Sequence record: PQ306574.1
DNA length: 64,000 nt
Source of the DNA: Escherichia phage vB_EcoM_PTE-Eco09
Direction: 5' to 3' (one strand)
Shown here: one piece after another, positions 1-64,000 of the stretch
Position numbering within the stretch: position 1 is the stretch's first letter
Layout: the number at the start of each line of letters is the position of its first letter
The notes under the pieces: generated by a model
The model's database searches: none
What the model saw: only the letters and a program-made list of their open reading frames with translations
Told to the model about the DNA's origin: nothing
Translations under genes and position numbers: made by a program

Positions 1-126
1 TTGATTATGAAAGATGATGAATCATTGAAAATTGCACTGGTTATGCTATTACAAGGTATAGAATTAGCAAACCACGAAAAAATGTTGAAACAACAGCGTG
101 AAATTATGAGAGGTGATTATGATCGA
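1..126 (+). CDS. 3' end of an upstream gene (partial, hypothetical)
   Basis: Frame-1 open from window edge to TGA at 124-126 (…LKQQREIMRGDYDRV*); overlaps the next ORF start. Confidence 0.3.
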
Positions 127-442
127 GTTTGAAATTGACAACTTTCACGAAAAAGCAGAAGACCTAACCAAAATTTTGATTAGTCGAGGTGCATATAATA
201 CGAAAGATATTATAAAAGAAGTTAATGTAGCGATGGACGCGATCCGAAAGGAATTTAAACATATTTCAGCAATTGGAGAAAATGGTCATCTTGAAGATGT
301 TGAGCTGGTAGCACTGCGACGCTATTACTTCTTTGTTGATTGCATCATTGATCTAGCTAAAAATTATAGTCATTACATGAAAGATATTGTAAAAGATGCA
401 CGTAAGCTGGCAGAGAATGTTTACGGGAAGTTTCCAGAATGA
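113..442 (+). CDS. hypothetical protein (109 aa)
   Basis: ATG ORF, overlapping stop/start (ATGA) with next ORF; no recognisable motifs. Confidence 0.5.
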   Translation: MIMIEFEIDNFHEKAEDLTKILISRGAYNTKDIIKEVNVAMDAIRKEFKHISAIGENGHLEDVELVALRRYYFFVDCIIDLAKNYSHYMKDIVKDARKLAENVYGKFPE

Positions 443-687
443 AATTAGAACAAGCGATTGTTTATTTTGAGATGGGCTATGATATTGCTCGTGTAGAGTG
501 GGAAGATGGTGATTTTGTCCGATTGATTGATCTTCCCGAAACAGCTATTGCACTGGTCAAAGTAGAAAACGGCATACAACGCAATTACGCGTTTTCTGAC
601 GAAGACAAACAAGCCGATGACTGGTACGCTACCTGTTTTCATCATACAGCGTCAAAATGTGATTCAGGGGCTTCTATGCGCCAATAA
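439..687 (+). CDS. small protein resembling DUF2829 family (the family I recall Tad2 anti-Thoeris proteins belonging to)
   Basis: 82 aa; pattern MKLEQAIVYFEMGYDIARVEW…DDWYAT resembles DUF2829 N-terminal signature (ALxALKxGxxxxRxxW … DW) from memory; needs profile search. Confidence 0.4.
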   Translation: MKLEQAIVYFEMGYDIARVEWEDGDFVRLIDLPETAIALVKVENGIQRNYAFSDEDKQADDWYATCFHHTASKCDSGASMRQ

Positions 688-698
688 AAAAGAAGGGG

Positions 699-718
699 AG
701 GCCGAAAGGCTTCCCCTT
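699..718. terminator. GC-rich hairpin between convergent genes
   Basis: GGGGAGGCC-GAAA-GGCTTCCCC stem-loop flanked by A/T runs between ORF 439-687 (+) and holin (-). Confidence 0.4.
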
Positions 719-722
719 TAAG

Positions 723-1379
723 TTATCTAATCCTTCCGAGGATTCTGGCAGATTGATTGCAAAGAGTATCTAAATTCTCAATGTCAATATCCGGTTTATT
801 CTTCCATGCAATGGCGATACTACCAGAATAGACATTATCGAGATTGAATATAGGGCAAGAATACATAAACCCTATATCGATACTCTCTAATTTCTTTTCT
901 CTTGATGGAATATACTGGAAATCTTTATCGGTAAAATAGGATTTACCTAAAAGATGCCTACGATATTCTTCACTCGTTTTATTGATAGGGAATCCGCCTA
1001 AATTCTTTTCGTCGATTGTATGAGGTAACTTTCCTTCATATGCCACCAAATCAACAAAATAGTTTAGGTTTTTCGGACGAAAACTAAAAACAGCAGAAAA
1101 ATCGGCATCAGCCGACACATGAACTATCTGTAACTGCTCCTGTGCTGCATTATCAAAATTGCGGTCTTTCTCTACCTGGAGAACGTGAGCATAAGTCTCA
1201 TAACGAGTCTCTTTATAAAGCGCAAATAACTCGTTTTTACTATAAACGACAAATGCTAATATGGACAACACGACGGCAGCAAAAACACGAAGTACGAGCA
1301 ACTCCGTGCTTTTAGTTGTGAAAATAGCGCGCAGGACATTTGAGATAGCAAAGTCTTTCCCTTTTTCAGAAACTTGCAT
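723..1379 (-). CDS. t: holin T
   Basis: 218 aa; N-terminal TM segment; strong match to T4 holin T motifs (YETY, EQLQIVHVS, FSAVFSFRPKNLNYFVD, YMYSCPIFNLDNVYSG, ARILGR). Confidence 0.9.
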   Translation of the reverse strand: MQVSEKGKDFAISNVLRAIFTTKSTELLVLRVFAAVVLSILAFVVYSKNELFALYKETRYETYAHVLQVEKDRNFDNAAQEQLQIVHVSADADFSAVFSFRPKNLNYFVDLVAYEGKLPHTIDEKNLGGFPINKTSEEYRRHLLGKSYFTDKDFQYIPSREKKLESIDIGFMYSCPIFNLDNVYSGSIAIAWKNKPDIDIENLDTLCNQSARILGRIR

Positions 1380-1412
1380 ATAATGCCCTAAGATAACTAT
1401 GACAGTGTACTC

Positions 1413-1652
1413 TTATTTAGGTAGTTGACTATCACTAGGGTTATCTTGCTCGTTACTATCTTCTGACTGATCTTTATTAAACTCCTTATAAAGTTCTTCC
1501 ACAAAACGATCATCAATTGGCGTATTGGTATAAGCCGCAAGACGACGAGCGCAATAGAAGAAAATTTTAGTGAGCATCTTTTCACTAATTAGCTTTGACA
1601 ATAATTTCATTCCGAAATTAGACAAAGCACCAATGACGATATTATAGACCAT
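1413..1652 (-). CDS. hypothetical small protein (79 aa) between gene 37 and t
   Basis: ORF in the position where T4 carries gene 38; no similarity to gp38 noticed; hydrophobic N-terminus, acidic C-terminus. Confidence 0.35.
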   Translation of the reverse strand: MVYNIVIGALSNFGMKLLSKLISEKMLTKIFFYCARRLAAYTNTPIDDRFVEELYKEFNKDQSEDSNEQDNPSDSQLPK

Positions 1653-1692
1653 AGCCGTTTCTCCTTAGTAGTTCCCTTCCCTGGGAGTTTCC

Positions 1693-4635
1693 TTAATTCT
1701 TTTTAAGTTCCGCTAGTTCAGCTTTAACGGCTTTCAATTCTTCGCTCATTTCCTGAAACGCCTTAATTAAAAGAGCGTTGACAGCGGAGTTAGAAATTGT
1801 TAAGATCTCTTCTGGATTATCTGGATCGCCGATCTTAGAAGTTGTTACGGCTTCCGGCAATTCTTTTTCAAGATCCTGAGCAATAATACCAACTTCATGA
1901 GCAATGACAGTACGGTCGGTTAAAGATTTAACCTTGTCATAGGTGTATACCGTCAAGCGATTAACTTTATCGGTTGCATTCTCTTTATACTCTTCCTTGT
2001 TGATTTTAAGGCGAGCATCAGAACGAATATACACATCGTTAAAGTTACCATTGCGACCAGCTTGGAAATCACCGGAGGCGTTAAAGTCAAAGTTTGTGGT
2101 ATGAATATGAAGACGTGCCATAGCATTAGTAATAACACCACTAGGAACGTGTACACCCATTGCTGCGATGTGGTCGAAACCCCATTTGGTCGCTTTCCAT
2201 ACGTTATATGCGGAAGTTTGAGCATTAGGACAATCAACCAATAAGCCAGCAGCGCGAGTTTTCCATTCTGACCATGCACCACCTTGTACTTCTCCGCGAA
2301 TCAGGCCATTACCATCACCGGATACAGTGCCAGATTCCAACTGGATCATTTTATCCGCAAATTTCCACGCCTGGGCTTGTTTCTGACCACGGAAGCGAAT
2401 AACACCAGCATCATCGCAGTACATCAAGCCTAACTCTAAACCGTTTGGATCTCTAAACCAGATGTGCTTATTGCCAGTGCGTTTAAACTCAATATCAGCA
2501 CCGTTCAGGGTAATATTACCGCCAGTGTGAATTGCTTTAGGCTTAACAGTACCATTAATGCCAAACTCGATTAATTCAGTACCCGGACCACCCGCACGTT
2601 GAGTATACCAATGCCAGCCGCTTTCATCAGCACATTCAAATACTTGTTTACGAGCATCAGCGCCCCATGCACGAATATTGAAACTAGAAGTAGCTGTACC
2701 CTTACCCCAGCGAATCAGACCAGCAGATTCCAAATCACCGAAGAATTTAGTTTTAATCGCACCAGTTGCTAAAGTACGTTCAGTGGTGAAGTGAGCACCT
2801 TTACTATCTTCAAGCTGTATAACGTTATCACGAGCGTTATTGCTATCGCCCCAATGACTCAAACGGAAATAGTCGCGGGATTGTCCAGCACCAGCATCAA
2901 ATGTTAAATATTGGCCTTTAATGTATGTGTTTCCAGCAAAACGAGCAGCACGACTTGCACGTTCTAAGACTAATGCACCTTCTTTACCATCACCACCCAA
3001 AGTAACATTACCGCTACCCAGATTGTAAGTGAATGGACGATAGCCGTTCCAACCACCAAATTTATCATTTTCGGCAGTAGACAGAAGATATACGTTTTGA
3101 CCATCATTACGCCAGAATGCACCATAGTTACCGTAAATCATACGGAATGCATCACTGTTAGCAGCTACATATTGACCATTGGTGTATACAATTTTTGTTT
3201 TTCCTGTAGTCAAATTTACTTGTCCACTACCTTCCAAATCAAATGAGTTAGCACCAACATCATTACGCCACACAAAACCATCACTAGTACCATCCGCATG
3301 ACCGATATAACCACTACGTTGGTTTTTACCATCACGACGATCCCACCACGCCATATATGCAGCTTGACCAGTCTGTCGATGTAAAGTCATCGCATTACCA
3401 CCACCGTGCAATTCCATTTTACCAGTAATTACATATCCTTTATAATTACCCGGTATTGCACTATTAGAATCAATTCTAATAACTTCTGTAGAATCTGTAG
3501 CACCAGTAGCAAGACGATATACAGCACCCTGAACGGTTTCATGCCAGGTCATTTCATTATAGTTACTACGGAATTTACGAATATATTTTCGTCCAGTACC
3601 CCTATCATTACTCAAGTGAACAATATCATAACTGTTTTGTGTGTTATCGTCAAAACTCAACACACCTCGTTTGTTTTCGGTGTTGAAAAGAGTTACAGCA
3701 CGACCGCCAATAACATTATCACCAGCAGGACGTTCAGCAACAAAATCTGGAACGTCATGAACTACCAGATTAACACCAACACTTTTACCAAATTCAACAA
3801 TAACGTTATCAGTGTAACGCTGATATTTCACATAGATATCATAGTTATCACCAGAAGTATTAACAGCCAAAACATCAAATGATTTGTTTGTATTTCGGCG
3901 ATATGCAATAACGTTAACACCTTTAGGGCGACCATTTCCACTGCGAATAACAATTTCTACAATATCAACTTGATCGTATGCAGTAACGTTATATCCGTTA
4001 CCGCCATGAATACGGAAAAATACGCTAAGACCGTTTTGTGGAATCATTGCAGTTGCTAATTTAAAATAGCCTTCAACGATATCACTAGGAGATGTAGCAA
4101 GTTTAACGTTCTTAACAAACATACGGTCAACTTCTTGTTTGCTATAGACGTTCAATTCTCCTGGAGTTGGTTTATCACCTTCGTGATACATTTTATAGCT
4201 AAATGCTTTTTGACCTTCTCTATTATAGCCATAGGTTTCAACACGAGATCCAGCAGACGCATAACGGAAAGTAAATCCGCGACCGTGCGCTTTACCGGCA
4301 GAATGAGGAACGTTAAGAGTTAGATCCCTGAGTCCATCTTGACCATTGGTACGGAAAGCACCAAAGTAGTTAAGATCTCTCGCTGTCTGGTCTTCCAAAT
4401 AGTTAGCTGTTTTACTTAAGATATAATTATTACCTTTAACCTTACCCGCCATTGTAACATCGCGGTCATACACCGGAGGACAACTTAAATTGATAATATC
4501 ACCGGAATCATTTTTAGTAAGAAGATATTGATCCGCAAGGTTGATTGCCAATTCCCCCGGATTCATCGTACTAGCATCCGGTTTACGACCTTTAGTGCTA
4601 GTGCGTTTAAATTGGATTCTGCTTAAATCTGCCAT
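1693..4635 (-). CDS. 37: long tail fibre distal subunit gp37 with C-terminal intramolecular-chaperone (peptidase S74-like) domain
   Basis: 980 aa; N-terminus MADLSRIQFKR…GELAINL matches T4 gp37 N-terminus; C-terminal ~110 aa carry SDARLK…GIIAQDL…coiled-coil typical of self-cleaving chaperone domains of endosialidase/T5 pb1 type. Confidence 0.85.
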   Translation of the reverse strand: MADLSRIQFKRTSTKGRKPDASTMNPGELAINLADQYLLTKNDSGDIINLSCPPVYDRDVTMAGKVKGNNYILSKTANYLEDQTARDLNYFGAFRTNGQDGLRDLTLNVPHSAGKAHGRGFTFRYASAGSRVETYGYNREGQKAFSYKMYHEGDKPTPGELNVYSKQEVDRMFVKNVKLATSPSDIVEGYFKLATAMIPQNGLSVFFRIHGGNGYNVTAYDQVDIVEIVIRSGNGRPKGVNVIAYRRNTNKSFDVLAVNTSGDNYDIYVKYQRYTDNVIVEFGKSVGVNLVVHDVPDFVAERPAGDNVIGGRAVTLFNTENKRGVLSFDDNTQNSYDIVHLSNDRGTGRKYIRKFRSNYNEMTWHETVQGAVYRLATGATDSTEVIRIDSNSAIPGNYKGYVITGKMELHGGGNAMTLHRQTGQAAYMAWWDRRDGKNQRSGYIGHADGTSDGFVWRNDVGANSFDLEGSGQVNLTTGKTKIVYTNGQYVAANSDAFRMIYGNYGAFWRNDGQNVYLLSTAENDKFGGWNGYRPFTYNLGSGNVTLGGDGKEGALVLERASRAARFAGNTYIKGQYLTFDAGAGQSRDYFRLSHWGDSNNARDNVIQLEDSKGAHFTTERTLATGAIKTKFFGDLESAGLIRWGKGTATSSFNIRAWGADARKQVFECADESGWHWYTQRAGGPGTELIEFGINGTVKPKAIHTGGNITLNGADIEFKRTGNKHIWFRDPNGLELGLMYCDDAGVIRFRGQKQAQAWKFADKMIQLESGTVSGDGNGLIRGEVQGGAWSEWKTRAAGLLVDCPNAQTSAYNVWKATKWGFDHIAAMGVHVPSGVITNAMARLHIHTTNFDFNASGDFQAGRNGNFNDVYIRSDARLKINKEEYKENATDKVNRLTVYTYDKVKSLTDRTVIAHEVGIIAQDLEKELPEAVTTSKIGDPDNPEEILTISNSAVNALLIKAFQEMSEELKAVKAELAELKKN

Positions 4636-4675
4636 TTTATAAAATCCTTAAACGGTTATTAGAATAATATTATTT

Positions 4676-4700
4676 AGAAAAGCGGGGAGATAATCCCCGC
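4676..4700 (-). terminator. hairpin after gene 36
   Basis: GCGGGGA-GATAA-TCCCCGC stem followed by T-run on minus strand. Confidence 0.4.
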
Positions 4701-4705
4701 TAAAA

Positions 4706-6196
4706 TTAGAAAGTACCAAAATCAATCACCGCATTAAGTGGAACCGCTCCAACATCAGCCGGAGTAGGTTTATTACCTTCATGATAAAGCTGATAGCGGT
4801 CCACGGTTTGAGTATTGTTTCGAGAACGGAAAAACACGACCTTTGAGTCGTGGGTGATCCCCAGCTTTTCGGTCCCTTTAATATCACTAATGCGGTGAAT
4901 CATAGCAGTACCATCAGCACCGCTTAACGCCGCATAACAGTTATCCCCGTTATAGTTAGTTTTAGCTGTTCTAACGCCATTTGCAGCCGGAACAGTTAAC
5001 GGTCCTGTCATGGTATCGCCAGTTACGTTAACATAGCGAATATCGGCTAATTTACGGTGATCTACATAGTTCCATGCAGTCCAGGATTCATTAGAACACG
5101 AACGCCAGCACATCGGATGGTCAATAGATTCAGGATAATACACCTGAACAATTCGACGAGTACCGACCGCATCTTCTGGTCGATATACCATCAAAACGCC
5201 GTTATAATAGCTATCAGACGGTTTATTAGTACCTGACCCAGCATTTTCCACACGATAGATACCGCGATTAATAAGAGTGTTCCAATCAACGTTTCCAATG
5301 ATGGTTGGATTTGCTACCATTGATTTTCGCTCAAAGTAGCTCAAACGAACCAATTCATTAGGACCAGCGGGATCGTTTGTCGCCAACATTCTAGGCGCTT
5401 GCAAGTTACCTTCCATAATATCACCAGCACGTTTAACCTGTGCATCATTGGTGACATTGCCTAGCCCAACATCGGCTTTAGTTGGTTTATTGTTGGTGTG
5501 ATAAAAACGACCTTCTCTGCCATTAACAAAAATGGTAGGCTCATCTTTACTTCGGAAGACCAACGTATCAAGAACGTTACCATAATAGATCTTAGTCGCA
5601 TCAAAATTAATTAAATCACGTTCCCTTGCAATTAATTTCGAATCAACCGATAGTTTAACAGTGACAGTGTTTAAATTATACGTTCCTGAGAGAGTATCAC
5701 CGCGACGGGAAACTAAATCCAAATCATTATTCGTTGGTTTATTAACAGGGCTATAGACACGTTGACCTGTGTCTTTAATGGTTGTCCCTTCGATAGTCCC
5801 TTTAGACTTAAATTCGCCCGTTGTGGTGTCAATATACGCCATAATAACGCCATCACGGGCATTAACAAAGCCGATTGACTTCCATGAATGCAAACCCCAG
5901 CTTACGCCGTCAAAATTAGCAGCGTCGCTCTGACCTTTAAAGATACCATTCTTTTTGGTTTCTCCAGCCGATGCGCTACCTACGCTTAAACCTTCCTCGA
6001 AATGAACTTGCTTTTGAAATGTGCCACCTTCGGATGCACTAACAGCATCAAAATCGGTAGCCGAAGGTCTATCAAAAGCGGTATAGATTTTATGACCTTT
6101 GTAGAAAAGCTGATCCCCCGCTGGCTGGATCGTCAAGTTTCCTTGCGTCCAAATGGGAGATCCACCTACAGTAGATCCATATTTCAAATCTGCCAT
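4706..6196 (-). CDS. 36: long tail fibre subunit gp36 (enlarged, 496 aa)
   Basis: N-terminus MADLKYGSTVGGSPIWTQGN…PAGD matches T4 gp36 N-terminus; about twice T4 gp36 length. Confidence 0.8.
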   Translation of the reverse strand: MADLKYGSTVGGSPIWTQGNLTIQPAGDQLFYKGHKIYTAFDRPSATDFDAVSASEGGTFQKQVHFEEGLSVGSASAGETKKNGIFKGQSDAANFDGVSWGLHSWKSIGFVNARDGVIMAYIDTTTGEFKSKGTIEGTTIKDTGQRVYSPVNKPTNNDLDLVSRRGDTLSGTYNLNTVTVKLSVDSKLIARERDLINFDATKIYYGNVLDTLVFRSKDEPTIFVNGREGRFYHTNNKPTKADVGLGNVTNDAQVKRAGDIMEGNLQAPRMLATNDPAGPNELVRLSYFERKSMVANPTIIGNVDWNTLINRGIYRVENAGSGTNKPSDSYYNGVLMVYRPEDAVGTRRIVQVYYPESIDHPMCWRSCSNESWTAWNYVDHRKLADIRYVNVTGDTMTGPLTVPAANGVRTAKTNYNGDNCYAALSGADGTAMIHRISDIKGTEKLGITHDSKVVFFRSRNNTQTVDRYQLYHEGNKPTPADVGAVPLNAVIDFGTF

Positions 6197-6229
6197 AAAG
6201 TAACCTCAAAAATTAGTTATAGTTCCGAG

Positions 6230-6237
6230 TATTTATA
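6230..6237 (-). promoter_or_regulatory. T4-type late promoter (TATAAATA) for gene 36
   Basis: TATAAATA on minus strand about 34 nt upstream of gene 36 ATG. Confidence 0.5.
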
Positions 6238-6398
6238 GAATGTTAACAAAATATCGCTTCGCGACGTGCCGTAGGCACTGGCTATTTTTTAACCGAAACA
6301 AATTTTCTATTATTCTAAAGATCTTTCTTCGTTTTGGTTACAATTTAACCAACTGTATAAAAATAAAGCCGACCACATGGATCGGCTTGTTAAAAATG

Positions 6399-7538
6399 TT
6401 AATCAACATCGAACTCTTTAAAGTTGTTGGATGTGATGTGTTTATTATCTCTGGGTAGTTTAAGAAGACTCATTACAGGGTTAGTAAAATCACCGTTATC
6501 CTGAATATGAGTTGTTCTAACACCATTAACACCAAATGAAGTAGGACCAGTAGTTTTGACGACTCCACTGATCGGCGTTATTAGTATGTTTCTAATTTTA
6601 ACCATACCTTCATTGGAGTTGGTTGGATATCTGATACAACCAGTTACTACACTATCAACTCCTTCCGGTACGGTATAGACGGCTTCAAACTTTTCCCATT
6701 GGTCTTTTTTGCTGGCATTGTATCGAACACCAGTTTGATATTGTCCATCGGTGAAGTAGTTGTGATAGAAACGCGCTGTTACGTTGGCTGCGGCTGCGGC
6801 ACTATCACGGAACAATTCAAAGGATATTGATAGTTTGTCACCTGCCTTTATGTTAAAATCCTCAAGTGGGGCGCTGGTCTCATCATGAGGCCATTGTATT
6901 AGCTCGAAATGTTCGGCATCTTCGCTAACATACTCAACCGGATAATCTAAAAATCGTTGTGGTGTTCCTGTTATAGCAAGATCATCTATAGTATCATAGA
7001 CTTTCTCAATTTGTATAGATGAATCTTGTCCTTCCCCGTGAGTTGCTTGCATCCCTTCGCACACAATTTTACCCATTTTAGTAGAATAAATTGCTGCATA
7101 TGATACACGAGGCATTTGCTGTAGCAAAATGTGATTCGGGAATGATACAGATCCCAGCTTAGAGAATACACCATCACTGATCGGATCTGCAAACAATTCT
7201 CCATGCGTTGCCATCGCAATGATATAGTCACCTTTCAGCAAAGAAAGATAATCACGCATTGCCAAAACAGCACCGCGACCATAGAATACCTTTTCTTCGT
7301 GTAGTTGTCCAGTTGGAGTAAGAACTTTAAAATTTAGGCCATTTTCATAGCCAGTGCCAACGATCTCCACTCCATTAAATCTAATCCTTGCTGGTTTGGT
7401 AGAATCCGCATTAGATCCGCGCACTTCCAGCTTATACATCACAGAGTTATTTTCTGAAATGCTGGTAAATGTCGCAGAGTCTTCGTCGAAATGCGCAAAC
7501 CTAATTCCAGTATTGCGTAATTCTATATCTTGTGTCAT
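6399..7538 (-). CDS. 35: long tail fibre hinge protein gp35
   Basis: 379 aa ORF between 34 and 36, size and position as T4 gp35 (assignment by synteny). Confidence 0.65.
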   Translation of the reverse strand: MTQDIELRNTGIRFAHFDEDSATFTSISENNSVMYKLEVRGSNADSTKPARIRFNGVEIVGTGYENGLNFKVLTPTGQLHEEKVFYGRGAVLAMRDYLSLLKGDYIIAMATHGELFADPISDGVFSKLGSVSFPNHILLQQMPRVSYAAIYSTKMGKIVCEGMQATHGEGQDSSIQIEKVYDTIDDLAITGTPQRFLDYPVEYVSEDAEHFELIQWPHDETSAPLEDFNIKAGDKLSISFELFRDSAAAAANVTARFYHNYFTDGQYQTGVRYNASKKDQWEKFEAVYTVPEGVDSVVTGCIRYPTNSNEGMVKIRNILITPISGVVKTTGPTSFGVNGVRTTHIQDNGDFTNPVMSLLKLPRDNKHITSNNFKEFDVD

Positions 7539-7571
7539 AATAACCCCATAGGGGGCTTTCGCCCCCTTTAA

Positions 7572-10500
7572 TTAGTCTTCCCAGATAAAGTCTACGGTAC
7601 GAGTCAGATTATTGGCGATGATTTTAACATTACCAACCTTGATCCAGTCACGAACCGTCATAGAGTTCATTAAACCACCTTCTGCAACAACTGCCCCGAT
7701 TTCCTGAGCGGTAGGCTTATTCTGTTTGGTGTAAATTTCACCCCATGCGGTCCATTGACCACCAGTACCGGAACGGATATAATGTTTATGAGTACCATCA
7801 GGGGACCAAAGCTGGGTAAGCCCGTCCGCGTCAGTACCCCATTGCATCAGAGTACCGTTTTTCTTCTCTGGATAAGTTTCTTTGATGTTCTGGGTAGTAA
7901 CTCGCATATTCCAGAAACCGATGTTACCGATTGCCGGAGCGGTTGCCGCGCTAGCTTCATGCTTAACAGAAACAATAGGCGCATTATCCATAGTCAGCTT
8001 GCCGACCATTGTATCGCCAGCATTCTTAACAAACCGACGGTTAAGAACTTCGTCGGCGTTTCCTGCGTGTACGATCTGATATTTCTGTCCGGCGATCTCT
8101 GTAGTTAACGTTTGAGAACCTGCCTTGATGTTAACACTTCCACCGTGACCGATATTCAGCGTACCATCTGGGGAACGAGTCATTGCCGGATTAGACTGGT
8201 CAACAATGTATAAACCGCCTTGTTTCGCATACAGGTTACGACCTGCAATAAAGTCTCTATATGCTGTCGCGTCGCCATTGTGTTTCATAGCAAAGGCGTA
8301 ATGCTCAACGACTCCACCATCATTGATTTTACCGAAAGAGATAGCATCACTATCAACAACTTGCGCTGTTCCAGTACCACCAACGATAATAGACCAAGAG
8401 TTTTTCATTCCTTCCGATGCGGTTGTGCCATGCAGAGTAATTCCGGTGTGACCGTCAACTCCACGATCACCCAACACCAGATGACCATTACTCGGAACAT
8501 CGGTCGAGTTCTTAGTCACAGACAGAGTTTCAAAGGAACCTGATTTTAAGCACTCTAAATCGCCCTTCACGTTAACGTTTTTATTAAACGTGTAATTGCT
8601 CTCTATGGTCTGATCAATGTCTCTACGCGCCCATTTAGAGGCCTCTACGTTACCCAATTTCAAACTATTCTGAGCGGTTGCCATCTTAGGTAAGAAATTA
8701 GCAAGTGCGTAGTTTAATCCTTTAGGGGTAACAGCAATTCCGTCATGCTGGTAGTTTCCTAGTTCTTGAGTAGAACCTTGCAGATTATCACCAACAAAAC
8801 AGTTTTCCTGAGTAGCAACTTTCAAGAATCCACGACGCGCTTCGGTTGCTTTCCATGTATCCTCTGTCTGAACAACATATTTGAAGTTCTTCGGAGAAAT
8901 TGCTACATTGTCCATAATACCAGCCACGGTTTCGGCGTGAGTACCAACTCGGATAATACCTTCTTTACCTTCGGTGGCCTTTTTGCCTTGCAGCTTTTTA
9001 GGCGTGATGATTGTAGTATCATCTTGACCAGCGTCAGTAAGCTGAGTAGTCGCAACTTTAGCGACACCTTTTGTATCTTCGGTTGCATCCAGACCGCTGA
9101 TCATGATACCTTGCCACAAATCACCAGTAAGGTTAAGCCCCTGAGTCGGATCTACTTTCAAACGCTGTGCATTCTCAAAGAAGGTTTTAATCTTCAATGG
9201 GGTAGAAATGCGATCATCGTCACGACCTGCGTCAAATTCCGGCTGAGTTGCAATTTCTGCTAAACCGTGTAAAGTTTCCGTTGCGCGGCGAGTATGCAAC
9301 TTTTTAGGCGTGATGATATGGTTATCACTTTGACCTAAGTTTGTTTCTTCCTGAGTTGCAATTTCAGCGATACCAGTGCGCGATTCGGTAGCAGTACGTT
9401 TCGTTAGCGTGCGAGTCGTGATTAGTAAAGCATCTTGCGGGGTTGATTCTGTAGCCCCTTGCACTTCCGCGTCAGTTGCCAGATAGCCAACACCACGGGA
9501 AGTTTCGGTCGCCTTGACTTCGTTGATGTTTTGTGGCGTAACAATTTTAGCATGGTCGTTGATGTTATAGATCCCTGTACCAGCTTCGCCACGTCGAGCG
9601 GCAGCACTACCGCCAACCTGAACAATTTCAGCAATACCAGCGAGATCTTCGGAAGCGCGACGTTCTTCTAATTTCTTAGGAGTTATTGCGCGAGTATCGT
9701 CTAAACCTTCATTGGTTTCGTGCTGGGTTGCAATTTCCATCACACCACGACGGGCTTCGGTAGCAACACAGTCATTTAACTTTTTGGGTGTAACGATAAC
9801 ATCATCCAGGAAGTTGGAACCAGTATCTTGATGCGTTTCCGCTTGAGTCGCAATGCGAGCAATACCGCGTCGAGTTTCGTTGGCTGTTTTATTAGACAGC
9901 ATTTTTGGTGTTACAGCAACTTCGTCGCTAGGATTCTCTTCATGGTTTTTATTCGTTTCAGTCTGGGTAGCCAGTGCAATTACACCAACACGATCTTTAC
10001 GAGTCGGATCTACTCGTTCTACAATCGGGTGAGCATGTGCCACCAACCAGTATTTCTTACCATCATCACCTTCTGAATAAGAGAACTCCAGATAAGGTAC
10101 ATAATCATTTGCAGCGTTGAAAGACAATTCAGACACTCCAGTCCATGTATCGGTCCCATTGAATGGGTACTCGCTACGCTTAGGAAACTGAACCATGTTT
10201 TTCTGCATAAGGATTTTTGTATCCTCTTCTGAGGTAATGATTCGGCAAGTCTGGTTTCCGTGCATATACTGCATAGAAACTTGAATACGATCACCCGGCT
10301 CGACATTGGTCGGCAGCGTCAGAGTAACATCACGACCACCAAATACAGCAACATAGCTATTAGGTTGCAAGCGAGTGTCATTGATGATCGGTTTAAGACG
10401 AACAGACTGATCACCATCCCACAAACGCCATAAGTTTTCCGTCTTGTCAAAGATGAATACACCATGACCGCTACGCTTACCGATAATCTCTTTTAGACCG

Positions 10501-11312
10501 GACGTGCCAATTGATTGTTCTTCTGCGTGCTCATGAACTTTAACCGTAACGTGGTTGGTTGCGGTTAATCCGTCAAGGTCTGTAGTCTGGATCATGTCGC
10601 CATTGTTGGCAAACTTAGGAAGCACTAAGGTAATATTACCCAACGAACTACGACGAAATACCTGATCACCATTCTGCATTTGAATAGCATCAATCGCTGG
10701 CTGTGCGTACACACCGCGTGGCTCTGTTCCTGTCTGATAAACATGCCAACGATTACGAACAAAGATGAAATAGTTCATTGCATACGGGGTAGTGCAATAC
10801 CATTTTCGGTTGTACACATTACCGTTATGGTAAAACTCATGTCCTGTACTCAAAAACGATAATTCGTTAACACCACACTTGCCACCGATATCTTTTACTG
10901 TTATAGTGTCTCCCTCTGCTGGTTTAGTTGGCATAGAGAAAGTCAAGTTTGCAAATTGACCATCTGCTGCGATATAATCACCAGACTGTAAAGGAGTATC
11001 ACCGGAAGTTGCTGCAATATAATCCCAACGTGGGTCCGTGCGCAGTGCTTGCCATTTAGTCGGGTCAAAATCACCTGCTGGCTTTGTGATATCTTCTTTT
11101 GCATAATACGGACGGTTTTGATAGATTGTAGTTCCGTATTGATCATAACCGCGAGTTGTGTCATACTGAGTAATGCCATTATGGTAATTGAAAAATTCAA
11201 CGTTGACCGCATCCGTTGATGTGTTTTTATCTGCGTATGCTACATTGACGACCTTTTCATTACCAGCGTCAAAGCCAAATGTGGCCTTGAAATGTTGAGA
11301 AAAATCTGCCAT
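7572..11312 (-). CDS. 34: long tail fibre proximal subunit gp34
   Basis: 1246 aa; N-terminus and C-terminus (…GNVKIIANNLTRTVDFIWED) match T4 gp34; about 10 tandem ~35-aa ATExRRG…ATQ…ITPKKL repeats as in T4 gp34. Confidence 0.9.
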   Translation of the reverse strand: MADFSQHFKATFGFDAGNEKVVNVAYADKNTSTDAVNVEFFNYHNGITQYDTTRGYDQYGTTIYQNRPYYAKEDITKPAGDFDPTKWQALRTDPRWDYIAATSGDTPLQSGDYIAADGQFANLTFSMPTKPAEGDTITVKDIGGKCGVNELSFLSTGHEFYHNGNVYNRKWYCTTPYAMNYFIFVRNRWHVYQTGTEPRGVYAQPAIDAIQMQNGDQVFRRSSLGNITLVLPKFANNGDMIQTTDLDGLTATNHVTVKVHEHAEEQSIGTSGLKEIIGKRSGHGVFIFDKTENLWRLWDGDQSVRLKPIINDTRLQPNSYVAVFGGRDVTLTLPTNVEPGDRIQVSMQYMHGNQTCRIITSEEDTKILMQKNMVQFPKRSEYPFNGTDTWTGVSELSFNAANDYVPYLEFSYSEGDDGKKYWLVAHAHPIVERVDPTRKDRVGVIALATQTETNKNHEENPSDEVAVTPKMLSNKTANETRRGIARIATQAETHQDTGSNFLDDVIVTPKKLNDCVATEARRGVMEIATQHETNEGLDDTRAITPKKLEERRASEDLAGIAEIVQVGGSAAARRGEAGTGIYNINDHAKIVTPQNINEVKATETSRGVGYLATDAEVQGATESTPQDALLITTRTLTKRTATESRTGIAEIATQEETNLGQSDNHIITPKKLHTRRATETLHGLAEIATQPEFDAGRDDDRISTPLKIKTFFENAQRLKVDPTQGLNLTGDLWQGIMISGLDATEDTKGVAKVATTQLTDAGQDDTTIITPKKLQGKKATEGKEGIIRVGTHAETVAGIMDNVAISPKNFKYVVQTEDTWKATEARRGFLKVATQENCFVGDNLQGSTQELGNYQHDGIAVTPKGLNYALANFLPKMATAQNSLKLGNVEASKWARRDIDQTIESNYTFNKNVNVKGDLECLKSGSFETLSVTKNSTDVPSNGHLVLGDRGVDGHTGITLHGTTASEGMKNSWSIIVGGTGTAQVVDSDAISFGKINDGGVVEHYAFAMKHNGDATAYRDFIAGRNLYAKQGGLYIVDQSNPAMTRSPDGTLNIGHGGSVNIKAGSQTLTTEIAGQKYQIVHAGNADEVLNRRFVKNAGDTMVGKLTMDNAPIVSVKHEASAATAPAIGNIGFWNMRVTTQNIKETYPEKKNGTLMQWGTDADGLTQLWSPDGTHKHYIRSGTGGQWTAWGEIYTKQNKPTAQEIGAVVAEGGLMNSMTVRDWIKVGNVKIIANNLTRTVDFIWED

Positions 11313-11346
11313 TATTGGGTCTCCTGTTATAATATGAAATTATTTA

Positions 11347-11928
11347 TTGTGTGAGGTGTTTGTTGTGGCAAAAACAAAATTTTGGGATATCGAGACACAG
11401 AAAGCGATAAAAGGTAGATTCTATCATGTCGATGGAATATTATACCATTTAAAGGATTCTGTAGCTGCTGGATTCCGAAAAGAAGGGTCCATATACAAAA
11501 AAGGTGATGTGGTAAGGGTATGTCTCCATAAAGAAGGATATTTATACTTTACATTTTACAACAATGGTCATAAACTTAATCTGTTTGTACATAGAGTTGT
11601 CTGGTTTTTAGAGTATGGTACTCAGGTTGAACGAATAGATCACATAGACCAAGACAAAACTAACAATAGACCGTCAAACATGAGAGAAGCAACCGAACAG
11701 CAAAATCAGTTTAACGTCTCAAAGAAAAAGGCTTGCCATAGCAAATATAAAGGTGTATCATTATCACCAAGCAAGAAAAAGCCGTGGAAGGCGTATATTG
11801 TTATCAATCGAAAGAATATACATCTAGGATACTTTGAGACAGAAGTTGAGGCGGCTAAGGCTTATGACCGTGCAGCACATGAAATAGTTGGCGAGTATGC
11901 TTATTTAAATTTTCCAAAAAGAGGATGA
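11347..11928 (+). CDS. HNH homing endonuclease with AP2 DNA-binding domain
   Basis: HNH motif (ERIDHIDQDKTNNRPSNMREATEQQN) plus AP2-like domain (YKGVS…WKAYIVINRKNIHLGYFETEVEAAKAYDRAA); track start is TTG, true start likely slightly downstream. Confidence 0.65.
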   Translation: MCEVFVVAKTKFWDIETQKAIKGRFYHVDGILYHLKDSVAAGFRKEGSIYKKGDVVRVCLHKEGYLYFTFYNNGHKLNLFVHRVVWFLEYGTQVERIDHIDQDKTNNRPSNMREATEQQNQFNVSKKKACHSKYKGVSLSPSKKKPWKAYIVINRKNIHLGYFETEVEAAKAYDRAAHEIVGEYAYLNFPKRG

Positions 11929-11934
11929 TATATT

Positions 11935-12120
11935 ATGGTTAAAGTTGATTTGTCAGAAGGTGCAAAATGGGTAGTTGACAGAATCCCTGATAAGGATTAC
12001 AATTATTTCCGCGCCGAATTAAACAATGCAATTCTGCGAGTTATGGAGAAGTACGGGTATGACCGTGAAGTATCTAACTCGTTTGGCGAATATGTTGTTG
12101 TGAGAGTGGAGAGAACTTAA
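11935..12120 (+). CDS. hypothetical protein (61 aa)
   Basis: ATG ORF with SD, immediately upstream of rnh. Confidence 0.4.
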   Translation: MVKVDLSEGAKWVVDRIPDKDYNYFRAELNNAILRVMEKYGYDREVSNSFGEYVVVRVERT

Positions 12121-12122
12121 TT

Positions 12123-13070
12123 ATGACGTATAACCCATTTACAAAAACGACCGCTACACTTAATGATTTCTTCGATGATCCAGAAGATAAACTGCCGGAA
12201 GGTGTGCATTTGATTGATATGTCGCAGCTTATGATTGCTACTATCTCACATACCTTTAAACCGGAAGATCCTATTAATGAAGGTATGATCCGTCATCTTA
12301 TCCTTGACACCATGCGTTATAATATGACAAAATTCAAAGAGCAATACCCAATTACGGTACTTGCCTTTGATTCAAGCAAAGGTTACTGGCGACGTGATAT
12401 CGCCCCTTACTATAAACGCAACCGTAAGGAAAAACGAGACGCAGATCCGCGTGATTGGGAGATGATCTTTGCTGCGATCAATAAGATCACCGAAGAGTTT
12501 AAAGAGAACATGCCTTATCACGTTATTAAGGTTGACAAAGTTGAAGCGGATGATATAATCGCTGTATTAACTAAAAAGTTTTCTGTAGAAGGTCGCCAGG
12601 TGCTAATCAACTCCGGCGATGGTGACTACACACAGTTGCACAAATACAAAAATGTGAAACAGTGGGCACCAGTACAGAAAGCGTGGAAGAAATGCAAATA
12701 TGGTAGCCCTTACAAAGACCTTATGGTAAAATGTGTTAAGGGTGACGCAAAAGACGGTGTAGCTTCTATCAAGTGCCGTAGTGATTTCATTATCTCACGA
12801 CTGGAAGGAGAACGAGCTAAACCAATTGCAACCAAATGGTTAGAGCAAATTTTCGATGCCGAAGATCCAAAGTCTTTGATGACAGAGGAAGAAGCACGAC
12901 GCTTTGACGAAAACCGCGAACTTATTGATTTTGAATTTATTCCTGATAACATCGAATATGAAATTTTGTTAGCATGGGAAAAATCTAAACCAGCACCACG
13001 CGGTAAAATTTATAACTATTTTGTAACAAATGCGTTAGTTAAAATGTTGCAGAAAATTGGTGAGTTCTAA
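12123..13070 (+). CDS. rnh: RNase H (5'-3' exonuclease / flap endonuclease)
   Basis: 315 aa; colinear similarity to T4 RNase H (SGYWRRD, YKKNR, YEADD, DGDFTQLHKY-like, KQW-P, NVASVK-like, RSDF, EGER, IDF-YIPDNI, PRGKIY-YF). Confidence 0.9.
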   Translation: MTYNPFTKTTATLNDFFDDPEDKLPEGVHLIDMSQLMIATISHTFKPEDPINEGMIRHLILDTMRYNMTKFKEQYPITVLAFDSSKGYWRRDIAPYYKRNRKEKRDADPRDWEMIFAAINKITEEFKENMPYHVIKVDKVEADDIIAVLTKKFSVEGRQVLINSGDGDYTQLHKYKNVKQWAPVQKAWKKCKYGSPYKDLMVKCVKGDAKDGVASIKCRSDFIISRLEGERAKPIATKWLEQIFDAEDPKSLMTEEEARRFDENRELIDFEFIPDNIEYEILLAWEKSKPAPRGKIYNYFVTNALVKMLQKIGEF

Positions 13071-13080
13071 GGGTTGACAC

Positions 13081-13680
13081 ATGAAAGAACTTGAATTAAA
13101 ATACTATGCACACTCACAAATTGGCGTCGAAACCATCTGTGATTTGTGGGTGGCAATGTATGACGGGTACAATCTCTTAGACCGAGATAACATATTAAAA
13201 CACGAATTTTATTATGATACCGAAGATCATGCGCTACGTCAAAAAGGAATTTATGCACGACTTGACTGTAGAAAATCAGAGATCATGGTCAAAATGGGTG
13301 ATAATGAATCTGGACTATTCAACCGCGAGGAAATGACATTTTCAAATTGGGATGAGTTCGTCCATTTTATTGATAGTCTAGGGGTAAACTCCGACTATAT
13401 CACTGCAATAATGCAAGTAATGACATATCGCAAGTCATTGACTCTAGATATGGGTTGTGGTATAGTGGAAATGTGCAAAGACACTTTCTATTATGGCAAA
13501 GTAGGCGAAGGATTGGGAAACACTGCTCATTATGAACTTGAGTTCGAGTTAAAATCAGGTGATGAAAAAGCACTTGACATTATCCGAGAAATGATGCTAG
13601 AATATGTTGGTGACGATTTAAGTCCTAGCGAAATTTCAAAAGCTGAACGTGGTTTTCAATTAATGACGAAAGAGGGTTAA
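13081..13680 (+). CDS. CYTH-like (triphosphate tunnel metalloenzyme) domain protein
   Basis: 199 aa; N-terminal ExExK (MKELELKY) and C-terminal acidic ELEFELK motifs typical of CYTH; inserted between rnh and dsbA. Confidence 0.5.
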   Translation: MKELELKYYAHSQIGVETICDLWVAMYDGYNLLDRDNILKHEFYYDTEDHALRQKGIYARLDCRKSEIMVKMGDNESGLFNREEMTFSNWDEFVHFIDSLGVNSDYITAIMQVMTYRKSLTLDMGCGIVEMCKDTFYYGKVGEGLGNTAHYELEFELKSGDEKALDIIREMMLEYVGDDLSPSEISKAERGFQLMTKEG

Positions 13681-13685
13681 ATATT

Positions 13686-13961
13686 ATGACTGAACAGAAA
13701 AAAGAAAAAGTAGTATTCGATGAAAATGTACACGGAAATACCCTGGCACAACTGATTAAAGAAGCCAGCGATCAGAAAACCATTCAAGAAGCATATGGCG
13801 ATAAGATCAAAGAGATCAAACAGCGTGCTAAAGAAGAATTAGGCGTAGATGGTAAAATGTGGGGCATTCTGTTTAAACTGTATCACCAGCAACAGCGCGA
13901 AACCTTCGAAGCAGAACGCGACGAAGCGGTAGAACTCTATGATCGGGTGTTCAATGCTTAA
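13686..13961 (+). CDS. dsbA: double-stranded DNA binding protein DsbA
   Basis: 91 aa; matches T4 DsbA (FDE-HG, FIKEASD, RAKDELGVDGKM, VELYD-VF). Confidence 0.8.
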   Translation: MTEQKKEKVVFDENVHGNTLAQLIKEASDQKTIQEAYGDKIKEIKQRAKEELGVDGKMWGILFKLYHQQQRETFEAERDEAVELYDRVFNA

Positions 13962-14208
13962 TGAACATGCGGTAAAAGCCGCGAATAAAACAGCAAACGG
14001 TCTTGCAATCGAAAAACTGGTTGTTGAAGAGGGATTGACTTATCTTGAAGCGACAACGCAGTTTGTAGAGGAAAACTCTATCGAATATGGTCACTATCAG
14101 AAGTATATTCCGGTGTCCATTATTGACAAGATCACACAAGAATGTATAGTAAATAGAACACTCAGGAAGGGAGTGATCGACGAACCAACCAACACTCTCG
14201 ATATTTAA
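13939..14208 (+). CDS. 33: late transcription co-activator gp33
   Basis: Matches T4 gp33 (IEKLVVEEGL-YLEATT-F-EENSI, TNTLD C-terminus); true start probably the ATG near 13954. Confidence 0.8.
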   Translation: MIGCSMLNEHAVKAANKTANGLAIEKLVVEEGLTYLEATTQFVEENSIEYGHYQKYIPVSIIDKITQECIVNRTLRKGVIDEPTNTLDI

Positions 14209-14217
14209 GGGGTATGT

Positions 14218-14898
14218 ATGATCAGAAACCGTCTTCCTCCAGATCCAGATATGCGAATTAATGCTAAATCTGTGTATATGTTATATTGCATGATGAAAGC
14301 TCATATGAACGGGCGTTATGATTGCGTAAAATACAATTGGAGGATGCGGTTGTCTGATGCCGCATTCAATAAACGCAGAGATAAGTATTATTTCGCAAAA
14401 TTAGCGGAAAAGTACAATCTAAGAGAATTATACTTCCTATTCCTAAGCAATCTGGTAGCTAATACCGATGCATGGGTAGGTGAAATCACCGATGTTGACG
14501 CATACGGGTTTTACATGGAGTACATCGGTAAAATCACTGATGCGGCAACACGATTTGACGATGACATTAAAAGTCTTGTATACTTCTCAGAGAAACGCGG
14601 GGTTACTCTTAAAGAGCTAATTACATATAATCCCGCAACCGAAACTAGCGGTATCTTTAAACTACTGCAAAATCGGATTATATCGTTTGAGTCGTTTATG
14701 TTGTTAGATAGCTTTCTAAATATAATCGACGAACACGACAAGGTAGCCAAAGACTTGATTTGGCAAACTTATAGTGTTAAAATGAAGGCGTACAAGAAAC
14801 TACTTGTTATTGACGCCGCAAAAGCAAGAGCATTATTTGTTAAAGTAGTTAAAGAGTGTAAAGAAATATCTCAATTAAAAGCCGAAACAAATAGTTGA
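14218..14898 (+). CDS. 59: helicase loader gp59
   Basis: 226 aa; matches T4 gp59 (KSVYMLY-M-KAHMNGRYD-VKYNW-MR-SDAA, FLSNLVAN-DAW-G-I-D-DA, YNP, IFKLLQ-IISFE-F-LLDSFLNIID-HD). Confidence 0.85.
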   Translation: MIRNRLPPDPDMRINAKSVYMLYCMMKAHMNGRYDCVKYNWRMRLSDAAFNKRRDKYYFAKLAEKYNLRELYFLFLSNLVANTDAWVGEITDVDAYGFYMEYIGKITDAATRFDDDIKSLVYFSEKRGVTLKELITYNPATETSGIFKLLQNRIISFESFMLLDSFLNIIDEHDKVAKDLIWQTYSVKMKAYKKLLVIDAAKARALFVKVVKECKEISQLKAETNS

Positions 14899-14922
14899 CA
14901 AGTAAATTTAAATCTGTATAAT
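14895..14922 (+). promoter_or_regulatory. sigma70-like early promoter upstream of gene 32
   Basis: TTGACA-N16-TATAAT about 35 nt upstream of gene 32 ATG. Confidence 0.5.
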
Positions 14923-14958
14923 AGTCTAGTAAATTAATCAAAAGAAGGAATAGTGAAT

Positions 14959-15927
14959 ATGTTTAAACGCCAAGATTCTTCCAAACTGCAAGCTCAACTG
15001 GCCGCACTGAAAGGTGGCAACGGTTTCTCCAAAGAAGATCCGAAAGAGTGGAAGATTAAGACTGATGCAGCAGGTAACGGTGAAGCCCTGATTCGCTTCC
15101 TGCCGTCTAAGACAGAAGACGGTCTGCCGATTGTGAAACTGGTAAACCATTCCTTCAAAGTTAATGGCAAATGGTATTGGGAAAACTGCTCCAGCACCCA
15201 CGGTGATTTTGATTCTTGCCCTGTGTGCAAATATATTAACGAAAAAGACTTGTACAATACCGATAAAACCGAATGGCAACTGATTAAGCGTAAAGCGTCT
15301 TACTACGCAAACATTCTGGTACTGAAAGATCCTCAAGCACCAGAAAATGAAGGTAAGGTATTCAAATTCCGCTTCGGTCAGAAAATTTATGATAAGATCG
15401 TTGCAATGGTGAACGTGAATACCGATATGGGCGAAGTTCCGGTCGATGTAACTTGTGTGTTCTCTGGTGCTAACTTCCTCCTGAAAGCTAAGAAGGTTGA
15501 TAAACACCAGAACTATGATGATTCTCGTTTCATGCAGCAATCACAGCTTCCGAAAATTGAAGACGAAGCATATCAGAAATATCTGATGGAAAACATGGTT
15601 GATCTGAGTGAGATTGTAGCGCCTAGCCAGTTTAAACCGTTCGATGAACTGGAAACCAAATTTAAGAAAACTATGGGCGTTTCTATGGTAGCTGGTGCTG
15701 CGGCTTCCAGTGCTGCGGCAGCGATTAACAGCCAGCTTGACGATTTTGACGCACAGATGAATGCATTCGATTCTGGTATGACCGCAGCTAACACTGTAGT
15801 TGGTATTAACGCAGCTAGCACGGCGTTAGATTCTTCCGCTGATGACCTGATGGCATCTCTGGACCTGGGTGGCGGTACTTCCTCCGCTTCTGATCTGGAT
15901 GATCTTGACGCTCTGTTAGGGATGTAA
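14959..15927 (+). CDS. 32: single-stranded DNA binding protein gp32
   Basis: Strong match to T4 gp32 throughout (MFKR…LPSK…VNH-FK-NGKWY-E-CSSTHGD-DSCPVC-YI…[30 protein letters not shown]…acidic C-terminus); start taken at ATG 14959 with SD. Confidence 0.95.
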
Positions 15928-15938
15928 TGAATTTTACA

Positions 15939-15962
15939 GCCTCCCTCCGGGAGGCTTTTTTA
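15939..15962 (+). terminator. rho-independent terminator after gene 32
   Basis: GCCTCCC-TCC-GGGAGGC stem followed by TTTTTT. Confidence 0.6.
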
Positions 15963-15987
15963 TTGCCTAAAATTTTATGAAAAGGTG

Positions 15988-16015
15988 TTGACATGCTTAT
16001 GTGGTAATGTATAAT
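15988..16015 (+). promoter_or_regulatory. sigma70-like early promoter with conserved leader
   Basis: TTGACA-N16-TATAAT then GCACACATCGAAACA…GGAGG leader. Confidence 0.5.
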
Positions 16016-16045
16016 GCACACATCGAAACAATGGAGGATAAAAAT

Positions 16046-17260
16046 ATGTTAGTACGTCAAGCGCATGAAATTGAATGGACTAAGGAGAAACATAATTGTA
16101 GAGCGAAAAGCCCAACAGATTTTTATGGTAAAATTTTAGAAATATGTAAAACAGAAAATTTAGTTTTTGTCGGCTTTGTTGGGGAATGGGAAGGAAACAA
16201 AACAAAAATAAAACTTATCTGCGAACATGGTCATGAATGGATATGTTCGATAGATAAATTTGTAAGTAAAGGAACAAGATGTTCTCATAAACAATGTAAA
16301 GGTAAACGAATATCTAAAAAATTGTCTATATCCGAAACGGAATACAAAACGAGAATTTTAGAAATATGTGAAACTGAAAATCTAATTTTCTTAGGTTTTG
16401 TTGGTGAATGGAAAGGGTGTGATACTAAAATTCGCATAAAATGCAAATACGGTCATGAATGGGATGTATCTATATATAGCTTCACAAAAATGAATACCAG
16501 ATGCCCTACATGCGCAGGACAGAACAGGACAAAAGACGAATACAAAACGAGAATTTTAGAAATATGTGAAACTGAAAATATAATTTTCTTAGGTTTTGTT
16601 GGTGAATGGAAAGGATGCCGCACAAAAATAAAACTTAGCTGCAAACACGGTCATGAATGGATATCTTCCATATTATGTTTTGTGTATCAAAATACTCGCT
16701 GTCCTGTATGTGTTGGTAGATTGTCTATCGACGATAGAATGATACAGATTAATCAAGTTTGCAATTCTTTAGGTTATGTAATAATTAAGATCCACGAAGA
16801 ATGGAAAAACACAGAAACTAAAATTGATGTTAAATGTTTATGTGATTATATATGGACAACAACAATACATAGAGTCATACATGGGACTACAGGTTGCAGA
16901 AAGTGTGCTACACATGGATACAATACAAAAAAATCGGGGACTCTTTATATACAGAAATTAACCAACGATGATTCCTTTGTTGGTGTGAAATTTGGAATAA
17001 CAAACAGAGACACGAATGAACGAATGAAAAACCAATCATCAAAGTCTAAATTCGACCATGAGATCTTTTATGAATTGACTTTACAAGACGGTCAAAAGAT
17101 CTTAGAATTAGAGAACAAGATCAAGAAAGCGATGAAAGGTAAAACTTCCTATATCTCAAAAGAAGATATGCCGGATGGCTGGACCGAAACAGTAGCGCCG
17201 TCTGAATTGAGCACTATCATGTATATCGTAAAAACTTTTGAAAAAGAGTTGACAGCGTAA
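16046..17260 (+). CDS. hypothetical protein with four tandem Cys/His-rich repeats and a C-terminal T5orf172/GIY-YIG-like domain
   Basis: Four ~70-aa repeats (TRILEICETEN-IFLGFVGEWKG…K-GHEW…TRCP-C) then GTLYIQKL…VGVKFGITNRD…ERMK; start set at ATG after GGAGG. Confidence 0.45.
   Translation: MLVRQAHEIEWTKEKHNCRAKSPTDFYGKILEICKTENLVFVGFVGEWEGNKTKIKLICEHGHEWICSIDKFVSKGTRCSHKQCKGKRISKKLSISETEYKTRILEICETENLIFLGFVGEWKGCDTKIRIKCKYGHEWDVSIYSFTKMNTRCPTCAGQNRTKDEYKTRILEICETENIIFLGFVGEWKGCRTKIKLSCKHGHEWISSILCFVYQNTRCPVCVGRLSIDDRMIQINQVCNSLGYVIIKIHEEWKNTETKIDVKCLCDYIWTTTIHRVIHGTTGCRKCATHGYNTKKSGTLYIQKLTNDDSFVGVKFGITNRDTNERMKNQSSKSKFDHEIFYELTLQDGQKILELENKIKKAMKGKTSYISKEDMPDGWTETVAPSELSTIMYIVKTFEKELTA
16111..16740. 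repeat. in-frame tandem DNA repeats (~210 bp units, 3-4 copies)
   Basis: Units beginning near 16120, 16333 and 16540 are highly similar; copies 2 and 3 are near-identical over about 80 nt. Confidence 0.7.
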
Positions 17261-17276
17261 CGCAATAGTGTATAAT
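17249..17276 (+). promoter_or_regulatory. sigma70-like early promoter with conserved leader
   Basis: TTGACA-N16-TATAAT-GCACAT-ATCGAAACA…GGAGG, overlapping 3' end of upstream ORF. Confidence 0.5.
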
Positions 17277-17305
17277 GCACATATCGAAACAACGGAGGAT
17301 TAACA

Positions 17306-17635
17306 ATGTTTTTGAATGCCACCCTTTCCCAGAAAAGTGATAAAATCGAACTTCTGTATGTCATTGCTGATGTGGACGTACAACGAAGAAATATAGATTT
17401 AAAAATTCACAAATATTATACTATGAGCGAATATCATGAAATAGAGATCCCACATAGTGTGTATCCTGCATTATTGTTAGGAAAAGGAAATCTAAGTGAA
17501 TATTCTTTGAAAGTCATCAAAGATTCTAAATCAATGCTTGCTCATATGGAAAAAGATTTTCTTGATGAAGTTTCCGCGCTAGTTATTAAACTGAAAGAAG
17601 AAACAGCACCGCTTTTCATGGAACAAAAAGGTTGA
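17306..17635 (+). CDS. hypothetical protein (109 aa)
   Basis: ATG ORF behind promoter/leader/SD cassette. Confidence 0.5.
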   Translation: MFLNATLSQKSDKIELLYVIADVDVQRRNIDLKIHKYYTMSEYHEIEIPHSVYPALLLGKGNLSEYSLKVIKDSKSMLAHMEKDFLDEVSALVIKLKEETAPLFMEQKG

Positions 17636-17659
17636 CGCCGAACACAGATGATGTATAAT
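17632..17659 (+). promoter_or_regulatory. sigma70-like early promoter with conserved leader
   Basis: TTGACG-N16-TATAAT-ACAAAC-ATCGAAACA. Confidence 0.5.
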
Positions 17660-17690
17660 ACAAACATCGAAACAAAGAGAGGACTATATT

Positions 17691-18020
17691 ATGTGGACAG
17701 TAGAAAAAATCGTTGACGAATCAACCGAAATTGTCTCGTGTGGCACTATTGAAGAATGTCTTAAAGCCGCTAACCGTGAATGTATTACGGTTTATGAATC
17801 CCGTCGCGGTGATGGTAGCTTGATTCAAAGTGATTATCGTTACACCGCACATAAAATTGTATTCCGTTTCTGGGAAAACGGTGTCAATGTCGGTGTCAGC
17901 TTACTGAAAATGTGGCGTGATTATTCCGAACGCTACTATGTTTCTCCTGATGATGGTAATGAATTTAAGACAGCAATCACAGAAGAAAATGTAAACGAAA
18001 ACTATTTCAAACTGATTTGA
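17691..18020 (+). CDS. hypothetical protein (109 aa)
   Basis: ATG ORF with SD behind promoter. Confidence 0.5.
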   Translation: MWTVEKIVDESTEIVSCGTIEECLKAANRECITVYESRRGDGSLIQSDYRYTAHKIVFRFWENGVNVGVSLLKMWRDYSERYYVSPDDGNEFKTAITEENVNENYFKLI

Positions 18021-18035
18021 TGGGAGATTTATATT

Positions 18036-18605
18036 ATGATTCAATGTGTATTTGCTATTGGTGACACTAAAATGTCAGATGAAAATTGGGCTTTTGGTTT
18101 TAAAGGCGGTTTACCGTGGGGGCGTCCAATTAAAAAGGACATGGAAAACTTTAAAATGCGCACTATGGGAGATGTTGATCTTGCGGCGGTTGTAATGGGA
18201 CGTAATACCTTTGAAAGTCTGCCTAAAGCACTGGAAGGTCGTCTTAATGTGGTTATTAGTACCGATGCCAGCAAGCCGACACCGAAAGCCAAAAACGGCG
18301 ACCAGCCTAATGTGTATACTGGAATTGAATTAAAGGATCTGTTAAAAGTCCTGGAGAAAACGCAAGGTTTGGTAAGTGTTATCGGTGGACCTTCCCTGAT
18401 TGAAAAAGCGGTTGACTTTGCGGATCGTATTGTGTTAACATATGTTCAACGAGCAGGAATTAATGATCCGTTCGAATATGATGTTGGTATCTCTAAGGAA
18501 ATGATTCAGGAATTATATTTTGACTTTGCAACAAAAGAAGAACATAATTACTTCCTTGATGATTACCTGATCAGCGAACAAATTTTAGAACGTAAGAAGG
18601 CGTAA
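18036..18605 (+). CDS. frd: dihydrofolate reductase
   Basis: 189 aa; DHFR-like motifs (IGD-TKM-W, GGLPW, VVMGRNTFESLP, VIGG); adjacent to td as in T4. Confidence 0.85.
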   Translation: MIQCVFAIGDTKMSDENWAFGFKGGLPWGRPIKKDMENFKMRTMGDVDLAAVVMGRNTFESLPKALEGRLNVVISTDASKPTPKAKNGDQPNVYTGIELKDLLKVLEKTQGLVSVIGGPSLIEKAVDFADRIVLTYVQRAGINDPFEYDVGISKEMIQELYFDFATKEEHNYFLDDYLISEQILERKKA

Positions 18606-18606
18606 C

Positions 18607-18699
18607 ATGAAAATTCTGACAGATTATGAGTGCAAACATTGTGGTGAATCTTTGATGTTTGCTGGTAGTCGGTGCTTACATTGCGGACGGGAACAATAA
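18607..18699 (+). CDS. small zinc-ribbon peptide (30 aa)
   Basis: MKILTDYECKHCGESLMFAGSRCLHCGREQ; two CxxC pairs; below track size cutoff, hand-derived. Confidence 0.3.
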   Translation: MKILTDYECKHCGESLMFAGSRCLHCGREQ

Positions 18700-18968
18700 T
18701 GAAAGTCGGTATTATTCAATTATGGACGGCTACCAGTGAAAACTACGCAGTAGCCGTAGATTATTACGGTTTACAATATCTCTATGATGAAGCGAGCGCA
18801 TCATGGCTTCCTGTGCAAGAAAATAGCGATATCTCAAGACCTGCTACTATATTCGACCGTGGCGTTGTCTTTATCGATATTGACGAGACAGTAGCAAAAC
18901 TGCGTAAGAAAGCAATCAACAAGAAAAAGGTGATGTGGGATGAAAGAATATTTGAAACTATTGCGTGA
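18699..18968 (+). CDS. hypothetical protein (about 89 aa)
   Basis: Track ORF 18672-18968 starts at GTG; internal ATG (MKVGII) overlaps the stop of the preceding peptide. Confidence 0.4.
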   Translation: MKVGIIQLWTATSENYAVAVDYYGLQYLYDEASASWLPVQENSDISRPATIFDRGVVFIDIDETVAKLRKKAINKKKVMWDERIFETIA

Positions 18969-20160
18969 TGTTCTCGATAATGGCTGGCCTCGTGAAGATC
19001 GAACGGGGGTAGGTACGCTCTCTAAATTCGGCGCAGAGATGCGAATTGACTTAAGCAAGGGTTTCCCATTACTGACCACTAAAAAGATGGCTACAGCCTC
19101 TGTAATTGGCGAATTGCTATGGTTTATGGAGGGATCACTTGACCGCCGTCGCTTACAGGAAATTACACGCGGTAAGTTTGACGAAGAAGCCTTCGACATT
19201 TGGCGCGGCAACTGTCTTGATATGAAAGAAAAGAATCCTTTGCGATTCAATGGTTATAATGTCGGCAATATGTATGGTATGGCGTGGCGACGCAAACCGA
19301 TTCATCCACACGGTGAAATCAAAATTAAGCGCGTTAAGAGCAAATATACACATACATTTAAGCACCCGTGGGTAGAAGACTTTACGCCAACCAATGAAAC
19401 AGAAGACCGTTTATGTGCTATCTGGCGTGGTATGCGTTATGAAGAGTTTGATTATATTCTGGTAGCAGACCACTGGAAGACTCAATCTAATTTTGTTAAT
19501 GATGCATATTGCTTGTGGGGATTCCAGGAATGGGTAGATGATGGTTATTTCGGTTATCTGCTTGATAGTGATTATCTGGGTGGGGATATTATAGCACCGG
19601 ATACCACGATGTTTGTTAGTATGGACGTAGACACATCAAGCACTAAAGACGATGAAGAATATGTCTATCGCCCGAAGATTTGGGAAGACCAGTTACAAAA
19701 CGTGATCGAACAAATTAAAAACAATCCAACGGATCGCCGGATCATTATTGACTCATGGAACGTACAAGGAACACATAATGCTGTATTAGGTGTATGTCAT
19801 CCTTTCGTGCAATTCTACGTCAATGAAGGTAAACTGTCTTGTATGTGGTTTCAGCGAAGCGTAGACAGCTTTTTAGGCTTGCCCTTTAACGTCGCCAGCT
19901 ATGCGCTGTTAACTCACATCATAGCGAAAATGTGTGATCTTGAGGTAGGAGAACTGATTTTCTCTGGTGGAGATACTCACATTTACAAAAACCATTTTGA
20001 TCAAGTCATGGAACAGTTAAGCCGTGTTCCGTTTGATAAACCAACAATTGAGTTGCCGGAATTTAAATCTTTAGATGAGGTATTGACAAAGACTCCGAAA
20101 GACTTTAAAATTCACAACTATCAAAGCCATCCAGCGATCACCGCTCAAATGGCAGTATAA
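18940..20160 (+). CDS. td: thymidylate synthase (ThyA family) with a ~120-aa in-frame insertion
   Basis: N- and C-terminal regions colinear with T4 Td (DRTG-GT, GFP-TTKK, ELLWF, catalytic CH, QRSVDSFLGLPFN-ASYA-L-HI-AKMC, FSGGDTHIY-NH, PKDF…MAV); extra segment between YGMAWRR and DQLQNVIEQI; no intron. Confidence 0.85.
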   Translation: MKEYLKLLRDVLDNGWPREDRTGVGTLSKFGAEMRIDLSKGFPLLTTKKMATASVIGELLWFMEGSLDRRRLQEITRGKFDEEAFDIWRGNCLDMKEKNPLRFNGYNVGNMYGMAWRRKPIHPHGEIKIKRVKSKYTHTFKHPWVEDFTPTNETEDRLCAIWRGMRYEEFDYILVADHWKTQSNFVNDAYCLWGFQEWVDDGYFGYLLDSDYLGGDIIAPDTTMFVSMDVDTSSTKDDEEYVYRPKIWEDQLQNVIEQIKNNPTDRRIIIDSWNVQGTHNAVLGVCHPFVQFYVNEGKLSCMWFQRSVDSFLGLPFNVASYALLTHIIAKMCDLEVGELIFSGGDTHIYKNHFDQVMEQLSRVPFDKPTIELPEFKSLDEVLTKTPKDFKIHNYQSHPAITAQMAV

Positions 20161-20165
20161 ACAAA

Positions 20166-20181
20166 GGGGGCGAAAGCCCCC
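20166..20181 (+). other. GNRA-tetraloop hairpin after td (no T-tract)
   Basis: GGGGGC-GAAA-GCCCCC. Confidence 0.4.
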
Positions 20182-20228
20182 AATATGGAGGATAAACTTG
20201 TTCCTGCTAAAATATGAAGTGAGGTAAT

Positions 20229-22472
20229 ATGATTAAAAATGTTGTTAAGTCTTCCGGTCTGACTGTTCCGTTTGAAAAAGAAAAAGTAATGAAAATTCTG
20301 GAAGCGGCAGCCGAAGGTCATAACGTTGATCCATATGAATTGTTTGATATGGTTGAACCACTTCTGACAGAAGGTATGTCTACCAATGATATCCAGAAAG
20401 TATTGATTAAGGTCGCCGCAGATAACATCACGGTAGAAACACCCGATTATCAATATGTAGCAAGTAACCTTGCAATGTTCGCGCTTCGTAAATCAGTATA
20501 CGGTCAATTCCAACCTATTGATTTTTATAGCCATATTGAGCGTAATATTGCAACCGGAAAATATGATCGCGAAATTCTGCAAAAATATTCCCGTGAAGAA
20601 GTGGAATATCTGGAGAAATTCATCGACCATAAACTTGATTTTAAAATGACCTATGCTGGTGCGATGCAGTTAAAAGAGAAATATCTTGTTCAGGATCGCA
20701 GCACTAAGAAAATCATCGAAACACCGCAATTTGCGTATATGCTGATCGGTATGTGCTTGCATCAAGAAGAGACCGAAAATCGACTTGAACATGTGATTGA
20801 TTTTTATAATGCGGTTGCGAATAAGCAAATCTCTCTGCCTACTCCGATTATGGCAGGTGTGCGTACCCCAACACGCCAATTTAGTTCGTGTGTGGTGATT
20901 GAAAGTGATGACTCATTGCAGGGTATTAATGAAACCGCAAATGCAATCATCAAGTATATTAGCAAGCGTGCTGGTATCGGTATCAACGCTGGCATGATTC
21001 GCGCGGAAGGATCTAAGATCGGGCATGGTGAAGTTCGTCATACTGGAGTTATCCCATTCTGGAAACATTTTCAGACTGCCGTTAAGTCATGCTCACAAGG
21101 CGGTATTCGTGGCGGGGCGGCGACTCTCTATTACCCAATGTGGCATTTAGAGTTTGAAAGTCTGATTGTGTTAAAGAACAATAAGGGGGTGGAAGATAAC
21201 CGCATTCGTCATCTTGATTACGGCGTACAGATTAATAACCTGATGGTAGAGCGATTCCTTAAACGGGATTACATTACTCTGTTTAGTCCAGATGTTGCAG
21301 GTGGCTTGTTGTGGGATCTATACTTCCGAGATGAGGAAGGTTTCCGCCAGCTTTACGAAAAACTGGAAAAAGATCCGAGTGTTCGTAAAACTCGTGTTAA
21401 AGCCGAAGACCTGTTTTTAGCGGTGGCAATTGAACGTTTTAACACTGGTCGAATCTACCCAACGTTCACAGACAACATGAACAATCACGGGGCGTTTATT
21501 CGTAATGTAGCACCGATTAAACAATCTAACCTGTGTTGTGAAATTGCTCTGCCAACAAAACCGATGGGTCGTGATGATTCAGAGATCAGCCTATGCACTT
21601 TGGCAGCATATGTTTTAGGTAATTTCGATATCGAAAATATGGAAGAAGTAGAACGCATTGCTATGGTTATGGTGCGTGCACTTGACAACCTGTTAGATTA
21701 TCAGGATTATCCTGTAGAACAAGCTCTGACAGCCAAAAAACGTCGCTCTCTGGGTGTTGGTGTGACTAACTTTGCATCGTATCTAGCAGATAATTTCTTC
21801 ACATATGAAGACGCTAGCGAGTTTACGCATAAAACGTTTGAACGCTTGCAATATGCTCTGATTAAGGCTAGTGTGCGACTGGCTAAAGAGAAGGGTGCTT
21901 GCGAACTGATGCACGAAACACGCTATGGTCGCGGTGAACTTCCTATCGACTGGTACAAAAAGACAGTAGATGAACTGGTTGATCCGGTGTATGAGATGGA
22001 TTGGGAAGAACTGCGCGAAGACCTGAAAAAATATGGCATTCGTAACAGTACGCTTTCGGCGCTGATGCCCTGTGAGTCATCTTCTCAGGTGTCTAACAGC
22101 ACAAACGGTATTGAACCGCCTCGCGGGATTGTATCGGTTAAAGGATCGAAAGAAGGGCAATTTAATCAGGTTATTCCGAACGTAGAGAATAATGCTGATG
22201 TTATTGACCTGCTTTGGACACTGATCAAGAAAGGTAACAAGCCCTATCTGACACTGGCAGCGATCATGCAGAAGTTTGTAGATCAGGCGATTAGTTCCAA
22301 TACATCCTATGATCCAAGCACTTATAAGACTGGTAAAGTCGATATTGCTGATGTGTTAGATGATATGTTGTTCGCTCAACATTACGGTCTGAAAACCCTG
22401 TATTATGCGAACGTTCGCGACGGTGCAGATGGTACGGAAGACGCTAGCGAGTGCTCATCTTGCAAGCTGTAA
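20229..22472 (+). CDS. nrdA: ribonucleotide reductase large subunit (class Ia alpha)
   Basis: 747 aa; ATP-cone N-terminus, catalytic core motifs (NLCCEI, SALMP-ESSSQ), C-terminal CSSCKL; size as T4 NrdA. Confidence 0.95.
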   Translation: MIKNVVKSSGLTVPFEKEKVMKILEAAAEGHNVDPYELFDMVEPLLTEGMSTNDIQKVLIKVAADNITVETPDYQYVASNLAMFALRKSVYGQFQPIDFYSHIERNIATGKYDREILQKYSREEVEYLEKFIDHKLDFKMTYAGAMQLKEKYLVQDRSTKKIIETPQFAYMLIGMCLHQEETENRLEHVIDFYNAVANKQISLPTPIMAGVRTPTRQFSSCVVIESDDSLQGINETANAIIKYISKRAGIGINAGMIRAEGSKIGHGEVRHTGVIPFWKHFQTAVKSCSQGGIRGGAATLYYPMWHLEFESLIVLKNNKGVEDNRIRHLDYGVQINNLMVERFLKRDYITLFSPDVAGGLLWDLYFRDEEGFRQLYEKLEKDPSVRKTRVKAEDLFLAVAIERFNTGRIYPTFTDNMNNHGAFIRNVAPIKQSNLCCEIALPTKPMGRDDSEISLCTLAAYVLGNFDIENMEEVERIAMVMVRALDNLLDYQDYPVEQALTAKKRRSLGVGVTNFASYLADNFFTYEDASEFTHKTFERLQYALIKASVRLAKEKGACELMHETRYGRGELPIDWYKKTVDELVDPVYEMDWEELREDLKKYGIRNSTLSALMPCESSSQVSNSTNGIEPPRGIVSVKGSKEGQFNQVIPNVENNADVIDLLWTLIKKGNKPYLTLAAIMQKFVDQAISSNTSYDPSTYKTGKVDIADVLDDMLFAQHYGLKTLYYANVRDGADGTEDASECSSCKL

Positions 22473-22480
22473 AATAAGTG

Positions 22481-22509
22481 TTGACGCGGGGAGAAATCCC
22501 CGCTATAAT
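22481..22509 (+). promoter_or_regulatory. early promoter with palindromic spacer (PeSL-like)
   Basis: TTGACG-CGGGGAGAAATCCCCGC-TATAAT then ACAACC-ATCAAAAACA leader. Confidence 0.5.
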
Positions 22510-22540
22510 ACAACCATCAAAAACAAGTGAGGATTTTATT

Positions 22541-22708
22541 ATGACCAAATTAAAATGTGTTGCTGTAGATTTTGAGCTAGCTGATAGCTTTGTTGTTGGT
22601 GATGAATATGATGCTCGACATGATGGGACTTGCTACTACGTCGAGGATGAATACGGTGTAGAATGGGCGATTCTTCCTGATGATAAATGTTTTGAGGTTG
22701 TCGGATAA
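22541..22708 (+). CDS. hypothetical small protein (55 aa)
   Basis: ATG with SD GTGAGG downstream of promoter; track ORF extends upstream without start signals. Confidence 0.45.
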   Translation: MTKLKCVAVDFELADSFVVGDEYDARHDGTCYYVEDEYGVEWAILPDDKCFEVVG

Positions 22709-22881
22709 TGGCTACTGTATGGTTATTGATTGCAATAAGCAATTCAATGTATAATTACGGAAATATGTCAAGCATTGAGTTTGCAACAAAGCAGGATTGC
22801 GTTAAAGCTCGCGAGATTATCCGCGAAGACAATAAACGCTTTATGAATCTATATTGCGTTGAAAAACAAAAGGTGAACTAA
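22708..22881 (+). CDS. small hydrophobic-N-terminus protein, paralog 1 (57 aa)
   Basis: MATVWLLIAISNS…CVEKQKVN; start overlaps upstream stop (TAATG); hand-derived. Confidence 0.4.
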   Translation: MATVWLLIAISNSMYNYGNMSSIEFATKQDCVKAREIIREDNKRFMNLYCVEKQKVN

Positions 22882-23048
22882 TGGCTACATTATGGTTATT
22901 GCTTTCCGTTAGCGTAGGCGTATATAATAAAGGAACTGTTACCAGCGTAGAGTTTTCATCATATCAAAATTGTTTTGAAGCTGTGCAGGAATTGCAGCAG
23001 GATAGCGAAATAAACAGAAATACTAAGTTCTTTTGTGTTAAAAAGTGA
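22881..23048 (+). CDS. small hydrophobic-N-terminus protein, paralog 2 (55 aa)
   Basis: MATLWLLLSVSVG…FCVKK; paralogous to previous ORF; start overlaps upstream stop. Confidence 0.4.
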   Translation: MATLWLLLSVSVGVYNKGTVTSVEFSSYQNCFEAVQELQQDSEINRNTKFFCVKK

Positions 23049-23117
23049 TAGTGAGGTGAATTAATCCTTCTTCTGGATACCTGATAAATAATGGTATACA
23101 GAAAAGAGGATTAATTC

Positions 23118-23765
23118 ATGAACTTACAAAAACTACATGACGCAATCATAGAAAAAGCAAAGACGAGAGGAACCGTTGAAGGGTATAAGGAAACACATCA
23201 TATTTTACCGCGATCTATGGGTGGCGGTGATGAAGTTGATAACCTGATTGAGTTGACAGCAAAAGAACATTTCGTGATTCATCATCTGCTAGCAAAAATT
23301 CATGGTGGACCTATGGCACAAGCATTTGGTATGATGTGTTTAGCAAAAAATGCGAAGACCAATAAAAGAGATTATATTGTTTCGTCTAGGGTATATGAAC
23401 AAGCTAGGGTACTTATCTCTGAACAAAGAAAGGGCAAACCTATGAAAGAAGAAACGCGAAGAAAGATTAGCGAATCTTCGAAAGGTGTGTTGAAATCAGA
23501 AGAGACAAAAGCTAAAATGCGTAAGCCAAAAACAAAGGAGCACGCGTTAAACATTTCAAAAGCTAGAATGGGCAGTAAAAATCCTATGTTTGGGAAACCA
23601 TCGCCAACTAAAGGAATACCACATAGTGAGGAAATGAGAAAGCTGATTGCACAAAGGACAAAGGAAGCAACAATGGCAGATCCTTGTCCGCATTGCGGTA
23701 AAATTACCAATAAAGGCAATTCTCTACGATGGCACTTTGATAACTGTAAAATGAGGAATATGTGA
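23118..23765 (+). CDS. HNH homing endonuclease with NUMOD-like repeats, in the nrdA-nrdB intergenic position (as mobE in T4)
   Basis: HNH motif (HHILPRSMGGGDEVDNLIELTAKEH-HH); repeated KxExxxK(I/M)(S/R) NUMOD-like modules. Confidence 0.7.
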   Translation: MNLQKLHDAIIEKAKTRGTVEGYKETHHILPRSMGGGDEVDNLIELTAKEHFVIHHLLAKIHGGPMAQAFGMMCLAKNAKTNKRDYIVSSRVYEQARVLISEQRKGKPMKEETRRKISESSKGVLKSEETKAKMRKPKTKEHALNISKARMGSKNPMFGKPSPTKGIPHSEEMRKLIAQRTKEATMADPCPHCGKITNKGNSLRWHFDNCKMRNM

Positions 23766-24932
23766 ATGGGAAATACGGTATTTAATCGTGAACACGTTGA
23801 TATTATGAATGAACCGATGTTTCTGGGCAGCGGTTTAGGTATCGCTCGTTATGACATTCAGCGTCATCAAGTATTTGAAGAATTAATTGAAAAATCTCTG
23901 TCATTTTTTTGGCGCCCCGAAGAAATTTCACTTGCAACCGACCGCATTCAATATCTTAATATGGGTGACGTTGAAAAGCGTTTCTTTACTGAAAACTTGA
24001 AGTATCAGACATTACTTGATTCTATTCAAGGTCGCGCACCGTCCGCAGCATTTGGTCCAATTGTATCTGATCCAACTCTCGATACATGGTTGCAAACATG
24101 GACATTCAGCGAAACGATTCATAGCCGAAGCTATACACACATTATGCGTAACTGTTTCATTGATCCGGCTAGTGAGTTCGACCAGATCATCGATAACCCT
24201 GCTATCATGAAGCGAGCGGAATCTATCGGGAAATATTATGATGATGTTCTTTATTGGATTCGTAAGTATGAGAATGCAAAAGAAGATCTCCGCTATTGGG
24301 AAGAACGAGACGACCAGACAGCATTAGATGATGCAAGAAGATTTTTTGAAGATACAAAACGAGATCTGATGGCTTCGATTTATCTGTGTGCACACTGCGT
24401 AAATGCACTGGAAGCAATCCGTTTTTATGTGTCCTTTGCATGTACTTTCAGCTTTGCCGAACGTGGTTTACTGGAAGGTAACGCGAAGATCATGAAATTT
24501 ATTGCGCGTGATGAACAACTTCACTTAAAAGGAACACAATACATTATTCGTCAATGGCAAACGGGGGTTGATGGTGATGAGTGGAAACAGATTGCGGAAG
24601 AACTTGAAGGCGAAGCAACGAAAATCTTTCTGGATGTTGTCGAGCAAGAAAAAGAATGGGTAGACCACCTATTCGCAATGGGGGCAATTCCTAACCTGTC
24701 ACCGGAAATTCTGAAAACCTATGTAGAATACCTGGCAGATTCCCGTATGCGTGCTGCCGGACTGAAAAGCCCGTTTAGTGTTCGTCGTCATCCGTTACCG
24801 TGGATGCGTAAATGGTTGAACTCTGACGAAGTACAGAATGCAGCGCAGGAAGTAGAGATTATGTATCTGGTATCTCAGGTTAATACCGATTTAACAGACG
24901 ACGACTACAACCGATTCGGGAAATATCTATGA
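23766..24932 (+). CDS. nrdB: ribonucleotide reductase small subunit (class Ia beta)
   Basis: 388 aa, same length as T4 NrdB; di-iron/tyrosyl radical protein motifs (SETIHSRSYTHI, CTFSFAERG, ARDEQLH); continuous ORF. Confidence 0.95.
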   Translation: MGNTVFNREHVDIMNEPMFLGSGLGIARYDIQRHQVFEELIEKSLSFFWRPEEISLATDRIQYLNMGDVEKRFFTENLKYQTLLDSIQGRAPSAAFGPIVSDPTLDTWLQTWTFSETIHSRSYTHIMRNCFIDPASEFDQIIDNPAIMKRAESIGKYYDDVLYWIRKYENAKEDLRYWEERDDQTALDDARRFFEDTKRDLMASIYLCAHCVNALEAIRFYVSFACTFSFAERGLLEGNAKIMKFIARDEQLHLKGTQYIIRQWQTGVDGDEWKQIAEELEGEATKIFLDVVEQEKEWVDHLFAMGAIPNLSPEILKTYVEYLADSRMRAAGLKSPFSVRRHPLPWMRKWLNSDEVQNAAQEVEIMYLVSQVNTDLTDDDYNRFGKYL

Positions 24933-25405
24933 TATATTTTGTCGATTTAGATTTTACGATCACAGATCCAACGCATCGACTAGCAAAGATGCCAACCGAA
25001 AATCTTGATAAAGTCGAGTCATGGATCGAATATAACAAAGCATGTGGGGGAGATTCCCCCATTTACGATGTAATTCGTGTTATTAATGCTCTTTCCGACA
25101 ACGGGCATTTGATTTACATCCTCACAGGACGAAGTTCACATGCTTACATGGAAACAATTGATTGGTTAATTTCTAACGGGGTGTGTTTTGATAAAATCTT
25201 TATGAGAGGCCGTACCGATTCCCGTAAAGACTATCACATCAAATTAGAGGTAATTAAATCCTTTGATAAAGATGAAGTTGTCGGAGTCTTTGAGGATAAC
25301 CCAGAAGTGATTAAAGTTTTGCGTGAAAATGGTTATCGTGTCTTTGACGTAGGAAATCACAAAGATAAGACGCGAGCGGATATTGCAAATCACGGTCATG
25401 ATTAA
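24929..25405 (+). CDS. HAD-superfamily phosphatase-like protein
   Basis: 158 aa; N-terminal DxDxT (VDLDFTIT) and downstream HAD-like elements; resembles the phosphatase half of PseT. Confidence 0.5.
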   Translation: MIYFVDLDFTITDPTHRLAKMPTENLDKVESWIEYNKACGGDSPIYDVIRVINALSDNGHLIYILTGRSSHAYMETIDWLISNGVCFDKIFMRGRTDSRKDYHIKLEVIKSFDKDEVVGVFEDNPEVIKVLRENGYRVFDVGNHKDKTRADIANHGHD

Positions 25406-25416
25406 TGTTTGTTCAA

Positions 25417-25441
25417 AGTCGCCCATAGTGGCGACTTTTTT
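25417..25441 (+). terminator. rho-independent terminator
   Basis: AGTCGCC-CATAGT-GGCGACT followed by TTTTT. Confidence 0.6.
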
Positions 25442-25452
25442 GTTATTGGGTG

Positions 25453-25481
25453 TTGACAATCGGATCGGGGTATAGCATAAT
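25453..25481 (+). promoter_or_regulatory. early promoter with conserved leader
   Basis: TTGACA-N17-CATAAT-GCACCC-ATCGAAACGGAGG. Confidence 0.5.
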
Positions 25482-25505
25482 GCACCCATCGAAACGGAGG
25501 AACAT

Positions 25506-25724
25506 ATGGAAACAGAAGAACAAGTCATTGCATATTTTCATCGTAAAAAGATGAAACTTAGAATCGAAAAGCAGTACATCAATCACTACATTGACCGAGT
25601 TCACTTAACAAGTACACCTTACCTATTCCGGTTGATAAACCCTAGAAAACGGTGGGAGAAGTTGGATAGAAACACAAAAATAATTGATAAGCTCACCCAG
25701 TGGTGGAATGAATACAACAAGTAA
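25506..25724 (+). CDS. hypothetical protein (72 aa)
   Basis: ATG ORF behind promoter cassette. Confidence 0.5.
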   Translation: METEEQVIAYFHRKKMKLRIEKQYINHYIDRVHLTSTPYLFRLINPRKRWEKLDRNTKIIDKLTQWWNEYNK

Positions 25725-25731
25725 AAAGTAG

Positions 25732-25765
25732 TTGACACTGAATAACTGGGGTAGTAAGATACTCC
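25732..25765 (+). promoter_or_regulatory. PeSL-like element: early promoter with stem-loop enclosing the -10
   Basis: TTGACA-N17-TAAGAT; inverted repeat GGGGTAGTA/TACTCCC; then ATCGAAACGA leader and GGAGAATCAAAATG. Confidence 0.55.
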
Positions 25766-25793
25766 CATCGAAACGAAACAAAGGAGAATCAAA

Positions 25794-26012
25794 ATGAAAT
25801 TTACTTGCACCGACTCTATCAGCAAGCACTTTGTAGTAGGCGAAGTATACGAATCTACTACCATTCGCCAGCGTGACCTGATGGGTCGCCTTTACAATCA
25901 GCCAGTATTCATTATTGGCGAAGAATTGTTCTACATTGAAAACCGTCCGTGGGTTGCTTTCAATAAACGAGGACGCAAGGTAGCAAAATTCGAACTTGTC
26001 ATTAAAAAGTAG
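25794..26012 (+). CDS. hypothetical protein (72 aa)
   Basis: ATG ORF behind PeSL-like cassette. Confidence 0.5.
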   Translation: MKFTCTDSISKHFVVGEVYESTTIRQRDLMGRLYNQPVFIIGEELFYIENRPWVAFNKRGRKVAKFELVIKK

Positions 26013-26047
26013 TTGACAGCATGAAACGGGGGTAGTAATATACCCCC
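26013..26047 (+). promoter_or_regulatory. PeSL-like element
   Basis: TTGACA-N17-TAATAT; perfect inverted repeat GGGGGTA/TACCCCC around -10; ATCGAAACGA leader. Confidence 0.55.
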
Positions 26048-26079
26048 ATCGAAACGAAATACACTTTAAGGAGAATCAA

Positions 26080-26229
26080 ATGAACAACTTTGACGCGGTA
26101 CTGAAAATGGCAATCGAAACTTACGCGGAGATCTCCGGCGAGAAAGTAGAGGACATTATCAAAGAATGTCAGAACTTTGAAAGCCAGACAGCCAAGAATG
26201 TTCAAATGTTGATGTTTGCGGTTGCATAA
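26080..26229 (+). CDS. hypothetical small protein (49 aa)
   Basis: MNNFDAVLKMAIETYAEISGEKVEDIIKECQNFESQTAKNVQMLMFAVA; SD AAGGAG; hand-derived. Confidence 0.4.
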   Translation: MNNFDAVLKMAIETYAEISGEKVEDIIKECQNFESQTAKNVQMLMFAVA

Positions 26230-26237
26230 AAAAGCAG

Positions 26238-26272
26238 TTGACAGCATATCACGGGAGTAGTAAGATACTCCC
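26238..26272 (+). promoter_or_regulatory. PeSL-like element
   Basis: TTGACA-N17-TAAGAT; inverted repeat GGGAGTA/TACTCCC. Confidence 0.55.
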
Positions 26273-26299
26273 ATCCCAAAACAACTAAGGAGTATCAAG

Positions 26300-26698
26300 A
26301 TGATTAAATTTCAAACTCGCAAAGACGTTCTGGACTTCGTTAAAGTTTTCGGTTACGCTGCATTGCAACATGCAATGGACAAAATGACCATCTCCCCAGA
26401 TCAGACTATGCTGATCCGTATGGTTAAAGCAACCGCCTACAAAAACGACATTACCCTCTCAGAAATCAACGACGGTAATACTGTCCGCGAGGTAATTGTT
26501 TCTTTCGAATCACCGAAAATTGGAGGTTTTCATACCACGATGTTAGGTGAAATCACTGTCACTGTATACGGGCAAGGTGGCGGAGTGTTTACCGTCAAAG
26601 AAGCAATGGAAAACGGAACACTGAACAAAGAAAAACTGGAATTTGTCCTGAAAATCATCAATGAGCGTAACGAAGCTCGCGATATTCTGGAAAGTTAA
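26300..26698 (+). CDS. hypothetical protein (132 aa)
   Basis: ATG ORF with SD behind PeSL-like cassette. Confidence 0.5.
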   Translation: MIKFQTRKDVLDFVKVFGYAALQHAMDKMTISPDQTMLIRMVKATAYKNDITLSEINDGNTVREVIVSFESPKIGGFHTTMLGEITVTVYGQGGGVFTVKEAMENGTLNKEKLEFVLKIINERNEARDILES

Positions 26699-26705
26699 TA
26701 AGGTG

Positions 26706-26729
26706 GGCGGGAGAAATCCCGCCTTTGTT
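26706..26729 (+). terminator. terminator-like hairpin
   Basis: GGCGGGA-GAAA-TCCCGCC followed by TTTGTTG. Confidence 0.5.
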
Positions 26730-26748
26730 GTGACGTGAGGAAAGGATA

Positions 26749-27150
26749 ATGATTAATGAGCTAATAGAAAACTATGGATTCGTTAAATATTCATGTTTAG
26801 AGTGTAAAGATGGTGACGTGATTCTACCGCCTCAGAAGAACCGTTTAAATGTTCTTTACGCTATTTCGGTTGATGATGAACTGGTATACATTGGTCAGAC
26901 TGTCAATCTCAGAAAGCGGATCAATTATTAACGGACTAGCATTAACAGACAAACACCAACAGCGGATACTCGCAAGAGTAAGAATATTCATAAGGCGCTA
27001 GAGGAAGGTAAGACAGTAACATTCTATTACCGCCAGTGCTTTGAGTTATATATTGAGAATCCAACGGGTAAAGATATTATAAGCACTGCCGATATCGAAG
27101 AACCTGTTTTGATCACCAAATTTAAACCAGAATGGAACACAAATTATGTC
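26749..27150 (+). pseudogene. GIY-YIG nuclease-like reading frame interrupted by one in-frame TAA (at about 26929-26931)
   Basis: N-part VLYAISVDDELVYIGQTVNLRKRINY, then TAA, then same frame stays open with GIY-YIG-like C-part (…ELYIEN…EEPVLITKFKPEWN); 3' end overlaps rnlA start. Confidence 0.4.
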
Positions 27151-28315
27151 AACAAAAGAAAACAACAAAAAAGTTTTAGCATTGTTCAAAAATCTGATGG
27201 CACTATGTGACGGATCTGATACGTTCTATTACAAAGATGAAATTACGGCGATGCAAACCCGTATGCGCATTTTTAGCTATCTGTACTTGAGCAAACCTGA
27301 AATGTGGAATAAACCAGATGCGTTAGAGTGTCGCGGGATCATGTTTGAAATTGACGATAAAGGTCGTCCGGTCCGCATCGCATCTCGTCCTATGGAGAAG
27401 TTTTTTAATTTGGGTGAGAATGATCGCGCTCGCTTTAAGCCGGAAGATGTGGAAATGGTCATGGACAAAATGGACGGTAGTCTAGTAAGCACATACATTG
27501 ATAACGGCTATGTTCAGTTGAAGTCTAAAGCGGCCTTGTACTCAAGCCAGGCAGAGAGAGCAAACGGTCTTCTGTATTCAGAGAAGTATGCGGATCTACG
27601 CGCTAAGATTGCTGATATTGGGTCTGATTATACTTTCAACTTTGAATATACAGCGCCCAGCAACCGAATTGTTGTAGAATATTCTGAACCGTCGCTAACA
27701 CTTCTGAATGTACGCCATAACGTCACAGGAGAGTACGTACCGCATCAAATGCTATTTTCTGACGCAATCCTACGTCCTCATCTGGTAAATGCGTTACAGG
27801 TTGATTCAGCGCGTTTTAGCAATATTCTTGATGAAGTTCGGACCGCAGAAGGTATCGAAGGAATTGTTGCACGCACTAAAGACGGTCAAATGTTCAAAGT
27901 GAAGAGTGAATGGTATATTGGTGTGCATAACATTAAAAACACATCGATGTTTCCTAATAACCTGATCTACTATGTCGTAGAAAGCGAAACCGATGATTTG
28001 CGTGCTGCATATGAAGGCGAACCGGAAGCACTGGAACGAATCGAGCTATTCGAGGAAGCATTCAGGTCTATTCTTCGCAATGCCTTCACGACAGCAACAG
28101 AATTTTATAACGCACACGCGGGAGAAGACAGAAAGACATATGCATCAAATGCGACTATCGAATCACGTAAACATGGTGATGCACAAGCATATATTTTCAT
28201 GTGTCTGATGATTGCATTTGATGGTCTTGATTATGACCGTATTCTGGATTCAATGAAAACTTACTATCTACGGAATTATAAGAAACTTATTCCGGCTGAT
28301 AAGATTGATTGGTAA
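27146..28315 (+). CDS. rnlA: RNA ligase 1
   Basis: 389 aa; nucleotidyltransferase motif I lysine in KMDGSL; size and neighbourhood as T4 gene 63. Confidence 0.8.
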   Translation: MSTKENNKKVLALFKNLMALCDGSDTFYYKDEITAMQTRMRIFSYLYLSKPEMWNKPDALECRGIMFEIDDKGRPVRIASRPMEKFFNLGENDRARFKPEDVEMVMDKMDGSLVSTYIDNGYVQLKSKAALYSSQAERANGLLYSEKYADLRAKIADIGSDYTFNFEYTAPSNRIVVEYSEPSLTLLNVRHNVTGEYVPHQMLFSDAILRPHLVNALQVDSARFSNILDEVRTAEGIEGIVARTKDGQMFKVKSEWYIGVHNIKNTSMFPNNLIYYVVESETDDLRAAYEGEPEALERIELFEEAFRSILRNAFTTATEFYNAHAGEDRKTYASNATIESRKHGDAQAYIFMCLMIAFDGLDYDRILDSMKTYYLRNYKKLIPADKIDW

Positions 28316-28359
28316 TAATAAGCGGGGCTAGTTCCCCGCCTTTTGTCGTTGGGGGTAAT

Positions 28360-28683
28360 ATGTCAAAGCTGATATACATTGTTATCATCTCTGTGTTGCT
28401 AGGGGTAGGTGGTAATATGTGGTGGGAAAATAAAAAGGAGGTAGATCGACTGAATCAGGAATTTACAGAGTATAAGAAAAAGACAGATGAAAAGATGAAG
28501 GTCGTAGACTCACTACAAAAGGAGATGTACGGAATAAGAACTAAGTTTGCAGAAGAACAAAACAAAGCAATGAAAGACGCTACACGAGGCTATGTAGTAG
28601 CACAAAAACCAAAGTTGGTAGAGAAACAGCTTAATGATTCATTTAAGGAGTTTACCGAAGAATTAAAGGAGGCTACTAAATGA
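28360..28683 (+). CDS. i-spanin-like protein (N-terminal TM, periplasmic coiled coil)
   Basis: MSKLIYIVIISVLLGVGG TM then charged coiled-coil-like region; next to pseT as T4 pseT.3; track ORF starts upstream at a non-ATG codon. Confidence 0.5.
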   Translation: MSKLIYIVIISVLLGVGGNMWWENKKEVDRLNQEFTEYKKKTDEKMKVVDSLQKEMYGIRTKFAEEQNKAMKDATRGYVVAQKPKLVEKQLNDSFKEFTEELKEATK

Positions 28684-28799
28684 GCATAGAAATATTGCCT
28701 ACACAAGAGCAGATAAGCAATTTTAATCTGGTTGATTATCTGTGGATAGGTGCAAGCATTATTATCCTGATGGTGTTTTCAATTTTCGTGATACACTGG

Positions 28800-29132
28800 A
28801 TGTTTAAGAAAGCACATAAGAATTTTCAGACCTCCATAATCCATGTCTTCGCTTTGCCTATTGTATTTGCGCTTTCTTCGTGTACAATGGACCATTATTC
28901 ACAGGAACCGAAAGTACATCCTCCACTACCAGCACCAATAGAAAAAGTTGACATTGACCTGAAAGTGGATACAATAGACGGTAAACCTAGAGTTTCTATG
29001 TCGTGGGAGGACTCCCAAAAATTCAGAGTCTGGCTTGCGGATATTAAGAGATATACACTTGAAAGTAAGTTGATCATGTGTTATTATCGAAAAGAACTTA
29101 ATGAGGAACGGTGCAAACCGAAGGAGAAATAA
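28800..29132 (+). CDS. o-spanin-like lipoprotein (the ORF could instead start at 28680)
   Basis: Internal ATG gives signal peptide MFKKAHKNFQTSIIHVFALPIVFALSSC with lipobox-like LSSC; Pro-rich mature part; position as T4 pseT.2. Confidence 0.45.
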   Translation: MFKKAHKNFQTSIIHVFALPIVFALSSCTMDHYSQEPKVHPPLPAPIEKVDIDLKVDTIDGKPRVSMSWEDSQKFRVWLADIKRYTLESKLIMCYYRKELNEERCKPKEK

Positions 29133-30010
29133 TGCCGAAATGTGAAGTGATTTTAACCGTTGGTTGTTCTGGGTCCGGTAAAACTACATGGGCGATGGAA
29201 ACATGTAAACGGTTTAGTAATTATCGTAATGTGAATCGTGATGATCTTCGTCTTATGTTGTTTGGTGTTGACTCACATTTGAAATACAAGTATACTAAGG
29301 AAAAAGAAAAGCTGGTAGAGTCTATTCAGAGAATGATTGCTCGTGAGACTCTATCACGCGGATTGAGTATCATTATCTCCGATACCAACCTGAAAGAAAA
29401 ACATCGTGTATTCTACAAAGAACTTGCAAAAGAATTTAACGCGGTGTATACTGAACAAGTGTTCAATGAATCATTTGAGACACTAAAGAAACGTAATTTC
29501 TATCGCGGTGAGAAAGCAATTCCACTTTCTCATTTGCGCAACCAATTTTATCTGATGCAGGAATATATGGGTCAAGAAGTATACAAACCGAATACCATGC
29601 TGCCAAAGGCAGTGATCTTTGATATTGATGGGACATTAGCGGATAAGGGCGGTCGTCATCCGTTTGACTGGACAAAGGTCAAAGAAGATAAACCTCGTCC
29701 GCAAGTGGTCGAAATGCTTAAACTGTATCGTGATAATGGTTATCGTATCATTACATGCTCAGGGCGTGAGGATGTTTGCGAAGAAGATACTCTGCAATGG
29801 TTGCGTGAACAGGGTATTGAACCGAGTGATCACTTTCAACGTGAAACTAATGATCGTCGTCCTGATCATGAAGTGAAGAAAGAGATCTTCTTCTCTGAAA
29901 TTGCACCGCGTTATCATGTTGTTTTGGCGGTAGATGACCGTGATCAAGTGGTTGACATGTATCGCTCAATTGGTGTAGAATGTTTTCAGGTTAACTACGG
30001 AGACTTTTAA
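29132..30010 (+). CDS. pseT: polynucleotide 5'-kinase / 3'-phosphatase
   Basis: P-loop GCSGSGKTT, HAD phosphatase DxDGT (IFDIDGTLA), C-terminus VDDR-QVV-MYRSIGVEC-QV--GDF matching T4 Pnk; start at ATG after GGAG. Confidence 0.9.
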   Translation: MPKCEVILTVGCSGSGKTTWAMETCKRFSNYRNVNRDDLRLMLFGVDSHLKYKYTKEKEKLVESIQRMIARETLSRGLSIIISDTNLKEKHRVFYKELAKEFNAVYTEQVFNESFETLKKRNFYRGEKAIPLSHLRNQFYLMQEYMGQEVYKPNTMLPKAVIFDIDGTLADKGGRHPFDWTKVKEDKPRPQVVEMLKLYRDNGYRIITCSGREDVCEEDTLQWLREQGIEPSDHFQRETNDRRPDHEVKKEIFFSEIAPRYHVVLAVDDRDQVVDMYRSIGVECFQVNYGDF

Positions 30011-30213
30011 TGTTTACCGATAAACTCAAGCAATTAGGCGAAGCACTTGCTAAACGTGGTTTTAGTGTTGATATTGAACCAGCGCCAGTTATGCCGTTTA
30101 GCGATGAACGTCGCAGTGTATATGTCATCATGAGAAATAATCATGGTGTGAATACATTCAATGTAAAACAGTATAGCGACGGATCAGTAGAATACTTTCG
30201 CGTATACGGTTAA
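30010..30213 (+). CDS. hypothetical protein (67 aa)
   Basis: ATG ORF overlapping pseT stop. Confidence 0.45.
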   Translation: MFTDKLKQLGEALAKRGFSVDIEPAPVMPFSDERRSVYVIMRNNHGVNTFNVKQYSDGSVEYFRVYG

Positions 30214-30234
30214 TTAATATGTGAGGATTATATT

Positions 30235-30741
30235 ATGTTGTCACAAACTTACATGCAGATCGCCTATCTGATCGCAAAGAACTCTAAATGTGTTTCGTGG
30301 AAGGTAGGCGCACTGATCGAAAAAGACGGGCGAATCATTTCTACTGGATTTAACGGAACTCCAGCAGGGCAAGTAAATTGTAGCTGTCATGCACATAAAA
30401 ACGGTTGGCTGGATGATGACGGCAAAATGATCCCAGAAAAACGACCAGAGCATAGTGCATGGTCACAGAAAAACGAGATCCACGCTGAATTAAATGCTAT
30501 TTTGTTTGCTGCCCGTAGCGGTGTATCGATTGAAGGCGCTAGTATGTGGTGTACTGCTTCACCGTGTCCAGATTGCGCTAAAGCAATTGCAAACAGTGGA
30601 ATTAAATATCTATACTATTGCGACACATATGATCGAAATGGTGGGCGTGATTGGGCTGATATTCTGAATAATGCAGATATTACAATCACGCGTATTCCAA
30701 AAGCATTATTGACTGATTTGAAGGGTATTGATAATGACTGA
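30235..30741 (+). CDS. cd: dCMP deaminase
   Basis: Cytidine/dCMP deaminase zinc motifs HAELNA and PCPDC. Confidence 0.85.
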   Translation: MLSQTYMQIAYLIAKNSKCVSWKVGALIEKDGRIISTGFNGTPAGQVNCSCHAHKNGWLDDDGKMIPEKRPEHSAWSQKNEIHAELNAILFAARSGVSIEGASMWCTASPCPDCAKAIANSGIKYLYYCDTYDRNGGRDWADILNNADITITRIPKALLTDLKGIDND

Positions 30742-31048
30742 ACAAGTTGATAATATCGCACTTCGTGAAGCACTAAAGAAAATGTTTTCGGTCGGTACTC
30801 ACTCTTTTCAGTTTACTAAGAAAGATGGTACTGTCCGTGAGATGATCGCCACGCGAGATCCGGCACTGATGCCGTTTGAAACATACGAAAAGTGGTTAGT
30901 TCCGAATGTTGAAAAACCGCGTAAAGAATCAGAAACATCTTTGCCAGTATATGAAATTGCAGTTGAAGGTTTCCGTAGTTTTGGGCTTGATAGTCTGATT
31001 AATGTAGACGGGCTGACTCCAGCGCAGATCGTCGAAATTTATAAATAA
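30734..31048 (+). CDS. hypothetical protein (about 105 aa)
   Basis: ATG ORF overlapping cd stop. Confidence 0.45.
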   Translation: MTEQVDNIALREALKKMFSVGTHSFQFTKKDGTVREMIATRDPALMPFETYEKWLVPNVEKPRKESETSLPVYEIAVEGFRSFGLDSLINVDGLTPAQIVEIYK

Positions 31049-31089
31049 TTCATCATTAAACTGTATTGATTTGAAGAGGTAATAAAATT

Positions 31090-31413
31090 ATGACCGTTAA
31101 AACTCCTAAAGCACTTGGTGACTATGTGATCATTGAAGCTAAAGCAGAAAGCGCAGGGACAGAAGTAAAAAGCTCTATGGGGATCATTATTGAGCAAAAG
31201 CGCACTATGGGCGAGATTCCGCTGGTAGGTAAGATTATTGATATCGGTGAAACGGTAGATAAAGAATTGCTGGGTAAAACTGTTTTACTGCCACATGGCA
31301 AGATGAATAAAGTTCCTCATCCAGACGTTATTAACGGCGTTAAGAAGGAAGAAGAGATCGACCTGAAATGGACTGTAACACACAAACAGAATATTGTGGT
31401 AGTTTACGGTTAA
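31090..31413 (+). CDS. 31: co-chaperonin gp31 (GroES-like)
   Basis: 107 aa; size, position next to cd, GroES-like pattern (GDYVII, mobile-loop-like region, NKVPHP). Confidence 0.7.
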   Translation: MTVKTPKALGDYVIIEAKAESAGTEVKSSMGIIIEQKRTMGEIPLVGKIIDIGETVDKELLGKTVLLPHGKMNKVPHPDVINGVKKEEEIDLKWTVTHKQNIVVVYG

Positions 31414-31424
31414 TGATTTTAAAC

Positions 31425-31445
31425 GGCGGGAAATAATCCCGCCTA
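31425..31445 (+). terminator. terminator-like hairpin after gene 31
   Basis: GGCGGGA-AATAA-TCCCGCC followed by T-rich run. Confidence 0.5.
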
Positions 31446-31495
31446 TATTTTGGCTATATGATTTTGTAAGTTATTGATTATTAAGGAATTTTATT

Positions 31496-31660
31496 ATGAA
31501 AACTATGAATGTAAACATCCACGAAATCCATACCGAAGTATTCACCGAAGAAGACCAGTTTGGTGTATGGGTAAATCCTCATTCGATTACTATCGATATT
31601 CCTAATGACGATTATGATCCGTTCTCTCTGATTAGCGAGATTAGTTTTAATGACTTCTGA
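31496..31660 (+). CDS. hypothetical small acidic protein (54 aa)
   Basis: MKTMNVNIHEIHTEVF…; SD AAGGAA; hand-derived. Confidence 0.3.
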   Translation: MKTMNVNIHEIHTEVFTEEDQFGVWVNPHSITIDIPNDDYDPFSLISEISFNDF

Positions 31661-32129
31661 AATTGATATCTATGCGGGTGGACCTTATCCATCGGGTGAA
31701 TTGAGTAATTTCAATAAAAGACCATTCCGTCTATTTGGTTGCGATATTAACAGCACAGAAGGATTTTTACAGGGGCTAAGATTTAAGAACCCTCAGAGAC
31801 AAAGAGAAATCTTTTTGATGCACGGTGGCAAAGCAAAAAGAACCGGAAGAACTGAAAAGATTGAGAATCACCTGTTATATTTTCAGGGTCGCCAGATTCA
31901 TCGAATGAGTGAGCATTATTACAGACTGGTACATCTGGCATTTGTTACGATGGCACGGAATAACCCAGAATTTTGTAAAGCATTACTCGCTACCGGAAAT
32001 AAGAAATTACGTCATAGTATAGGTGGAACTGATCCGTTAAAGACTATATTGACTGAATCGGAATTTTGTAGTATCCTCAATGATATTCGTGAACGTTTAA
32101 CAAAACGAGGTGAAAATGTCAATTCTTAA
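31650..32129 (+). CDS. NADAR (YbiA/DUF1768)-like domain protein
   Basis: 159 aa; motifs in NADAR order (GELSNF; STEGFLQGLRF; GGKAKRTGR; ALLATGNKKL-HSIGGTDP). Confidence 0.5.
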   Translation: MTSEIDIYAGGPYPSGELSNFNKRPFRLFGCDINSTEGFLQGLRFKNPQRQREIFLMHGGKAKRTGRTEKIENHLLYFQGRQIHRMSEHYYRLVHLAFVTMARNNPEFCKALLATGNKKLRHSIGGTDPLKTILTESEFCSILNDIRERLTKRGENVNS

Positions 32130-33612
32130 TATCATTAATCAGCTTGCAGCAACAGACAAAACATCGCTGAAAGAAAAGATTCTGAAAGAATCAGCAAGCA
32201 ATGAAACGCTGAAAGAATGCTTTTATCTGGCATATTGCAAACAGGTTACGTTTGGCGTAAAGAAATACGATAAACCGTCTCGCTATTCGTCTGTATTGTC
32301 TTTATCCGGTGCATTACAGGTCTTTAAAAATAAACTTGCCACGCGTCAAGTAACTGGTAATGCAGCATTACAACTAGTTACCGATACTCTGACTTGCTTG
32401 TCAGAGGATGATGCTAAAGTTGCAATGATGGTCCTGAATCGTGATCTGGAATGCGGCTGTTCCGCTACCACTGCAAACAAGGTATGGAAGAAACTGATCC
32501 CCCAGCAACCGTGCCACCTTGCATCGTCATGTTCTGATAAGACTATTGCTAATATCAAGTATCCGGCGTATGCACAACTTAAAAGCGATGGCGCTCGTGG
32601 TATGGCTGATATTGACGGGGAAACATTAGCAATCTATACCCGCTCAGGTAATACCTATCAAGGGCTTGATGATTTGTTTGCGGTTTTAGAGCGTCTACGA
32701 GGCCGTGGAATTGTTCTAGATGGCGAATTGGTATATATGCCTACCCTTTCGCAAACACCAGCGCAGAACTTCGTTGAAAGCGTTTATGATGGTACTCTGT
32801 CATGGATATTTGAAGAAGAGGAAATGCCATTAACGCCAGTAGCGGAAGCAGTGAAAGAATCCGTTGTTGCAGATCGTCAGACCGGAAATGGTATCCTCAA
32901 CAAATCACTTAAAGGAACTATTCCAAAAGAAGAAGCCCAATGTATTGTTTACACTGTCTGGGATGTTATCGACCGTGATGTGTATTACGGAAACGAGAAA
33001 GCAACGAAGCAATATAAAGATCGATTCGAAGAACTAAAACAGATTGTTGAAGAACTTAACGATCCTCGTGTTCAGATCATCGAAAACACTGTAGTTAACA
33101 ATATCGATGAAGCTCGCGAAGTATATCATCGTTATGTCAACATGGGCTTAGAAGGTATTATCCTTAAAAATTTACATGGTGTATTTGAAGATCGCCGTAG
33201 TAAAGATCAGGTTAAATTTAAAGAAGTGATTGACTTCGACGCGGAAATTGTTGATGTATATCCGCATAGTAAAGACCCCAATAAGGTAGGCGGTTTTACT
33301 GTCCGTAGTGCGTGCGGACGAATGATGACTAACACCGGATCGGGATTAACCGACACTACAACCGAAAAAGGTGATGATGGTATCGAACGTGTAATTCCGT
33401 TCGATCGTCGAAATGAACTCGACCGAGAAATGTTATGGGCTGACCGTCATAACCTGATTGGAAAAGTCATTGAGATGACATGCAACGGGTATATCCGCAG
33501 CAAATCACGTAAAGAAGATGAACCGGAGTTCTCTTTATTTCTCCCAATCATCAAACGTATTCGCTACGACAAGACCACTGCAAATACAGTAAAAGAGGTA
33601 TTCGATGTGTGA
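32116..33612 (+). CDS. 30: ATP-dependent DNA ligase
   Basis: Colinear with T4 DNA ligase (KQLKADGAR active-site lysine region, LDGELVY, NKSLKGTI-KEEAQC, NNIDEA, LEGIILKN, KFKEVID, PHRKDP-K-GGF, FLPI-R-R-DKT-ANT). Confidence 0.9.
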   Translation: MSILNIINQLAATDKTSLKEKILKESASNETLKECFYLAYCKQVTFGVKKYDKPSRYSSVLSLSGALQVFKNKLATRQVTGNAALQLVTDTLTCLSEDDAKVAMMVLNRDLECGCSATTANKVWKKLIPQQPCHLASSCSDKTIANIKYPAYAQLKSDGARGMADIDGETLAIYTRSGNTYQGLDDLFAVLERLRGRGIVLDGELVYMPTLSQTPAQNFVESVYDGTLSWIFEEEEMPLTPVAEAVKESVVADRQTGNGILNKSLKGTIPKEEAQCIVYTVWDVIDRDVYYGNEKATKQYKDRFEELKQIVEELNDPRVQIIENTVVNNIDEAREVYHRYVNMGLEGIILKNLHGVFEDRRSKDQVKFKEVIDFDAEIVDVYPHSKDPNKVGGFTVRSACGRMMTNTGSGLTDTTTEKGDDGIERVIPFDRRNELDREMLWADRHNLIGKVIEMTCNGYIRSKSRKEDEPEFSLFLPIIKRIRYDKTTANTVKEVFDV

Positions 33613-34081
33613 TAATGAAGGGGCGAAAGCCCCTAAACCTAAAAAATTGTCAAAGAAAGAGCAACGCCAGATCCTGAAAATGAAATATGGTGGACGTTGT
33701 GCCTATTGTGGCGAGGAACTAGGGGATCGCTGGCACGCGGACCACATCAAACCAGTATTGCGACGCTCAAAGGTAGTCTATGATGAAAATGGACGAATTG
33801 CCCGTAATGATGATGGATCATGGAAATATAAGGTTGTAGGAATGCATAAACCGGAGCATGATATACTTGATAACATGAATCCGGCGTGTGTGCAATGCAA
33901 TCTTTATAAAAGCTGTATGGGCTTAGAATACTGGCGTAAGTGTATACGCGAGAACTTCCAGAAGTACATTCAGCGCAATATGGGATTGCGAGCGGCTAAA
34001 CGCTTTGGCTTGCTGTCAATCCACGACCAGCCAGTAGAATTTTATTTCGAAAAGTACGATCGCGAGCATCAAGAAAAATAA
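33605..34081 (+). CDS. HNH endonuclease-like protein
   Basis: CAYCG…HADHIKP…N…CVQCN arrangement; true start may be downstream of the GNRA hairpin at about 33621-33637. Confidence 0.6.
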   Translation: MCDNEGAKAPKPKKLSKKEQRQILKMKYGGRCAYCGEELGDRWHADHIKPVLRRSKVVYDENGRIARNDDGSWKYKVVGMHKPEHDILDNMNPACVQCNLYKSCMGLEYWRKCIRENFQKYIQRNMGLRAAKRFGLLSIHDQPVEFYFEKYDREHQEK

Positions 34082-34093
34082 TTCAAAAAGTTG

Positions 34094-34122
34094 TTGACAG
34101 GGGATCGGTGATCCCCTATACT
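34094..34122 (+). promoter_or_regulatory. PeSL-like element (promoter with palindromic spacer)
   Basis: TTGACA-GGGGATCGGTGATCCCC-TATACT; leader ACACAC-ATCAAAACGA…GGAGAATCAAAAATG. Confidence 0.55.
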
Positions 34123-34167
34123 ACACACATCAAAACGAAACACACTTTCTTAAACGGAGAATCAAAA

Positions 34168-34479
34168 ATGAAATACATCGTAACGCTGCCAATGATTGAC
34201 TTCGACGGAACCATGAACACCCAGAAGACCATGAGCGCGGAGAACCAACTGAAAAACGCTACCCTGATTCGTGAAGTTCGCAAGGCACTGGCAAAAGAAT
34301 TTAACACCAAAATTCATTCTGTAACTGGCGAACGTTTCGCGGATCATCTTGATATCAACATCAAACCAGTGCGCAACGGTGTTATCTCTGTAACAACCAG
34401 CCGCCCACATGCTGACGCTGATAATCTGACCGCTCGCGCAGAAGATGTAATTATGACCGTTATCATGGAAAAACTTTAA
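34168..34479 (+). CDS. hypothetical protein (103 aa); paralog of ORF 36360-36647
   Basis: Shares AKEFN-K block with 36360 ORF (REVRKALAKEFNTKI vs VRDAVAKEFNFKF). Confidence 0.5.
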   Translation: MKYIVTLPMIDFDGTMNTQKTMSAENQLKNATLIREVRKALAKEFNTKIHSVTGERFADHLDINIKPVRNGVISVTTSRPHADADNLTARAEDVIMTVIMEKL

Positions 34480-34487
34480 AAAAGTTG

Positions 34488-34516
34488 TTGACAGGGGATC
34501 ACCGATCCCCTATACT
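34488..34516 (+). promoter_or_regulatory. PeSL-like element
   Basis: TTGACA-GGGGATCACCGATCCCC-TATACT; spacer palindrome kept with its centre inverted relative to 34100. Confidence 0.55.
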
Positions 34517-34550
34517 ACACACATACCAACGAGATATAGGAGAATCAAAA

Positions 34551-34718
34551 ATGTTCCAGACTAAAGCAGAATGCGAAGCATACATTGTAGCAAACCACGG
34601 CGAAGATTATCTGAAATTTGACATTGTAGTAGCACAGAAGATCACCGGAATGGTTGCAAAATATCTGGGTGTTAAAGAAGGTTACTATCCGAGCAACGCA
34701 CCGGAAATCAACAAATAA
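34551..34718 (+). CDS. hypothetical small protein (55 aa); duplicated at 37835-38002
   Basis: MFQTKAECEAYIVANHGEDYLKFDIVVAQKITGMVAKYLGVKEGYYPSNAPEINK; near-identical second copy. Confidence 0.55.
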   Translation: MFQTKAECEAYIVANHGEDYLKFDIVVAQKITGMVAKYLGVKEGYYPSNAPEINK

Positions 34719-34721
34719 TAG

Positions 34722-34756
34722 TTGACAATGATTAAAGGGAGTAGTAAGATACTCCC
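34722..34756 (+). promoter_or_regulatory. PeSL-like element
   Basis: TTGACA-N17-TAAGAT; inverted repeat GGGAGTA/TACTCCC. Confidence 0.55.
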
Positions 34757-34782
34757 ATCAAGACAACAAACGGAGAATCAAA

Positions 34783-34962
34783 ATGAAAGCTATCGAAGTT
34801 CAGAAGTACATGGAAATCATCGTTGAAGGTAAAGCACATACAGTATTGACTACCCACGTAGGATATGATAAAAATGTGCATATGCTGGTAGACAATATCG
34901 GCTGGATGAAGTTTAATCCTAACGAGAACGTACAAGCTCAAGAAATGACCATCCCTTTCTAA
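34783..34962 (+). CDS. hypothetical small protein (59 aa)
   Basis: MKAIEVQKYMEIIVEGKAH…; hand-derived. Confidence 0.4.
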   Translation: MKAIEVQKYMEIIVEGKAHTVLTTHVGYDKNVHMLVDNIGWMKFNPNENVQAQEMTIPF

Positions 34963-34974
34963 GAGGAATATATT

Positions 34975-35253
34975 ATGATGCGAATTACTGCAACGCTGGA
35001 TAAGACACACAAAGAAAGATTTTTCGGTATGATCTTAAAAACGCCGATTTTCGATAATTACCTTTATGTTGACTATGAAGGTCACATTAGCTATAAATGT
35101 AAAAATGATATTCGTGATTCCTTTGGTGATAAATCACAATCTGATATTCATGACCACTGGTGGAACCATGACGAACCTTTACGAGTTATCGCAGTTGATG
35201 TAAAAACAACAAAAGAAGCTGATAAGGTAGTGAATGATTATGAGCAAATTTAA
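34975..35253 (+). CDS. hypothetical protein, paralog family A member 1
   Basis: Y-Y-D block, His-rich HDHWW motif and VIAVDV block shared with ORFs 35677, 36000, 36701. Confidence 0.5.
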   Translation: MMRITATLDKTHKERFFGMILKTPIFDNYLYVDYEGHISYKCKNDIRDSFGDKSQSDIHDHWWNHDEPLRVIAVDVKTTKEADKVVNDYEQI

Positions 35254-35497
35254 AGAATACAAAGCATATCAACAGATCCTGCGAGTATACGCACCAGAGT
35301 TCGCCGAAAAGATGATGGAAGATGCATCAAAATGCCCGTCCTTTTCTGGAAACAAAAACCATTATTCTACTCGTATTGTATCATGGAAAGAAACATGCTA
35401 CACTCAACAGTGGATAAACGTTTTCTCAAAAACAATTGGTTGGAATGGTGTTAATTATGGGTATTCAGAGTCAATTCAAAGATTATCGAGTGTATAA
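35234..35497 (+). CDS. hypothetical protein, paralog family B member 1
   Basis: F-EYKAY…AEKMMEDASKCPSF…IVSWKET shared with next ORF. Confidence 0.5.
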   Translation: MIMSKFKEYKAYQQILRVYAPEFAEKMMEDASKCPSFSGNKNHYSTRIVSWKETCYTQQWINVFSKTIGWNGVNYGYSESIQRLSSV

Positions 35498-35675
35498 AGA
35501 AATCTGTGCTGTATTTGATGAGAAAACAGCAGATAAAATGATGAAAGAAGCGTCACAATGTTCATCTTTTGTTGATAACAAAGATTTAAGAGTAAATGAG
35601 ATCGTGTGCTGGAGCGACACGAAACATGAAATTGTATGGCGTACCGTGTACTATAGCCGCGACCGAGGATTATAA
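35457..35675 (+). CDS. hypothetical protein, paralog family B member 2
   Basis: FKDYRVY…ADKMMKEASQCSSF…IVCWSDT; tandem paralog. Confidence 0.45.
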   Translation: MGIQSQFKDYRVYKEICAVFDEKTADKMMKEASQCSSFVDNKDLRVNEIVCWSDTKHEIVWRTVYYSRDRGL

Positions 35676-35676
35676 A

Positions 35677-35985
35677 ATGAAATTAACTAAAAAGATTTTC
35701 CCAGAATTGCGTAACTGTCTGTTACTGGTTACTGAATATAAGCCGTATACGATCTACTTGTACGTTGATGAAAATCTGAAAATCCGTTACTATGATTATA
35801 CGTCTCCAGTGATGCAATCATTTTCTCACTCGATAGCAAATAACTGTATGAATCACAATCATTGGGTATCAAAAACGGATGACGATGCGTCAGAAGTTGT
35901 AGTGGTTGCATGGAATCTATCACCAGCGGAAGCAGATCAAGCACGCATTCAGCATTACGCGAAAAACAACGGTCAAACTTTATAA
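35677..35985 (+). CDS. hypothetical protein, paralog family A member 2
   Basis: YTIYLYVDENLKIRYYDY…NHNHW…VVVVAW. Confidence 0.45.
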   Translation: MKLTKKIFPELRNCLLLVTEYKPYTIYLYVDENLKIRYYDYTSPVMQSFSHSIANNCMNHNHWVSKTDDDASEVVVVAWNLSPAEADQARIQHYAKNNGQTL

Positions 35986-35999
35986 GTGAGGAAAATATT

Positions 36000-36278
36000 A
36001 TGTTCAAAGTAGGTGATAAGTTTATTCTTAGTCGTGATATTCTCCCTAATCTGAAAGGTTGTATCATCAATCCTAGTAAAAATTCATGGTTTTATCTGTT
36101 TATCGACGACAAACTGAATGTACGCGCAGAATATAAAGAAGGTCTTCGTACTGGTCTAGGTTTCTTTCACGATCATGATCATAGCCATTGGCTAAACGGT
36201 GGATTCGAAGCAACGGTGCTAGCGGTTGATGTGACTTACACGAACATCATAGAAAAATATCAAAAAATTATTTTATAA
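36000..36278 (+). CDS. hypothetical protein, paralog family A member 3
   Basis: FYLFIDDKLNVRAEY…HDHDHSHW…VLAVDV. Confidence 0.45.
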   Translation: MFKVGDKFILSRDILPNLKGCIINPSKNSWFYLFIDDKLNVRAEYKEGLRTGLGFFHDHDHSHWLNGGFEATVLAVDVTYTNIIEKYQKIIL

Positions 36279-36284
36279 AAAGTA

Positions 36285-36318
36285 TTGACACCGGATCGGG
36301 GATATAGCATAATATCCC
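36285..36318 (+). promoter_or_regulatory. PeSL-like element
   Basis: TTGACA-N17-CATAAT; inverted repeat GGGGATAT/ATATCCCC around -10; ATCGAAACGAGATACACTTTC leader. Confidence 0.55.
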
Positions 36319-36359
36319 CATCGAAACGAGATACACTTTCTAACTAGGAGAATCAAATT

Positions 36360-36647
36360 ATGGCATACATTACTATCACTCTGAAAGTTAACAAATTCGC
36401 TCACGCTGCACACGAAACCGATAATGCAATCCGTAACAACAAGTTCGCACGTCTGGTACGCGATGCGGTAGCTAAAGAGTTCAACTTCAAATTTGCAGAT
36501 GGTAAAGTTATCACTAAATGGACTCATGACGGCGAAACTAAAGTAGAACTTGCTGATAACTTCGCAAATCAGGAATATGCACACCGTCGCATTAATGAAA
36601 TTATCAGCGATGAACTCTACTACGGTGTACAGGAAGGACTGTTTTAA
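36360..36647 (+). CDS. hypothetical protein (95 aa); paralog of ORF 34168-34479
   Basis: ATG ORF behind PeSL; shared AKEFN block. Confidence 0.5.
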   Translation: MAYITITLKVNKFAHAAHETDNAIRNNKFARLVRDAVAKEFNFKFADGKVITKWTHDGETKVELADNFANQEYAHRRINEIISDELYYGVQEGLF

Positions 36648-36652
36648 TATAC

Positions 36653-36676
36653 GGGGCGTTAAGCCCCACCCCTTTT
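36653..36676 (+). terminator. terminator-like hairpin
   Basis: GGGGC-GTTAA-GCCCC then CCCCTTTT; same hairpin sequence recurs at 40433. Confidence 0.5.
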
Positions 36677-36700
36677 CATCCAACTATTGAGGATAATACT

Positions 36701-37009
36701 ATGAAAGATAATATCTTTGAATTTACCCGCGAAAATCTCCCAATGTTCCGAAAGTCTCTGCTTAAACTAGAGAACAGTAATTATGATGTATATTTTTACA
36801 TCACCGAAGACCTAGAGATCCTTTACGCAGATTATCCAGGTCCGATCCGTACCTTCGAAGAAGCATCGCAGTATAAAAATGTTCACGGTCATGAGCACTG
36901 GTTACGAGAAAACCCAGGTCGCAAGAAAGCACGCGTTAAAGTGATTGCGATTGACGTAACACCAGCATACGCCGACCGGATTGCACTGAATGATTATTTG
37001 TCTAAATGA
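36701..37009 (+). CDS. hypothetical protein, paralog family A member 4
   Basis: YDVYFYITEDLEILYADY…HGHEHW…VIAIDV. Confidence 0.5.
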   Translation: MKDNIFEFTRENLPMFRKSLLKLENSNYDVYFYITEDLEILYADYPGPIRTFEEASQYKNVHGHEHWLRENPGRKKARVKVIAIDVTPAYADRIALNDYLSK

Positions 37010-37016
37010 TTTTATT

Positions 37017-37042
37017 AGCCGACCTTAGTGTCGGCTTTTTTA
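37017..37042 (+). terminator. rho-independent terminator
   Basis: AGCCGAC-CTTAGT-GTCGGCT followed by TTTTTT. Confidence 0.6.
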
Positions 37043-37065
37043 TTGCATAAAATTTTAAAAAAGTT

Positions 37066-37094
37066 GTTGACACCAGATCACGCCTATAGCATAA
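37066..37094 (+). promoter_or_regulatory. early promoter with conserved leader
   Basis: TTGACA-N17-CATAAT-ACACCC-ATCGAAACGAGATACCACTTAGGAGAATCAAACAATG. Confidence 0.5.
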
Positions 37095-37135
37095 TACACC
37101 CATCGAAACGAGATACCACTTAGGAGAATCAAACA

Positions 37136-37405
37136 ATGGCGCTGACTAAAACCACTACCAACTTTGCAAAACGTCACGGCTTCGACCTTGAAATCAATAG
37201 CTTTAACGATTACACCCTTCTGTGTGTATATGAAATCGAAAATGATTGCGAGTGGATGTTCAGCTATCGCGTAAACGAAGACGGATCTTTCACTTGGAAC
37301 GGAAATATCTATCTTGCACAGGAAGTAAAAGAAGAACTACCGGCGACTATCAAAGATGAGAAGCATTTACGTCAAGTTTTAAAATTTATTTCTGAAAATA
37401 TCTAA
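37136..37405 (+). CDS. hypothetical protein (89 aa)
   Basis: ATG ORF behind promoter cassette. Confidence 0.5.
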   Translation: MALTKTTTNFAKRHGFDLEINSFNDYTLLCVYEIENDCEWMFSYRVNEDGSFTWNGNIYLAQEVKEELPATIKDEKHLRQVLKFISENI

Positions 37406-37413
37406 AAAAGTTG

Positions 37414-37442
37414 TTGACACCAAAGTAAGAACATAGCATAAT
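37414..37442 (+). promoter_or_regulatory. early promoter with conserved leader
   Basis: TTGACA-N17-CATAAT-ACACAC-ATACCGAAACGA. Confidence 0.5.
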
Positions 37443-37475
37443 ACACACATACCGAAACGAACTGGAGAATCAAAA

Positions 37476-37757
37476 ATGAAATTCATCAAAGCAACCGAAA
37501 TCCTGAAAAACAAAGAAGCATACATCGGAAACATCGTTGGTATGAACATTCGCGGCGCTGGTAGCCAGTGGACCAAACTGGTTGATGTTAAAGCTAAAGG
37601 CGATAAAATTGAGTTCACTGTAAAAATGCTTACTCATAACGCACATATGGGTATCAAGACAAAAACGATGGCAGCAGATAAAAGCATCAACTATCAGGAT
37701 CTGGGCGATTGGCTGAACTGGTGCAAAATACACAACATCGAAACTAATCACGAATAA
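37476..37757 (+). CDS. hypothetical protein (93 aa)
   Basis: ATG ORF behind promoter cassette. Confidence 0.5.
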   Translation: MKFIKATEILKNKEAYIGNIVGMNIRGAGSQWTKLVDVKAKGDKIEFTVKMLTHNAHMGIKTKTMAADKSINYQDLGDWLNWCKIHNIETNHE

Positions 37758-37771
37758 TTTTAAAAAAGTTG

Positions 37772-37800
37772 TTGACGGGGATCGGGAGATCCCCTATAAT
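37772..37800 (+). promoter_or_regulatory. PeSL-like element
   Basis: TTGACG-GGGATCGGGAGATCCCC-TATAAT; palindromic spacer. Confidence 0.55.
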
Positions 37801-37834
37801 GCACACATACCAACGAGATATAGGAGAATCAAAA

Positions 37835-38002
37835 ATGTTCCAGACTAAAGCAGAATGCGAAGCATATATCATTGAAACCCACGGCGAAGATTATCTGAAA
37901 TTTGACATTGTAGTAGCACAGAAGATTGTAGGGATGGTTGCGAAATACCTCGGAGTTAAAGAAGGTTACTATCCTAGCAACGCACCAGAAATTAACAAAT
38001 AA
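37835..38002 (+). CDS. hypothetical small protein (55 aa); second copy of ORF 34551-34718
   Basis: MFQTKAECEAYIIETHGEDYLKFDIVVAQKIVGMVAKYLGVKEGYYPSNAPEINK; 3 aa differences from first copy. Confidence 0.55.
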   Translation: MFQTKAECEAYIIETHGEDYLKFDIVVAQKIVGMVAKYLGVKEGYYPSNAPEINK

Positions 38003-38015
38003 TTTTATAAAAAGT

Positions 38016-38044
38016 GTTGACAGGGGAGGATAACTCCCCTACAA
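38016..38044 (+). promoter_or_regulatory. PeSL-like element
   Basis: TTGACA-GGGGAGGATAACTCCCC-TACAAT; then ACAACC-ATCAAGACGAGATACCACTTAGGAGAATCAAACAATG. Confidence 0.55.
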
Positions 38045-38085
38045 TACAACCATCAAGACGAGATACCACTTAGGAGAATCAAACA

Positions 38086-38337
38086 ATGGCTAACATCGAA
38101 ACCGCAAAGAAAATCGCTAAAGACCTGAACGTTAAAGGCTTCCGTAAACTGAAATTACAGCGTGTACGCTACACCATCGGCAAACAGTGCTCTTTCATGA
38201 GCGAAGAAGTTGCTAACAGCCTGATTGATAACCTGATTGCGGCTGGCTGGGAAGTTGCGGATCTGAAAACTTGCCGCGAACTGGCTAAAAAAGGTCTTTT
38301 AGATTCTGTTACTATCAAACCAATGGGGGCAGCGTGA
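38086..38337 (+). CDS. hypothetical protein (83 aa)
   Basis: ATG ORF behind PeSL; first codons MANIE shared with ORF 40214. Confidence 0.5.
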   Translation: MANIETAKKIAKDLNVKGFRKLKLQRVRYTIGKQCSFMSEEVANSLIDNLIAAGWEVADLKTCRELAKKGLLDSVTIKPMGAA

Positions 38338-38579
38338 AAAGAAAATTAATTAAACGCAATAAGGAATTTCTTAATAACTGCATTAAGGCCGCTAATGGTT
38401 GGCCTTTGTGCCTCTTCCTTTATGATTGGTATTCTAAACAATCAGTTGAGGAAGCACGACACTATAAGAAGATCAGAAAAGAATCACACACAAAACAAGG
38501 TCGCATTAACGGACTTTACTTAATGTGGCACGGTAAAGAACCGACTAAAATCTGTGCTGGGTTAAAGGGTCGTATATGA
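38334..38579 (+). CDS. hypothetical basic protein (81 aa); first gene of coupled four-gene module
   Basis: Start overlaps upstream stop; stop overlaps next start. Confidence 0.45.
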   Translation: MKRKLIKRNKEFLNNCIKAANGWPLCLFLYDWYSKQSVEEARHYKKIRKESHTKQGRINGLYLMWHGKEPTKICAGLKGRI

Positions 38580-39292
38580 AACAAAAATTAATATTCTGCA
38601 ACTTTGACGGATCGGGAATAATGGGGCTAGAATGGGCTAAAGCAGGTCATAAGGTAGTCTGCTTTAATGCGGATGACGCCGACCACGGTACATACAAAAA
38701 GTATAATACCAGATTTGAACATCCAAACATTACCTATGTAAACACATGGATTGATTTGAATTGGCTGGAAAGAGCAATGGACCTTGAATGGGGGAAACCG
38801 GATATTATCTTTGCATTCCCACCGTGCACCAATTTAGCTGTTAGTGGCGCTGCGCACTTTGAACGAAAGAAACTAGAACAAGGACCATTGATTCAAGTTC
38901 ATGATGTAAGGGCAGCTAAAATAACCGCTTATTTGGGTGAATGGCTAGGAGTTCCCTACATGATAGAGAATCCTGTAAGCGTTATCTCTAGTATGTGGCG
39001 TAAGCCTGATTACATGTTCCATCCGTGGGAATATGGCGGTTATTTGCCGGAAGATGATAAACATCCTACTTTTCCTGAGTATATCGCCGCCCGTGATATG
39101 TACCCGAAAAAGACTTGCTTATGGACCGGACAAGGCTTTATAATGCCAGAAAAGAAACCGTTGCAGATTAATAAAGGGTACAGTAAACAGCATTCTAAGC
39201 TAGGCGGGAAAGGAACGAAAACAAAGACTATCAGGTCACTTACCCCGCGAGGATTCGCAAAGGCAGTATTTGAAGCCAATAAGGATCTATGA
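38576..39292 (+). CDS. DNA C5-cytosine methyltransferase-like protein (minimal, 238 aa)
   Basis: Motif order and spacing of C5-MTase catalytic domain: FDGSGIMG (motif I-like), AFPPC (PCQ-like with Cys), IENPV (ENV-like); too short for a canonical target recognition domain. Confidence 0.45.
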   Translation: MKQKLIFCNFDGSGIMGLEWAKAGHKVVCFNADDADHGTYKKYNTRFEHPNITYVNTWIDLNWLERAMDLEWGKPDIIFAFPPCTNLAVSGAAHFERKKLEQGPLIQVHDVRAAKITAYLGEWLGVPYMIENPVSVISSMWRKPDYMFHPWEYGGYLPEDDKHPTFPEYIAARDMYPKKTCLWTGQGFIMPEKKPLQINKGYSKQHSKLGGKGTKTKTIRSLTPRGFAKAVFEANKDL

Positions 39293-39621
39293 TGAGATTG
39301 TTTAAGTATTCGCTAACGTCAAATTACGATAAACAAGGTCATTGCATCCGTTGCCCTGATTGTCATAGCCATAACATCGAAAGCAAGATCACCGATCATA
39401 TTGATGGACTTTGGTCGCCAGCAAGTGAAATAGAATACTATTGCGCTGATTGTGGAATTGTAGTAGCATATTGGGCATACGGATCATATGATCCATACTT
39501 CCAGATGGGAGAGCGTTCAATCCCTGCGCTTATCTGGAGAATTAAGAACAATATCCGGCATTCATGGGATGAGTTCTTAAAAGATATTGATTTACGTGAT
39601 GACCCATTCAGGAGACTATAA
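39289..39621 (+). CDS. zinc-ribbon protein (110 aa)
   Basis: CIRCPDC … CADCG four-cysteine arrangement; overlapping start with upstream stop. Confidence 0.45.
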   Translation: MMRLFKYSLTSNYDKQGHCIRCPDCHSHNIESKITDHIDGLWSPASEIEYYCADCGIVVAYWAYGSYDPYFQMGERSIPALIWRIKNNIRHSWDEFLKDIDLRDDPFRRL

Positions 39622-39622
39622 C

Positions 39623-40141
39623 ATGAACCGTTTAACGCCTAAACGCCGTTACTATACCAATACTAAAAACTTTGTCATCTCTGTTTATGATGCATGGTTA
39701 GAAGATGGCTATATCAACATGAACCCAGATTATCAGCGTCCTTTAGTATGGGACACCGAAAACAAACGTATGTTTATTGAAAACCTGATTAATGATTTTC
39801 CGGTTGGTGCTATCGCAATGGCTAAGATTGATGATGGCTCTCGCTATGAGATCGAAATCGTGGACGGTAAACAGCGTTTAAACGCAATATTCTCCTTTAT
39901 GAAGGATGAGTTTAGCATTGCTTGTAATGATGATTCTATGTTGTATTACAGTGATTTTACGCCAGCAGAAAAGCGACGTTTCCGAAATCTCGGACTACCC
40001 GCGATCATGATGGAAGAGAGCACACGAGAAGACCGATTAGAGTATTTCTACAAAACAAACTTTTTCGGTGTACCTCAATCGGAAGAACATCGCCAGCATG
40101 TGATTGCATTATTGCAAGATGAACAATTAAAAAATAACTAA
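39623..40141 (+). CDS. DUF262 / ParB-like domain protein (about 172 aa) without nuclease domain
   Basis: DYQRPLVW and EIVDGKQRLNAI resemble DUF262 signatures (FQRxxVW, DGQQR) of GmrSD-type N-terminal domains; start at ATG after GGAG. Confidence 0.45.
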   Translation: MNRLTPKRRYYTNTKNFVISVYDAWLEDGYINMNPDYQRPLVWDTENKRMFIENLINDFPVGAIAMAKIDDGSRYEIEIVDGKQRLNAIFSFMKDEFSIACNDDSMLYYSDFTPAEKRRFRNLGLPAIMMEESTREDRLEYFYKTNFFGVPQSEEHRQHVIALLQDEQLKNN

Positions 40142-40148
40142 AAAGTTG

Positions 40149-40177
40149 TTGACAGGGGATCGGTGATCCCCTATAAT
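40149..40177 (+). promoter_or_regulatory. PeSL-like element
   Basis: TTGACA-GGGGATCGGTGATCCCC-TATAAT; same spacer palindrome as at 34100. Confidence 0.55.
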
Positions 40178-40213
40178 GCACACATACCGAAACGAACTAC
40201 TAAGGAGTATCAA

Positions 40214-40426
40214 ATGGCTAACATCGAAATCATCATTACCGACGTAACTTATGACCGCATTAACGAAATCGGTACTGCATTACTGGAAGATGGAACAACT
40301 CGTACCATCAACTACGCAGAATACGTTGAAATGCGTGGTTGTATTAAACGAGTAGGAAAATATATCCTGATTGAAAAAGACTATTCAGGATACACCTTAG
40401 AGCAATTGCTTGATGGTGCATTATAA
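40214..40426 (+). CDS. hypothetical protein (70 aa)
   Basis: ATG ORF (MANIEIIITDV…) behind PeSL. Confidence 0.5.
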   Translation: MANIEIIITDVTYDRINEIGTALLEDGTTRTINYAEYVEMRGCIKRVGKYILIEKDYSGYTLEQLLDGAL

Positions 40427-40432
40427 TAAAAA

Positions 40433-40452
40433 GGGGCGTTAAGCCCCGTTTT
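40433..40452 (+). terminator. terminator-like hairpin
   Basis: GGGGC-GTTAA-GCCCC then GTTTTC; same hairpin as at 36653. Confidence 0.5.
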
Positions 40453-40493
40453 CATAAATATAGGTTTATAGGTTATCAACTAGAGGATATAAA

Positions 40494-42545
40494 ATGTTTA
40501 ACTTAGAAATCGACGATCTAATGATTGAATCTTTCGAGAAATGGCTGTTGACGGAAGAGGAAGAAAACTTTGGCAGTATTGCTCCTGTACAGTGCTTAAA
40601 GCCTAAGCAGAATCCTAAACAGCTTTTTGCAGTACAGACACGCGATAAAGATGTGATTGTCCGTCTTTGCAACTTCACCAACAAAACACCTAAAATCATT
40701 CGTATGGGTGACAAGACCGCACATGTTGTACTGTGCGAAATGAACAAAAGCGGTCGTATTGTACAGCTTAAAAATGGTCTAGGCGATAACCCGATTGCAG
40801 TTATGTCAAGTGCTTTTGATGTGGTTATGGAAACAGCCCGTAAAGCGCAATTAGACGCTGTTATGTTCCGTTTTAACGTATCCCGCATGAAAGGTAAGAC
40901 CGAACTGGTTAAGCGCGTTATAGAGCGTTTGGTGCGTCGTACACCGAAGTTTGAAGTATTCCAGCAGGAAGTAATGACCAGCAAAAAGATCGCTTTAGTT
41001 GTTGTCAAGCGTCGCGGTATGGCGATTGATAAGATTAAAGGGATTAAACTTGATGATTCCTTGTTCACTAAAGTAGAAAGTGATTTAGGTGATCGCTGGG
41101 TATCTAAGGCTACTGGTGAATCTCTGACTAAAGATGAGGCATATGCGGCTAGTCTTGTGTCAGAAGAAGAACGAAACGCGGAAGCGGAACAACGCGTAGC
41201 GGCTAAATCTCGTTTGACTAAAGAAGAAATGCTGAAAACTCAAGCGACCTATAACAGCGACTATGTGAATCATCCAGAAAAAATTAATCTTAAACCGGAA
41301 GAAGATATCACCGAAGCCGAACCTAAGAAACAGTTTAATACTCTGATTGATCGTCAAGCCTTAGAACGTTCAACCGCCCGTTCTCTGAATGACTGGACAA
41401 GTGATATTATCACTCGCTATGGTTTCATGCGTACTATTTTTGAAAGCGAAGCCGATGCAAAATACGCAGTAAGCGAACTGGTAAAAGTTCAGGATCAATA
41501 TGATCCGTTGTCTGCGGAAGTTATCGCAGCATCAATCAAACGCTTAAAAGAAATCATGAGCGAGGAAGTATTCGAAAACAAGATCACCGCCCGGGCAATG
41601 GATCGAGTAGACCAGTCTATGCCAGCAGATGTAAAAGCTGAAATGCTGCGTAGTCATATCACCCAGATTAAAACCGATGCCCTACGTAATGTTGCGTCCG
41701 GTATGTTTGAAGCAATTGCTAGCAACATGGGTGAAATGATGGCAGATATTGATCTTGATCTGCCAGGCGCGGAAGGTTTTGTGTTGAGCGAATATGCCGA
41801 TGCAGCATACATCAATATGAACAACTTCCTAACTGATCGTAAGCTGGAAGAGTTTGAAGGCATCGCAGATCCAGAAGAATTGGTCAAGATGTGCGATGCA
41901 CTGGATAATGCCTTCTCCAACTATGGCGTTAAACTTGATCCGGGTACTATTCTGTATCGTGGTATGGACTTCCGGTCGCAAATGTGGGAAACTGCACGTA
42001 AGCAAAAAGCGTTTTACTTTAAAAACTATGTGAGCACTTCCCTTGCACCTAACATTTTTGGCGGCTGGAATGCAAACGTGGCTAGTGCCGTTGCTGGTGT
42101 TGATTCTATGGCTGGCTCTCGCGGTGAAGGTGGCGCTAATGTTGCTTTCTCCATTGCTGGCGCGGAAAACATCCCTGTATTGCCAGTAGGTAACAAAGCA
42201 TTTGCTTACAAAGAATGCGAGATTTTACTTCCTCGCGGTGTTGTGTTATCCTTTGATACGGTAACTCGTGCTACGGCATCGACGGATTCACAAGAAACTT
42301 ATTACATTGAGGCACATATTATGAACAAAAATGAACTGGCAGCATTACAAGAATCTGGCGAGATGATCGCGGACGGTGATGCATTCATCCGTGAAGGTGT
42401 TATTAAACCTGCTTCTGACCTGTCTTTCTCCAGCTTTATTACCGAAGCTAAAACCGAACGTAAGAAAGCAGATAAGGCAACTCTACGTCAGCTTATCGCT
42501 GATCTGGTATCTGTAGACGCAATGCCAGATAAATTTAAAATGTAA
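40494..42545 (+). CDS. alt: ADP-ribosyltransferase Alt
   Basis: 683 aa, essentially the T4 Alt length; shared blocks (LFTKVES-GD…TKDEA-AAS); R-S-E ART motifs (LYRG, STS, ECEILLPRG). Confidence 0.8.
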   Translation: MFNLEIDDLMIESFEKWLLTEEEENFGSIAPVQCLKPKQNPKQLFAVQTRDKDVIVRLCNFTNKTPKIIRMGDKTAHVVLCEMNKSGRIVQLKNGLGDNPIAVMSSAFDVVMETARKAQLDAVMFRFNVSRMKGKTELVKRVIERLVRRTPKFEVFQQEVMTSKKIALVVVKRRGMAIDKIKGIKLDDSLFTKVESDLGDRWVSKATGESLTKDEAYAASLVSEEERNAEAEQRVAAKSRLTKEEMLKTQATYNSDYVNHPEKINLKPEEDITEAEPKKQFNTLIDRQALERSTARSLNDWTSDIITRYGFMRTIFESEADAKYAVSELVKVQDQYDPLSAEVIAASIKRLKEIMSEEVFENKITARAMDRVDQSMPADVKAEMLRSHITQIKTDALRNVASGMFEAIASNMGEMMADIDLDLPGAEGFVLSEYADAAYINMNNFLTDRKLEEFEGIADPEELVKMCDALDNAFSNYGVKLDPGTILYRGMDFRSQMWETARKQKAFYFKNYVSTSLAPNIFGGWNANVASAVAGVDSMAGSRGEGGANVAFSIAGAENIPVLPVGNKAFAYKECEILLPRGVVLSFDTVTRATASTDSQETYYIEAHIMNKNELAALQESGEMIADGDAFIREGVIKPASDLSFSSFITEAKTERKKADKATLRQLIADLVSVDAMPDKFKM

Positions 42546-42561
42546 TTTTAAGAAATAATGG

Positions 42562-42602
42562 TTGACTCAAACGGGGACTAGTTTTATACTAGCCCCGTTT
42601 TC
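42562..42602 (+). promoter_or_regulatory. PeSL-like element that also looks like a terminator for alt
   Basis: TTGACT-N17-TATACT; inverted repeat AACGGGGACTAGT/ACTAGCCCCGTT enclosing -10, followed by TTTT. Confidence 0.5.
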
Positions 42603-42622
42603 TGTTATATGGGAGGCTTAAA

Positions 42623-43447
42623 ATGTTCAAGAAATTACAGGATTTTCGTATTTCAGAAGAATCACGCGAATCAATGATGGAACGTATGGATAATTACATC
42701 GAAACATATGACATTGAGGGGATTAATGGTTACATGATCACTGAGATGATCAGTGATCAGATTAACTTTGATGATTATGTGAAGGTTATCCGCTTCCTTG
42801 AGCGCGAGACACAAGATTATGGATTTGTCAAGAAAATCATTAATGTGATGTATGAAGTACACTCCGAAGAATTTGGAGATAATGTATTCAAACATTACAA
42901 ACATAACAACATAACCCCAGCAGAATATAATGCAATCTGTGATTATGTGTCTGAACAATACGAATGGGTAAATGGTGCTCTCTTAGGGGAAGAAGACATG
43001 ACCGATGAGATATCAGAGATTGTCGATTTGATGGATTGCGTCATGGATAAAACCGAAAAGTTAAACGGTACTCTTTATCGAGGTCAACATCTTGACATTC
43101 AGACAATAGAGCGTATCATTGAAGATAAGGAGTTTACCTTTAAAAACTTTGTATCTACCAGCATGACACCGATCATATTTGGAGGATGGCTATCAAACAG
43201 CACTAGCCTTTATTGTGAGAATCGATATGAATCAATGACCGGAAAGATGCAACATTCTTGTAATGTATCATGGGTAATTGACGTAAAAGATCATAAAGGT
43301 TTTGTTGTTGGGTCAATTGCATGGAACCCTTGCGAATGTGAAGTAATTTTACCGCGAGGGACTTGCGTCAAGGTAAACGACGTAGTAGAATCTTTCGGCG
43401 ATGAGAATCGTAGACAATTTACAATTTTCGGTGAGGTGACTAAATGA
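42623..43447 (+). CDS. second ADP-ribosyltransferase (Alt/Mod-like paralog, 274 aa)
   Basis: R-S-E motifs: TLYRGQ, FKNFVSTSMTP (compare Alt FKNYVSTSLAP), ECEVILPRG. Confidence 0.6.
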   Translation: MFKKLQDFRISEESRESMMERMDNYIETYDIEGINGYMITEMISDQINFDDYVKVIRFLERETQDYGFVKKIINVMYEVHSEEFGDNVFKHYKHNNITPAEYNAICDYVSEQYEWVNGALLGEEDMTDEISEIVDLMDCVMDKTEKLNGTLYRGQHLDIQTIERIIEDKEFTFKNFVSTSMTPIIFGGWLSNSTSLYCENRYESMTGKMQHSCNVSWVIDVKDHKGFVVGSIAWNPCECEVILPRGTCVKVNDVVESFGDENRRQFTIFGEVTK

Positions 43448-43956
43448 AAATGATTAAACTGATTGGTCTTGCGGCTTTGGTTGCTATGCTTAATGGGTGC
43501 GCTGTACATGAACTGGCACTGGCATCTAAGAATACACACGAGTTTGTACGGTCATGTGAACGATGGCAGAAAGAGTCACGTTTTCCATTTAATAGCGTTG
43601 AAGATTGCGTGATTGACTACCTTGAAAAGAAAGACGCCTCATTACAGCGTTTAGGTCGTCAACCGGAATCAGCAGAACAGATCGCAAAGATTAAGGCAGA
43701 TAAAGAAGCAGAGAAGAAACGCATTTACGAATATTATTATGGTCGTGAAAATTCAATTGAAGAAATGAATCGCAAAGCAATGGAAGATGCCGACCGTCGT
43801 AGACAATTTGGAGTATGTGTAATCGGGACGGAAGCAGCATATCAAGATGATCTTAATAGTGCGTATGATAACGGAGACTACGAAAAAGTTAAAATGCTGC
43901 GGTCTAAAGAATACCGTTATAAGCTACGTAAACAATGCGAACAGTTATTAAAATAA
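43444..43956 (+). CDS. predicted lipoprotein (170 aa)
   Basis: Signal peptide with lipobox (LVAMLNGC); start overlaps ART stop (ATGA). Confidence 0.55.
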   Translation: MKMIKLIGLAALVAMLNGCAVHELALASKNTHEFVRSCERWQKESRFPFNSVEDCVIDYLEKKDASLQRLGRQPESAEQIAKIKADKEAEKKRIYEYYYGRENSIEEMNRKAMEDADRRRQFGVCVIGTEAAYQDDLNSAYDNGDYEKVKMLRSKEYRYKLRKQCEQLLK

Positions 43957-43983
43957 TAAAAGGGGGTATAATCCCCCTTTACA
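43957..43983. terminator. bidirectional terminator between convergent genes
   Basis: AAAAGGGGG-TATAAT-CCCCCTTT. Confidence 0.55.
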
Positions 43984-43984
43984 T

Positions 43985-44914
43985 TTAGAATAACCTAGTA
44001 ATAGAGTTGACTATCCTACCACCAACACCCTGTAATCTTGACAATGCACTACCAGCAAAGGTCAACGAACTTTTTTTACCCTCACCAACAGTATTTTGAA
44101 TAAGATTTATTGCCTTATCCTCAATCCATTCTCGCGCGGCTTGCTCTCCTACTGCACCAGTTTGCATAGAACGATATGCGAAAGTAACATCGAATGTTGT
44201 GATCTCGTTGTTATTTTCATAACTCAATTCAGGAGAACTAACACCAACTGGAATACATCCACTAAACATCATAATTGTATGTGGTACACCCATTCGGTTA
44301 TGTAAGTTAACCTGAATATCGGCTTCAACGTCAACAGGAAGCGCACGAAGCCCTGTAACGGGGTCTTCTACTGAGTTAACCCAATCCTGCATCGCACGGT
44401 AATTTGATGCGCTAGCGTCCATTCTAAAGCTCAACACAATCGGATCAAAATCACGTCCGGTAATTCGAATGTTTGGCGCATTGTGGTTACGGTCCATTTC
44501 ATAATTCAATCTGTTTTCTGGAACCTTAACAGCATACACCAGAAGACCGCTTGTCTTATATGCCATATTGAACCAATCCATGACATATGTACCAACTTCA
44601 AATTGCCCCAAAAGAGATTGAACTACTCGTGATGACATTGCACCCAACAAATATTTTTTAACACCGGACGAGCTAACAGCTTTACGCACACCACCAATAG
44701 CAAGATTTGCTACCGCGTCAGTATAATCCCCACGAGTAATACCAAAATAATCATTTAGTTTACCTGGTATAATATCATATACAGCACCACCAAAATTTTC
44801 TAGAATTTGCTGCGTCTTGCTACTAGGAACGGTGGCAAACGCCACCGAAAATAGATTAGAACGCTGGAAGTCTAGATTAGCGGCTTGTTCATTGAAATCG
44901 TTTAAATCAAACAT
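43985..44914 (-). CDS. 54: baseplate tail-tube initiator gp54
   Basis: 309 aa; assignment by size and synteny (first of six-gene baseplate block next to alt). Confidence 0.65.
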   Translation of the reverse strand: MFDLNDFNEQAANLDFQRSNLFSVAFATVPSSKTQQILENFGGAVYDIIPGKLNDYFGITRGDYTDAVANLAIGGVRKAVSSSGVKKYLLGAMSSRVVQSLLGQFEVGTYVMDWFNMAYKTSGLLVYAVKVPENRLNYEMDRNHNAPNIRITGRDFDPIVLSFRMDASASNYRAMQDWVNSVEDPVTGLRALPVDVEADIQVNLHNRMGVPHTIMMFSGCIPVGVSSPELSYENNNEITTFDVTFAYRSMQTGAVGEQAAREWIEDKAINLIQNTVGEGKKSSLTFAGSALSRLQGVGGRIVNSITRLF

Positions 44915-45972
44915 TATAATTGACTCCCAAATACAGTACCACGGGAAAGAGTAAGAATCTCCCTGAACGATACTTCCAAAACAAAAGTGCTCGGTAAATT
45001 AGGAGATATTGCAAGCCCACCAAATTTACCATCTGGGGATTTATCAAGTCTTACGTTAGAAATTTGCGCTGGTCCGAAAACATCACTTCTTCCCTCATAT
45101 TCAGAACGTTTTCCAAAGTTTGATATCATCCATATAGTAGGATTCGATACAGTGGTTACGTTTGTCAAAAAGTCAGTTATTCCCTCAAATACAGTACCCG
45201 TTGTATCAGCACCTTCTGGAACCGTTTTAGAAAGAATTGTCTTTTTATACCATGCGTCAACTTCCGCTTTTAATTGTTTTGCGGTACTGGAAATACCACT
45301 AGACCCATAAGATAACTCTACAAACGTCTCATAGATAATCAGGATATTTCGTAGGTCTTCAATACTGCGTGGGGTTAAGTTCCAAACATAGTTTTTAGTT
45401 CTAGGATCTGCCCCAGCATACATGCTACGAGCGGTATTATAGATTTGCTCGTTTTTATCCGCAAGATAACCACCCGTCAAACTTTCCAACCCACCAAATA
45501 CTGCGGTCGATGCCATAGTAGATAATGCGCCAGAAATAGTGCCACCGCCACGCGTAACGAGAGATTCACCAACATCATTAAACTTGTGACTTACCGCATC
45601 AACATCTGATTGACTACGAGGAAGTAGAATATTAGCAACGGCCTCACGTTCAAATCCAACTCCCCTATTACTCGTATATTCTGCCTTACCACCATTAGAA
45701 ATAGATAGACCAAACCCCTTGATCGTGTTTCCTTTATTTCTGAAATCTCGTAGAGAGTCGGTAACACGACTTTTATAATCATAGGCAGTAAACAACAAGC
45801 CGTTATTATAAAGGTCATTTATGTATATACCAGATGAATCATTGCCGCTAGCTCGTTCAGATGGAAATTGAGCGGTTAAAGTTGACTTGTCTTGTTTTTG
45901 AGTAAAACCAGCAGACGCTTTGACGCCTTTGTTAAAGGCGTCTTTAGCATCATCCAAAATTTGAATTTTCAT
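44914..45972 (-). CDS. 48: baseplate tail-tube cap gp48
   Basis: 352 aa; synteny and size. Confidence 0.65.
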   Translation of the reverse strand: MKIQILDDAKDAFNKGVKASAGFTQKQDKSTLTAQFPSERASGNDSSGIYINDLYNNGLLFTAYDYKSRVTDSLRDFRNKGNTIKGFGLSISNGGKAEYTSNRGVGFEREAVANILLPRSQSDVDAVSHKFNDVGESLVTRGGGTISGALSTMASTAVFGGLESLTGGYLADKNEQIYNTARSMYAGADPRTKNYVWNLTPRSIEDLRNILIIYETFVELSYGSSGISSTAKQLKAEVDAWYKKTILSKTVPEGADTTGTVFEGITDFLTNVTTVSNPTIWMISNFGKRSEYEGRSDVFGPAQISNVRLDKSPDGKFGGLAISPNLPSTFVLEVSFREILTLSRGTVFGSQL

Positions 45973-45973
45973 A

Positions 45974-47659
45974 TTAAACTATTCCTTTCTGTAATAGACC
46001 GGGAGAAGGTGTACTAGTTTGAGGTCTGGTTATCTGAACCGTTCTATTATTGTTATAGATCTGCGTGTTTGCAACGTTGGCAGTATTAGTAACAGTATTA
46101 TCGTTTCTAATATTTTGTAGCTGACCTTGTTCTATAGACTTAGCTTGTTTTGCTGTATCGGTTTCATCCGGTGGCGGTGGAGTAACAGCAGGTGCGTTCT
46201 TAGTAATACGAATCTTGTCGTATTGGTCAAGAAGTTCTTTAATTTTCTGTCTGTCTGTAGAAAGAAGGTCTGGATTGTCCAACACTTTACGCTGTTCATT
46301 AACATCATTATCAAGCGCAGCTAATTTATCTGGAAGAGTACCCGGTTTTACGGTCTTTAACATAGAGATATTTCGAACCATGTCACCCTCAACGTCAATA
46401 GTGATATTGCTACTCTTTCTATAGGCATCATCACTAACAGATTTTAGCTCTTTCATCCTAGTAACTTCATATTTTTCCTGTTCAGTTAAAATAGGCTCTA
46501 CTTGCATACTTGCCATACTGCTATATTGCTGATTAGCAAGTTTTGCTTGAGTCTGCATACCTTTCTGAATTTCTTCTTCTTTCTTCATACGGGCGTACAA
46601 CTCTTTTTCTCGTTCATCCATTTTAACACCGCTACGCGCTTGTGCTTGTTTTAAAGCACCATATTCCAGAGTATCAGCCAACGAACCCATACCAGGAATA
46701 GAACGAAGTACCGACGCAAGACCTTTAGTTATTATTCTATCAAGCTGAAAAAACGCATCAACCAACACATCAGCCAAACCACTAACAAGCTCGGTTACAA
46801 GTTCACCATATTCTTTATTTTCCCAATAGTTTTGTATACTTTCAACGGAAGTTAAAACTTTATCTAATGTAGAACCCCAATTTCCTGCCTTCCTCATAAA
46901 CTCGCCAAAGTTCTCGTCAAACTGCTTACTCCAGTATCTAAAATGAATCATTAGAGTATCAACAGCAACAACGATCCCCAGAAGAATAGCTCCCCATTTG
47001 ACAACCTCAAACATTGCGGTCACCGTCATTTTAAACAGCATAGAGAATATCTTGTTGGATACACCAACAGTCTCTTTAAATCCACCGCGAACCGCTTTGA
47101 GTAGCAGTTGCATATTATTGTCACGGTCGCTATTCTTATCTTTCTTTTTCTTTTTATTATCGTCTTTAGGCTTCTTAGGTAACGTAGGGTAGTTATCGTT
47201 ATTTTGTTGTTCCGGTACACTCGGCAAAACTGGTTGCGGTGATGGCATAGTTTGTTCCGGCTGTTTATCATCCTTGATGGCATTTTCGATTGCATCGAGA
47301 CCACTGGTGATCTTAGAAACGACGCTGAATCGACGTTCCATCATGACACCAAAACCGCGTAATTTCTCATTCATTTGAGAAGAAAAGCTATTCAACTTCT
47401 GCAATTCTTCATAGGTTTTTTGAGTATTGCCAGCGGTAGATTGTGTGTTTTCTGCCGTTAATTCGTTGGCTGCGGTGTTATCCTCCACCGCTCCAATAAC
47501 TTCATTAGATTTTTGTTCTACTGTCTCCGCCACCAATTCACTTGCAGCTTGAAGATTATCAATAGAATCAAGTTTATCTAATTTGTTAAGTTTATCAATC
47601 GGGTTTTCTTCCGCTTCCTTGCGCATCCCGCGAAATGATGTTAATGCGTCATTATTCAT
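45974..47659 (-). CDS. 29: baseplate hub subunit gp29
   Basis: 561 aa; internal TM segment and low-complexity Lys-rich stretch; synteny and size. Confidence 0.65.
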   Translation of the reverse strand: MNNDALTSFRGMRKEAEENPIDKLNKLDKLDSIDNLQAASELVAETVEQKSNEVIGAVEDNTAANELTAENTQSTAGNTQKTYEELQKLNSFSSQMNEKLRGFGVMMERRFSVVSKITSGLDAIENAIKDDKQPEQTMPSPQPVLPSVPEQQNNDNYPTLPKKPKDDNKKKKKDKNSDRDNNMQLLLKAVRGGFKETVGVSNKIFSMLFKMTVTAMFEVVKWGAILLGIVVAVDTLMIHFRYWSKQFDENFGEFMRKAGNWGSTLDKVLTSVESIQNYWENKEYGELVTELVSGLADVLVDAFFQLDRIITKGLASVLRSIPGMGSLADTLEYGALKQAQARSGVKMDEREKELYARMKKEEEIQKGMQTQAKLANQQYSSMASMQVEPILTEQEKYEVTRMKELKSVSDDAYRKSSNITIDVEGDMVRNISMLKTVKPGTLPDKLAALDNDVNEQRKVLDNPDLLSTDRQKIKELLDQYDKIRITKNAPAVTPPPPDETDTAKQAKSIEQGQLQNIRNDNTVTNTANVANTQIYNNNRTVQITRPQTSTPSPGLLQKGIV

Positions 47660-48177
47660 GATAGGAGATCCAATATGTTAATGCCACCATAGATAGTACC
47701 TTCTGGAGTATCTAAGGCAACGGTTTTTCTTAATCCTGTAGCCCAATTCATAATAAACGCTGGGAATTTATGAAAGTCTACACTAGGATCGTGATAGTGA
47801 TTGCTTAGGAAATTTGCATCATCATGTGTATATTCAGAAGAGAGCATAGGAGGCGTGAACTTGAATTTCTCGCCATTAAATTCAAACTCCGATTCTGTAC
47901 AGATATAAACATCATCCAATCGCAAACCATCTTTTTCTTCTAGGCATTTGCCATTAAAAGAGCATAAGTGAAGCATAACATATTCTGCTTCGGCTGCATT
48001 TAGTCCTGGGTGAATGGAATCAAGTAGAATTTTTAAAGTATCTTCACAGCTACGAACATCTTTTAATAATCTGTGCTGTTTGATCCCCATTTTAGGGATC
48101 TTGATATGTTTCCCGTTAACGGTAATATTTTTAACAGGAACAACAAATTTTAGAGATGGTTTAGTATCAGTCATCAT
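47656..48177 (-). CDS. 28: baseplate hub distal subunit gp28
   Basis: 173 aa; synteny and size. Confidence 0.6.
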   Translation of the reverse strand: MMTDTKPSLKFVVPVKNITVNGKHIKIPKMGIKQHRLLKDVRSCEDTLKILLDSIHPGLNAAEAEYVMLHLCSFNGKCLEEKDGLRLDDVYICTESEFEFNGEKFKFTPPMLSSEYTHDDANFLSNHYHDPSVDFHKFPAFIMNWATGLRKTVALDTPEGTIYGGINILDLLS

Positions 48178-49283
48178 ATTTTACCTTCAAATTGTACATC
48201 TTTCAAAATCTCACTATGACTAAACATGTGAATATGTGTTAATGATTGTTCTCGACAAATTTCATGAACAACTTCATCGACAATAAAATCGGTGCGAATT
48301 TGCTGTTTAGCATCAAAGAATCTTAGCTTTTGTGCTGGACGTAGAGAGAAATTACCATGACACACCGCGCTGGCATAGGAATCAAATTGTCCAAAAGTTG
48401 CCAGTTTAGAACCTTCAAGATACGCGTTTTTATATGTCAAATTACCATAAGCGCCACCATGAGCAAAATGAGCTATGTTATCACCATTACCCACTACAAT
48501 CTTGTTATACTGCTTCGTGATGAAATCAATTGTTGTGTAAGTGACATTAGCGAATGAGTTTTTTGTTACCGCATTACTCTTAGTATCCCACTCAAAGTTA
48601 AACACCATCAAATATTCGCTCATATCCATGAATTGTCCTGTTAGGGTAGGCTCGGTGACGATAGCAGGAATTGGATCACCCTGCATCAGTAGTTTATGAT
48701 CGGTGATCTTGATCCCGTCAAAGTCCTCCCAACAATAAACGAACGATTCGTTGTCTACACTCTGACCATGCGTTCTCACATATTCAAAATAATCGTTAAC
48801 GGTGTTCACCCACGGACACTTAGGAATGAATACGTTTACTCCCGTAATGGCAGGTTTCCACAATGGAACATTTTTATAGATCGCGTCTATCATACTGGTG
48901 ATGTTATTCACCGCGTTAGTGTCGGTAGCGCGAGAAAACTTTAGATTCAGCGTTTCATGGTAGCTCTTTAACTGGAAGGTTATTATATTATCGGCCTTAG
49001 AGTCAACCGTCACATTACTATGCGCGATACCATATATCCGGTTGAATACTTGTTCAGTATTAGCCGTTGATAATGAAATTTGTATAATCTCTGTTCCTGC
49101 TAATTTCGTATGAAGCGCCTTAGAATCATATATTTGTAACAATCCTTCATTGACACCACGAAGAGAATCACGTAATGTCATTGTAATGAAGGTAGCACCC
49201 AATTCAACAAATCTATTTTCCAAAAATGCTTCATAATCTTGATATAGCTTTATAGAGACGTTAGGAAATCCGGGTCTTTGCAT
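48174..49283 (-). CDS. 27: baseplate hub subunit gp27
   Basis: 369 aa; synteny and size. Confidence 0.65.
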   Translation of the reverse strand: MQRPGFPNVSIKLYQDYEAFLENRFVELGATFITMTLRDSLRGVNEGLLQIYDSKALHTKLAGTEIIQISLSTANTEQVFNRIYGIAHSNVTVDSKADNIITFQLKSYHETLNLKFSRATDTNAVNNITSMIDAIYKNVPLWKPAITGVNVFIPKCPWVNTVNDYFEYVRTHGQSVDNESFVYCWEDFDGIKITDHKLLMQGDPIPAIVTEPTLTGQFMDMSEYLMVFNFEWDTKSNAVTKNSFANVTYTTIDFITKQYNKIVVGNGDNIAHFAHGGAYGNLTYKNAYLEGSKLATFGQFDSYASAVCHGNFSLRPAQKLRFFDAKQQIRTDFIVDEVVHEICREQSLTHIHMFSHSEILKDVQFEGKI

Positions 49284-50034
49284 TATTTGCCTCTTTAACG
49301 TCTTTTTCTACTAATGTTAGGGCGATATTTCTTTCTACTGGCAACATATCCATTAGATCACCAAACGAATAACTACTTTTCACAAGCAGATGATTAATCC
49401 TATAAAAAGTAAAAAGCTCATCTGGATTAAGGATTAGTTTATATAACCCCAACAAATCGGTATATCTTAATTCGTGTGTATCACAGCATTTGATCTTCTG
49501 CTCAATCAAAATGGTGTGCATTTTCTTTACTATGGTTTCAAATTCTGAGAAGGATATCGAATCTATAACCTGATCGCGCACTTCCTCCGGCAATTCGGTC
49601 CATGCATACTCATTATCACCATCAGAAACGCTCTCAATCGCTTCTAGAAACGTTTTTGCGTAGTCGGTTGATGGTTTCACATACTTAAACTTAATTTTAA
49701 GTCCAGCCGTTTCTAGGACGATTGGTTGCAGTGCCGGAACAGCAAGGTTTAACAATATTCGCTTTTCCTTACCGCAGGTCGGACACTTAAAAGAAAGTGG
49801 TAATTTTGTTTTACCTATTGAGCTAGTAAAAACGTTCAGGAAAATATATTCTCGGAATATCGGGTCCACATCAGGGTATAATTCCTCCAACAATTCATCT
49901 AGAATCAATTGTTCCTCCGATGGATTGCCCTTCATATCAGCCGAAACTAAAAGAAAATCACGATAATCTTTTACAGTGAATGGCTTAAAACGTTTAGCCC
50001 CGCCATCTGGCATTTTAATTCGTATAACATTCAT
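49261..50034 (-). CDS. 51: baseplate hub assembly protein gp51
   Basis: 257 aa; synteny and size. Confidence 0.6.
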   Translation of the reverse strand: MNVIRIKMPDGGAKRFKPFTVKDYRDFLLVSADMKGNPSEEQLILDELLEELYPDVDPIFREYIFLNVFTSSIGKTKLPLSFKCPTCGKEKRILLNLAVPALQPIVLETAGLKIKFKYVKPSTDYAKTFLEAIESVSDGDNEYAWTELPEEVRDQVIDSISFSEFETIVKKMHTILIEQKIKCCDTHELRYTDLLGLYKLILNPDELFTFYRINHLLVKSSYSFGDLMDMLPVERNIALTLVEKDVKEANNAKTRIS

Positions 50035-50054
50035 AATACAATCCCCCTTTCGGG

Positions 50055-50062
50055 TATTTATA
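50055..50062 (-). promoter_or_regulatory. T4-type late promoter (TATAAATA) for gene 51 block
   Basis: TATAAATA on minus strand about 21 nt upstream of gene 51 ATG, in divergent region with gene 26. Confidence 0.5.
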
Positions 50063-50103
50063 AAATACTAAATAATTTCTATGTATCATAAGAGGTGTAT
50101 ACT

Positions 50104-50733
50104 ATGCAACATATTTTCAAGATTAAGTTAGGTGATAAGACGATCACCGCTAGAGCATTCACCTATGAAGAATTTCAGAAACTAGTAGAATATAAGAGCA
50201 CCGGACGTCTTAAGGAAGCGGTATTAGACATTATCAATGATTGCACAGGAATTAACGCATTAGAGTTAGAGAAATGCGAGGCTGAATACCTATTCCTTAT
50301 GCTATGGTGTCATAGCCTAGCAAAAGAAAATTTCAAATCTACGTGGGTGTGTGGAGTATGTAACAAAGAGAAAGAATATAATCTTAATGTTGAACGGACA
50401 CAGATCCCAGACACAGAACCATATCTGTTAGATTTAGGAGGGGTTAAAATCAAATTCCGTCCTCCGCGTTTTACAGAAGATGACGATATCATGCAGATGG
50501 TAATTGCTTGTATTGATTATATTGTCATTGATAATCAGGAATTTGATATTCATGACCTAAACGAACAAGACTTCGACACCATACTAAGTATGTTGACAAC
50601 AGAACACGTAGAGACTATCATCGATGAATTGACAGGTCCACAAATCACACTGGCAGTACCGATCAAGTGTGATTGCGGGGAGTCCGGTATTCATTCGATC
50701 AGGGGTCTTAATGAATTTCTGACGATCCTTTGA
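50104..50733 (+). CDS. 26: baseplate hub subunit gp26
   Basis: About 209 aa; synteny and size; start at ATG. Confidence 0.6.
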   Translation: MQHIFKIKLGDKTITARAFTYEEFQKLVEYKSTGRLKEAVLDIINDCTGINALELEKCEAEYLFLMLWCHSLAKENFKSTWVCGVCNKEKEYNLNVERTQIPDTEPYLLDLGGVKIKFRPPRFTEDDDIMQMVIACIDYIVIDNQEFDIHDLNEQDFDTILSMLTTEHVETIIDELTGPQITLAVPIKCDCGESGIHSIRGLNEFLTIL

Positions 50734-50740
50734 GGTAGTT

Positions 50741-51127
50741 ATGACAACAGTTAACCAGATGTACACTGACTTAAACCTAGAGTTTAAGCTAGCATGGAAC
50801 AACGATATTAAAAAGAACACAGGGATTAAAGCGATTAAAGATTCCATATTGCTGATCATAACCACGGCTAAGGGATCTCGCCCGTTTGATCCGAACTTTG
50901 GATGCGATCTAAACCGCGCACTATTCGAAAACATCAACCCATTGACTGTGGATACCTTGTCTAAGAACATAACCGAATCGATAAGAAACTACGAACCACG
51001 AGTAAAAAGGCTTGACGTAGACGTCACTCCGCAGTATGATGAGAACTCGATTATAGTAACGGTTTATTTTTCTGTTATAGACAATCCAGATGAGTTAGAA
51101 CAACTTAGAGTTAGATTGTCTAAATGA
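50741..51127 (+). CDS. 25: baseplate wedge protein gp25 (GPW family)
   Basis: 128 aa; GPW/gp25-like pattern; T4 gp25 size. Confidence 0.75.
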   Translation: MTTVNQMYTDLNLEFKLAWNNDIKKNTGIKAIKDSILLIITTAKGSRPFDPNFGCDLNRALFENINPLTVDTLSKNITESIRNYEPRVKRLDVDVTPQYDENSIIVTVYFSVIDNPDELEQLRVRLSK

Positions 51128-51142
51128 TTGAGGTGTTTTATT

Positions 51143-51550
51143 ATGGATCTGAATGAACTAAAAGACCAGCTTGACGCTGACGTCAAGATCGACGCAACAA
51201 AGCTACAATGGGAAGCACTTAATAACCCTGTAGTTTACTCTAAATGGCTGCGTGTGTATAGTGAAGCAAAGCGCGAGATCATTGCGCTGGAAGCAAAGAA
51301 AAAGAAAGCCACAAAAAATAAACTTGACTTTTACACTAATCGTAGTGATGAATGGTGTAGAGTGGAGTACGCCACATCAGAATTGAAAGTTGTGATGGCG
51401 GCAGATGATGATATCCTACCATTGGATACAAAAATTGCTTATTATCAAATGGTTATGGATTTTGCTGGCAAGGCTCTTGATATAATCAAATCACGAGGAT
51501 TCGCGATCAAGAATGCTATAGAGTTGCGTATGCTTGAGTCTGGAAAGTAA
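51143..51550 (+). CDS. uvsY: recombination mediator UvsY
   Basis: About 135 aa helical protein right after gene 25 as in T4; start at ATG MDLNELK. Confidence 0.65.
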   Translation: MDLNELKDQLDADVKIDATKLQWEALNNPVVYSKWLRVYSEAKREIIALEAKKKKATKNKLDFYTNRSDEWCRVEYATSELKVVMAADDDILPLDTKIAYYQMVMDFAGKALDIIKSRGFAIKNAIELRMLESGK

Positions 51551-51580
51551 GACACTAAATATATGCAGGAGGAAGGATTT

Positions 51581-51754
51581 ATGACTTGTATTTGTGCTGT
51601 ATGTAAACAGCCAATCGAAATGGCGTTGGCTGTTAAAATCGAAAATCATGTTGTTCATCCGGGATATTGCGAAGAATTTGCAAGCCGGAATCATTTGAGC
51701 GAATCAAGTGCAGAAGAACAAGAACAACTGGTAGAAACTACTTTGATTCTCTAA
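51581..51754 (+). CDS. small Cys-containing protein (57 aa), position of T4 uvsY.-1/-2
   Basis: SD GGAGGAAGG then ATG; MTCICAVCKQP…. Confidence 0.45.
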   Translation: MTCICAVCKQPIEMALAVKIENHVVHPGYCEEFASRNHLSESSAEEQEQLVETTLIL

Positions 51755-51792
51755 AGGAATTTGTTGATAACCGATTTTAATTGGTTTATTTC

Positions 51793-51817
51793 GCCCCATC
51801 AATGATGGGGCTTTTTT
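51793..51817 (+). terminator. rho-independent terminator
   Basis: CCCCATC-AAT-GATGGGG followed by TTTTTT. Confidence 0.6.
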
Positions 51818-51832
51818 GTATCCGATGATTTA

Positions 51833-52069
51833 TTAAAAATCCTCTTCCGGCTCCTCTTCCGGCTCATTTTCACTCTCTAACTGTTTTCTTCGACCTGCGA
51901 TTGCATCACGAATAGAGATATCATCTGACGGTTTGAGATCGGTCTCTTTCTTGCGCTTTTCATAATATTTTTCAAGCTCGTCCAAACCTTCCATAGTATT
52001 ACAAGAATAGATTTTATTCATGAAACCATCAATAACCGCCTCGGCTAAGAATCGTTTAAAACTAATCAT
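51833..52069 (-). CDS. small acidic protein in the position of T4 UvsW.1
   Basis: 78 aa ORF directly downstream of uvsW on the same strand. Confidence 0.5.
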   Translation of the reverse strand: MISFKRFLAEAVIDGFMNKIYSCNTMEGLDELEKYYEKRKKETDLKPSDDISIRDAIAGRRKQLESENEPEEEPEEDF

Positions 52070-52111
52070 TTTTAATCTCCGTAAAAATAAGGGGCATACA
52101 GCCCCTATTTA

Positions 52112-53668
52112 TTAAATTTCGATTGTTTTGGTTGAATAATCGAATTTATCTTCGTTGTACACTCGAACCCTTTCTATGCCGTGCTTAGTTGCGTAATTGA
52201 GATGACTATATTGCTTCTTAGCGGTCTTACTCTTTGTCTTTATACCCAACAAATCAATAATATCCCATACATAAGCAATATCCTTAGAACCATGCTTACG
52301 CAATGCACGACCAATACTTTGACGAACAATAGTAGACTCTTTGACAGGATGACCGAAAATTACATGGTGTAAGTTCTTGATAGAAACGCCAGTAGAGAAA
52401 ACGCCGTAGGAGGCGACGCAAATGATCCCGGTCTCTCCTTCCGCTAATTTTTTGAACTCGTCTCGTTCCGCAGTCTTAACCCCACCATCAATGTAGTAAA
52501 CCTTATCATGTACCTTCTGTAAGGCTTCATACATCATTTTTCCGTGTTTAGTGTTGCGAAACATTAAAAAGACGTTTTCGTTCTTCTTAGCGAGTTTTAG
52601 TGCCAAATTACACACAAACTTATTCCGTCTGCCGTGTGAAGTTATATATTTGATCTCTTCCGCGTATTCTTTCCCCTTAATAGCCGCGCATTCATCATCA
52701 GCATATTTTAGGAATAGACAGTTGATTTTCAGTTTTGTAACTTGTCCTTCATCCATAAGACGATCAATACTTACGATCCTAGATATATCTCCAAACAATC
52801 CAACGTATTGCAAAGCATTACACTTACCCTCACGAGGTGAACCAGTCATACCAATCTTAAATTGGCAATGAGTCATATCATTTACAATATTTTGAAGGTT
52901 TTTAGCGGTTGCTTTGTGACATTCATCGACAATAACCATTCCGTATTGCTGGAACCACTCTTTAGGCATCTTACATGCAGATTGCCAAGTTGAAACAGTT
53001 ATCAATCGTTCCCCCGGATGTTTTTGGCTACCACTCATCATTGTATGGATAGCCTCAAAAGGGAATAGCCTATAATCAATGAAGTCATCACGCATCTGGA
53101 GAACAAGAGAAGTAGTTGGAACAATGATTAACACCTTTCCCTCGTAGTTTTCCAGATACCATCGAGATAATAAACAAGCAATCAAACTTTTACCAGCAGA
53201 AGTAGGCAAAACTAACATTCTACGACGATTATGTATACCCTGAAATACAGCTTCACTTTGATACCAGTGAGGGGTGATCTTATTAGCGCCAGAATATATC
53301 GCCAACGAACCGATCCAACTGTCAATGTCTTCTTTAGTGATTTTCTCCTTTTCCAGAAGACGGGGATCAATCCAAACAGAATAGCTCATATTCTTAGCAA
53401 AGATACCCAAAGTTTTGATCAGTCCGATAGGAAGAGTGTTTTCATAGGTAAATAGCCGGATTCGCCCATCCCATTGCCCGTAGCGATAACGAGGATTAAA
53501 TCTTGCACCTTCAATCTCAAAAGAAAAATAGTCTCGTAGTTCCATAGATATTGAATCAGAGCATTCAATTTTAACAAAACTATAATTCATAAAATGCACA
53601 TGAATATCTTGCATCACATCACCTTTTAACAAGTTTTCCAAGAACAAAACCATCAGGAGGGGTGTCAC
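52112..53668 (-). CDS. uvsW: SF2 DNA helicase UvsW
   Basis: 518 aa; Walker A (LPTSAGKS), DExH (VDECH), helicase C-terminal motifs; T4 UvsW size and neighbourhood. Confidence 0.8.
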   Translation of the reverse strand: MTPLLMVLFLENLLKGDVMQDIHVHFMNYSFVKIECSDSISMELRDYFSFEIEGARFNPRYRYGQWDGRIRLFTYENTLPIGLIKTLGIFAKNMSYSVWIDPRLLEKEKITKEDIDSWIGSLAIYSGANKITPHWYQSEAVFQGIHNRRRMLVLPTSAGKSLIACLLSRWYLENYEGKVLIIVPTTSLVLQMRDDFIDYRLFPFEAIHTMMSGSQKHPGERLITVSTWQSACKMPKEWFQQYGMVIVDECHKATAKNLQNIVNDMTHCQFKIGMTGSPREGKCNALQYVGLFGDISRIVSIDRLMDEGQVTKLKINCLFLKYADDECAAIKGKEYAEEIKYITSHGRRNKFVCNLALKLAKKNENVFLMFRNTKHGKMMYEALQKVHDKVYYIDGGVKTAERDEFKKLAEGETGIICVASYGVFSTGVSIKNLHHVIFGHPVKESTIVRQSIGRALRKHGSKDIAYVWDIIDLLGIKTKSKTAKKQYSHLNYATKHGIERVRVYNEDKFDYSTKTIEI

Positions 53669-54350
53669 CGCGTTTCACGACCTTATTAACTACCCCGTTG
53701 TTATACCACTTACTACCAGTATGAAAATCGTTAAGCCTTGCTACACGCTCGGCGAGAGCACCGGACTCACGATCCTTTTGGACTTGTCTTAGACACATTT
53801 CCCTGTTAGCGGCTTTGCGTTCCTCCGTCCATTCTATATGGTCCCACCCAACATGTAAATTACCCTTGACGAATCCGTCAGGTGGAGTTTCTCCATCTCG
53901 AACTCGTATAGATTTAACACCGTCGTTGTACCATGTGCTGCCGGAAACACTATCTCGCATACCTACTATTGCTTTTTTTAGTTTTCCAGTTTTCATATCA
54001 CGTTCTACGCGCTCTTTGGCAGAAGAAGACATTTTAGCGCGTACAGAGTCTGAGTATACCTGGTCTCCGTCATAACGACCGCCAGTAACTACATTATAAT
54101 AATTGGGATCTTTTACAATGTCAACAGTGACAAGTTCTTTTTCGTATAGGTAAGCATCTTGCTCGGTATCAAACATTTTTAATATGCGCTTCTCGAAGTT
54201 CTCAATGCCATATTTTTCAAATGCAGCACGAAGAAGGTCACCAGACCCCATATATCCATCATGCATATTGTTAGTAGAATGTTTACCTATATACAATTTG
54301 CCGTTTACAAGATTCTTTATCTCATAAACATAATGAAATCTTTTAGCCAT
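53619..54350 (-). CDS. GIY-YIG homing endonuclease (Seg-like) with two C-terminal DNA-binding repeats
   Basis: N-terminal YVYEIKNLVNGKLYIGKH; two ~30-aa repeats (WYNDGV…RDGETPPDGFVKG); 3' end overlaps uvsW start. Confidence 0.7.
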   Translation of the reverse strand: MAKRFHYVYEIKNLVNGKLYIGKHSTNNMHDGYMGSGDLLRAAFEKYGIENFEKRILKMFDTEQDAYLYEKELVTVDIVKDPNYYNVVTGGRYDGDQVYSDSVRAKMSSSAKERVERDMKTGKLKKAIVGMRDSVSGSTWYNDGVKSIRVRDGETPPDGFVKGNLHVGWDHIEWTEERKAANREMCLRQVQKDRESGALAERVARLNDFHTGSKWYNNGVVNKVVKRGDTPPDGFVLGKLVKR

Positions 54351-54422
54351 AGTAAAAATCTCCGTATGCAATAAATACAGTATACAAATATTTATACAAA
54401 CACCCCCAATCAGGAGAATAAC

Positions 54423-55151
54423 ATGTTTGATAAAGAATATTTCGAAGAACTCCGCGCTATTGCGGCGTCCGACGACAAAGAATCACAGAAAGCCACTAAA
54501 ACAGAATTAGCGGACTACGCAAAACAATTTGATATAAAGGTCAAAAAGACGCTCTCGCTAGAGAACATGATCGAGTTCGTAGAAACAGAATTAACTAAAC
54601 TGGCTTCCGAAATGGAAGAAGAAACTCCGGCAGAAGGAACCAGTATTAACGATCTTATTCTGGCAGCAGACACCGCAGATGATAAAGTGGTATTCGACGA
54701 AGTTGATCCGTCTCTGGTTGAAGCAATGAAAGAACCAGAACAAAAAGAAGAACCAATTACAATTGAAGTTGTAGAAGAAGCCAAACCACACACAGTACCA
54801 GTTACAATTGAAGTTGTAGATGTACCGGAAGTTAAAGTGGAATCTCCGGTAGCCAACCTTTTCTCTGACGAAGCAGATCATCGTTCCCCAGCACATGACA
54901 CTGATTCATTTTGCGATCTTACTGGCTTCCGTCCGACCATTTGCTTGATCGGTGGCGGTCGTGGTTACTACTCCTGCCCGTGGTGGATTTTCGACTGGAT
55001 CGTTAATACTCCAGATTGGAAGAAGTATCCAGAGCGTTTCCCGCACGCGTATGTACACGACACCCTCAAGTCACTGATCTATTATATCAAACGCGATGGG
55101 TCTGTCAAGGTGCGAGAGACTAAACATAGCCAATTCCACACACTCAAGTAA
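54423..55151 (+). CDS. hypothetical protein with acidic repeat-containing N-terminus and Hoc-C-terminus-like tail (position of T4 inh)
   Basis: Repeated PITIEVVEEAK / PVTIEVVDVPE; C-terminal CPWWIFDWIV resembles WWVFDEIV block in the next ORF. Confidence 0.35.
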   Translation: MFDKEYFEELRAIAASDDKESQKATKTELADYAKQFDIKVKKTLSLENMIEFVETELTKLASEMEEETPAEGTSINDLILAADTADDKVVFDEVDPSLVEAMKEPEQKEEPITIEVVEEAKPHTVPVTIEVVDVPEVKVESPVANLFSDEADHRSPAHDTDSFCDLTGFRPTICLIGGGRGYYSCPWWIFDWIVNTPDWKKYPERFPHAYVHDTLKSLIYYIKRDGSVKVRETKHSQFHTLK

Positions 55152-55416
55152 TTTTTGGGTGATAAAAGTTGTGAAATATTTGTTATAATTTTAATTGTAG
55201 TTCCGTTATGCAATTAAAAAGAGGATACTACATGTCTAACAAAATCAATGTATTACATCAAACAGAACAAATACCCAGACGAGATCGATACTATTTCGGC
55301 CTCGTTGCATCACTATTCTAATACTCATGTATTGGAATCTCGCAATGGTTATCTGGTTGATGGCAATCAACTATTTCAATTAATTAAATTCGGATTTTCT
55401 ATGGGAGTGGCTTTAT

Positions 55417-56631
55417 ATGGCTTTCACAGTATCAATTAAATCTGACAAAAGATGTTTTCTTGCTGGAGATGGTTTCACCTTAACGGCGACTGTAGCGGGT
55501 GACGAACCATTACCCAGCAATTTGACATATACATGGACAAAAGACGACCAACCACATGAAAATAGCACAGCTACGCTATCTGTAGTAGGTGCAACAAGTG
55601 AAAATGCGGGTAGCTATAAAGTAACGGTACAGGATACCGATACGATGGAATCAGTAGAATCTGAAGTTTTCCTCATGGAAGAAGCTGAATTAATCGTAAA
55701 TATCACCGAACCGCAGCATTTCTACGTATCATCACAAACAGACGTAGAATTACATGCAACAGTAAAATTTTCTGGTGGGAAGACTCCAGCAGACAACTAT
55801 GAACTACATTATAGTTGGAGTAAGGGCGAAGACGTTATAGACACAACACAGGATATTACGATCCAAAAATTTACAGCAGATAAAAACGGCGTGTATACTG
55901 TAAAAGTGTGGGGTGAGTCGGAAGATTCAGCCGCTAGCGCATCGACTAAAATCATGCTGGCAACAATGAACGTAGATCAGGATGTGGTGGAATCAAAGAC
56001 CGTGGCACTAGGTAAGGAGATCTTACTTAATTATGTTGTGTCAGAGGACATTGTAGGCGATTCTAGCGGTATGCCTAAATTGACGATCAAACATAACTGG
56101 TATTTGCAGCGCGAAGGGCAACCGTCACCGACTCTGATCGGTAGTGAGGACGGCGAAGCACTGGAAGGATTTTCTATCATGCCAGACGGTCATCTGTTCA
56201 AAGAGAGTGCTACTTACGATGACACAGCCAAATTCTGGTGTGTTGCTAAACTATATCAACAGATTGAAGATGAACCAGTAGAAGTTGCAACAAGTACAAG
56301 TAGAAAATGTTCAATGGAAGTTGTTAAAATGTTTCGTTACGTACACCCGATCCCGTGGCGCAAAACTTCATTTATCTACATTGGATGGTGGGTATTTGAC
56401 GAGATTGTTAAATTCAATGAGGCTGGGTTAGAGTGGCGTGACCGAGAAGTTTATTCTACCAGCAAGTACGCCAAAGATCTGGAGACAATCGCGGCAGCGG
56501 AAGAAAAATATAGTGATTGCACTTGCATGGAATCTCGCAATGGTTTCATGTATCATTCCAAAGAGTTACATAAACTGGACCGAGATACGTTAGAGCGAGT
56601 TCTACGCATTCGTGAAACGCATCCTGCTTAA
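55417..56631 (+). CDS. hoc: capsid decoration protein Hoc-like (Ig-like domains)
   Basis: 404 aa; repeated Ig-like segments (TLTATV…YTWTK…AGSYKV; ELHATV…YSWSK…GVYTVKV); position near uvsW as in T4. Confidence 0.6.
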   Translation: MAFTVSIKSDKRCFLAGDGFTLTATVAGDEPLPSNLTYTWTKDDQPHENSTATLSVVGATSENAGSYKVTVQDTDTMESVESEVFLMEEAELIVNITEPQHFYVSSQTDVELHATVKFSGGKTPADNYELHYSWSKGEDVIDTTQDITIQKFTADKNGVYTVKVWGESEDSAASASTKIMLATMNVDQDVVESKTVALGKEILLNYVVSEDIVGDSSGMPKLTIKHNWYLQREGQPSPTLIGSEDGEALEGFSIMPDGHLFKESATYDDTAKFWCVAKLYQQIEDEPVEVATSTSRKCSMEVVKMFRYVHPIPWRKTSFIYIGWWVFDEIVKFNEAGLEWRDREVYSTSKYAKDLETIAAAEEKYSDCTCMESRNGFMYHSKELHKLDRDTLERVLRIRETHPA

Positions 56632-56642
56632 TGAAATCTATC

Positions 56643-56668
56643 AGCCATCCTTCGGGGTGGCTTTTTTG
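56643..56668 (+). terminator. rho-independent terminator with UUCG tetraloop
   Basis: AGCCATCC-TTCG-GGGTGGCT followed by TTTTTTG. Confidence 0.65.
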
Positions 56669-56678
56669 TTTTTAGTGC

Positions 56679-56706
56679 TTGACAGAGCGATTTAGATGCC
56701 TATAAT
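56679..56706 (+). promoter_or_regulatory. sigma70-like promoter
   Basis: TTGACA-N16-TATAAT. Confidence 0.5.
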
Positions 56707-56833
56707 GGCACGCATCGACATGCTACTGTCCATAGTGAGGCGAATAAAATATTATGAATATGGGGGTTGAAATGGCGTTGATAACTGTTACTGTATTATT
56801 CGTTGTTGTGTTTATGAATGTATGAGGTGAAGT

Positions 56834-57031
56834 ATGAATGAGATTGTACGATTGATCAAAGAAGCACCAATCGAGATGTATTTTCTGGCTTTGGTTGCAA
56901 CAATGGTCTATCAGCTAGTCGCATGTCATGTGTGGAAGTCGGAAAATGCTTTTATCCGGTTTTTTGGTACTGTCATGATCCAGTTTCCGGTACTGATCAC
57001 TATCCTGTTAATCGTCAATGGGGCGAAGTGA
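56834..57031 (+). CDS. small hydrophobic protein (65 aa)
   Basis: Two predicted TM segments; SD GAGGTGAAG upstream. Confidence 0.35.
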   Translation: MNEIVRLIKEAPIEMYFLALVATMVYQLVACHVWKSENAFIRFFGTVMIQFPVLITILLIVNGAK

Positions 57032-57306
57032 TGGACAAGAAAACAGCGTTAATGGTTTACATGCTACGAGAAGACCACGGTCTTAATTTTGTTGATATTG
57101 CTAAAAAGATTGGCGGGATCAGCGGACAAGATGCGGCTAAGGCATGGTTGATGGTAAAAGATGCACGCGAGGCTTACGCCAGCCGCGAAAAGGTTGTTTA
57201 TCGTAAACACCATATCAACAAAAAATTTAAAAATAAAGTTCAAAAACGTGTTGACAAGCCAAATAACACTGTTATAATGGACGCATTCAAACGGGCAATG
57301 TCCTGA
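57031..57306 (+). CDS. hypothetical basic protein (91 aa), possibly DNA-binding
   Basis: Internal ATG of track ORF 56923-57306; start overlaps previous stop; Lys/Arg-rich C-terminus. Confidence 0.4.
   Translation: MDKKTALMVYMLREDHGLNFVDIAKKIGGISGQDAAKAWLMVKDAREAYASREKVVYRKHHINKKFKNKVQKRVDKPNNTVIMDAFKRAMS
57251..57278 (+). promoter_or_regulatory. sigma70-like promoter inside 3' end of upstream ORF
   Basis: TTGACA-N16-TATAAT. Confidence 0.5.
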
Positions 57307-57352
57307 TTTGTAATTAATATTCTGAATAACTAATCAATAGAGGTGACTAATT

Positions 57353-57790
57353 ATGAAATTCCGTAAAAACCACGTAGCAATGAAAAAGGCAATGTTCGAA
57401 GCATTCAAAGCAGTTGATCAGGGCGGTGTTACTCTGATTGAGCAAATTAATGTTGATGTTTGGCAATCTCCGGCGATCACCTGCTCCCGTCTTGCTACGG
57501 CTGGCCTTCTGAAAGTTCACAGCTCTACCGCATACGACGAAGCATTGCAAGTCATTAAGGCTTTTGCGGGAGACGTTACCAGCAAGTGGGTCTATGTGAA
57601 TAAAGGTGAAATTGCGGTTGCTCACGTAGGCAACAATATTCAGATGGAAATCAAGATTAAGGAAGGGTCTAAACGCAATCAGATGCTTGTTCGATTCCAA
57701 CCATACAAAACTAACGTAGTGCCGGATGATCTGATCATCTCTAAGAGTAATGTTACCATTCGCCGAAATCAGATCGTTATCAACAAATAA
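57353..57790 (+). CDS. hypothetical protein (145 aa)
   Basis: ATG ORF with SD GAGGTGA. Confidence 0.5.
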   Translation: MKFRKNHVAMKKAMFEAFKAVDQGGVTLIEQINVDVWQSPAITCSRLATAGLLKVHSSTAYDEALQVIKAFAGDVTSKWVYVNKGEIAVAHVGNNIQMEIKIKEGSKRNQMLVRFQPYKTNVVPDDLIISKSNVTIRRNQIVINK

Positions 57791-57798
57791 TTAACATT

Positions 57799-57824
57799 AG
57801 CCGTCCTTCGGGGCGGCTTTTTTG
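57799..57824 (+). terminator. rho-independent terminator with UUCG tetraloop
   Basis: AGCCGTCC-TTCG-GGGCGGCT followed by TTTTTT; covaries with the 56643 terminator. Confidence 0.65.
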
Positions 57825-57825
57825 T

Positions 57826-58200
57826 ATATGTTATTAACATAATTTTAGTTTACATGTGCACAATATTAATACTGTTTGATTAAATTATGATCAAAACGAA
57901 GAAAGATCTTTAGAACATAGAAAATGTATCTTTGGTTAATTATTAATCACTACATATTGTAACACAAATGTTATACTCCGTAGGAGTTCGCGAAGCGATA
58001 TCCTTTTGTGTAGTTTTTACATGTATGATTAAATTATGATCAAAACGAAGACTTATCTTATAGAATAATAAAAATTTGTTTCGAACATTTATTAATCAAT
58101 TACTGGAAGTGTTTTTAATGCTCGCTGTGCTCGCTTCCGCTACGCGGATACTTGTATTTGTTATTAACTTGTAGTATGATATTGCTTTCTATGGAGGAAA
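57826..58200. repeat. AT-rich intergenic region with two ~45-nt direct repeats
   Basis: TACATGT-GATTAAATTATGATCAAAACGAAGA at about 57850-57905 and 58017-58052; GTTATTAAC at 57828 and 58160; TTCGCGAA palindrome. Confidence 0.5.
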
Positions 58201-58204
58201 TATT

Positions 58205-58792
58205 ATGTTTGACCAGTTACAAGATCTATTTGGAGTAAAACCACTTCGTAGATGTGCTTTAATCGGCTCTAGAAAAGCGCCTAGCGACATTTTGATAATG
58301 GCTAGTACCATTGGGAGGGTATTGTCAGAAAATCGCGTTGTAGCGCATTCTGGAGGGGCTTACGGTATGGACAATGCTTTCATGAAGTATTACGATCCAG
58401 AGTATAGAAAAATTTTCATTCCAAATTGGAAGTTTTATGACCACAAGCATAACGGTCATGATGTGATTGCATGGCAAACCTTAGAACAAAAAAATCTGGC
58501 GATGGATGAATTAGAACACGTTTATGATAATCCTCGTTCTATACCGTTATACATGCAAAATCTGTTTTCTAGAAATGTTGCTCAAGTCTTAGGTGAGACA
58601 CTTGATGATCCTGTAGATTGTGTGATATTCTGGGCGAAAGAAGTTAATGGAATCGTTTCTGGAGGAACTAGAATTGCTGTTTATGTTGCCCGTAGACATG
58701 GGATACCATGTTTTAACTTATATCATCAAGAAAATAGATCCGCCGTCGAAAAAATCTTGGGCGGATCTGACTTGTCTTGGTTAGATATTTAG
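58205..58792 (+). CDS. DprA/Smf-like (SLOG-superfamily Rossmann) protein
   Basis: 195 aa; IGSRKAPSD…VVAHSGGAYGMD and C-terminal IVSGGTRIAVYVARRHGIPCFNL match the DprA-type Rossmann core pattern. Confidence 0.45.
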   Translation: MFDQLQDLFGVKPLRRCALIGSRKAPSDILIMASTIGRVLSENRVVAHSGGAYGMDNAFMKYYDPEYRKIFIPNWKFYDHKHNGHDVIAWQTLEQKNLAMDELEHVYDNPRSIPLYMQNLFSRNVAQVLGETLDDPVDCVIFWAKEVNGIVSGGTRIAVYVARRHGIPCFNLYHQENRSAVEKILGGSDLSWLDI

Positions 58793-60034
58793 TTAAGCGT
58801 TGTCAATCTCAAGCGGTGGCAGTTCGATTCCTAAAATGTAGGACATTTCTGAACGTCCAGCCATTTTACCCCAATCGTCACCCTTGATGACCTGGTGTTC
58901 TTCCTGATCAACTTTTGATGTATATGGGTTGACAGAGAGTGAATAACGATTCATAATAGCTACATGATGCTGGAAGCTATTAGGGTCAATTACACTCTTA
59001 TACGCGCCAGCGCCGTCGGCTTCTGTATATGGGGAGTAGAACAGAGAACCTACACTCTCCATATCACCGATCATGTGCTTACAACCAACGAGCATATAAT
59101 CGAAAGGTGTTGTCGTGTCTGCGTACACTTCCAGACCGCAACGTAGACGACCTTCGCTTAGAGCATTGTCGGTTTCTTCCATCCAACCGGAAGATTGCAG
59201 GAGGCCAACCACGCGAGAAGACGCCAAAACGTATGTACCAGCAAAGGAGGAAGTCCGCAACATTTGATTGCTCATTTCGCAAGCATAGCGGTAAAGTTCA
59301 CGCGCTTGTGTTGGTGCATCCTGAACGCTAACGAGAGAAAGTACGCCATCAGGGGTGATCCCTTTAATTTTATAGCGAGATGATACAGTGATCAACTTCT
59401 GAATAATATCTTTGTTGATCTCTTCGGAAGCAACAGTAGCCAGAAGATCAATTACAGAGTTTTCAGAGTTGATTTGGCTTGCCTCAAGATCCTGCATCAA
59501 TTCGGTCGTGAATGAGGTTTTCAGTTTACGAGAACCTACATTAACTTGCCACTTGTCAAACTGCATAGAGGTAGACGCAATTTCGGTGTTTTTATCTTCA
59601 AAGTATTCTACCGATGCACAATCGCTATAGAAACGAATTTTGTTTGTCATTACGCCTTTAAAGATCGCAGCTTCTGGAGTTGCGGCATCTTCACCGACTG
59701 TACCAGCGGTCACAACTTCGTATACAACATCGCCTGATTTGAATAGTGCGCCTTCGTCATAAGATTTTTCTTTTGAAAACTCTTCAATCTCTGTGCGATC
59801 ACCAACCGCGCCACCGTAGGTTGCAGCAGTTCGGAAAGTCATCTGACCATCATGATTAAGATAACGTAGGCCGTACAATGCAGATACTGGTTGATCCGTT
59901 GGCTGGATTGCTACCAGATCAGAGAAAATCAGGTTGTTTACCGCGCGAGTTAATGATAATAGTTGCGGTCGCGCTGTCTGGTTAGCTACTGAGGAAGTAG
60001 ATTCCCGCAACAGTTCAGTAAAAATATGAGTCAT
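58793..60034 (-). CDS. 24: head vertex protein gp24
   Basis: About 413 aa; adjacent to gene 23 and similar to it in places (paralog relation as in T4); start at Met 38-45 nt downstream of a TATAAATA late promoter. Confidence 0.75.
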   Translation of the reverse strand: MTHIFTELLRESTSSVANQTARPQLLSLTRAVNNLIFSDLVAIQPTDQPVSALYGLRYLNHDGQMTFRTAATYGGAVGDRTEIEEFSKEKSYDEGALFKSGDVVYEVVTAGTVGEDAATPEAAIFKGVMTNKIRFYSDCASVEYFEDKNTEIASTSMQFDKWQVNVGSRKLKTSFTTELMQDLEASQINSENSVIDLLATVASEEINKDIIQKLITVSSRYKIKGITPDGVLSLVSVQDAPTQARELYRYACEMSNQMLRTSSFAGTYVLASSRVVGLLQSSGWMEETDNALSEGRLRCGLEVYADTTTPFDYMLVGCKHMIGDMESVGSLFYSPYTEADGAGAYKSVIDPNSFQHHVAIMNRYSLSVNPYTSKVDQEEHQVIKGDDWGKMAGRSEMSYILGIELPPLEIDNA

Positions 60035-60071
60035 GTTTATGAATCCTGTATTTGCCTTAATGGATATATCA

Positions 60072-60079
60072 TATTTATA
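60072..60079 (-). promoter_or_regulatory. T4-type late promoter (TATAAATA) for gene 24
   Basis: TATAAATA on minus strand upstream of gene 24 start. Confidence 0.55.
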
Positions 60080-60118
60080 CAAAAAGAAAAAGGAATCCAA
60101 AGGATTCCAAAAATAAAC

Positions 60119-60271
60119 TTACTTCTTCCTAGAAACATTATCAACGCTACGGTTAACTTTGTTTACCAGATTAATTGCATGATCAGAACGAATAATTGCA
60201 TAAGCTAATGCTAACATCAATTCGTTGTATTCCTTACGAGTCATAACATAGCTGTTTTCTTTCTTACTCAT
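60119..60271 (-). CDS. hypothetical small protein (50 aa)
   Basis: Strong SD AAGGAGG 6 nt before ATG; MSKKENSYVMTRKEYNELMLALAYAIIRSD…; hand-derived. Confidence 0.4.
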   Translation of the reverse strand: MSKKENSYVMTRKEYNELMLALAYAIIRSDHAINLVNKVNRSVDNVSRKK

Positions 60272-60566
60272 GCATTCCTCCTTATGGAGAATTTTGGGTT
60301 AGTTCAGGGAACAGCGTACCAAAACCAAAAATTACCGCTAGCGTCACGCTGGAATGCCATAACAAGGTCCGTCATACACCAGATCTTGTATATCTATCAA
60401 ATCTATCCGACCCAACATCAGCATGAACGCTCATTTCATTCATTGGTCCCTTTGCCATGCAGTTACTACGAAAATTGGTGGAATTGTTTGTTGTGTGTAT
60501 CTATTTTCGCTCCCAATAGAATATAGGCTTGCAACCTTATTTATGACGGGTTATAATACGCAAAAA

Positions 60567-60592
60567 GGGAAGACCCTTTCGAGTCTTCCCTT
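60567..60592 (-). terminator. terminator after gene 23
   Basis: GGGAAGAC-TCGAAAGG-GTCTTCCC followed by TTTTT on minus strand; second hairpin GGTCGGGT/ACCCGACC at about 60633-60653. Confidence 0.55.
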
Positions 60593-60675
60593 TGGAATTA
60601 ACACTTTACACTGTCATAAGGTTTATGATAGGTCGGGTATTGCACCCGACCGGAGTTTTTCAGGAATTGCTTATA

Positions 60676-62259
60676 TTAGCAACCTTTAACCCAAACACGA
60701 CGGAAGTATGCGTTTTTACCTACGCTGTCTTTGCTCAACATACCGGAGGTGATGCGAGCGGACGGTGACTGGGATTTGCTGTCTGCAAACGGGTTAATAC
60801 CGATGCCGTAGCGAGTCTTGAAGCCAAGAACCGGGTGGAAAGACTGCGGGTCAGTTGCACGCAGCGGAGTCAGAGCAACATACGGAGCATAGTAGATACC
60901 AGCATCCATTTCGTTATCGCCTTTGTAACCTACGGTGAAGTAGTCCTGACGAGCATACTGGTCGATGAATACTTTGTACTTACCAGCCAGAACACCAGCG
61001 AAAACAGCTTTAGTGGTGTCGGTATTCAGACCCTGTGCAGCACCCTGCATAGCAAGACTGATACCCTGATCAGCAGAAGCCAGAATGTTTACAACGTTAC
61101 GGGAAGCGATAATAAAGTTACCAGCACCGCGACCAGTCTGACGAGCGATTTCAGCAGCTTCTTTGTCGATCTGGTAGATCAGAGATTTGAAGGATTCACC
61201 AGCCCAACGAGCACCGCGAGTATCGATCGGGTCTTGCAGGTCAAATACACCAGCTTTAGAACCAACGGTCTGAGTCATACCAGTCTTACCAACCTGAGCG
61301 GTAAAGTTGATCACATCAACGATTTCGCGGTTGATTTCCAGCAGAACTTCGTTAGCCAGGATAGCATTCAGTTCGGCATCAGCATCCATACCGTGTACAG
61401 CACGCAGATCCTGCGCAACTTCGATAGAGTAACGAGCTTTCAGTTGGCGAGATTTCGCTTCAACAACCTGTTTGTCAATACGCATTGACATTTCGTTCCA
61501 CGGGTTATTCTGAGAACCATTAAACCCTTGCTGCAATTCAGCGATGGAAGTAGCCATACCAGCAGCAATTTCAGCCAGTTCGCCTTTTTCGATCAGCTTC
61601 ATTACGCATTCATCAAGGGTATCTCCCGCCTGAGTAGGTGTTACGGTAGAACCTTTAACGTTTTGCAGATATGCAATACCAGTCTGTTCGAATACGTGAT
61701 ATACAATATCACCTTCGTTGATTGCTTGGCTGTTTTGCAGTTTCTGGAATGCAGTACCAGTCGGAGAGCTTGCGGTTGCGTCTTTAGCGGCAAGAGAGCT
61801 ATGATATACATCCGGCGCAAACATCGGGTGGAATGCTTCGCGAGCATCGGATTTCAGCGGATCGCCACCGTATACAGAACGGATTGCAAAGATCTGGCTA
61901 GTCGGAGTGCTCATCGGCTGAACGCCACAAATATCAAATGCGATCAGGTTAGGGATAGCACGGCGAACCATACCGATAACAGCCGGACCTACGTTGGTGA
62001 TTGCACCAGTGGTCTGACCTGCGGCGATTTTGGATGCATCGTAACCGTGGTCGCCAGCAACTTCTGCTTCGGTGATAAAGCCACCAAATGCTTCAACAAC
62101 TTTTTCATCCTTATAGATCGGGTCTACAGCAAAATCCGCTTCCTGAGATTCCAGAATTTTAGCAACCAGTTTCTGCTTAGACGCAGTTGCGATTTCCGGC
62201 AGTTTTTCGTTCTCCAGCAGCGGGGACCATTTTTCCATCAGTTCTTTGGTAGTTTTCAT
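60676..62259 (-). CDS. 23: major capsid protein gp23
   Basis: 527 aa; near-colinear identity to T4 gp23 (PEIA, KDEK, GDHGY, IAAGQT, GPAV-GMVRRAIPNLIAFDICGVQPM, SIAELQ-GFNGS-NPWNEM, RIDKQV-EAKSRQLKA-YSIE-AQDLRAVHGMDADAEL, GIYYAPYVALTPLR). Confidence 0.97.
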   Translation of the reverse strand: MKTTKELMEKWSPLLENEKLPEIATASKQKLVAKILESQEADFAVDPIYKDEKVVEAFGGFITEAEVAGDHGYDASKIAAGQTTGAITNVGPAVIGMVRRAIPNLIAFDICGVQPMSTPTSQIFAIRSVYGGDPLKSDAREAFHPMFAPDVYHSSLAAKDATASSPTGTAFQKLQNSQAINEGDIVYHVFEQTGIAYLQNVKGSTVTPTQAGDTLDECVMKLIEKGELAEIAAGMATSIAELQQGFNGSQNNPWNEMSMRIDKQVVEAKSRQLKARYSIEVAQDLRAVHGMDADAELNAILANEVLLEINREIVDVINFTAQVGKTGMTQTVGSKAGVFDLQDPIDTRGARWAGESFKSLIYQIDKEAAEIARQTGRGAGNFIIASRNVVNILASADQGISLAMQGAAQGLNTDTTKAVFAGVLAGKYKVFIDQYARQDYFTVGYKGDNEMDAGIYYAPYVALTPLRATDPQSFHPVLGFKTRYGIGINPFADSKSQSPSARITSGMLSKDSVGKNAYFRRVWVKGC

Positions 62260-62292
62260 GTTCTTTAAACCTTGTTTGTTGTTAACCTAAAG

Positions 62293-62300
62293 TATTTATA
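62293..62300 (-). promoter_or_regulatory. T4-type late promoter (TATAAATA) for gene 23
   Basis: TATAAATA on minus strand 34-41 nt upstream of gene 23 ATG. Confidence 0.6.
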
Positions 62301-62318
62301 AAGTAGATTTGAATTACA

Positions 62319-63113
62319 TTAGATGAAATTCAGGTAGCGGGATACGCCGGAATCTACAGTTGCCTTTTTCTCTGATTCTTCGACAGCTTCTGCAATAACA
62401 TTCAGCTTGTCGGCATCAGTATTTAGTGATTCTTCAATCTTCGCTGGTTTGTCTTCTTTCTTAGCAACCATTTCGACAATTGCAGTTAATTTCTTATCGA
62501 AAGTTTCGCTATATTCCAGACCTTCAATCAGCGCGGTTACTTTTTCTTTCTGAGTATCGGAAAGATCACGAGTGCTTTCATTGATCGCTTGTTCTCGCTT
62601 CATGCCACGAATTTCGCTTTCAAGTTGCAGTTTGGCATCAAAGAGTTCAGAGGTTTTTTCTTTTTCTTCTTTGAGTGCTTCGTCAAGTTCAGCAACAACG
62701 TCTACAGATTCTTCCGGTACTACAACATTGTGAGTAACGAAAACATCTTTCAGAGAACCAATCAGGGATTCGCACAGATCCGCTTTAATATTACGGGTGA
62801 CGGCTTCTTTATTTTCTGCCAGCCATTTAGCGCCTAAGTGATTCAGGAATTTGTCTGCATCTTCGTACAGTTTGGTTTCAATCTCGGTGCGTGCTTCTTC
62901 GACCTTTGATTCTACCAGTTCATCGGCTTTAGCGGCGATTTTTTCAATGTGGCTTTCTGCCAGAGCAACAGCATTAGCTTTTACCGCCTGAGCGTAGATA
63001 GTACCAAAATTTTCTTTTACTTCCGGCGACAGTTCGACGGATTCAAACAGGTCATCGAGAGCAACGTCTACGGTGATCTGTTTTGCTTCTTCGAGCAGCA
63101 TTTCTTTAAGCAT
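62319..63113 (-). CDS. 22: prohead core scaffold protein gp22
   Basis: 264 aa, highly charged coiled-coil-like protein between 21 and 23; T4 gp22 size. Confidence 0.75.
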   Translation of the reverse strand: MLKEMLLEEAKQITVDVALDDLFESVELSPEVKENFGTIYAQAVKANAVALAESHIEKIAAKADELVESKVEEARTEIETKLYEDADKFLNHLGAKWLAENKEAVTRNIKADLCESLIGSLKDVFVTHNVVVPEESVDVVAELDEALKEEKEKTSELFDAKLQLESEIRGMKREQAINESTRDLSDTQKEKVTALIEGLEYSETFDKKLTAIVEMVAKKEDKPAKIEESLNTDADKLNVIAEAVEESEKKATVDSGVSRYLNFI

Positions 63114-63144
63114 GGTTATAACCTTCTTGTTGATAACGACGTTA

Positions 63145-63840
63145 TTATTTATAGCGTTTAGATAACGCTTCTGCGAGCGCCATAAACGCGCTATTATTCG
63201 ATTCTACGATGTTTTGTTGTGAGGCTGTAGGGTTAGTCACTTTTTCGGTTTTGTCGCTTTCTGGTGCGTCTGACGAGCTAGAATCGCTATCCGTTGACTC
63301 AACCACCGGAGTTACCCACGCATCAGGTGCGCTCGGACCCCATACAACATCAACACCAACCGTCAACACAAAACCTTCCTGTACAATATTGTATCCGCGA
63401 CCGGAGTCTTTCAACCGACCCAACCCACGGGAGGAAACGCCAGGAATCCAGCCAGCGCGAATCAGTGCAGCAAGTTTATCACCTGCGCCTTTATCCCCTT
63501 CAATAACACGGGCTTTACCCATCACGTTATTACCTTCCCACCATAATTTTTCAATTATGATGCAAGCATTAGATGGATCTGGCATTGCTCTTGCTGGGTG
63601 ATTAAGTTCGCCTAGAGCTTGATGTGTCTCAACTTGTTCATGTATGTATTTAGTAACCGCATTTTCTAGAACACTGCGAGGATACCAGCGTTTATTGCGG
63701 TTTACTGTTTCGGCTTGCAGGAAAATCCCTTGAATATAGAGATTTCCTGTAGCCTTATCATCAAATGATTCAAGCAATGACGAACTACCGCGAGCACAAG
63801 GAACGCCCCATTGTTCGATCAGTAATTCGTTCTTTTCCAT
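63145..63840 (-). CDS. 21: prohead core protease gp21
   Basis: 231 aa; conserved His (GELNHP) and Ser (GVSSRGLG) regions typical of T4-type prohead protease; position upstream of 22. Confidence 0.75.
   Translation of the reverse strand: MEKNELLIEQWGVPCARGSSSLLESFDDKATGNLYIQGIFLQAETVNRNKRWYPRSVLENAVTKYIHEQVETHQALGELNHPARAMPDPSNACIIIEKLWWEGNNVMGKARVIEGDKGAGDKLAALIRAGWIPGVSSRGLGRLKDSGRGYNIVQEGFVLTVGVDVVWGPSAPDAWVTPVVESTDSDSSSSDAPESDKTEKVTNPTASQQNIVESNNSAFMALAEALSKRYK
63146..63153 (-). promoter_or_regulatory. T4-type late promoter (TATAAATA) for gene 22, inside 3' end of gene 21
   Basis: TATAAATA on minus strand 33-40 nt upstream of gene 22 ATG. Confidence 0.5.
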
Positions 63841-63852
63841 GTTGTTTCCTGT

Positions 63853-63993
63853 TATAATCCTAACGCCTTACGTTTACGCATTGCTTTTTTGCGCTTACGT
63901 TCCGCATGACGTTCGATAGATGGATTTGCACGTTTGGTTTTTGCAGCACGACGGGCAATTTGACGGCGTTTAGCTTTGCTTAGGCCAGTAGTC
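63853..63993 (-). CDS. small basic protein (about 46 aa), possibly a prohead core/internal protein
   Basis: [47 protein letters not shown]; immediately upstream of gene 21; hand-derived. Confidence 0.3.
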
Positions 63994-64000
63994 ATGTAAG

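Follow-up and report, generated by a model that had tools for sequence, protein, structure and literature searches.

Within the 64-kb stretch of phage DNA analysed here (the window), an open reading frame with the motifs of a GIY-YIG nuclease is interrupted by a single in-frame TAA, which raises the question of which gene this is and whether its stop marks a loss of function, a recoded gene or an error in the sequence. The frame opens with an ATG at 26749 and runs for 60 sense codons ending ...VLYAISVDDELVYIGQTVNLRKRINY before the TAA at 26929-26931; after the stop, the same frame contains 92 further sense codons (26932-27207) and is closed by a TGA at 27208-27210. The initial annotation had reported an ORF at 26749-26931 followed by approximately 90 open codons, which is confirmed by these counts, and had placed the end of the feature at 27150, which proves to be 60 nt short of the true end at 27210. 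The last 65 nt of the feature overlap the gene rnlA, whose ATG is at 27146. The probability that a random frame stays open over 92 codons is approximately 0.002, as estimated from the window composition (40% G+C).

Identity and layout of the interrupted gene

The split feature is, with essential certainty, denA, the orthologue of the GIY-YIG enzyme T4 endonuclease II, in which codon 61 has changed from TAC to TAA. Early in infection, endonuclease II, a small GIY-YIG nuclease, introduces nicks and cuts into host DNA that contains cytosine. A stretch of 701 nt around the site shares 95-99% identity with 58 GenBank phage genomes, all of which belong to RB49-like coliphages (Krischvirus), and the corresponding 462-nt ORF in those genomes is annotated as denA or endonuclease II, with rnlA as the next gene. 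The source genome is identified as that of an RB49-like T4-type coliphage of the genus Krischvirus (Straboviridae).

Protein comparisons were performed with a "repaired" protein, namely the window frame with a tyrosine put at codon 61. It matches DenA of phage kvi (QHR71570.1) at 100% identity and RB49 DenA (NP_891795.1) at 99%, and its homologues are found by tblastn in 1,150 phage records, including those of T2, T6 and T4-type phages at approximately 50% identity. A phmmer search of the PDB returns T4 endonuclease II (2WSH) as the sole match (E=2e-38, residues 3-134), and the stretch RKRINYYRT is identical between the two proteins. The 92 residues encoded after the stop match 2WSH on their own (E=1e-16). 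In the profile phrog_1111 ('endonuclease'), the N-terminal half corresponds to positions 2-62 (E=1.8e-17) and the C-terminal half to positions 64-138 (E=1.5e-26); the halves are collinear, which places the stop at position 63 of one endonuclease profile, and the repaired whole protein matches this profile with E=4e-52. By comparison, the Pfam GIY-YIG model scores the repaired protein weakly (19.9 bits versus a cut-off of 22.6) and covers only its N-terminal half, and Pfam yields no GIY-YIG match for the C-terminal half alone. Taken alone, Pfam would have misled by falsely refuting the homology, whereas the PDB and PHROG searches are clear. The proposal in the initial annotation that C-half-like GIY-YIG sequence follows the stop is thus borne out by formal alignment, and its description of a GIY-YIG nuclease split by one TAA was correct, but the gene was not recognised as denA, a conserved gene for host-DNA degradation.

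The gene lies in its usual place, before rnlA. Just 5' of denA and 3' of orf132, a sequence scan reveals an intrinsic-terminator-like hairpin, GGGCGGGAGAAATCCCGCC, with a T-run (26705..26724, + strand), and phages G2494, G2248 and TB34 carry a terminator annotation for this element. A Shine-Dalgarno-like sequence, GAGGAAAGG (26737..26745, +), can be read 3 nt 5' of the ATG, and Ec_Makalu_002 has an annotated RBS at the corresponding site. Codons 1-60 (26749..26928, +), the sole translatable part here, comprise the N-terminal region and the GIY (VLY37), YIG (Y47-I-G49) and R57 motifs. The ochre stop at codon 61 (26929..26931, +) has an A at 26931, where relatives carry C (TAC; TAT in one), i.e., Tyr61. 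Codons 62-153 (26932..27207, +), now untranslated, contain the middle region (K76), C97, the catalytic E118, N130 and the C-terminal tail, and the natural TGA stop (27208..27210, +) matches the annotated denA end in RB49, kvi and others. The following gene, rnlA (RNA ligase 1; 27146..28315, +; annotated as rnlA in RB49), is intact, and the window RnlA from an alternative start at 27197 onward is 100% identical to that of phage kaaroe. The position of denA between the nrdB region and rnlA is the same in T2 and in Providencia and Erwinia phages, and the annotated neighbours agree with the order nrd-denA-rnlA in RB49, kvi, kaaroe, T2, and the Providencia and Erwinia phages.

The window protein was aligned with seven diverse DenA homologues (from T2, from Klebsiella, Providencia, Erwinia, Cronobacter and Aeromonas phages, and from RB49). 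Y37, Y47, G49, R57, E118 and N130 are encoded in the window denA and are invariant across the eight sequences; E118 and N130 lie beyond the stop, where they are encoded and not translatable. The column of codon 61, four residues past the invariant Arg57, is Tyr in all seven homologues and TAA in the window. This position of the catalytic core is occupied by Tyr, and by His in some other GIY-YIG enzymes. The window denA is a member of the family by descent, but its ORF is interrupted, and it is classified as a null allele or pseudogene.

A comparison with T4 endonuclease II (2WSH) reveals approximately 50% identity over residues 3-134, a common GIY/YIG/R57/Y61/E118/N130 layout and a shared genomic position between the nrdB region and rnlA. 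The two differ in that the window copy has a TAA at Tyr61, which leaves only 60 residues possible, and in that the Krischvirus protein carries a C-terminal tail of approximately 17 aa that overlaps rnlA. The DenA genes of RB49 and kvi are the same gene at the same locus, and the difference is one base, with TAC in theirs and TAA in the window's. The tail itself varies in phage JSE, the denA of which (EU863408.1; L011 119-550) has a 1-nt length difference in an A-run near the 3' end; the frame shifts past residue 141 and gives a 143-aa product with an altered tail and an unaffected GIY-YIG domain, which shows that the C-terminal extension, where denA overlaps rnlA, is not essential or is only weakly constrained.

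Rarity of the codon-61 change and selection on denA

Alignment with RB49 and kvi reduces the lesion to one C-to-A transversion at window position 26931, which converts TAC (Tyr61) to TAA. When denA was extracted from 16 relatives (15 GenBank phages spanning the genus and one IMG/VR contig), the codon was TAC in 15 and TAT in one. All ten metagenome or SRA contigs with an upstream orf132 protein identical to that of the window have TAC and a 153-aa denA, and a Tyr codon (TAC or TAT) is present in all 26 relatives read directly. Two of these contigs (L030 and L032; ERR15880673 and SRR12217750) differ from the window at three positions over 2.1 kb, of which 26931 is the only one inside denA. The exact TAC 81-mer is present in 28 GenBank records and the exact TAA 81-mer in none; exact-pattern scans of IMG/VR and JGI metagenome contigs find no TAA allele, and a protein index look-up has no record of the 60-aa product. 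The TAA allele is a singleton, as would be expected equally of a newly arisen mutation and of an error.

Among 17 distinct Krischvirus denA alleles (codons 1-132), the pooled pN/pS is 0.044 and 31 of the 41 variable sites are third codon positions, which places denA under strong purifying selection within the genus. Such selection makes it a priori improbable that a null allele would last in natural circulation. Past the stop, a comparison of the window with kvi reveals no nonsynonymous differences, and this absence of decay in a gene under purifying selection indicates that the disruption is either very recent or not real.

The quality of the sequence can be judged from the neighbouring genes. 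A 49.8-kb stretch of kaaroe contains 76 annotated CDSs, 68 of which have a counterpart in the window; 67 are intact, in a single frame and free of stops, and denA is the sole broken gene. Against three relatives, the window has 20 private differences in 5.7 kb, and the 11 that are coding comprise 8 synonymous and 3 nonsynonymous changes, a pattern that resembles the signature of natural divergence and not that of random error. A separate cluster of 8 window-private substitutions (versus RB49, kvi and kaaroe) occupies 25 nt at 25462-25486, in the intergenic region between a pnk-like gene and the next small ORF, and resembles a small replaced patch more than point-mutation drift.

Several other features of the window were recorded. 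On the minus strand, the distal long-tail-fibre subunit (1696-4635) is only 62% identical to that of kaaroe, and the tail-tube initiator, baseplate subunit, tail-length regulator and hub subunits (43988-49181) are 54-87% identical, whereas the genes neighbouring both blocks are 98-100% identical; the two regions resemble mosaic blocks, presumably acquired when the phage recombined with a Krischvirus lineage that is more distant. A hypervariable slot between gene 32 (ssb) and frd encodes a 419-aa protein containing four CapR-homology/treble-clef zinc-ribbon repeats (16001-17260, +; Pfam PF21817, E=3e-31), which is only 37% identical to the kaaroe protein at the same position. Between nrdA and a homing endonuclease gene, two tandem small paralogous ORFs of 57 and 55 aa (22708-23048, +), which both start with MAT(V/L)WLL... 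and share approximately 40% identity, are conserved in kaaroe. The homing endonuclease gene itself (23118-23765, +) encodes a 215-aa free-standing HNH enzyme with a NUMOD3 motif (phrog_655, E=2e-55; Pfam NUMOD3) and lies directly 5' of nrdB (ATG at 23766). It is missing at the kaaroe site and occurs in only 7 phage records (JSE, FL15, AV108, SSG23, SFHK24 and phiS among them), a patchiness expected of a mobile homing-endonuclease gene.

Origin of the stop codon

The stop is regarded as an unremarkable loss-of-function allele of very recent origin (or as a one-base error in the sequence) and not as a recoding signal. The best reading, which we consider probable, is a very recent TAC-to-TAA ochre mutation that gives a DenA-null phage. 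A freshly inactivated endonuclease was among the possibilities raised in the initial annotation, and it is supported by the single C-to-A change relative to otherwise identical intact alleles and by the lack of downstream decay. Because the rest of the gene is base-for-base equal to intact public alleles and the untranslated half is undecayed, the change would be very recent. Evasion of the PANGU and PUA-Cal-HAD defences through frameshift, missense or RBS mutations in denA has arisen repeatedly in T4 and T2; T4 with a denA null is viable, although the wild type out-competes it (bioRxiv 10.64898/2026.04.06.716658; 10.64898/2026.01.15.699771). This recurrence makes a spontaneous denA nonsense allele an expected and known kind of event.

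It is less likely, although still worth weighing, that the phage truly has TAC (Tyr61) and an intact denA, the A at 26931 having entered the consensus as a single-base error or from a minority variant; a sequencing error was also among the possibilities in the initial annotation. The strong purifying selection on denA in the genus is consistent with this explanation, as are the identity of the remainder of the window gene to intact alleles and the uniqueness of the TAA allele, which is absent from the 58 GenBank relatives, IMG/VR, the JGI metagenomes and the protein index. However, the 67 other shared CDSs (approximately 49 kb) contain no frameshift or stop, and the mostly synonymous window-private substitutions indicate that the error rate of this sequence appears to be very low; a generally error-prone sequence is ruled out by the same two observations. 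A substitution outside a homopolymer also differs from the typical long-read error. Furthermore, T4 and T2 readily yield viable denA null mutants (bioRxiv 10.64898/2026.04.06.716658; 10.64898/2026.01.15.699771).

Functional readthrough and the other readings together account for very little of the probability. In the first of these, which is highly improbable, the full-length nuclease is still made by readthrough or suppression of the stop codon, through programmed recoding or through a phage or host suppressor tRNA. The frame downstream of the TAA is fully intact, and the TAA derives from a Tyr codon, so that a host with a tyrosine-inserting ochre suppressor would restore the exact wild-type protein; additionally, the TAA is followed by C, and a stop followed by C is a weaker context than UAAU. 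Nevertheless, termination in E. coli is most efficient at UAA, and hosts with an ochre suppressor are uncommon. The stop is also unconserved, with a sense codon in the 26 relatives read directly and in 28 further GenBank records, which leaves no room for an evolved recoding signal. Stop-codon readthrough, as entertained in the initial annotation, is not supported: the relatives carry a Tyr codon, the window lacks tRNA genes, and no structure follows the stop, as the 120 nt from that point are no more strongly folded than shuffled sequence (z = -0.54). A check for a suppressor tRNA gene elsewhere in the phage had likewise been suggested, and ARAGORN detects no tRNA gene in the 64-kb window; RB49, phi1 and JSE are tabulated with 0 tRNA genes (PMC2993671, Table 2). 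After the stop, there is no in-frame ATG, GTG or TTG before the TTG at 27109, and the C-terminal half thus cannot be made independently. Rho-dependent polarity on rnlA was considered and has no specific support, as the newly untranslated 214 nt are neither C-rich nor G-poor (C/G 0.63-1.07 versus a window median of 0.93).

Scarcely credible is a decaying free-standing GIY-YIG homing endonuclease (a Seg-like selfish element) or a functional two-piece nuclease. In its favour, the GIY-YIG motif is present, Seg homing endonucleases abound in T4-type phages, and the window has a genuine free-standing HNH homing endonuclease 3 kb upstream of denA. Seg-like enzymes, however, combine a GIY-YIG domain with a C-terminal DNA-binding module and are sporadic among close relatives, whereas this gene encodes a full-length, 153-aa orthologue of T4 endonuclease II with no added DNA-binding domain (NUMOD or similar). 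Nor is it patchy: all 58 Krischvirus records have it at this locus, and 1,150 phage records contain it. A split gene is rejected by the lack of an ATG, GTG or TTG for the C-terminal half before 27109 and by the absence of the split from all relatives.

Predicted consequences of a DenA-null allele

With a recent ochre mutation in denA, translation from the ATG at 26749 would halt after 60 residues, and the product would lack Tyr61, the middle DNA-recognition region (K76), the tetramer-interface C97, the metal-binding catalytic Glu118 and Asn130. T4 endonuclease II initiates host-DNA degradation and nucleotide salvage and acts as a tetramer, and its catalysis is abolished by E118A (PMC2764454). 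By analogy with the T4 endonuclease II mutants, the 60-aa fragment should be catalytically dead and the phage functionally DenA-null. The T4 and T2 work suggests that such an allele would be viable, with DenA dispensable but beneficial. The allele may have become fixed by drift through the bottleneck of plaque purification, or it may have been favoured on hosts with defences that detect chromosome degradation caused by the phage. A phage of this kind would be expected to break down less host DNA and to salvage nucleotides less well, at a modest cost in fitness, and generalized transduction might increase.

The laboratory denA nulls of T4 and T2 (nd28, and the frameshift and missense escapers) are comparable in that a premature stop falls in the same dispensable gene (PMC12115623; bioRxiv 10.64898/2026.04.06.716658; 10.64898/2026.01.15.699771), and the predicted outcome is likewise the absence of endonuclease II, reduced host-DNA degradation and a viable phage with a fitness cost. 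However, the laboratory nulls were selected and phenotyped in T-even phages with hmC-DNA, whereas the window allele is known from an RB49-like genome sequence alone. Krischvirus phages, whose DNA contains ordinary cytosine, are without hmC synthesis, denB, ndd and alc; denA is retained, as is a DNA methyltransferase, and the phages transduce plasmids (PMC12115623, PMC8056088). In a phage with cytosine DNA and without these functions, the role of DenA is less clear than in T4. The window contains a DNA methyltransferase gene at 38621-39289 (+; phrog_757, E=4e-83; 'Dcm' in kaaroe; no Pfam match at E<0.01). The methyltransferase has been suggested to shield RB49-like cytosine DNA from the phage's own DenA (PMC8056088), and this question would be moot in a DenA-null phage.

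It is rather doubtful, and less probable than a sequence error, that the TAA is a genuine, positively selected escape allele that evades defences of the PANGU and PUA-Cal-HAD type, which are triggered by chromosome degradation. If it were, it would be the first denA-null escape genotype outside laboratory selection, and in a cytosine-DNA relative of T4, and a side effect would be more intact host DNA for generalized transduction.

The gene and the class of null allele are both already known, so that novelty is low, and knowledge of the gene family is unchanged by this denA allele. The practical result is a correction of the annotation: the ORF and the open frame after it should be merged and labelled as a denA (endonuclease II) pseudogene or nonsense allele, and neither "60-aa hypothetical protein" nor "recoding candidate" is an appropriate label. 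Provided that the mutation is real, this would be a natural DenA-null phage in a plasmid-transducing genus that is already without denB, ndd and alc. The host DNA would then be expected to remain even more intact, which bears on the risk of transduction in phage therapy, and the phage might escape defences that sense degradation of the host genome.

Follow-up and report, generated by a model that had tools for sequence, protein, structure and literature searches.

A Krischvirus orthologue of T4 gp30.3/AdfN, a probable NADAR-fold anti-DarTG1 N-glycosidase, with arginine in place of the phosphate-binding lysine

NADAR proteins form a superfamily, to which de Souza and Aravind had already assigned the phage (gp30.3) proteins by bioinformatics (cited in Schuller et al. 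2023, PMC11543638). Schuller et al. (2023) reported that NADARs hydrolyse the guanine-linked ADP-ribose made by DarT1 (PMC11543638). Among base-linked ADP-ribose (ADPr) adducts, all four NADAR families act on guanine, some act on cytidine as well and none on thymidine-ADPr, and all of them also remove G-ADPr from RNA. A residue in the last strand distinguishes the types: it is His in phage NADARs, Glu in the YbiA type and Asp in the DarG1 type (PMC11125620, PMC11543638).

One phage member is T4 gp30.3, which was found in 2024 to remove G-ADPr, and not T-ADPr, from DNA in vitro (PMC11125620). Johannesman et al. (2025) identified gene 30.3 as the locus through which T-even phages resist DarTG1 and renamed it adfN (anti-DarT factor NADAR; PMC11825919). 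T4 AdfN strips ADPr from DarT1-modified DNA in vitro, is both necessary and sufficient against DarTG1 during infection, and has no effect on DarTG2 (PMC11825919). The E36A and K43A variants are impaired, E36A catalytically, while K43A gives only partial rescue (PMC11825919). The C-terminal helix is needed for T4 AdfN to be fully active and is missing from the frameshifted allele of the DarTG1-sensitive phage RB69, where its loss correlates with sensitivity (PMC11825919). Full function of T4 AdfN is confined to T-even infections and may involve a phage partner; the protein is no substitute for DarG1 in uninfected cells (PMC11825919). A transposon screen also found 30.3/adfN to be conditionally essential on DarTG1 hosts (bioRxiv 10.1101/2025.11.20.689424).

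The stretch of DNA analysed here, referred to below as the window, comprises 64,000 nucleotides of Escherichia phage vB_EcoM_PTE-Eco09 (PQ306574.1). It comes from a Krischvirus, an RB49-like T4-type coliphage. An initial annotation of the window had drawn attention to a 159-aa ORF with NADAR-like motifs; its coordinates, strand and ATG start proved exact (Table 1), and RB49 gene 30.3 has the same reading frame and the same start. The identity of the gene is directly observed. The surrounding 2.7-kb stretch shares 98.4-99.5% identity with RB49, JSE and some 55 further records, and the protein is 100% identical to the copy in phage vB_ESM-pEJ01. In RB49 and JSE the gene carries the labels 30.3 and "gp30.3 conserved hypothetical protein".

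We consider it highly probable that this ORF is the Krischvirus (RB49-type) orthologue of T4 gp30.3/AdfN, a minimal single-domain NADAR-fold N-glycosidase directed against DarTG1. The orthology is clear: the two proteins can be aligned over their full length (38% identity, E=1e-28), belong to the same Pfam family, occupy a shared neighbourhood and both keep the catalytic Glu and the His. The low degree of identity to T4 AdfN (38%) nevertheless counts against this reading. By homology, the substrate would be G-ADPr in DNA and the role would be to counter DarTG1. This agrees with the earlier suggestion that the protein could reverse DarT-type guanine ADP-ribosylation and so provide a counter-defence against DarT, an activity published for gp30.3/AdfN of T4, of which the window protein is a clear orthologue.

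Family, fold and function, the last by way of the T4 orthologue in 2024-2025, have all been published, and the finding is already known. Since 30.3 has been annotated in RB49 from the time its genome was deposited, the identification carries little weight as a discovery. Its use lies in annotation: the gene can be described as an adfN-like NADAR ADP-ribosylglycohydrolase, while most of the near-identical Krischvirus records listed still say "hypothetical protein".

Table 1. Coordinates of the 30.3 (adfN) locus, of key residues of its product and of related ORFs in the window
Feature	Position in the window	Strand	Basis
54-aa ORF (ATGACTTCTGA); 11-nt overlap of its stop with the adfN start	31496..31660	+	ORF list; annotated in RB49
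Gene 30.3 / adfN orthologue, single-domain phage NADAR, 159 aa	31650..32129 (stop included)	+	ATG start; ORF list
Glu37, codon GAA, catalytic glutamate (= T4 AdfN E36; E. coli YbiA E48)	31758..31760	+	Alignment with T4 gp30.3; hhalign with YbiA
Arg44, codon AGA, at the diphosphate-binding lysine position (T4 K43; YbiA K55; PnNADAR K50; E. coli C7 NADAR K95)	31779..31781	+	Alignments
His122, codon CAT, last beta-strand, hallmark of gp30.3-type NADARs	32013..32015	+	Homologue alignments
C-terminal alpha-helix, residues 136-152, intact	32055..32105	+	AF2 secondary structure (H136-152, high confidence)
HNH endonuclease ORF, 158 aa	33605..34081	+	Overlaps the 3' end of the ligase gene
GmrSD_N (DUF262, ParB-like) ORF, 184 aa	39587..40141	+	PF03235, E=7e-20; hypothetical in RB49
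Alt, virion-packaged ADP-ribosyltransferase, 683 aa	40494..42545	+	PF03496, E=2.5e-9; RB49 alt
Second ADP-ribosyltransferase, 274 aa, Alt C-terminal-like	42623..43447	+	PF03496, E=2.9e-16; phrog_15144, phrog_802; RB49 annotation

The protein matches PF08010 (Phage_30_3) far above the cutoff (E=9.5e-38, 129.6 bits against 36), with residues 13-148 aligned to positions 2-138 of the 138-position profile, and it also matches phrog_652 in PHROGs (E=5.5e-45). Pfam covers the gp30.3 proteins by this model of their own, apart from the NADAR model PF08719. The PF08719 match of the window protein falls below the gathering cutoff (E=0.0093, 16.7 bits against 35.1), a point against the AdfN assignment; two close homologues (P0006 and P0064) have precomputed PF08719 matches. 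A profile search of PDB sequences reached YbiA alone, at E=0.16, and hhalign comparison of the family profile with YbiA gave E=1.9e-5 with a probability of 78%. Since the sequence evidence for a NADAR domain is weak, both this comparison and the fold were needed. Single-sequence AlphaFold2 (AF2) was unusable (pLDDT 46.9), and the model used was therefore built from an alignment of 129 sequences. With this model, fold searches recover the YbiA/NADAR three-dimensional fold for the 159-aa protein.

The NADAR-like motifs of the initial annotation are real, though weak in sequence. Of the two computational checks it had suggested, structure prediction returned the expected fold, whereas the outcome of the PF08719 search is borderline, as the direct match is sub-threshold and the NADAR link comes from fold and profile-profile evidence. 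The family is very large, with more than 4,500 clusters in a profile search, and tblastn located a copy in 1,509 phage records, chiefly from T4-like phages of Escherichia, Klebsiella, Aeromonas, Acinetobacter and Vibrio.

Two other matches were set aside. A phmmer match among PDB sequences to the D-alanine ligase DltA (7vhv, E=7e-4) is spurious: it lies within a 485-residue enzyme and is absent from the profile and fold searches. The protein is not a member of NCBIfam NF053876, "DS32_2 NADAR family anti-phage protein", for which it scores 14 bits where the cutoff is 240, and PADLOC gave no match. The existence of the NF053876 model indicates that NADAR domains serve host defence as well.

The predicted fold matches YbiA as well as it matches DarG1. 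This is one of the observations consistent with activity on soluble ADP-ribose-derived or N-ribosyl small molecules, such as immune signals, NAD-derived toxins or YbiA-type riboflavin intermediates, and not on DNA adducts. E. coli YbiA is an N-glycosidase acting on riboflavin intermediates, and soluble substrates were predicted by Iyer et al. That prediction is, however, older than the T4 AdfN experiments, which revealed DNA de-ADP-ribosylation and a DarTG1-specific phenotype. Phage NADARs moreover carry His and not the YbiA-type Glu in the last strand, and DarG1-type NADARs are their nearest relatives in the published tree. We regard a soluble substrate as very improbable.

The residues expected of an AdfN orthologue could be examined directly in two sets of homologues, 129 from databases and 82 from viral contigs. 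The position of Glu37, where the first core helix begins, is occupied by Glu in every member of both sets. His122 (in KLRHSIGG) is conserved in all 129 database homologues and in 81 of the 82 viral-contig homologues, and stands opposite YbiA E125 in the hhalign alignment after its extension by one residue. The alignment with T4 gp30.3 reaches the end of the T4 protein, and the C-terminal helix is conserved.

By analogy with T4 AdfN, a host DarT1 toxin would ADP-ribosylate guanine N2 in the replicating phage DNA. The phage enzyme would bind the ADP-ribose and hydrolyse the ribose-guanine bond, with Glu37 and His122 at the distal ribose and Arg44 replacing the usual Lys at the diphosphate. Unmodified DNA would thereby be restored and phage replication could proceed, the protein acting as an early-expressed, phage-carried "orphan antitoxin". 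The T4 map and Iyer et al. 2022 lead us to expect early expression of 30.3.

Arg44 is the sole departure among the key residues. It lies seven residues past the Glu and keeps the basic character of a position that is Lys in 126 of the 129 database homologues and in 79 of the 82 viral-contig homologues. Arg is confined to the Krischvirus clade, in three proteins of the first set (the window protein, P0001 and P0002) and three of the second (L005, L006 and L085). The last of these, L085, is the contig that encodes P0002; this relative is 69% identical and has the same gene order. Comparison of the window gene with that of L085 gives a dN/dS of 0.12, which indicates that the Arg-bearing lineage is under purifying selection and is not decaying.

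The substitution counts against the AdfN assignment, since the equivalent K95R change in the E. coli C7 NADAR leaves the enzyme active in vitro and abolishes rescue of cells from DarT1 (PMC11543638). The protein could be an AdfN orthologue which the Lys-to-Arg change has weakened or retargeted, with RNA G-ADPr or another guanine ART toxin as its target, or with Krischviruses being sensitive to DarTG1 although they have the gene. Such a change is compatible with the near-invariance of the Lys among homologues, with the separation of hydrolysis from cell protection in C7 K95R, with the partial rescue by T4 K43A and with the removal of RNA G-ADPr by all NADAR families. Arg is, however, a conservative replacement and in vitro activity was kept in the one case tested; the low dN/dS applies within the Arg-bearing clade itself and all other invariant residues are present. 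We therefore judge this reading unlikely.

A broader proposal, to which we also give little credence, is that RB49-type AdfN may differ from T4 AdfN in potency, in partner requirement or in substrate, which could for instance be RNA G-ADPr or some other guanine ART toxin. It draws on the clade-fixed Arg, on the uncoupling caused by a K-to-R change in a DarG1-type enzyme and on a different gene context, without 30.2 and 30.1 and with an overlapping 54-aa ORF. If true, it could shed light on the dependence of T4 AdfN on T-even infection. With the window protein taken as an AdfN orthologue, the Krischvirus Lys-to-Arg change amounts to a small natural experiment on the in vivo role of this residue, and it is the only point here worth an experiment. 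A literature search found no study pairing a Krischvirus or RB49 with a DarTG test.

As in T4-type genomes, 30.3 is located between gene 31 and the ligase gene 30 (window compared with the RB49 and T4 maps). The local gene order is pseT, cd.2, cd, 31.1, 31, the 54-aa ORF, 30.3, 30 (ligase) and the HNH endonuclease. T4 genes 30.2 and 30.1 are missing from the position between 30.3 and 30 in the window, in RB49 and in L085 (window 32055..32129 compared with the T4 locus, L001, 5475..6311), an absence that refers to this position. Together with the restriction of full T4 AdfN function to T-even infection, it counts against a straightforward equivalence with AdfN. The last codons of 30.3 overlap with the start of the ligase gene, both its ribosome-binding site and its ATG (32116), and the corresponding end of the protein, residues 153-159, is modelled by AF2 with low confidence.

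The short ORF which overlaps the start of 30.3 matches phrog_15277 (E=3.7e-42), and L085 has a counterpart of equal length at the same position with 41% identity. It was considered as a homologue of T4 gp30.4; this was ruled out, as the two show no similarity. Translation of the 54-aa ORF and that of adfN may be coupled. A T4-type late-promoter box, TATAAATA, is found at 31040..31047 (+), 43 nt 5' of the gene 31 start, and a GC-rich hairpin followed by a T-run at 31425..31453 (+), between gene 31 and the 54-aa ORF that precedes adfN. These two features suggest that the transcription of adfN may be in part separate from that of gene 31. The hairpin was the only signal above chance in a promoter and terminator scan near 30.3. 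At the 3' end of the ligase gene, the HNH endonuclease ORF, probably a mobile insertion, stands where T4 carries alt.1 and alt.

The window also encodes the two ADP-ribosyltransferases (ARTs) which the initial annotation had noted; both are annotated in RB49. They lie about 8 kb downstream of 30.3, with about 25 small ORFs in between. The 274-aa ART directly follows alt and matches phrog_802 over positions 329-602, which represent the C-terminal half of Alt; from its sequence it appears to be an Alt paralogue without the N-terminal region. In the same part of the window, the GmrSD_N ORF is found just downstream of an ORF (38576..39292) annotated as a DNA methyltransferase in RB49, for which we found no Pfam match at E<=0.01.

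The Alt-type ARTs are context for adfN, and any functional link of theirs to the gene is putative. The presence of two ARTs within the same early-gene region speaks for a reading, raised in outline by the initial annotation, in which the 30.3 protein would reverse or tune the phage's own Alt-type modification; it might for instance remove arginine-linked ADP-ribose from RNA polymerase or from other host proteins. The activities described in the literature consulted are, however, on base-linked ADPr, and none on protein-linked ADPr was found there. T4 adfN is essential only in the presence of DarTG1 and has no reported phenotype otherwise, and 30.3 and the ARTs are not neighbours. Control of ADP-ribosylation by the phage's own enzymes finds no support here, and we consider it extremely improbable.

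The closest described system remains T4 gp30.3/AdfN, of the "phage NADAR" family of Schuller et al. 2023. The AdfN orthologue of the window shares with it the PF08010 domain and a single-domain NADAR core (152 aa in T4 and 159 aa here), as well as the catalytic Glu, the phage-type His, the C-terminal helix and the location in the gene 31-to-30 region. The two differ in that T4 has Lys43 where the window protein has Arg44, and in the 7-residue C-terminal tail of the latter, which overlaps the ligase start. Their loci also differ: in the window, 30.3 abuts gene 30 directly, without 30.2 and 30.1, and a clade-specific 54-aa ORF overlaps its start in place of T4 30.4. In Krischviruses, cytosine is unmodified.

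In contrast to DarG1, the antitoxin of DarTG1 (for example Geobacter lovleyi 8BAT and the E. coli C7 NADAR), the window gene is an orphan with no adjoining DarT1. Its neighbours are gp31, the 54-aa ORF and DNA ligase, and the nearest ARTs, 8 kb away, are of the Alt type (PF03496) and not DarT. The last-strand residue is Asp in DarG1 and His122 in the window protein, which comprises just the core domain, lacks the extra structural elements described at the N terminus of DarG1, and shares about 11% identity with it. Identity to E. coli YbiA (2B3W) and to Phytophthora PnNADAR (8BAU) is about 20%. YbiA has Glu125 where the window protein has His122 and, unlike the window gene, is chromosomal, in a LexA-controlled operon, with a role as an N-glycosidase of riboflavin intermediates. 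The AdfN proteins of Bas32 and Bas60 are likewise phage-borne NADARs and both counter DarTG1. They were acquired independently, belong to other NADAR branches, are detected only by DELTA-BLAST and work without phage infection, whereas the window protein belongs to the gp30.3 branch.

Follow-up and report, generated by a model that had tools for sequence, protein, structure and literature searches.

A duplicated small early gene and its promoter cassettes in a variable region of an RB49-like Krischvirus

Promoter-early stem-loops (PeSLs) were defined in the phages RB49 and phi1 by Arbiol, Comeau, Kutateladze, Adamia and Krisch (2010, Genome Biol Evol 2:140; PMC2839356), who described cassettes composed of a PeSL and an ORFan gene. 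These PeSLs share their anatomy with the elements considered here, namely an AT-rich tract, consensus -35 and -10 hexamers with a G/C stem-loop between them, a Shine-Dalgarno sequence and an ATG. When cloned in a lacZ fusion, PeSL206/205 proved to be a strong promoter (about 13,000 Miller units), and terminator action was published for one construct, the stem-loop of PeSL211/210 (PMC2839356). Recombination between PeSLs was demonstrated around ORF191-194, with crossovers located between the -10 hexamer and the ATG, and mini-circles, which were detected by PCR in this region in 2010, were published for ORF192-193, ORF191-194 and ORF210 (PMC2839356). The report of Comeau, Arbiol and Krisch (2014; PMC4122927) likewise presents composite promoter/terminator motifs of T4/PST and KVP40/nt-1 as exchange points in hyperplastic regions, in other lineages and with motif sequences other than those described below. 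Lambdoid phage morons are similar in that each is an autonomous transcription unit with its own promoter, its own terminator and one small accessory gene; in Krischvirus, however, the conserved promoter cassette is itself the recombination substrate. Integron gene cassettes also form arrays of small exchangeable single-gene units, which can occur as circles. In contrast, the Krischvirus array has neither an integrase nor attC/attI sites, each cassette has its own promoter, and exchange is by general homologous recombination.

The DNA analyzed here (the window) is a stretch of 64,000 nucleotides from Escherichia phage vB_EcoM_PTE-Eco09 (PQ306574.1), which is a Krischvirus, an RB49-like T4-type coliphage. 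It was compared with 58 related phage records, all from Krischvirus and aligning to the window at 93-99%, and with ENA metagenome contigs. The locus is the variable early-gene region between gene 30 (DNA ligase) and alt, where the window's genes correspond one-to-one to RB49 ORF213-184 and the PHROG matches are solely to families without assigned function. This is the same genus and the same region (HPR3, ORF184-213) in which the RB49/phi1 PeSLs were described. Recombination between such cassettes is already on record in the literature for these phages and for this same part of the genome (PMC2839356), and the window is an ordinary example of it. Features are listed in Table 1.

Table 1. Features of the early-gene region, with positions in the window
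Feature	Position	Strand	Basis or remark
HNH endonuclease ORF	33605-34081		about 0.5 kb upstream of copy A
Left flank, ORF210 homolog, phrog_7474	34168-34479	+	adjoins copy A cassette directly
PeSL 5' of copy A	34470-34550	+	AT-rich tract, -35, palindromic spacer, -10, leader, Shine-Dalgarno
Copy A promoter, TTGACA-17-TATACT	34488-34516	+	promoter scan, 11/12
Copy A -35, TTGACA	34488-34493	+	
Copy A spacer, GGGGATCACCGATCCCC	34494-34510	+	17 nt, palindromic
Copy A -10, TATACT	34511-34516	+	
Copy A Shine-Dalgarno, GGAG	about 34538-34542	+	after conserved leader
Copy A, 55-codon gene, RB49 ORF205 (RB49p205) ortholog	34551-34718	+	ORF, synteny, PHROG 8009
PeSL-type promoters in the interval	34722-34750, 36285-36313, 37067-37095, 37414-37442	+	promoter scan
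Ten small early ORFs, RB49 ORF204-197, 194 and 193 homologs	34783-37757	+	ORF list, PHROG matches, synteny with RB49/Phi1
phrog_9345-like paralogs	34975, 35677, 36000, 36701	+	PHROG matches
phrog_8471 paralogs	35240, 35457	+	PHROG matches
phrog_7474 member	36360	+	PHROG match
PeSL 5' of copy B, PeSL193/191 type	37754-37834	+	AT-rich tract, -35, spacer, -10, A-type leader
Copy B promoter, TTGACG-17-TATAAT	37772-37800	+	promoter scan, 11/12
Copy B -35, TTGACG	37772-37777	+	
Copy B spacer, GGGATCGGGAGATCCCC	37778-37794	+	17 nt, palindromic
Copy B -10, TATAAT	37795-37800	+	
Copy B, 55-codon gene, RB49 ORF191 (RB49p191) ortholog	37835-38002	+	ORF, synteny, PHROG 8009
Right flank, PeSL191/190 and ORF190 homolog	38009-38337	+	promoter scan, RNA fold, synteny
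PeSL191/190 promoter, TTGACA-17-TACAAT	38017-38045	+	spacer hairpin GGGGAG..CTCCCC
ORF190 homolog	38086-38337	+	right flank

A repeat search of the window identified two direct copies, A and B, both on the + strand and offset by 3284 nt. The repeat pairs 34504-34719 with 37788-38003 (216 nt, 91% identity, far above chance). In the offset-3284 register, identity was 150/168 (89.3%) over the coding sequence, 45/47 from the -10 hexamer to the ATG and 24/34 over the AT-rich/-35/spacer part; it dropped to 30% farther upstream and to 45% past the stop codon. Similarity is bounded by the stop codon on one side and by the AT-rich tract 5' of the -35 on the other, and coding sequence makes up most or all of the longest perfect tracts (65 and 48 nt). 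An earlier note on this DNA had described a near-identical duplicated cassette of ~230 bp, 3.3 kb apart, and had called for a nucleotide alignment. The alignment upheld a real repeat, looser than claimed. A promoter with a palindrome does lie at each copy, but the palindromic spacers of the two differ (GGGGATCACCGATCCCC versus GGGATCGGGAGATCCCC). The proteins are identical at 51 of 55 residues and differ at four positions (V13I, A14E, N15T and T32V), not at three as had been stated, and the limits given for the two segments (34485-34718 and 37769-38002) are not cassette boundaries but the ends of a mechanically called 77-codon ORF, whose TTG start overlaps the -35 box.

Judging from their sequence, the cassettes upstream of A and B are very probably PeSLs. 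Both have near-consensus σ70 -35 and -10 hexamers spaced as in a promoter, and both have an AT-rich tract 5' of the -35 (copy A, ...GGAAAAACTTTAAAAAAGTTGTTGACA; copy B, ...CACGAATAATTTTAAAAAAGTTGTTGACG), within which the ORF210 and ORF193 homologs, respectively, reach their stop codons. Each is intergenic and lies immediately 5' of an ORFan in a hyperplastic region. A stable stem-loop is present in or beside each promoter. The spacer of copy A can form the stem GGGGATC/GATCCCC with a 3-nt loop (66-nt RNA, -14.5 kcal/mol, z = -3.15), and that of copy B the stem GGGATC/GATCCC(C) with a 4-nt loop (66-nt RNA, -16.2 kcal/mol, z = -2.65). Cassette RNAs of 66 nt with such spacer hairpins folded at -14 to -19 kcal/mol, and PeSL191/190 gave -19.4 kcal/mol (z = -4.8). 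A U/T-run is absent after the spacer hairpins and a simple intrinsic-terminator scan did not call them; RNA folding found no spacer hairpin in two interval cassettes, at 37049 and 37396. The cassette is not special to A and B, since the part of the window from 34.0 to 40.2 kb contains at least 8 to 10 related ones. The core AAAAGTTGTTGACA occurs 13 times in the window with at most two mismatches (1.24 expected), and ten + strand promoter sites scored at least 10/12. The spacer is 17 nt in nine of these ten, including all eight that scored 11 or 12.

The cassette of copy A is homologous to PeSL206/205, the one cloned as a promoter in PMC2839356. Its sequence from the AT-rich tract as far as the ATG is identical to PeSL206/205 of MIZ4 and, apart from one base deleted in Phi1, of Phi1, while the DNA flanking it upstream is the 3' end of ORF210. 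In the window, this cassette is a PeSL210/209-PeSL206/205 hybrid. The ORF210 homolog, 98-99% identical to its counterparts over 312 nt, abuts copy A because ORF209-206 are missing in the window phage. None of the 58 phage records spans this ORF210/copy A junction in one piece.

The 55-codon gene appears to be a real gene under selection, because the A protein is unchanged in the loci examined though the DNA differs by ~5%. In 44 phage records, the A protein reaches at least 99% identity. The profile of PHROG 8009 matches residues 1-55 of 55 in both copies (E = 1.2e-38 and 3e-38), and a Pfam search with the 55-residue protein gave no match. The product of ORF205/ORF191 is a small helical early protein; its AlphaFold2 model has a mean pLDDT of 66.6. 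Copy A is syntenic with RB49p205 (94.6% nucleotide identity), and copy B is 97.6-98.2% identical to copy B of RB49 and FL15. Orthologs differ by 2-5%, versus ~15% between A and B, and the duplication is therefore older than the sequenced diversity, with ORF205 and ORF191 as old paralogs. At least one copy is retained in every Krischvirus record. The exact A protein was found on 257 contigs and the canonical B protein on 218. The window's copy B protein has no exact match in the phage collection (best, 96.4%) and was found exactly in 7 ENA metagenome contigs.

By their diagnostic sites, both window copies contain gene-conversion patches from each other. Copy A has six consecutive B-type sites at nt 51-75 of the coding sequence, and the single copy of Brandy also has B-type sites, six in a row, at nt 51-75. 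Copy B has a B-type spacer but an A-type leader, unlike copy B of RB49, Phi1 and FL15, and it differs from FL15 copy B by A-type sites at nt 7, 20 and 24. As an allele it is chimeric, A-type at the 5' end (Q3, E7) and B-type elsewhere. A/B coding identity is 84.5-86.3% in RB49, Phi1, FL15, FL37 and PHB13, and the patches raise it to 89.3% in the window.

Two copies are present in 51 of the 58 records, 3.25 to 4.33 kb apart, in spacing classes of 3.25-3.28, 3.38, 3.48, 3.62, 3.77-3.81 and 4.32 kb. In two records (Cognac and FL04) and several metagenome contigs, the full A-to-B interval is gone and a single hybrid cassette remains; the gene order in Cognac and FL04 is ORF206, one hybrid 55-codon cassette, ORF190. 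The switch from A to B context lies at the -35/spacer boundary in FL04 and between the leader and coding nt 7 in Cognac, in tracts of only ~20 nt. The metagenome contigs L014, L016, L017 and L019 share this deletion but switch in a third zone, at coding nt 24-33, assuming canonical A and B parents, so that the deletion alleles switch at three or more distinct places. The whole interval block is missing from Cognac, FL04, L014, L016 and L017. A false join across the 65-70-nt identical tract is conceivable in metagenome contigs, but L014 and L016, which are 99.9% identical and come from separate studies, agree across two assemblers, and the tracts in which FL04 and Cognac switch are far shorter. 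L015 equals L019 plus an ORF194-193 cassette. Copy B is absent from 5 of the 58 records through PeSL-to-PeSL joins. Brandy, UPWr_E1 and JK32 have lost only copy B (PeSL193/191 x PeSL191/190 fusion), and MIZ4 has lost ORF191-186 (PeSL193/191 x PeSL186/185), just as the window phage has lost ORF209-206 (PeSL210/209 x PeSL206/205). Insertions or deletions at hybrid cassettes, as in PeSLs, were thus found in the window, Cognac, FL04, Brandy, UPWr_E1, JK32, MIZ4 and L014-L019. Most of these rearrangements cross over at generic PeSLs rather than at the full 230-bp repeat. The earlier note's view that such repeats can delete or duplicate the interval was supported by the deletions in Cognac, FL04, L014/L016, L017 and L019 with their differing switch points, and the prediction of a structurally polymorphic locus held in related genomes, given the spacing classes, copy losses and conversion patches.

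The hybrid-junction deletions fall in the zones mapped in RB49/phi1 (AT-rich tract, loop, and -10 to ATG), and copy B is the ORF191 carried by the published "band H" mini-circle (PMC2839356). The text of PMC2839356 does not mention the ORF205/ORF191 paralogy, and that paper has neither the deletion of the whole ORF204-193 block nor gene conversion between ORF205 and ORF191; these details come from the greater number of genomes that can now be compared. The locus is a clear natural illustration of accessory early-gene reshuffling in T4-type phages, with recurrent deletions, the gain or loss of a cassette, and gene conversion at hybrid promoter cassettes across dozens of genomes. It strengthens the existing PeSL model and opens no new one. 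In practice, the region should be regarded as unstable in Krischvirus therapeutic phages, and its short-read assemblies need care.

Cassette anatomy, paralogy and mosaic patches were observed here, as were naturally occurring variants, by deletion and by insertion, whose junctions are hybrid. We consider it likely (probability roughly 0.85) that recombination between PeSLs and between A and B deletes and reshuffles the intervening genes, as in the proposed mechanism. On double-stranded DNA, a PeSL would act as a strong σ70-type early promoter for the host RNA polymerase right after infection, and in a transcript from upstream its palindrome would form a hairpin of the kind published to attenuate read-through. 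Since many head-to-tail cassettes are packed into a few kb, and the homology of A and B continues into the coding sequence, the highly active homologous recombination of the phage could pair cassettes out of register. The outcome would be loss of the DNA between two cassettes, with a circle as by-product, the reverse insertion, or short patches of A/B gene conversion. We infer that the exchanges are carried out by the T4-type recombination machinery and, from frequency (two copies in 51/58), that change ran by deletion rather than insertion.

Generic PeSLs could instead be the sole recombination sites, with the duplicated coding homology incidental and adding no instability. The switches of FL04 and Cognac lie 5' of the coding sequence or at its very start, the deletions in MIZ4, of ORF209-206 in the window and of copy B alone each use a pair of PeSLs bordering unrelated genes, and the published crossovers are within PeSLs (PMC2839356). 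This is nonetheless unlikely, as the nt 51-75 conversion patch of window copy A and Brandy is entirely within the coding sequence, L014, L016, L017 and L019 switch at nt 24-33 if their parents were canonical, and the longest perfect A/B tracts are coding for the most part. An ancestral one-copy order (ORF206, one gene, ORF190), into which a 3.3-kb circle with the interval and one copy integrated, would agree with the explicit reversibility of the mini-circle model (PMC2839356), and the L015/L019 cassette difference could be an insertion. We regard this order of events as quite improbable, given that 51 of 58 records are two-copy with distinct and conserved A and B types, whose divergence places the duplication before the sequenced diversity. 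Further, one-copy genomes show at least three hybrid switch points on differing flank backgrounds, a pattern better explained by recurrent deletions than by a single ancestral state.

Co-conversion of flanking markers is an effect of homing endonucleases in T4-type phages, and the HNH ORF close to copy A (Table 1) could in this way drive the exchanges by double-strand-break repair rather than by repeat recombination. We know of no target site of this HNH enzyme. Such a role is very improbable, as every junction examined is a hybrid PeSL or a hybrid A/B gene and none is near the HNH gene, and similar rearrangements were published for PeSLs elsewhere in the genome (PMC2839356). Assemblers can duplicate or collapse repeats; even so, an assembly artefact in the window was rejected on the comparative data, since both copies have their own diagnostic substitutions and unique flanks in 51 independent two-copy records, including RB49, Phi1 and JSE.

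Beyond recombination among cassettes as the favored cause, the A/B pair might itself be a two-allele diversification module that yields chimeric early proteins by ectopic conversion, although we hold this to be rather doubtful. The Q3/E7 plus IIET/V32 chimeric allele of the window was found in no isolates and in 7 metagenome contigs, and the A/B amino-acid differences cluster at residues 3, 7, 13-15 and 32 in an otherwise invariant protein. Such a module would be in keeping with a protein that acts in host interaction or anti-defence and has its specificity reshuffled as cassettes recombine, the gene being passed on now and then to siphoviruses (swi2, SeSz-2 and Bas81).

The two 55-codon genes and their promoters were originally described as a near-identical duplicated cassette. 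The duplication stands, but near-identity overstates it. A repeat search found two direct copies on the + strand, offset by 3284 nt and 216 nt long, with 91% identity. The limits of this similarity were set by a MAFFT alignment of both segments with their flanks. In the offset-3284 register, identity is 150/168 (89.3%) in the coding sequence, 45/47 from the -10 box to the ATG and 24/34 across the AT-rich tract, -35 box and spacer; it falls to 30% farther upstream and to 45% beyond the stop codon. The two longest perfect tracts measure 65 nt (34518-34582) and 48 nt (34595-34642). Several details required correction. The proteins, identical at 51 of 55 residues, differ by four substitutions (V13I, A14E, N15T and T32V) rather than three, and the cassette limits proposed in the earlier note were those of a mechanical 77-codon ORF beginning at a TTG that overlaps the -35 box. 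Near-consensus promoters were identified by a promoter scan in both copies (TTGACA-17-TATACT in copy A, TTGACG-17-TATAAT in copy B); however, they are not the same palindromic cassette as claimed, given that the spacers differ (GGGGATCACCGATCCCC in copy A, GGGATCGGGAGATCCCC in copy B). Hairpin folding is predicted for both spacers, and neither hairpin was a canonical terminator in an intrinsic-terminator scan.

Duplicated genes and paralog sets in the window
Feature	Position	Strand
Direct repeat, copy A	34504-34719	+
Direct repeat, copy B	37788-38003	+
Copy A, 55-codon ORF	ATG 34551 - stop 34718	+
Copy B, 55-codon ORF	ATG 37835 - stop 38002	+
phrog_9345-like proteins (n=4), common H-x-H-W...AxDV motif	34975, 35677, 36000, 36701	
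phrog_8471 genes, tandem pair	35240, 35457	
phrog_7474 genes, pair	34168, 36360	

Based on sequence comparison, the source group is Krischvirus, the RB49-like T4-type coliphages of the Straboviridae. A 4.4-kb region matches 58 Krischvirus records at 93-99% identity, and the closest relative over 3.9 kb is FL15 (99.2%). Between DNA ligase (gene 30, ORF213) and alt (ORF184), the order of ORFs corresponds one-to-one with that of RB49 and Phi1. Mapping showed that copy A is the ortholog of ORF205 and copy B that of ORF191, and that between the two lie homologs of ORF204-197, 194 and 193. A record named 'Krischvirus RB49' (OZ035808) lacks ORF192 and is 97-98% identical to the RB49 reference (NC_005066) in this region. 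Laboratory excision of ORF192 was considered as the difference between the two records and rejected; because they are only 97-98% identical, OZ035808 is a different isolate bearing the species name.

Neither the element type nor its behaviour in this same region is new. Promoter-early stem-loops (PeSLs) were defined in RB49 and phi1 by Arbiol et al. 2010 (PMC2839356), who described consensus sigma-70 boxes preceded by an AT-rich tract, with a G/C stem-loop that usually lies between the two boxes, and then a Shine-Dalgarno and the ATG of an ORFan. There are ~50 PeSLs per genome, mostly in hyperplastic regions, and PeSL206/205, the cassette before copy A, gave ~13,000 Miller units when cloned (PMC2839356). 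Recombination from PeSL to PeSL was proposed to excise or insert cassettes; inverse PCR detected circles of ORF192-193 and of ORF191-194 (the latter with copy B), with crossovers located from the -10 box to the ATG, and likewise circles of ORF210 (PMC2839356). The paralogy of ORF205 and ORF191 is unmentioned in that paper, and the words 'paralog' and 'gene conversion' are absent from its text.

Such cassettes are not confined to the A/B pair. The stretch from 34.0 to 40.2 kb contains ten + strand promoter sites matching at least 10 of 12 positions, and in nine the spacer is 17 nt long. The cassette core AAAAGTTGTTGACA, with at most 2 mismatches allowed, is present 13 times in the window versus 1.24 expected. 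The cassette leaders (34538-34542, 37822-37826 and others) are conserved, with a GGAG Shine-Dalgarno at the end (TAGGAGAATCAAA). The T4-type RegB endoribonuclease targets GGAG in early-mRNA ribosome-binding sites. The 17-nt spacer exists in two exactly reverse-complementary forms, GGGGATC-GGT-GATCCCC and GGGGATC-ACC-GATCCCC, as seen on comparing window positions 34494-34510 with 34100-34116 and 40155-40171, and also PeSL206/205 of L007 (the RB49 reference) with that of L008. Both forms were found in paralogous cassettes and in orthologous ones (RB49 versus Phi1), and they look like the outcome of hairpin inversion by strand switching. Canonical hairpin-plus-T-run terminators are present at 37017-37036, just upstream of a hairpin-less cassette at 37049, and at 40433-40447, just past a gene ending at 40426; the latter is terminator-like on both strands.

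The prediction that the locus is structurally polymorphic was borne out by its relatives. Blastn with the gene found two copies in 51 Krischvirus records and one copy in 7 (Brandy, UPWr_E1, JK32, MIZ4, MIZ5, Cognac and FL04). Start-to-start spacing falls into several classes: 3254-3284 nt in 27 two-copy genomes including the window, 3767-3810 nt in 8, 4318-4326 nt in RB49 and MIZ2/3/6, and 3381, 3479 and 3621 nt in one genome apiece. It had also been proposed that the repeats mediate loss of the interval, and Cognac and FL04 agree with this. Both have the order ORF206, a single 55-codon gene, ORF190, and are without every gene between A and B. Using A/B diagnostic sites defined from an alignment of 18 copies with flanks, we placed the FL04 switch at the -35/spacer boundary, with A context before it and B type after it; Cognac retains an A-type spacer and leader and is B-type by CDS nt 7. 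These switches are two independent events. They sit in ~20-nt identity tracts, which an assembler would not collapse. Overall, the earlier observation is confirmed in part, and its interpretation is supported.

Metagenome contigs carry further examples. Copy B of the window encodes a chimeric protein that is A-type at Q3 and E7 and B-type elsewhere. Nothing in the phage collection matched it exactly (best, 96.4%); seven ENA contigs encode it without a change. Among the seven, L013 represents a two-copy genome that shares the chimeric copy B of the window, and in L018 the gene lies in the B context. The deletion configuration is seen in L014, L016, L017 and L019, with the A-to-B switch falling within CDS nt 24-33 in all four; L014 and L016, from separate studies and assemblers, share 99.9% identity over 6.5 kb. 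L017 and L013 stem from the same study, and descent of L017 from L013 by direct deletion was considered; this was rejected on finding the flanks only 95.6-98.7% identical, and the two are related, not parent and offspring. L015 equals L019 over 971 nt (100%) and additionally has an ORF194-193 cassette between the 55-codon gene and ORF190 (compared stretches, 2007-3213 in L015 and 716-1008 in L019), a difference that amounts to a PeSL-bounded gain or loss.

Exchange between the copies is also evident. In window copy A and in the single copy of Brandy, six synonymous sites in a row (CDS nt 51-75) are B-type. Window copy B is A-type in its leader and at nt 7, 20 and 24, and an A-type patch near nt 114-141 is common to FL37 copy B and Cognac. 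Such conversion patches account for the higher A/B coding identity in the window (89.3%, versus 84.5-86.3% in RB49, Phi1, FL15, FL37 and PHB13), and the resemblance between the two window copies is partly secondary. Outside the patches, the A and B types are kept as distinct alleles across the genus, and the duplication is therefore old.

Hybrid junctions also involve other PeSLs. Brandy, UPWr_E1 and JK32 are missing copy B alone, with the 5' part of PeSL193/191 joined to the 3' part of PeSL191/190 between the -10 box and the Shine-Dalgarno. In MIZ4, PeSL193/191 and PeSL186/185 are joined in the AT-rich/-35 part and ORF191-186 are gone. The window is without homologs of ORF209-206 and ORF211 (34462-34550, the junction, and 34081-34168), and its ORF210 homolog abuts copy A via a hybrid of PeSL210/209 and PeSL206/205, a junction found in one piece in 0/58 Krischvirus records of the phage collection.

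The best-supported account is recombination within a cassette array. Copies A and B both belong to a series of PeSL plus ORFan cassettes, whose promoters would drive immediate-early transcription and supply dispersed homologies of 50-100 nt. The A/B paralogy lengthens this homology by 168 nt, and phage homologous recombination could then produce the deletions, insertions and conversion patches. We infer the direction of events, deletion or insertion. An attenuator role for the A and B spacer hairpins is putative; the published case of terminator activity is the stem-loop of PeSL211/210 (PMC2839356).

Both proteins match PHROG 8009 (a family of unknown function) from end to end, and Pfam gave no match for the 55-residue protein at E ≤0.1. 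Across billions of proteins, the clusters number only a handful. A word-indexed search for homologs found 5 clusters, and profile searching with HMMER, run exhaustively on 1.84 billion representatives, found 2 matches at E ≤1e-10 and 9 at E ≤0.001, fragments and low-complexity matches in long proteins among them. In 44 records the A protein shows at least 99% identity, and it is invariant in the loci examined despite ~5% difference in DNA; it is therefore a genuine gene under purifying selection. AlphaFold2 (5-sequence alignment) predicted two helices, at residues 5-16 and 18-39, followed by a conserved tail that is disordered (mean pLDDT 66.6), a model too uncertain and simple for a fold comparison to be informative. 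Every record keeps at least one copy, of either type, and the product is probably an early accessory protein, dispensable in part.

Homologs at 66-68% amino acid identity occur in unrelated siphoviruses of ~45-48 kb, namely Escherichia phage vB_EcoS_swi2 (swi2, 2501-2656), Salmonella phage SeSz-2 and Escherichia phage Bas81, with weaker matches in Solent, Henu8 and Bas82. Carriage of the PeSL with the gene into siphoviruses found no support; the swi2 promoter is an ordinary TTGAAG-17-TAGAAT, without a G/C hairpin or PeSL leader. More paralog sets are present among the small early genes at 34168-37009 of the window (see table). The window also encodes a DNA methyltransferase homolog (38576-39292) and, 0.3 kb downstream of it, a protein (39623-40141), orthologs of which in L013-L015 have precomputed Pfam GmrSD_N (PF03235) matches; this block (38576-40141) is lost entire in MIZ4/MIZ5 (ORF191-186).

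Follow-up and report, generated by a model that had tools for sequence, protein, structure and literature searches.

The locus described here is best explained, with a probability of roughly 70%, as a single immediate-early unit of Krischvirus that runs from one PeSL-type promoter to the next and consists of five separate genes, among which ORF2 would encode an active, self-sufficient DNA cytosine methyltransferase and ORF4 an autonomous DUF262 protein. The unit is a mosaic early operon of an ordinary type, made up of accessory genes that are mobile independently of one another, and not a dedicated four-part modification or decoy system. The initial annotation had presented four of these genes as one functional module, an interpretation that is not supported by their separate distributions, by the insertions and deletions between relatives or by the translational coupling, which is generic. 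The window is the whole 64,000-nucleotide stretch of Escherichia phage vB_EcoM_PTE-Eco09 (PQ306574.1) that was analyzed.

Phage identity and organization of the unit

The genome from which the window derives belongs to Krischvirus, the RB49/Phi1/GEC-3S-like T4-type phages. The 2.2-kb query is matched over most of its length, at 95% identity or higher, in 56 phage records, nearly all of which are named Krischvirus or are known RB49-like phages (RB49, Phi1, GEC-3S, JSE). In the ELT3-type matches, apparent "insertions" are extra alignment pieces, and the gene order there is normal.

All four ORFs originally called at 38334–40141 are present (Table 1), and direct reading of the junctions confirms their overlapping or abutting stop and start codons. 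The ORF1/ORF2 and ORF2/ORF3 junctions are ATGA overlaps (38576–38579 and 39289–39292, respectively), and the TAA stop codon of ORF3 (39619–39621) is separated by a single nucleotide from the ATG of ORF4 at 39623. The coupling of the proposed unit thus stands; the gene count does not, given that a fifth coupled gene, ORF0, precedes ORF1 and overlaps it by GTGA (38334–38337). The ORFs of the unit are not chance ORFs because all of them have significant PHROG families. An NCBIfam search yields no matches for ORF1, ORF2 and ORF4, and profile searches against Pfam, PHROG and NCBIfam detect no nuclease family in any ORF of the unit. The composition gives no sign of a recent import of ORF2: the GC content is 37–44% throughout, with no anomaly.

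Table 1. Features of the early unit (window coordinates)
Feature	Coordinates	Strand	Basis
PeSL-type early promoter driving the unit	38017..38045	+	Consensus hexamers, spacer stem-loop; homologous site in GEC-3S annotated as promoter
ORF0, 83 aa, phrog_14908, first gene of the unit	38086..38337	+	ORF call, PHROG match
ORF1, 81 aa, GTG start, phrog_7065	38334..38579	+	ORF call, PHROG match
ORF2, 238 aa, predicted short orphan Dcm-like DNA C5-cytosine methyltransferase	38576..39292	+	Motifs, phrog_757
ORF3, 110 aa, C4 zinc-ribbon protein, phrog_2993	39289..39621	+	Weak Pfam match, two CxxC pairs
ORF4, 172 aa, stand-alone DUF262/ParB-fold NTP-binding domain, nuclease-less	39623..40141	+	Motifs, fold
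Next PeSL-type promoter, end of the unit	40149..40177	+	Consensus hexamers, spacer stem-loop

The flanking PeSL-like promoters that had been placed at 38016 and 40149 are confirmed: both match the consensus and contain a G+C stem-loop within the spacer. The upstream site has the structure TTGACA-N17-TACAAT, with a GGGGAG/CTCCCC stem-loop in the 17-nt spacer, and the downstream site is TTGACA-N17-TATAAT with a GGGGATC/GATCCCC stem-loop. Sites of this type occur 3 times in the window, compared with 0.04 expected, and the homologous sites of phage GEC-3S carry promoter annotation. PeSL (promoter-early stem-loop) elements were reportedly described by Arbiol et al. 2010 as mobile regulatory cassettes of T4-type phages. 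The present locus is a typical example that shows no difference from these cassettes: it shares the sigma-70 consensus hexamers, the G+C spacer stem-loop, the position flanking small sets of early genes, and the insertion or deletion of cassette and genes between close relatives. In GEC-3S, gene pairs without an intervening promoter or terminator all overlap or lie at most 4 nt apart. The tight overlap of start and stop codons is generic to the early region and reflects the compact packing typical of T4-type phages.

ORF2, a short Dcm-like methyltransferase

The assignment of ORF2 to the C5-cytosine methyltransferases in the initial annotation is correct at the family level, as indicated by the invariant motifs, the fold and the match to phrog_757. 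All three quoted motifs are present, namely FDGSGIMG (aa 10–17), AFPPC (80–84) and IENPV (130–134), and, like those of ORF4, the quoted residues fall in invariant or near-invariant columns of the family. Among 32 family members, F10, G12, S13 and G14 of motif I (the AdoMet-binding FxGxG), P82, P83 and C84 of motif IV (the Pro-Cys nucleophile), and E131, N132 and P133 of motif VI (an ENP variant of ENV) are invariant, as are W141 and R142, and little or no variation is seen at K178-K179; motif VIII, QxRxR, was not found in ORF2. The profile phrog_757, "DNA methyltransferase", aligns with residues 1–237 (3e-90). PF00145 scores 14.6 bits (E 0.023), below the gathering cut-off of 22, and covers only motifs I–IV; the same profile matches 18 of the 32 family members at E 0.1 or better, the best value being 1.3e-6. 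A phmmer search of ORF2 against PDB chains returns nothing meaningful, as does that of ORF4, and the structural likenesses of both proteins come from fold searches. ORF2 has the three-dimensional fold of C5-methyltransferases, and in its model about 40 residues lie between the strand 180–185 and the C-terminal helix. Compared with the catalytic domains of DNMT3A and DNMT3B and with M.HhaI, M.HaeIII and M.MpeI, ORF2 differs in sequence (11–19% identity), in the size of its target-recognition equivalent (the same ~40 residues) and in lacking a clear QxRxR motif VIII.

The length of ORF2, noted in the initial annotation as too short for a canonical target recognition domain, is the standard one in a phage family that is very large and includes a characterized member. 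Homologs of ORF2 form 7315 clusters at 90% identity, the best 120 of which are 219–259 aa long, and the same short methyltransferase is found in more than 1500 phage genomes. The closest comparison is with the phage Dcm-like family (PHROG 757; KarlJaspers/K42, Drexlerviridae): ORF2 shares 55% identity over the full length (E 9e-93) with the product of the 711-bp Dcm-like gene of KarlJaspers (236 versus 238 aa). Residues C82, E128, K175 and K176, which were mutated in K42 Dcm, align with C84, E131, K178 and K179 of ORF2, so that the catalytic Cys, Glu and Lys-Lys are the same, and both are orphan genes without a cognate nuclease. When expressed alone in E. coli, K42 Dcm produces 5mC on the retron msDNA, as detected by LC-MS, and triggers retron Ec86; CCWGG as the site of this methylation rests on one preprint. 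K42 Dcm is the reported trigger of retron Ec86/Eco1; ORF2 differs from it in belonging to another phage family (Straboviridae) and in its genomic context.

Judging from these similarities, ORF2 is not an oddity but a short phage cytosine methyltransferase of a familiar kind. As a member of the widespread short "phage Dcm-like" family, it is predicted to be active and self-sufficient as a SAM-dependent DNA C5-cytosine methyltransferase; early in infection, it would methylate phage (and host) DNA at a short, sparsely distributed motif. Such methylation might confer protection from cognate restriction enzymes but might also expose the phage to methylation-sensing defenses.

No modified nucleosides are detected in the DNA of Krischvirus TB34, which BrxU leaves uncut, and the TB34 module is 97.4% identical to that of the window. 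The module was also considered as the missing Krischvirus pathway for the cytosine hypermodification reported for SAP, and this candidate was rejected. Together with its promoters, the module is base-for-base identical in SAP and in unmodified TB34 and is therefore ruled out as the cause of the difference in modification between these phages.

ORF4, a stand-alone DUF262 protein

The description of ORF4 as a nuclease-less DUF262 protein is borne out: it is a compact domain of the DUF262/ParB fold with intact NTP-binding motifs and without a nuclease domain. The motifs DYQRPLVW (36–43) and EIVDGKQRLNAI (78–89), numbered from the ATG at 39623, are present as quoted. This ATG (172 aa), which is preceded by AGGAG 8 nt upstream and is the start annotated in GEC-3S and TB34, is most likely the true start, with the TTG at 39587 (184 aa) as the less probable choice. 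An exhaustive search detects 5976 relatives, whereas a word-indexed protein search yields only 7. The conserved NTP-binding motifs of ORF4 are YQR / DGKQR / N, and in the family these residues are strictly kept even though the mean identity is only ~31%.

ORF4 shares the fold of the N-domains of BrxU and SspE, with 11–16% identity to the solved DUF262 domains of defense proteins, and corresponds to the N-terminal DUF262 NTPase domain of the GmrS type. No DUF1524/HNH (GmrD) domain is found, either within ORF4 or in a neighboring gene, and the next promoter begins 8 nt past the 172-aa ORF4. Thus, ORF4 differs from GmrSD, BrxU and SspE/DndI in lacking the DUF1524/HNH nuclease domain, in being encoded by a phage and in being expressed early. 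The protein also has the ParB N-domain fold with the arginine-rich NTP-binding motif; however, the parS-binding HTH, the C-terminal dimerization domain and the ParA partner of canonical partition ParBs are all missing. ORF4 is a single compact 172-aa domain with no Pfam match to an HTH or to the ParB C-terminal region, and neither the ORF list nor the PHROG search reveals a parA gene in the unit.

A further comparison is with the phage ParBs that activate 5mYOX enzymes, the ParB-methyltransferase fusions, DndB and DpdB, which have in common with ORF4 the N-terminal NTP-binding ParB fold without a canonical HTH and a gene located beside that of a DNA-modifying enzyme. In these cases, the partnership is kept across lineages or takes the form of a covalent fusion, whereas ORF4 is associated with the methyltransferase only within a single genus, and the divergent contig L172 lacks this association. 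Furthermore, unlike these ParB-CTPase-fold proteins, ORF4 belongs to the DUF262 branch (PF03235) and not to PF02195.

Literature searches identified no characterized phage protein that consists of DUF262 only. From its motifs, ORF4 is predicted to be an autonomous minimal protein of the ParB/DUF262 fold that binds a nucleoside triphosphate via YQR / DGKQR / N and that, acting alone, might be an NTP-gated switch or an enzyme in early counter-defense or host takeover. An origin by recent acquisition from E. coli was rejected, because none of 5,426 complete genomes of this species contains a close DNA homolog.

A possible, if tentative, reading is that ORF4 is a self-contained enzyme, either an NTPase of the ParB/Srx fold or a nuclease, that would target the DNA of the host or of a competitor, or the nucleotide pools, in host takeover or superinfection exclusion. 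A comparison is offered by Osa, a small stand-alone ParB-like nuclease. The strict conservation of the NTP-binding residues at such low mean identity, the lack of a conserved partner gene and the occurrence of relatives in temperate prophages (e.g., ST64B) as well as in lytic phages are all compatible with such an enzyme; however, no recognizable nuclease catalytic motif was found in ORF4. This reading is compatible with the best explanation, whose "autonomous" component it partly shares.

Alternatively, ORF4 could be a decoy or dominant-negative protein that pairs in an NTP-dependent manner with host DUF262 domains (GmrSD/BrxU, SspE, DndI and similar) and blocks them; in Krischvirus, it might offset the type IV sensitivity created by the phage's own C5 methylation. 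The immediate-early promoter, the BrxU/SspE N-domain fold without any nuclease, the abundance of stand-alone family members in phages and the ability of DUF262-only proteins to pair with DUF262-nuclease proteins (e.g., GmrS1/GmrSD2) all fit this scenario. It nevertheless appears unlikely: identity to the solved defense domains is only 11–16%, the lack of a close DNA homolog in the E. coli genomes speaks against recent capture of a host domain, and literature searches revealed no report of such an inhibitor. Moreover, ORF4 relatives occur in phages and prophages without a Dcm-like gene at the sampled loci, ORF4 itself persists in L172, whose operon has no methyltransferase, and unmodified DNA already explains the resistance of TB34 to BrxU. 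Less likely still is the generalization that the minimal phage DUF262 proteins as a widespread family are NTP-dependent decoys of host DUF262 defenses (GmrSD/BrxU, SspE, DndI), with the Krischvirus member kept beside a Dcm-like methyltransferase to offset 5mC-caused type IV sensitivity.

ORF0, ORF1 and ORF3

The remaining genes appear to encode mutually unrelated small early proteins. ORF0 keeps 72% amino acid identity in contig L172. ORF1 is found at 80% identity or higher in 48 phage records, compared with 56 each for ORF2, ORF3 and ORF4, and is missing in IMG/VR contig L006/L089; from this distribution, it appears to be dispensable. Its homologs are also present in T5-like, JS98-like and Karamvirus phages. 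The call of ORF3 as a zinc ribbon is supported by a weak Pfam match and by two CxxC pairs in the sequence. Homologs of ORF3 are encoded in Nonagvirus and related ~60-kb phages and in Felixounavirus, amid unrelated small genes, with no methyltransferase or DUF262 gene nearby at these loci.

One module or five genes

The four-gene arrangement is seen in Krischvirus and one close relative but not beyond them, and in other phages the genes are each distributed separately. ORF2, ORF3 and ORF4 occur together in 56 of 56 Krischvirus-type records, and there may be a lineage-specific functional link among the three. These 56 genomes are close relatives and so amount to one evolutionary observation.

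The neighborhood tests cover 5 kb on either side of each locus. Within this distance, ORF0–ORF3 are not found near an ORF4 relative at any of 78 non-Krischvirus viral loci, nor are ORF0, ORF1, ORF3 or ORF4 near an ORF2 relative at any of 78 loci (tblastn and, in addition, the DUF262 profile). No conserved partner gene accompanies the ORF4 homologs: the largest cluster of neighbors is present at 13 of 80 loci, and the neighbors in VAC66, ST64B and POP12 are unrelated. The inspected examples of neighbor clusters are lineage-specific (ST64B-like prophages or Slopekvirus). A search for Rosetta-stone fusions of an ORF4-like domain with ORF0–3-like sequences detects none; in the ~270-aa DUF262 proteins, the additional N-terminal ~100 aa bear no relation to ORF0–ORF3. 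Two relatives contain an extra gene, ORFx, between ORF3 and ORF4: in kaaroe it is inserted at this position, and the gene order in L172 is ORF0-ORF1-ORF3-ORFx-ORF4, with the methyltransferase precisely absent.

These observations bear on the possibility of an integrated modification system, in which the methyltransferase has no target recognition of its own, the zinc ribbon recognizes DNA and the ParB-like NTPase loads or activates the enzyme, in parallel to ParB-dependent phage dioxygenases, DpdA/DpdB and ParB-methyltransferase fusions. The adjacency of the genes with their overlapping codons, the very short stretch that separates the catalytic core from the C-terminal helix in the ORF2 model, the invariable co-occurrence of ORF2, ORF3 and ORF4 within Krischvirus, and the existence in phages of ParB-fold activators of 5mYOX enzymes and of ParB-methyltransferase fusions are compatible with such a system. 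It is nonetheless highly improbable, considering that the short methyltransferase is present in more than 1500 phage genomes with the partners at 0 of 78 sampled loci, that the 55%-identical K42 enzyme is active alone, and that L172 retains ORF3 and ORF4 without it. The separation of ORF3 from ORF4 by an extra ORF in kaaroe and L172, the lack of fusions between ORF4-like and ORF0–3-like proteins and the lack of detectable bulk modification in TB34 DNA argue against it as well. The five genes of the unit would thus be individually mobile accessory genes and not subunits of one system.

Implications

A new four-component modification or decoy module would be notable if true; the evidence favors an ordinary mosaic early operon. 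The stand-alone minimal DUF262 proteins, whose NTP-binding motifs are intact, make up a phage family of considerable size and are a reasonable target for anti-defense screens. The Krischvirus phages, the usual "unmodified-cytosine" controls, carry a likely active Dcm-like methyltransferase; sparse 5mC on Krischvirus DNA and sensitivity to methylation-sensing defenses, such as retron Eco1, are therefore predicted.

Organization and promoters of the early unit

For most of the 2.2-kb region that encodes ORF0-ORF4, 56 phage records show at least 95% identity, and the names among these are nearly all Krischvirus or known RB49-like phages (RB49, Phi1, GEC-3S, JSE, TB34, SAP). Given these matches and the Alt-like ADP-ribosyltransferase gene downstream, the window is assigned to an RB49-like, T4-type coliphage, with the locus in its early region. 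In GEC-3S, a second ADP-ribosyltransferase gene comes after the Alt-like gene.

The ORF positions in the initial annotation are confirmed in the sequence; the coupled unit described there also stands but consists of five genes rather than four, ORF0 (38086-38337) having been omitted. The start of ORF4 is best placed at ATG 39623, which gives a predicted protein of 172 aa. Each of the five ORFs significantly matches a PHROG family, so that all appear to be real genes.

As claimed, the unit is flanked by promoters resembling PeSL, the promoter-early stem-loop cassette of T4-type phages: both are consensus stem-loop sites, and their equivalents are annotated as promoters in GEC-3S. The whole window contains three sites of this type (0.04 expected); a search inside the unit for a comparable promoter or a convincing terminator detects none. 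The third site, TTGACA-N17-TACAAT (11975-12003), lies far from the locus, has a different inverted repeat in the spacer (GAATCC...GGATT), and is probably another PeSL-type promoter. The first gene after each flanking promoter opens with the same 15 nt, ATGGCTAACATCGAA (MANIE; 38086-38100 and 40214-40228), which occur twice in the window (0.01 expected); thus, the mobile promoter cassette seems to take the ribosome-binding site and first codons along. Compared with TB34, SAP has a 79-bp tandem duplication of the cassette directly downstream of ORF4, and a 59-aa gene with one PeSL cassette, present in GEC-3S and TB34, is missing from the window, another cassette-sized indel.

Features of the early unit and of related loci (window coordinates unless indicated)
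Feature	Position	Details
PeSL-type promoter	38017-38045	consensus; G+C stem-loop in 17-nt spacer
ORF0/ORF1 junction	38334-38337	GTGA, read from sequence
ORF1/ORF2 junction	38576-38579	ATGA, read from sequence
ORF2/ORF3 junction	39289-39292	ATGA, read from sequence
ORF3/ORF4 junction	39619-39623	TAA 39619-39621, 1-base gap, ATG 39623; AGGAG 8 nt upstream of ATG
PeSL-type promoter	40149-40177	consensus; G+C stem-loop in 17-nt spacer
Alt-like RNA polymerase ADP-ribosyltransferase	40494-42545	683 aa; phrog_802 9e-180; Pfam ADPrib_exo_Tox; downstream of unit
Cassette duplication in SAP	~40125-40230 (equivalent)	SAP (L174) 3630-3810 vs TB34 (L002) 3630-3730
59-aa gene/PeSL indel	40142-40213	vs GEC-3S (L001) 5143-5462; between ORF4 and 70-aa gene (40214-40426)
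ENA contig ERZ27254724 k141_110561 (L172)		2573 bp; after ORF4, LPD25-domain protein and three small hydrophobic ORFs

The methyltransferase-like protein

The C5-cytosine methyltransferase call on ORF2 holds, with PF00145 itself below the cut-off (E 0.023, 14.6 bits against 22, motifs I-IV only). PHROG 757, "DNA methyltransferase", matches the whole protein (3e-90), and in a fold comparison DNMT1, M.MpeI, M.HaeIII and DNMT2 come after the best matches; Foldseek agrees, its top four matches being DNMT3A/3B. An alignment of 32 family members shows FxGSG, PPC(T), ENP and WR without variation and KK with little or none; a C-terminal LGG..TK.IRSL..RG block is conserved as well. PF00145 matches 18 of the 32 (best E 1.3e-6). 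The protein database contains 7315 clusters of homologues, the best 120 of which are 219-259 aa long, so that the short length is a family trait; only about 40 residues occupy the place where a target-recognition domain would be expected, which makes the label "minimal" fair. By tblastn, 1579 phage records contain a family member, among them T1-like phages, Dhillonvirus, Kagunavirus, rV5-like phages, Webervirus and Campylobacter phages.

In a preprint on retron Ec86, all escape mutants of phage K42, a phage that shares 95.4% genome identity with KarlJaspers, map to a 711-bp dcm gene; Dcm expressed alone reportedly places 5mC on msDNA (LC-MS), and the C82A/E128A/K175A/K176A mutant is inactive. 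The KarlJaspers 711-bp gene, "Dcm-like C5 cytosine methyltransferase", shows a full-length identity of 55% to ORF2 (E 9e-93), and the four mutated residues align with C84, E131, K178 and K179. This full-length homology and the aligned residues place ORF2 in a known phage orphan methyltransferase family that is apparently self-sufficient.

The unit in TB34 is 97.4% identical to that in the window. DH5alpha is dcm+. For TB34, propagated on DH5alpha, a 2026 study of phages from the Durham collection found no modified nucleosides detectable by HPLC/MS and no cutting of the DNA by BrxU, which cleaves DNA containing 5mC; given this host, "not detectable" means no bulk modification, and sparse site-specific 5mC would be compatible with the null result. 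If CCWGG were the motif, its 24 sites in 64 kb would amount to ~0.2% of cytosines by our estimate. This Dcm/EcoRII site is under-represented in the window (53.8 +/- 7.0 expected from dinucleotide-preserving shuffles), consistent with selection against it in a phage with unmodified cytosine. The same study reports SAP, which shares 99.96% identity with TB34, as fully modified, a complete difference in cytosine modification; the locus is ruled out as the cause, since SAP and TB34 do not differ by a single base in the genes or in either promoter.

Gene distribution

The interpretation of ORF1-ORF4 as one functional module is not supported. In other phages, ORF1 is found in T5-like and JS98-like phages and Karamvirus; ORF3, a zinc ribbon, in Nonagvirus and related ~60-kb phages and Felixounavirus; and ORF4 in Slopekvirus, Margaery-like phages and ST64B-type prophages. 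Among sampled IMG/VR loci, the arrangement is conserved only within the Krischvirus lineage: any of ORF0-3 lies within 5 kb of an ORF4 relative in only two Krischvirus contigs among 80 loci, and ORF0, 1, 3 or 4 near an ORF2 relative likewise in only two such contigs among 80, the DUF262 profile detecting nothing around the other 78 methyltransferase genes. Homologues of ORF4 have no conserved neighbour at all, and spot checks in VAC66, ST64B, POP12, FritzHoffmann and VLCpiS10a agree.

Gene-sized indels are seen in relatives, both close and moderately distant. The PeSL-bearing contig L172 (55-72% amino acid identity), probably from an undescribed relative of Krischvirus, has the order ORF0-ORF1-ORF3-ORFx-ORF4, with the methyltransferase exactly absent and the ORF1 stop overlapping the ORF3 start; in phage kaaroe, too, ORF3 and ORF4 are separated by this ORFx, at 67% identity. 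ORF1 is missing from one IMG/VR Krischvirus contig and is present in 48 records compared with 56 each for ORF2, ORF3 and ORF4 (at least 80% identity). Translational coupling is not special to the unit, because in GEC-3S all gene pairs without an intervening promoter or terminator overlap or are at most 4 nt apart.

Precedents among ParB-fold/DUF262 proteins exist for both functions initially proposed, a modification module and a decoy. According to the literature, ParB-fold proteins that lack a DNA-binding domain can serve as activators of phage DNA-modifying enzymes, and ParB-methyltransferase fusions are common in phages; nothing in the present analysis links ORF4 to ORF2, however, and a DNA-modification unit formed by ORF2 with its partner genes is highly improbable.

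The DUF262 protein

The DUF262 call on ORF4 is borne out by Pfam GmrSD_N (PF03235, 7e-20, well above the cut-off); PADLOC NsnA also matches at 7e-20, and the phrog_1583 match covers the N-terminal half of the 417-position profile. An exhaustive search yields 5976 relatives, and among the closest, many are stand-alone proteins 160-190 aa long. Across 44 of these, Y37, Q38, R39, W43, Q84 and N146 are invariant and D81, G82 and R85 nearly so; these residues make up the NTP-binding motifs of the DUF262/ParB fold. A second class (P0146, P0152, P0154, P0159-P0161 and others; ~250-290 aa) has DUF262 at the C-terminus, preceded by an extension of ~100 aa that has no Pfam match, is unrelated to ORF0-3, and by eye resembles a small beta-barrel (SH3/Tudor-like).

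The literature describes the pairing of a DUF262-only protein with a DUF262-nuclease, and ORF4 might act as a decoy against host DUF262 defences. However, it shares only 11-16% identity with solved defence DUF262 domains, and 5,426 complete E. coli genomes contain no close DNA homologue, so that this role is unlikely. The strict conservation of the NTP-binding residues points to an NTP-dependent activity of ORF4's own.

Overall, the initial observation is confirmed and its domain calls are correct; the module interpretation is unsupported. Judged by homology, ORF2 adds a member to a known, partly characterised phage methyltransferase family, and ORF4 belongs to an uncharacterised stand-alone subfamily of the known DUF262 domain. 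The favoured reading of ORF4 is an autonomous NTP-gated ParB-fold protein that would serve counter-defence or host takeover at an early stage of infection.
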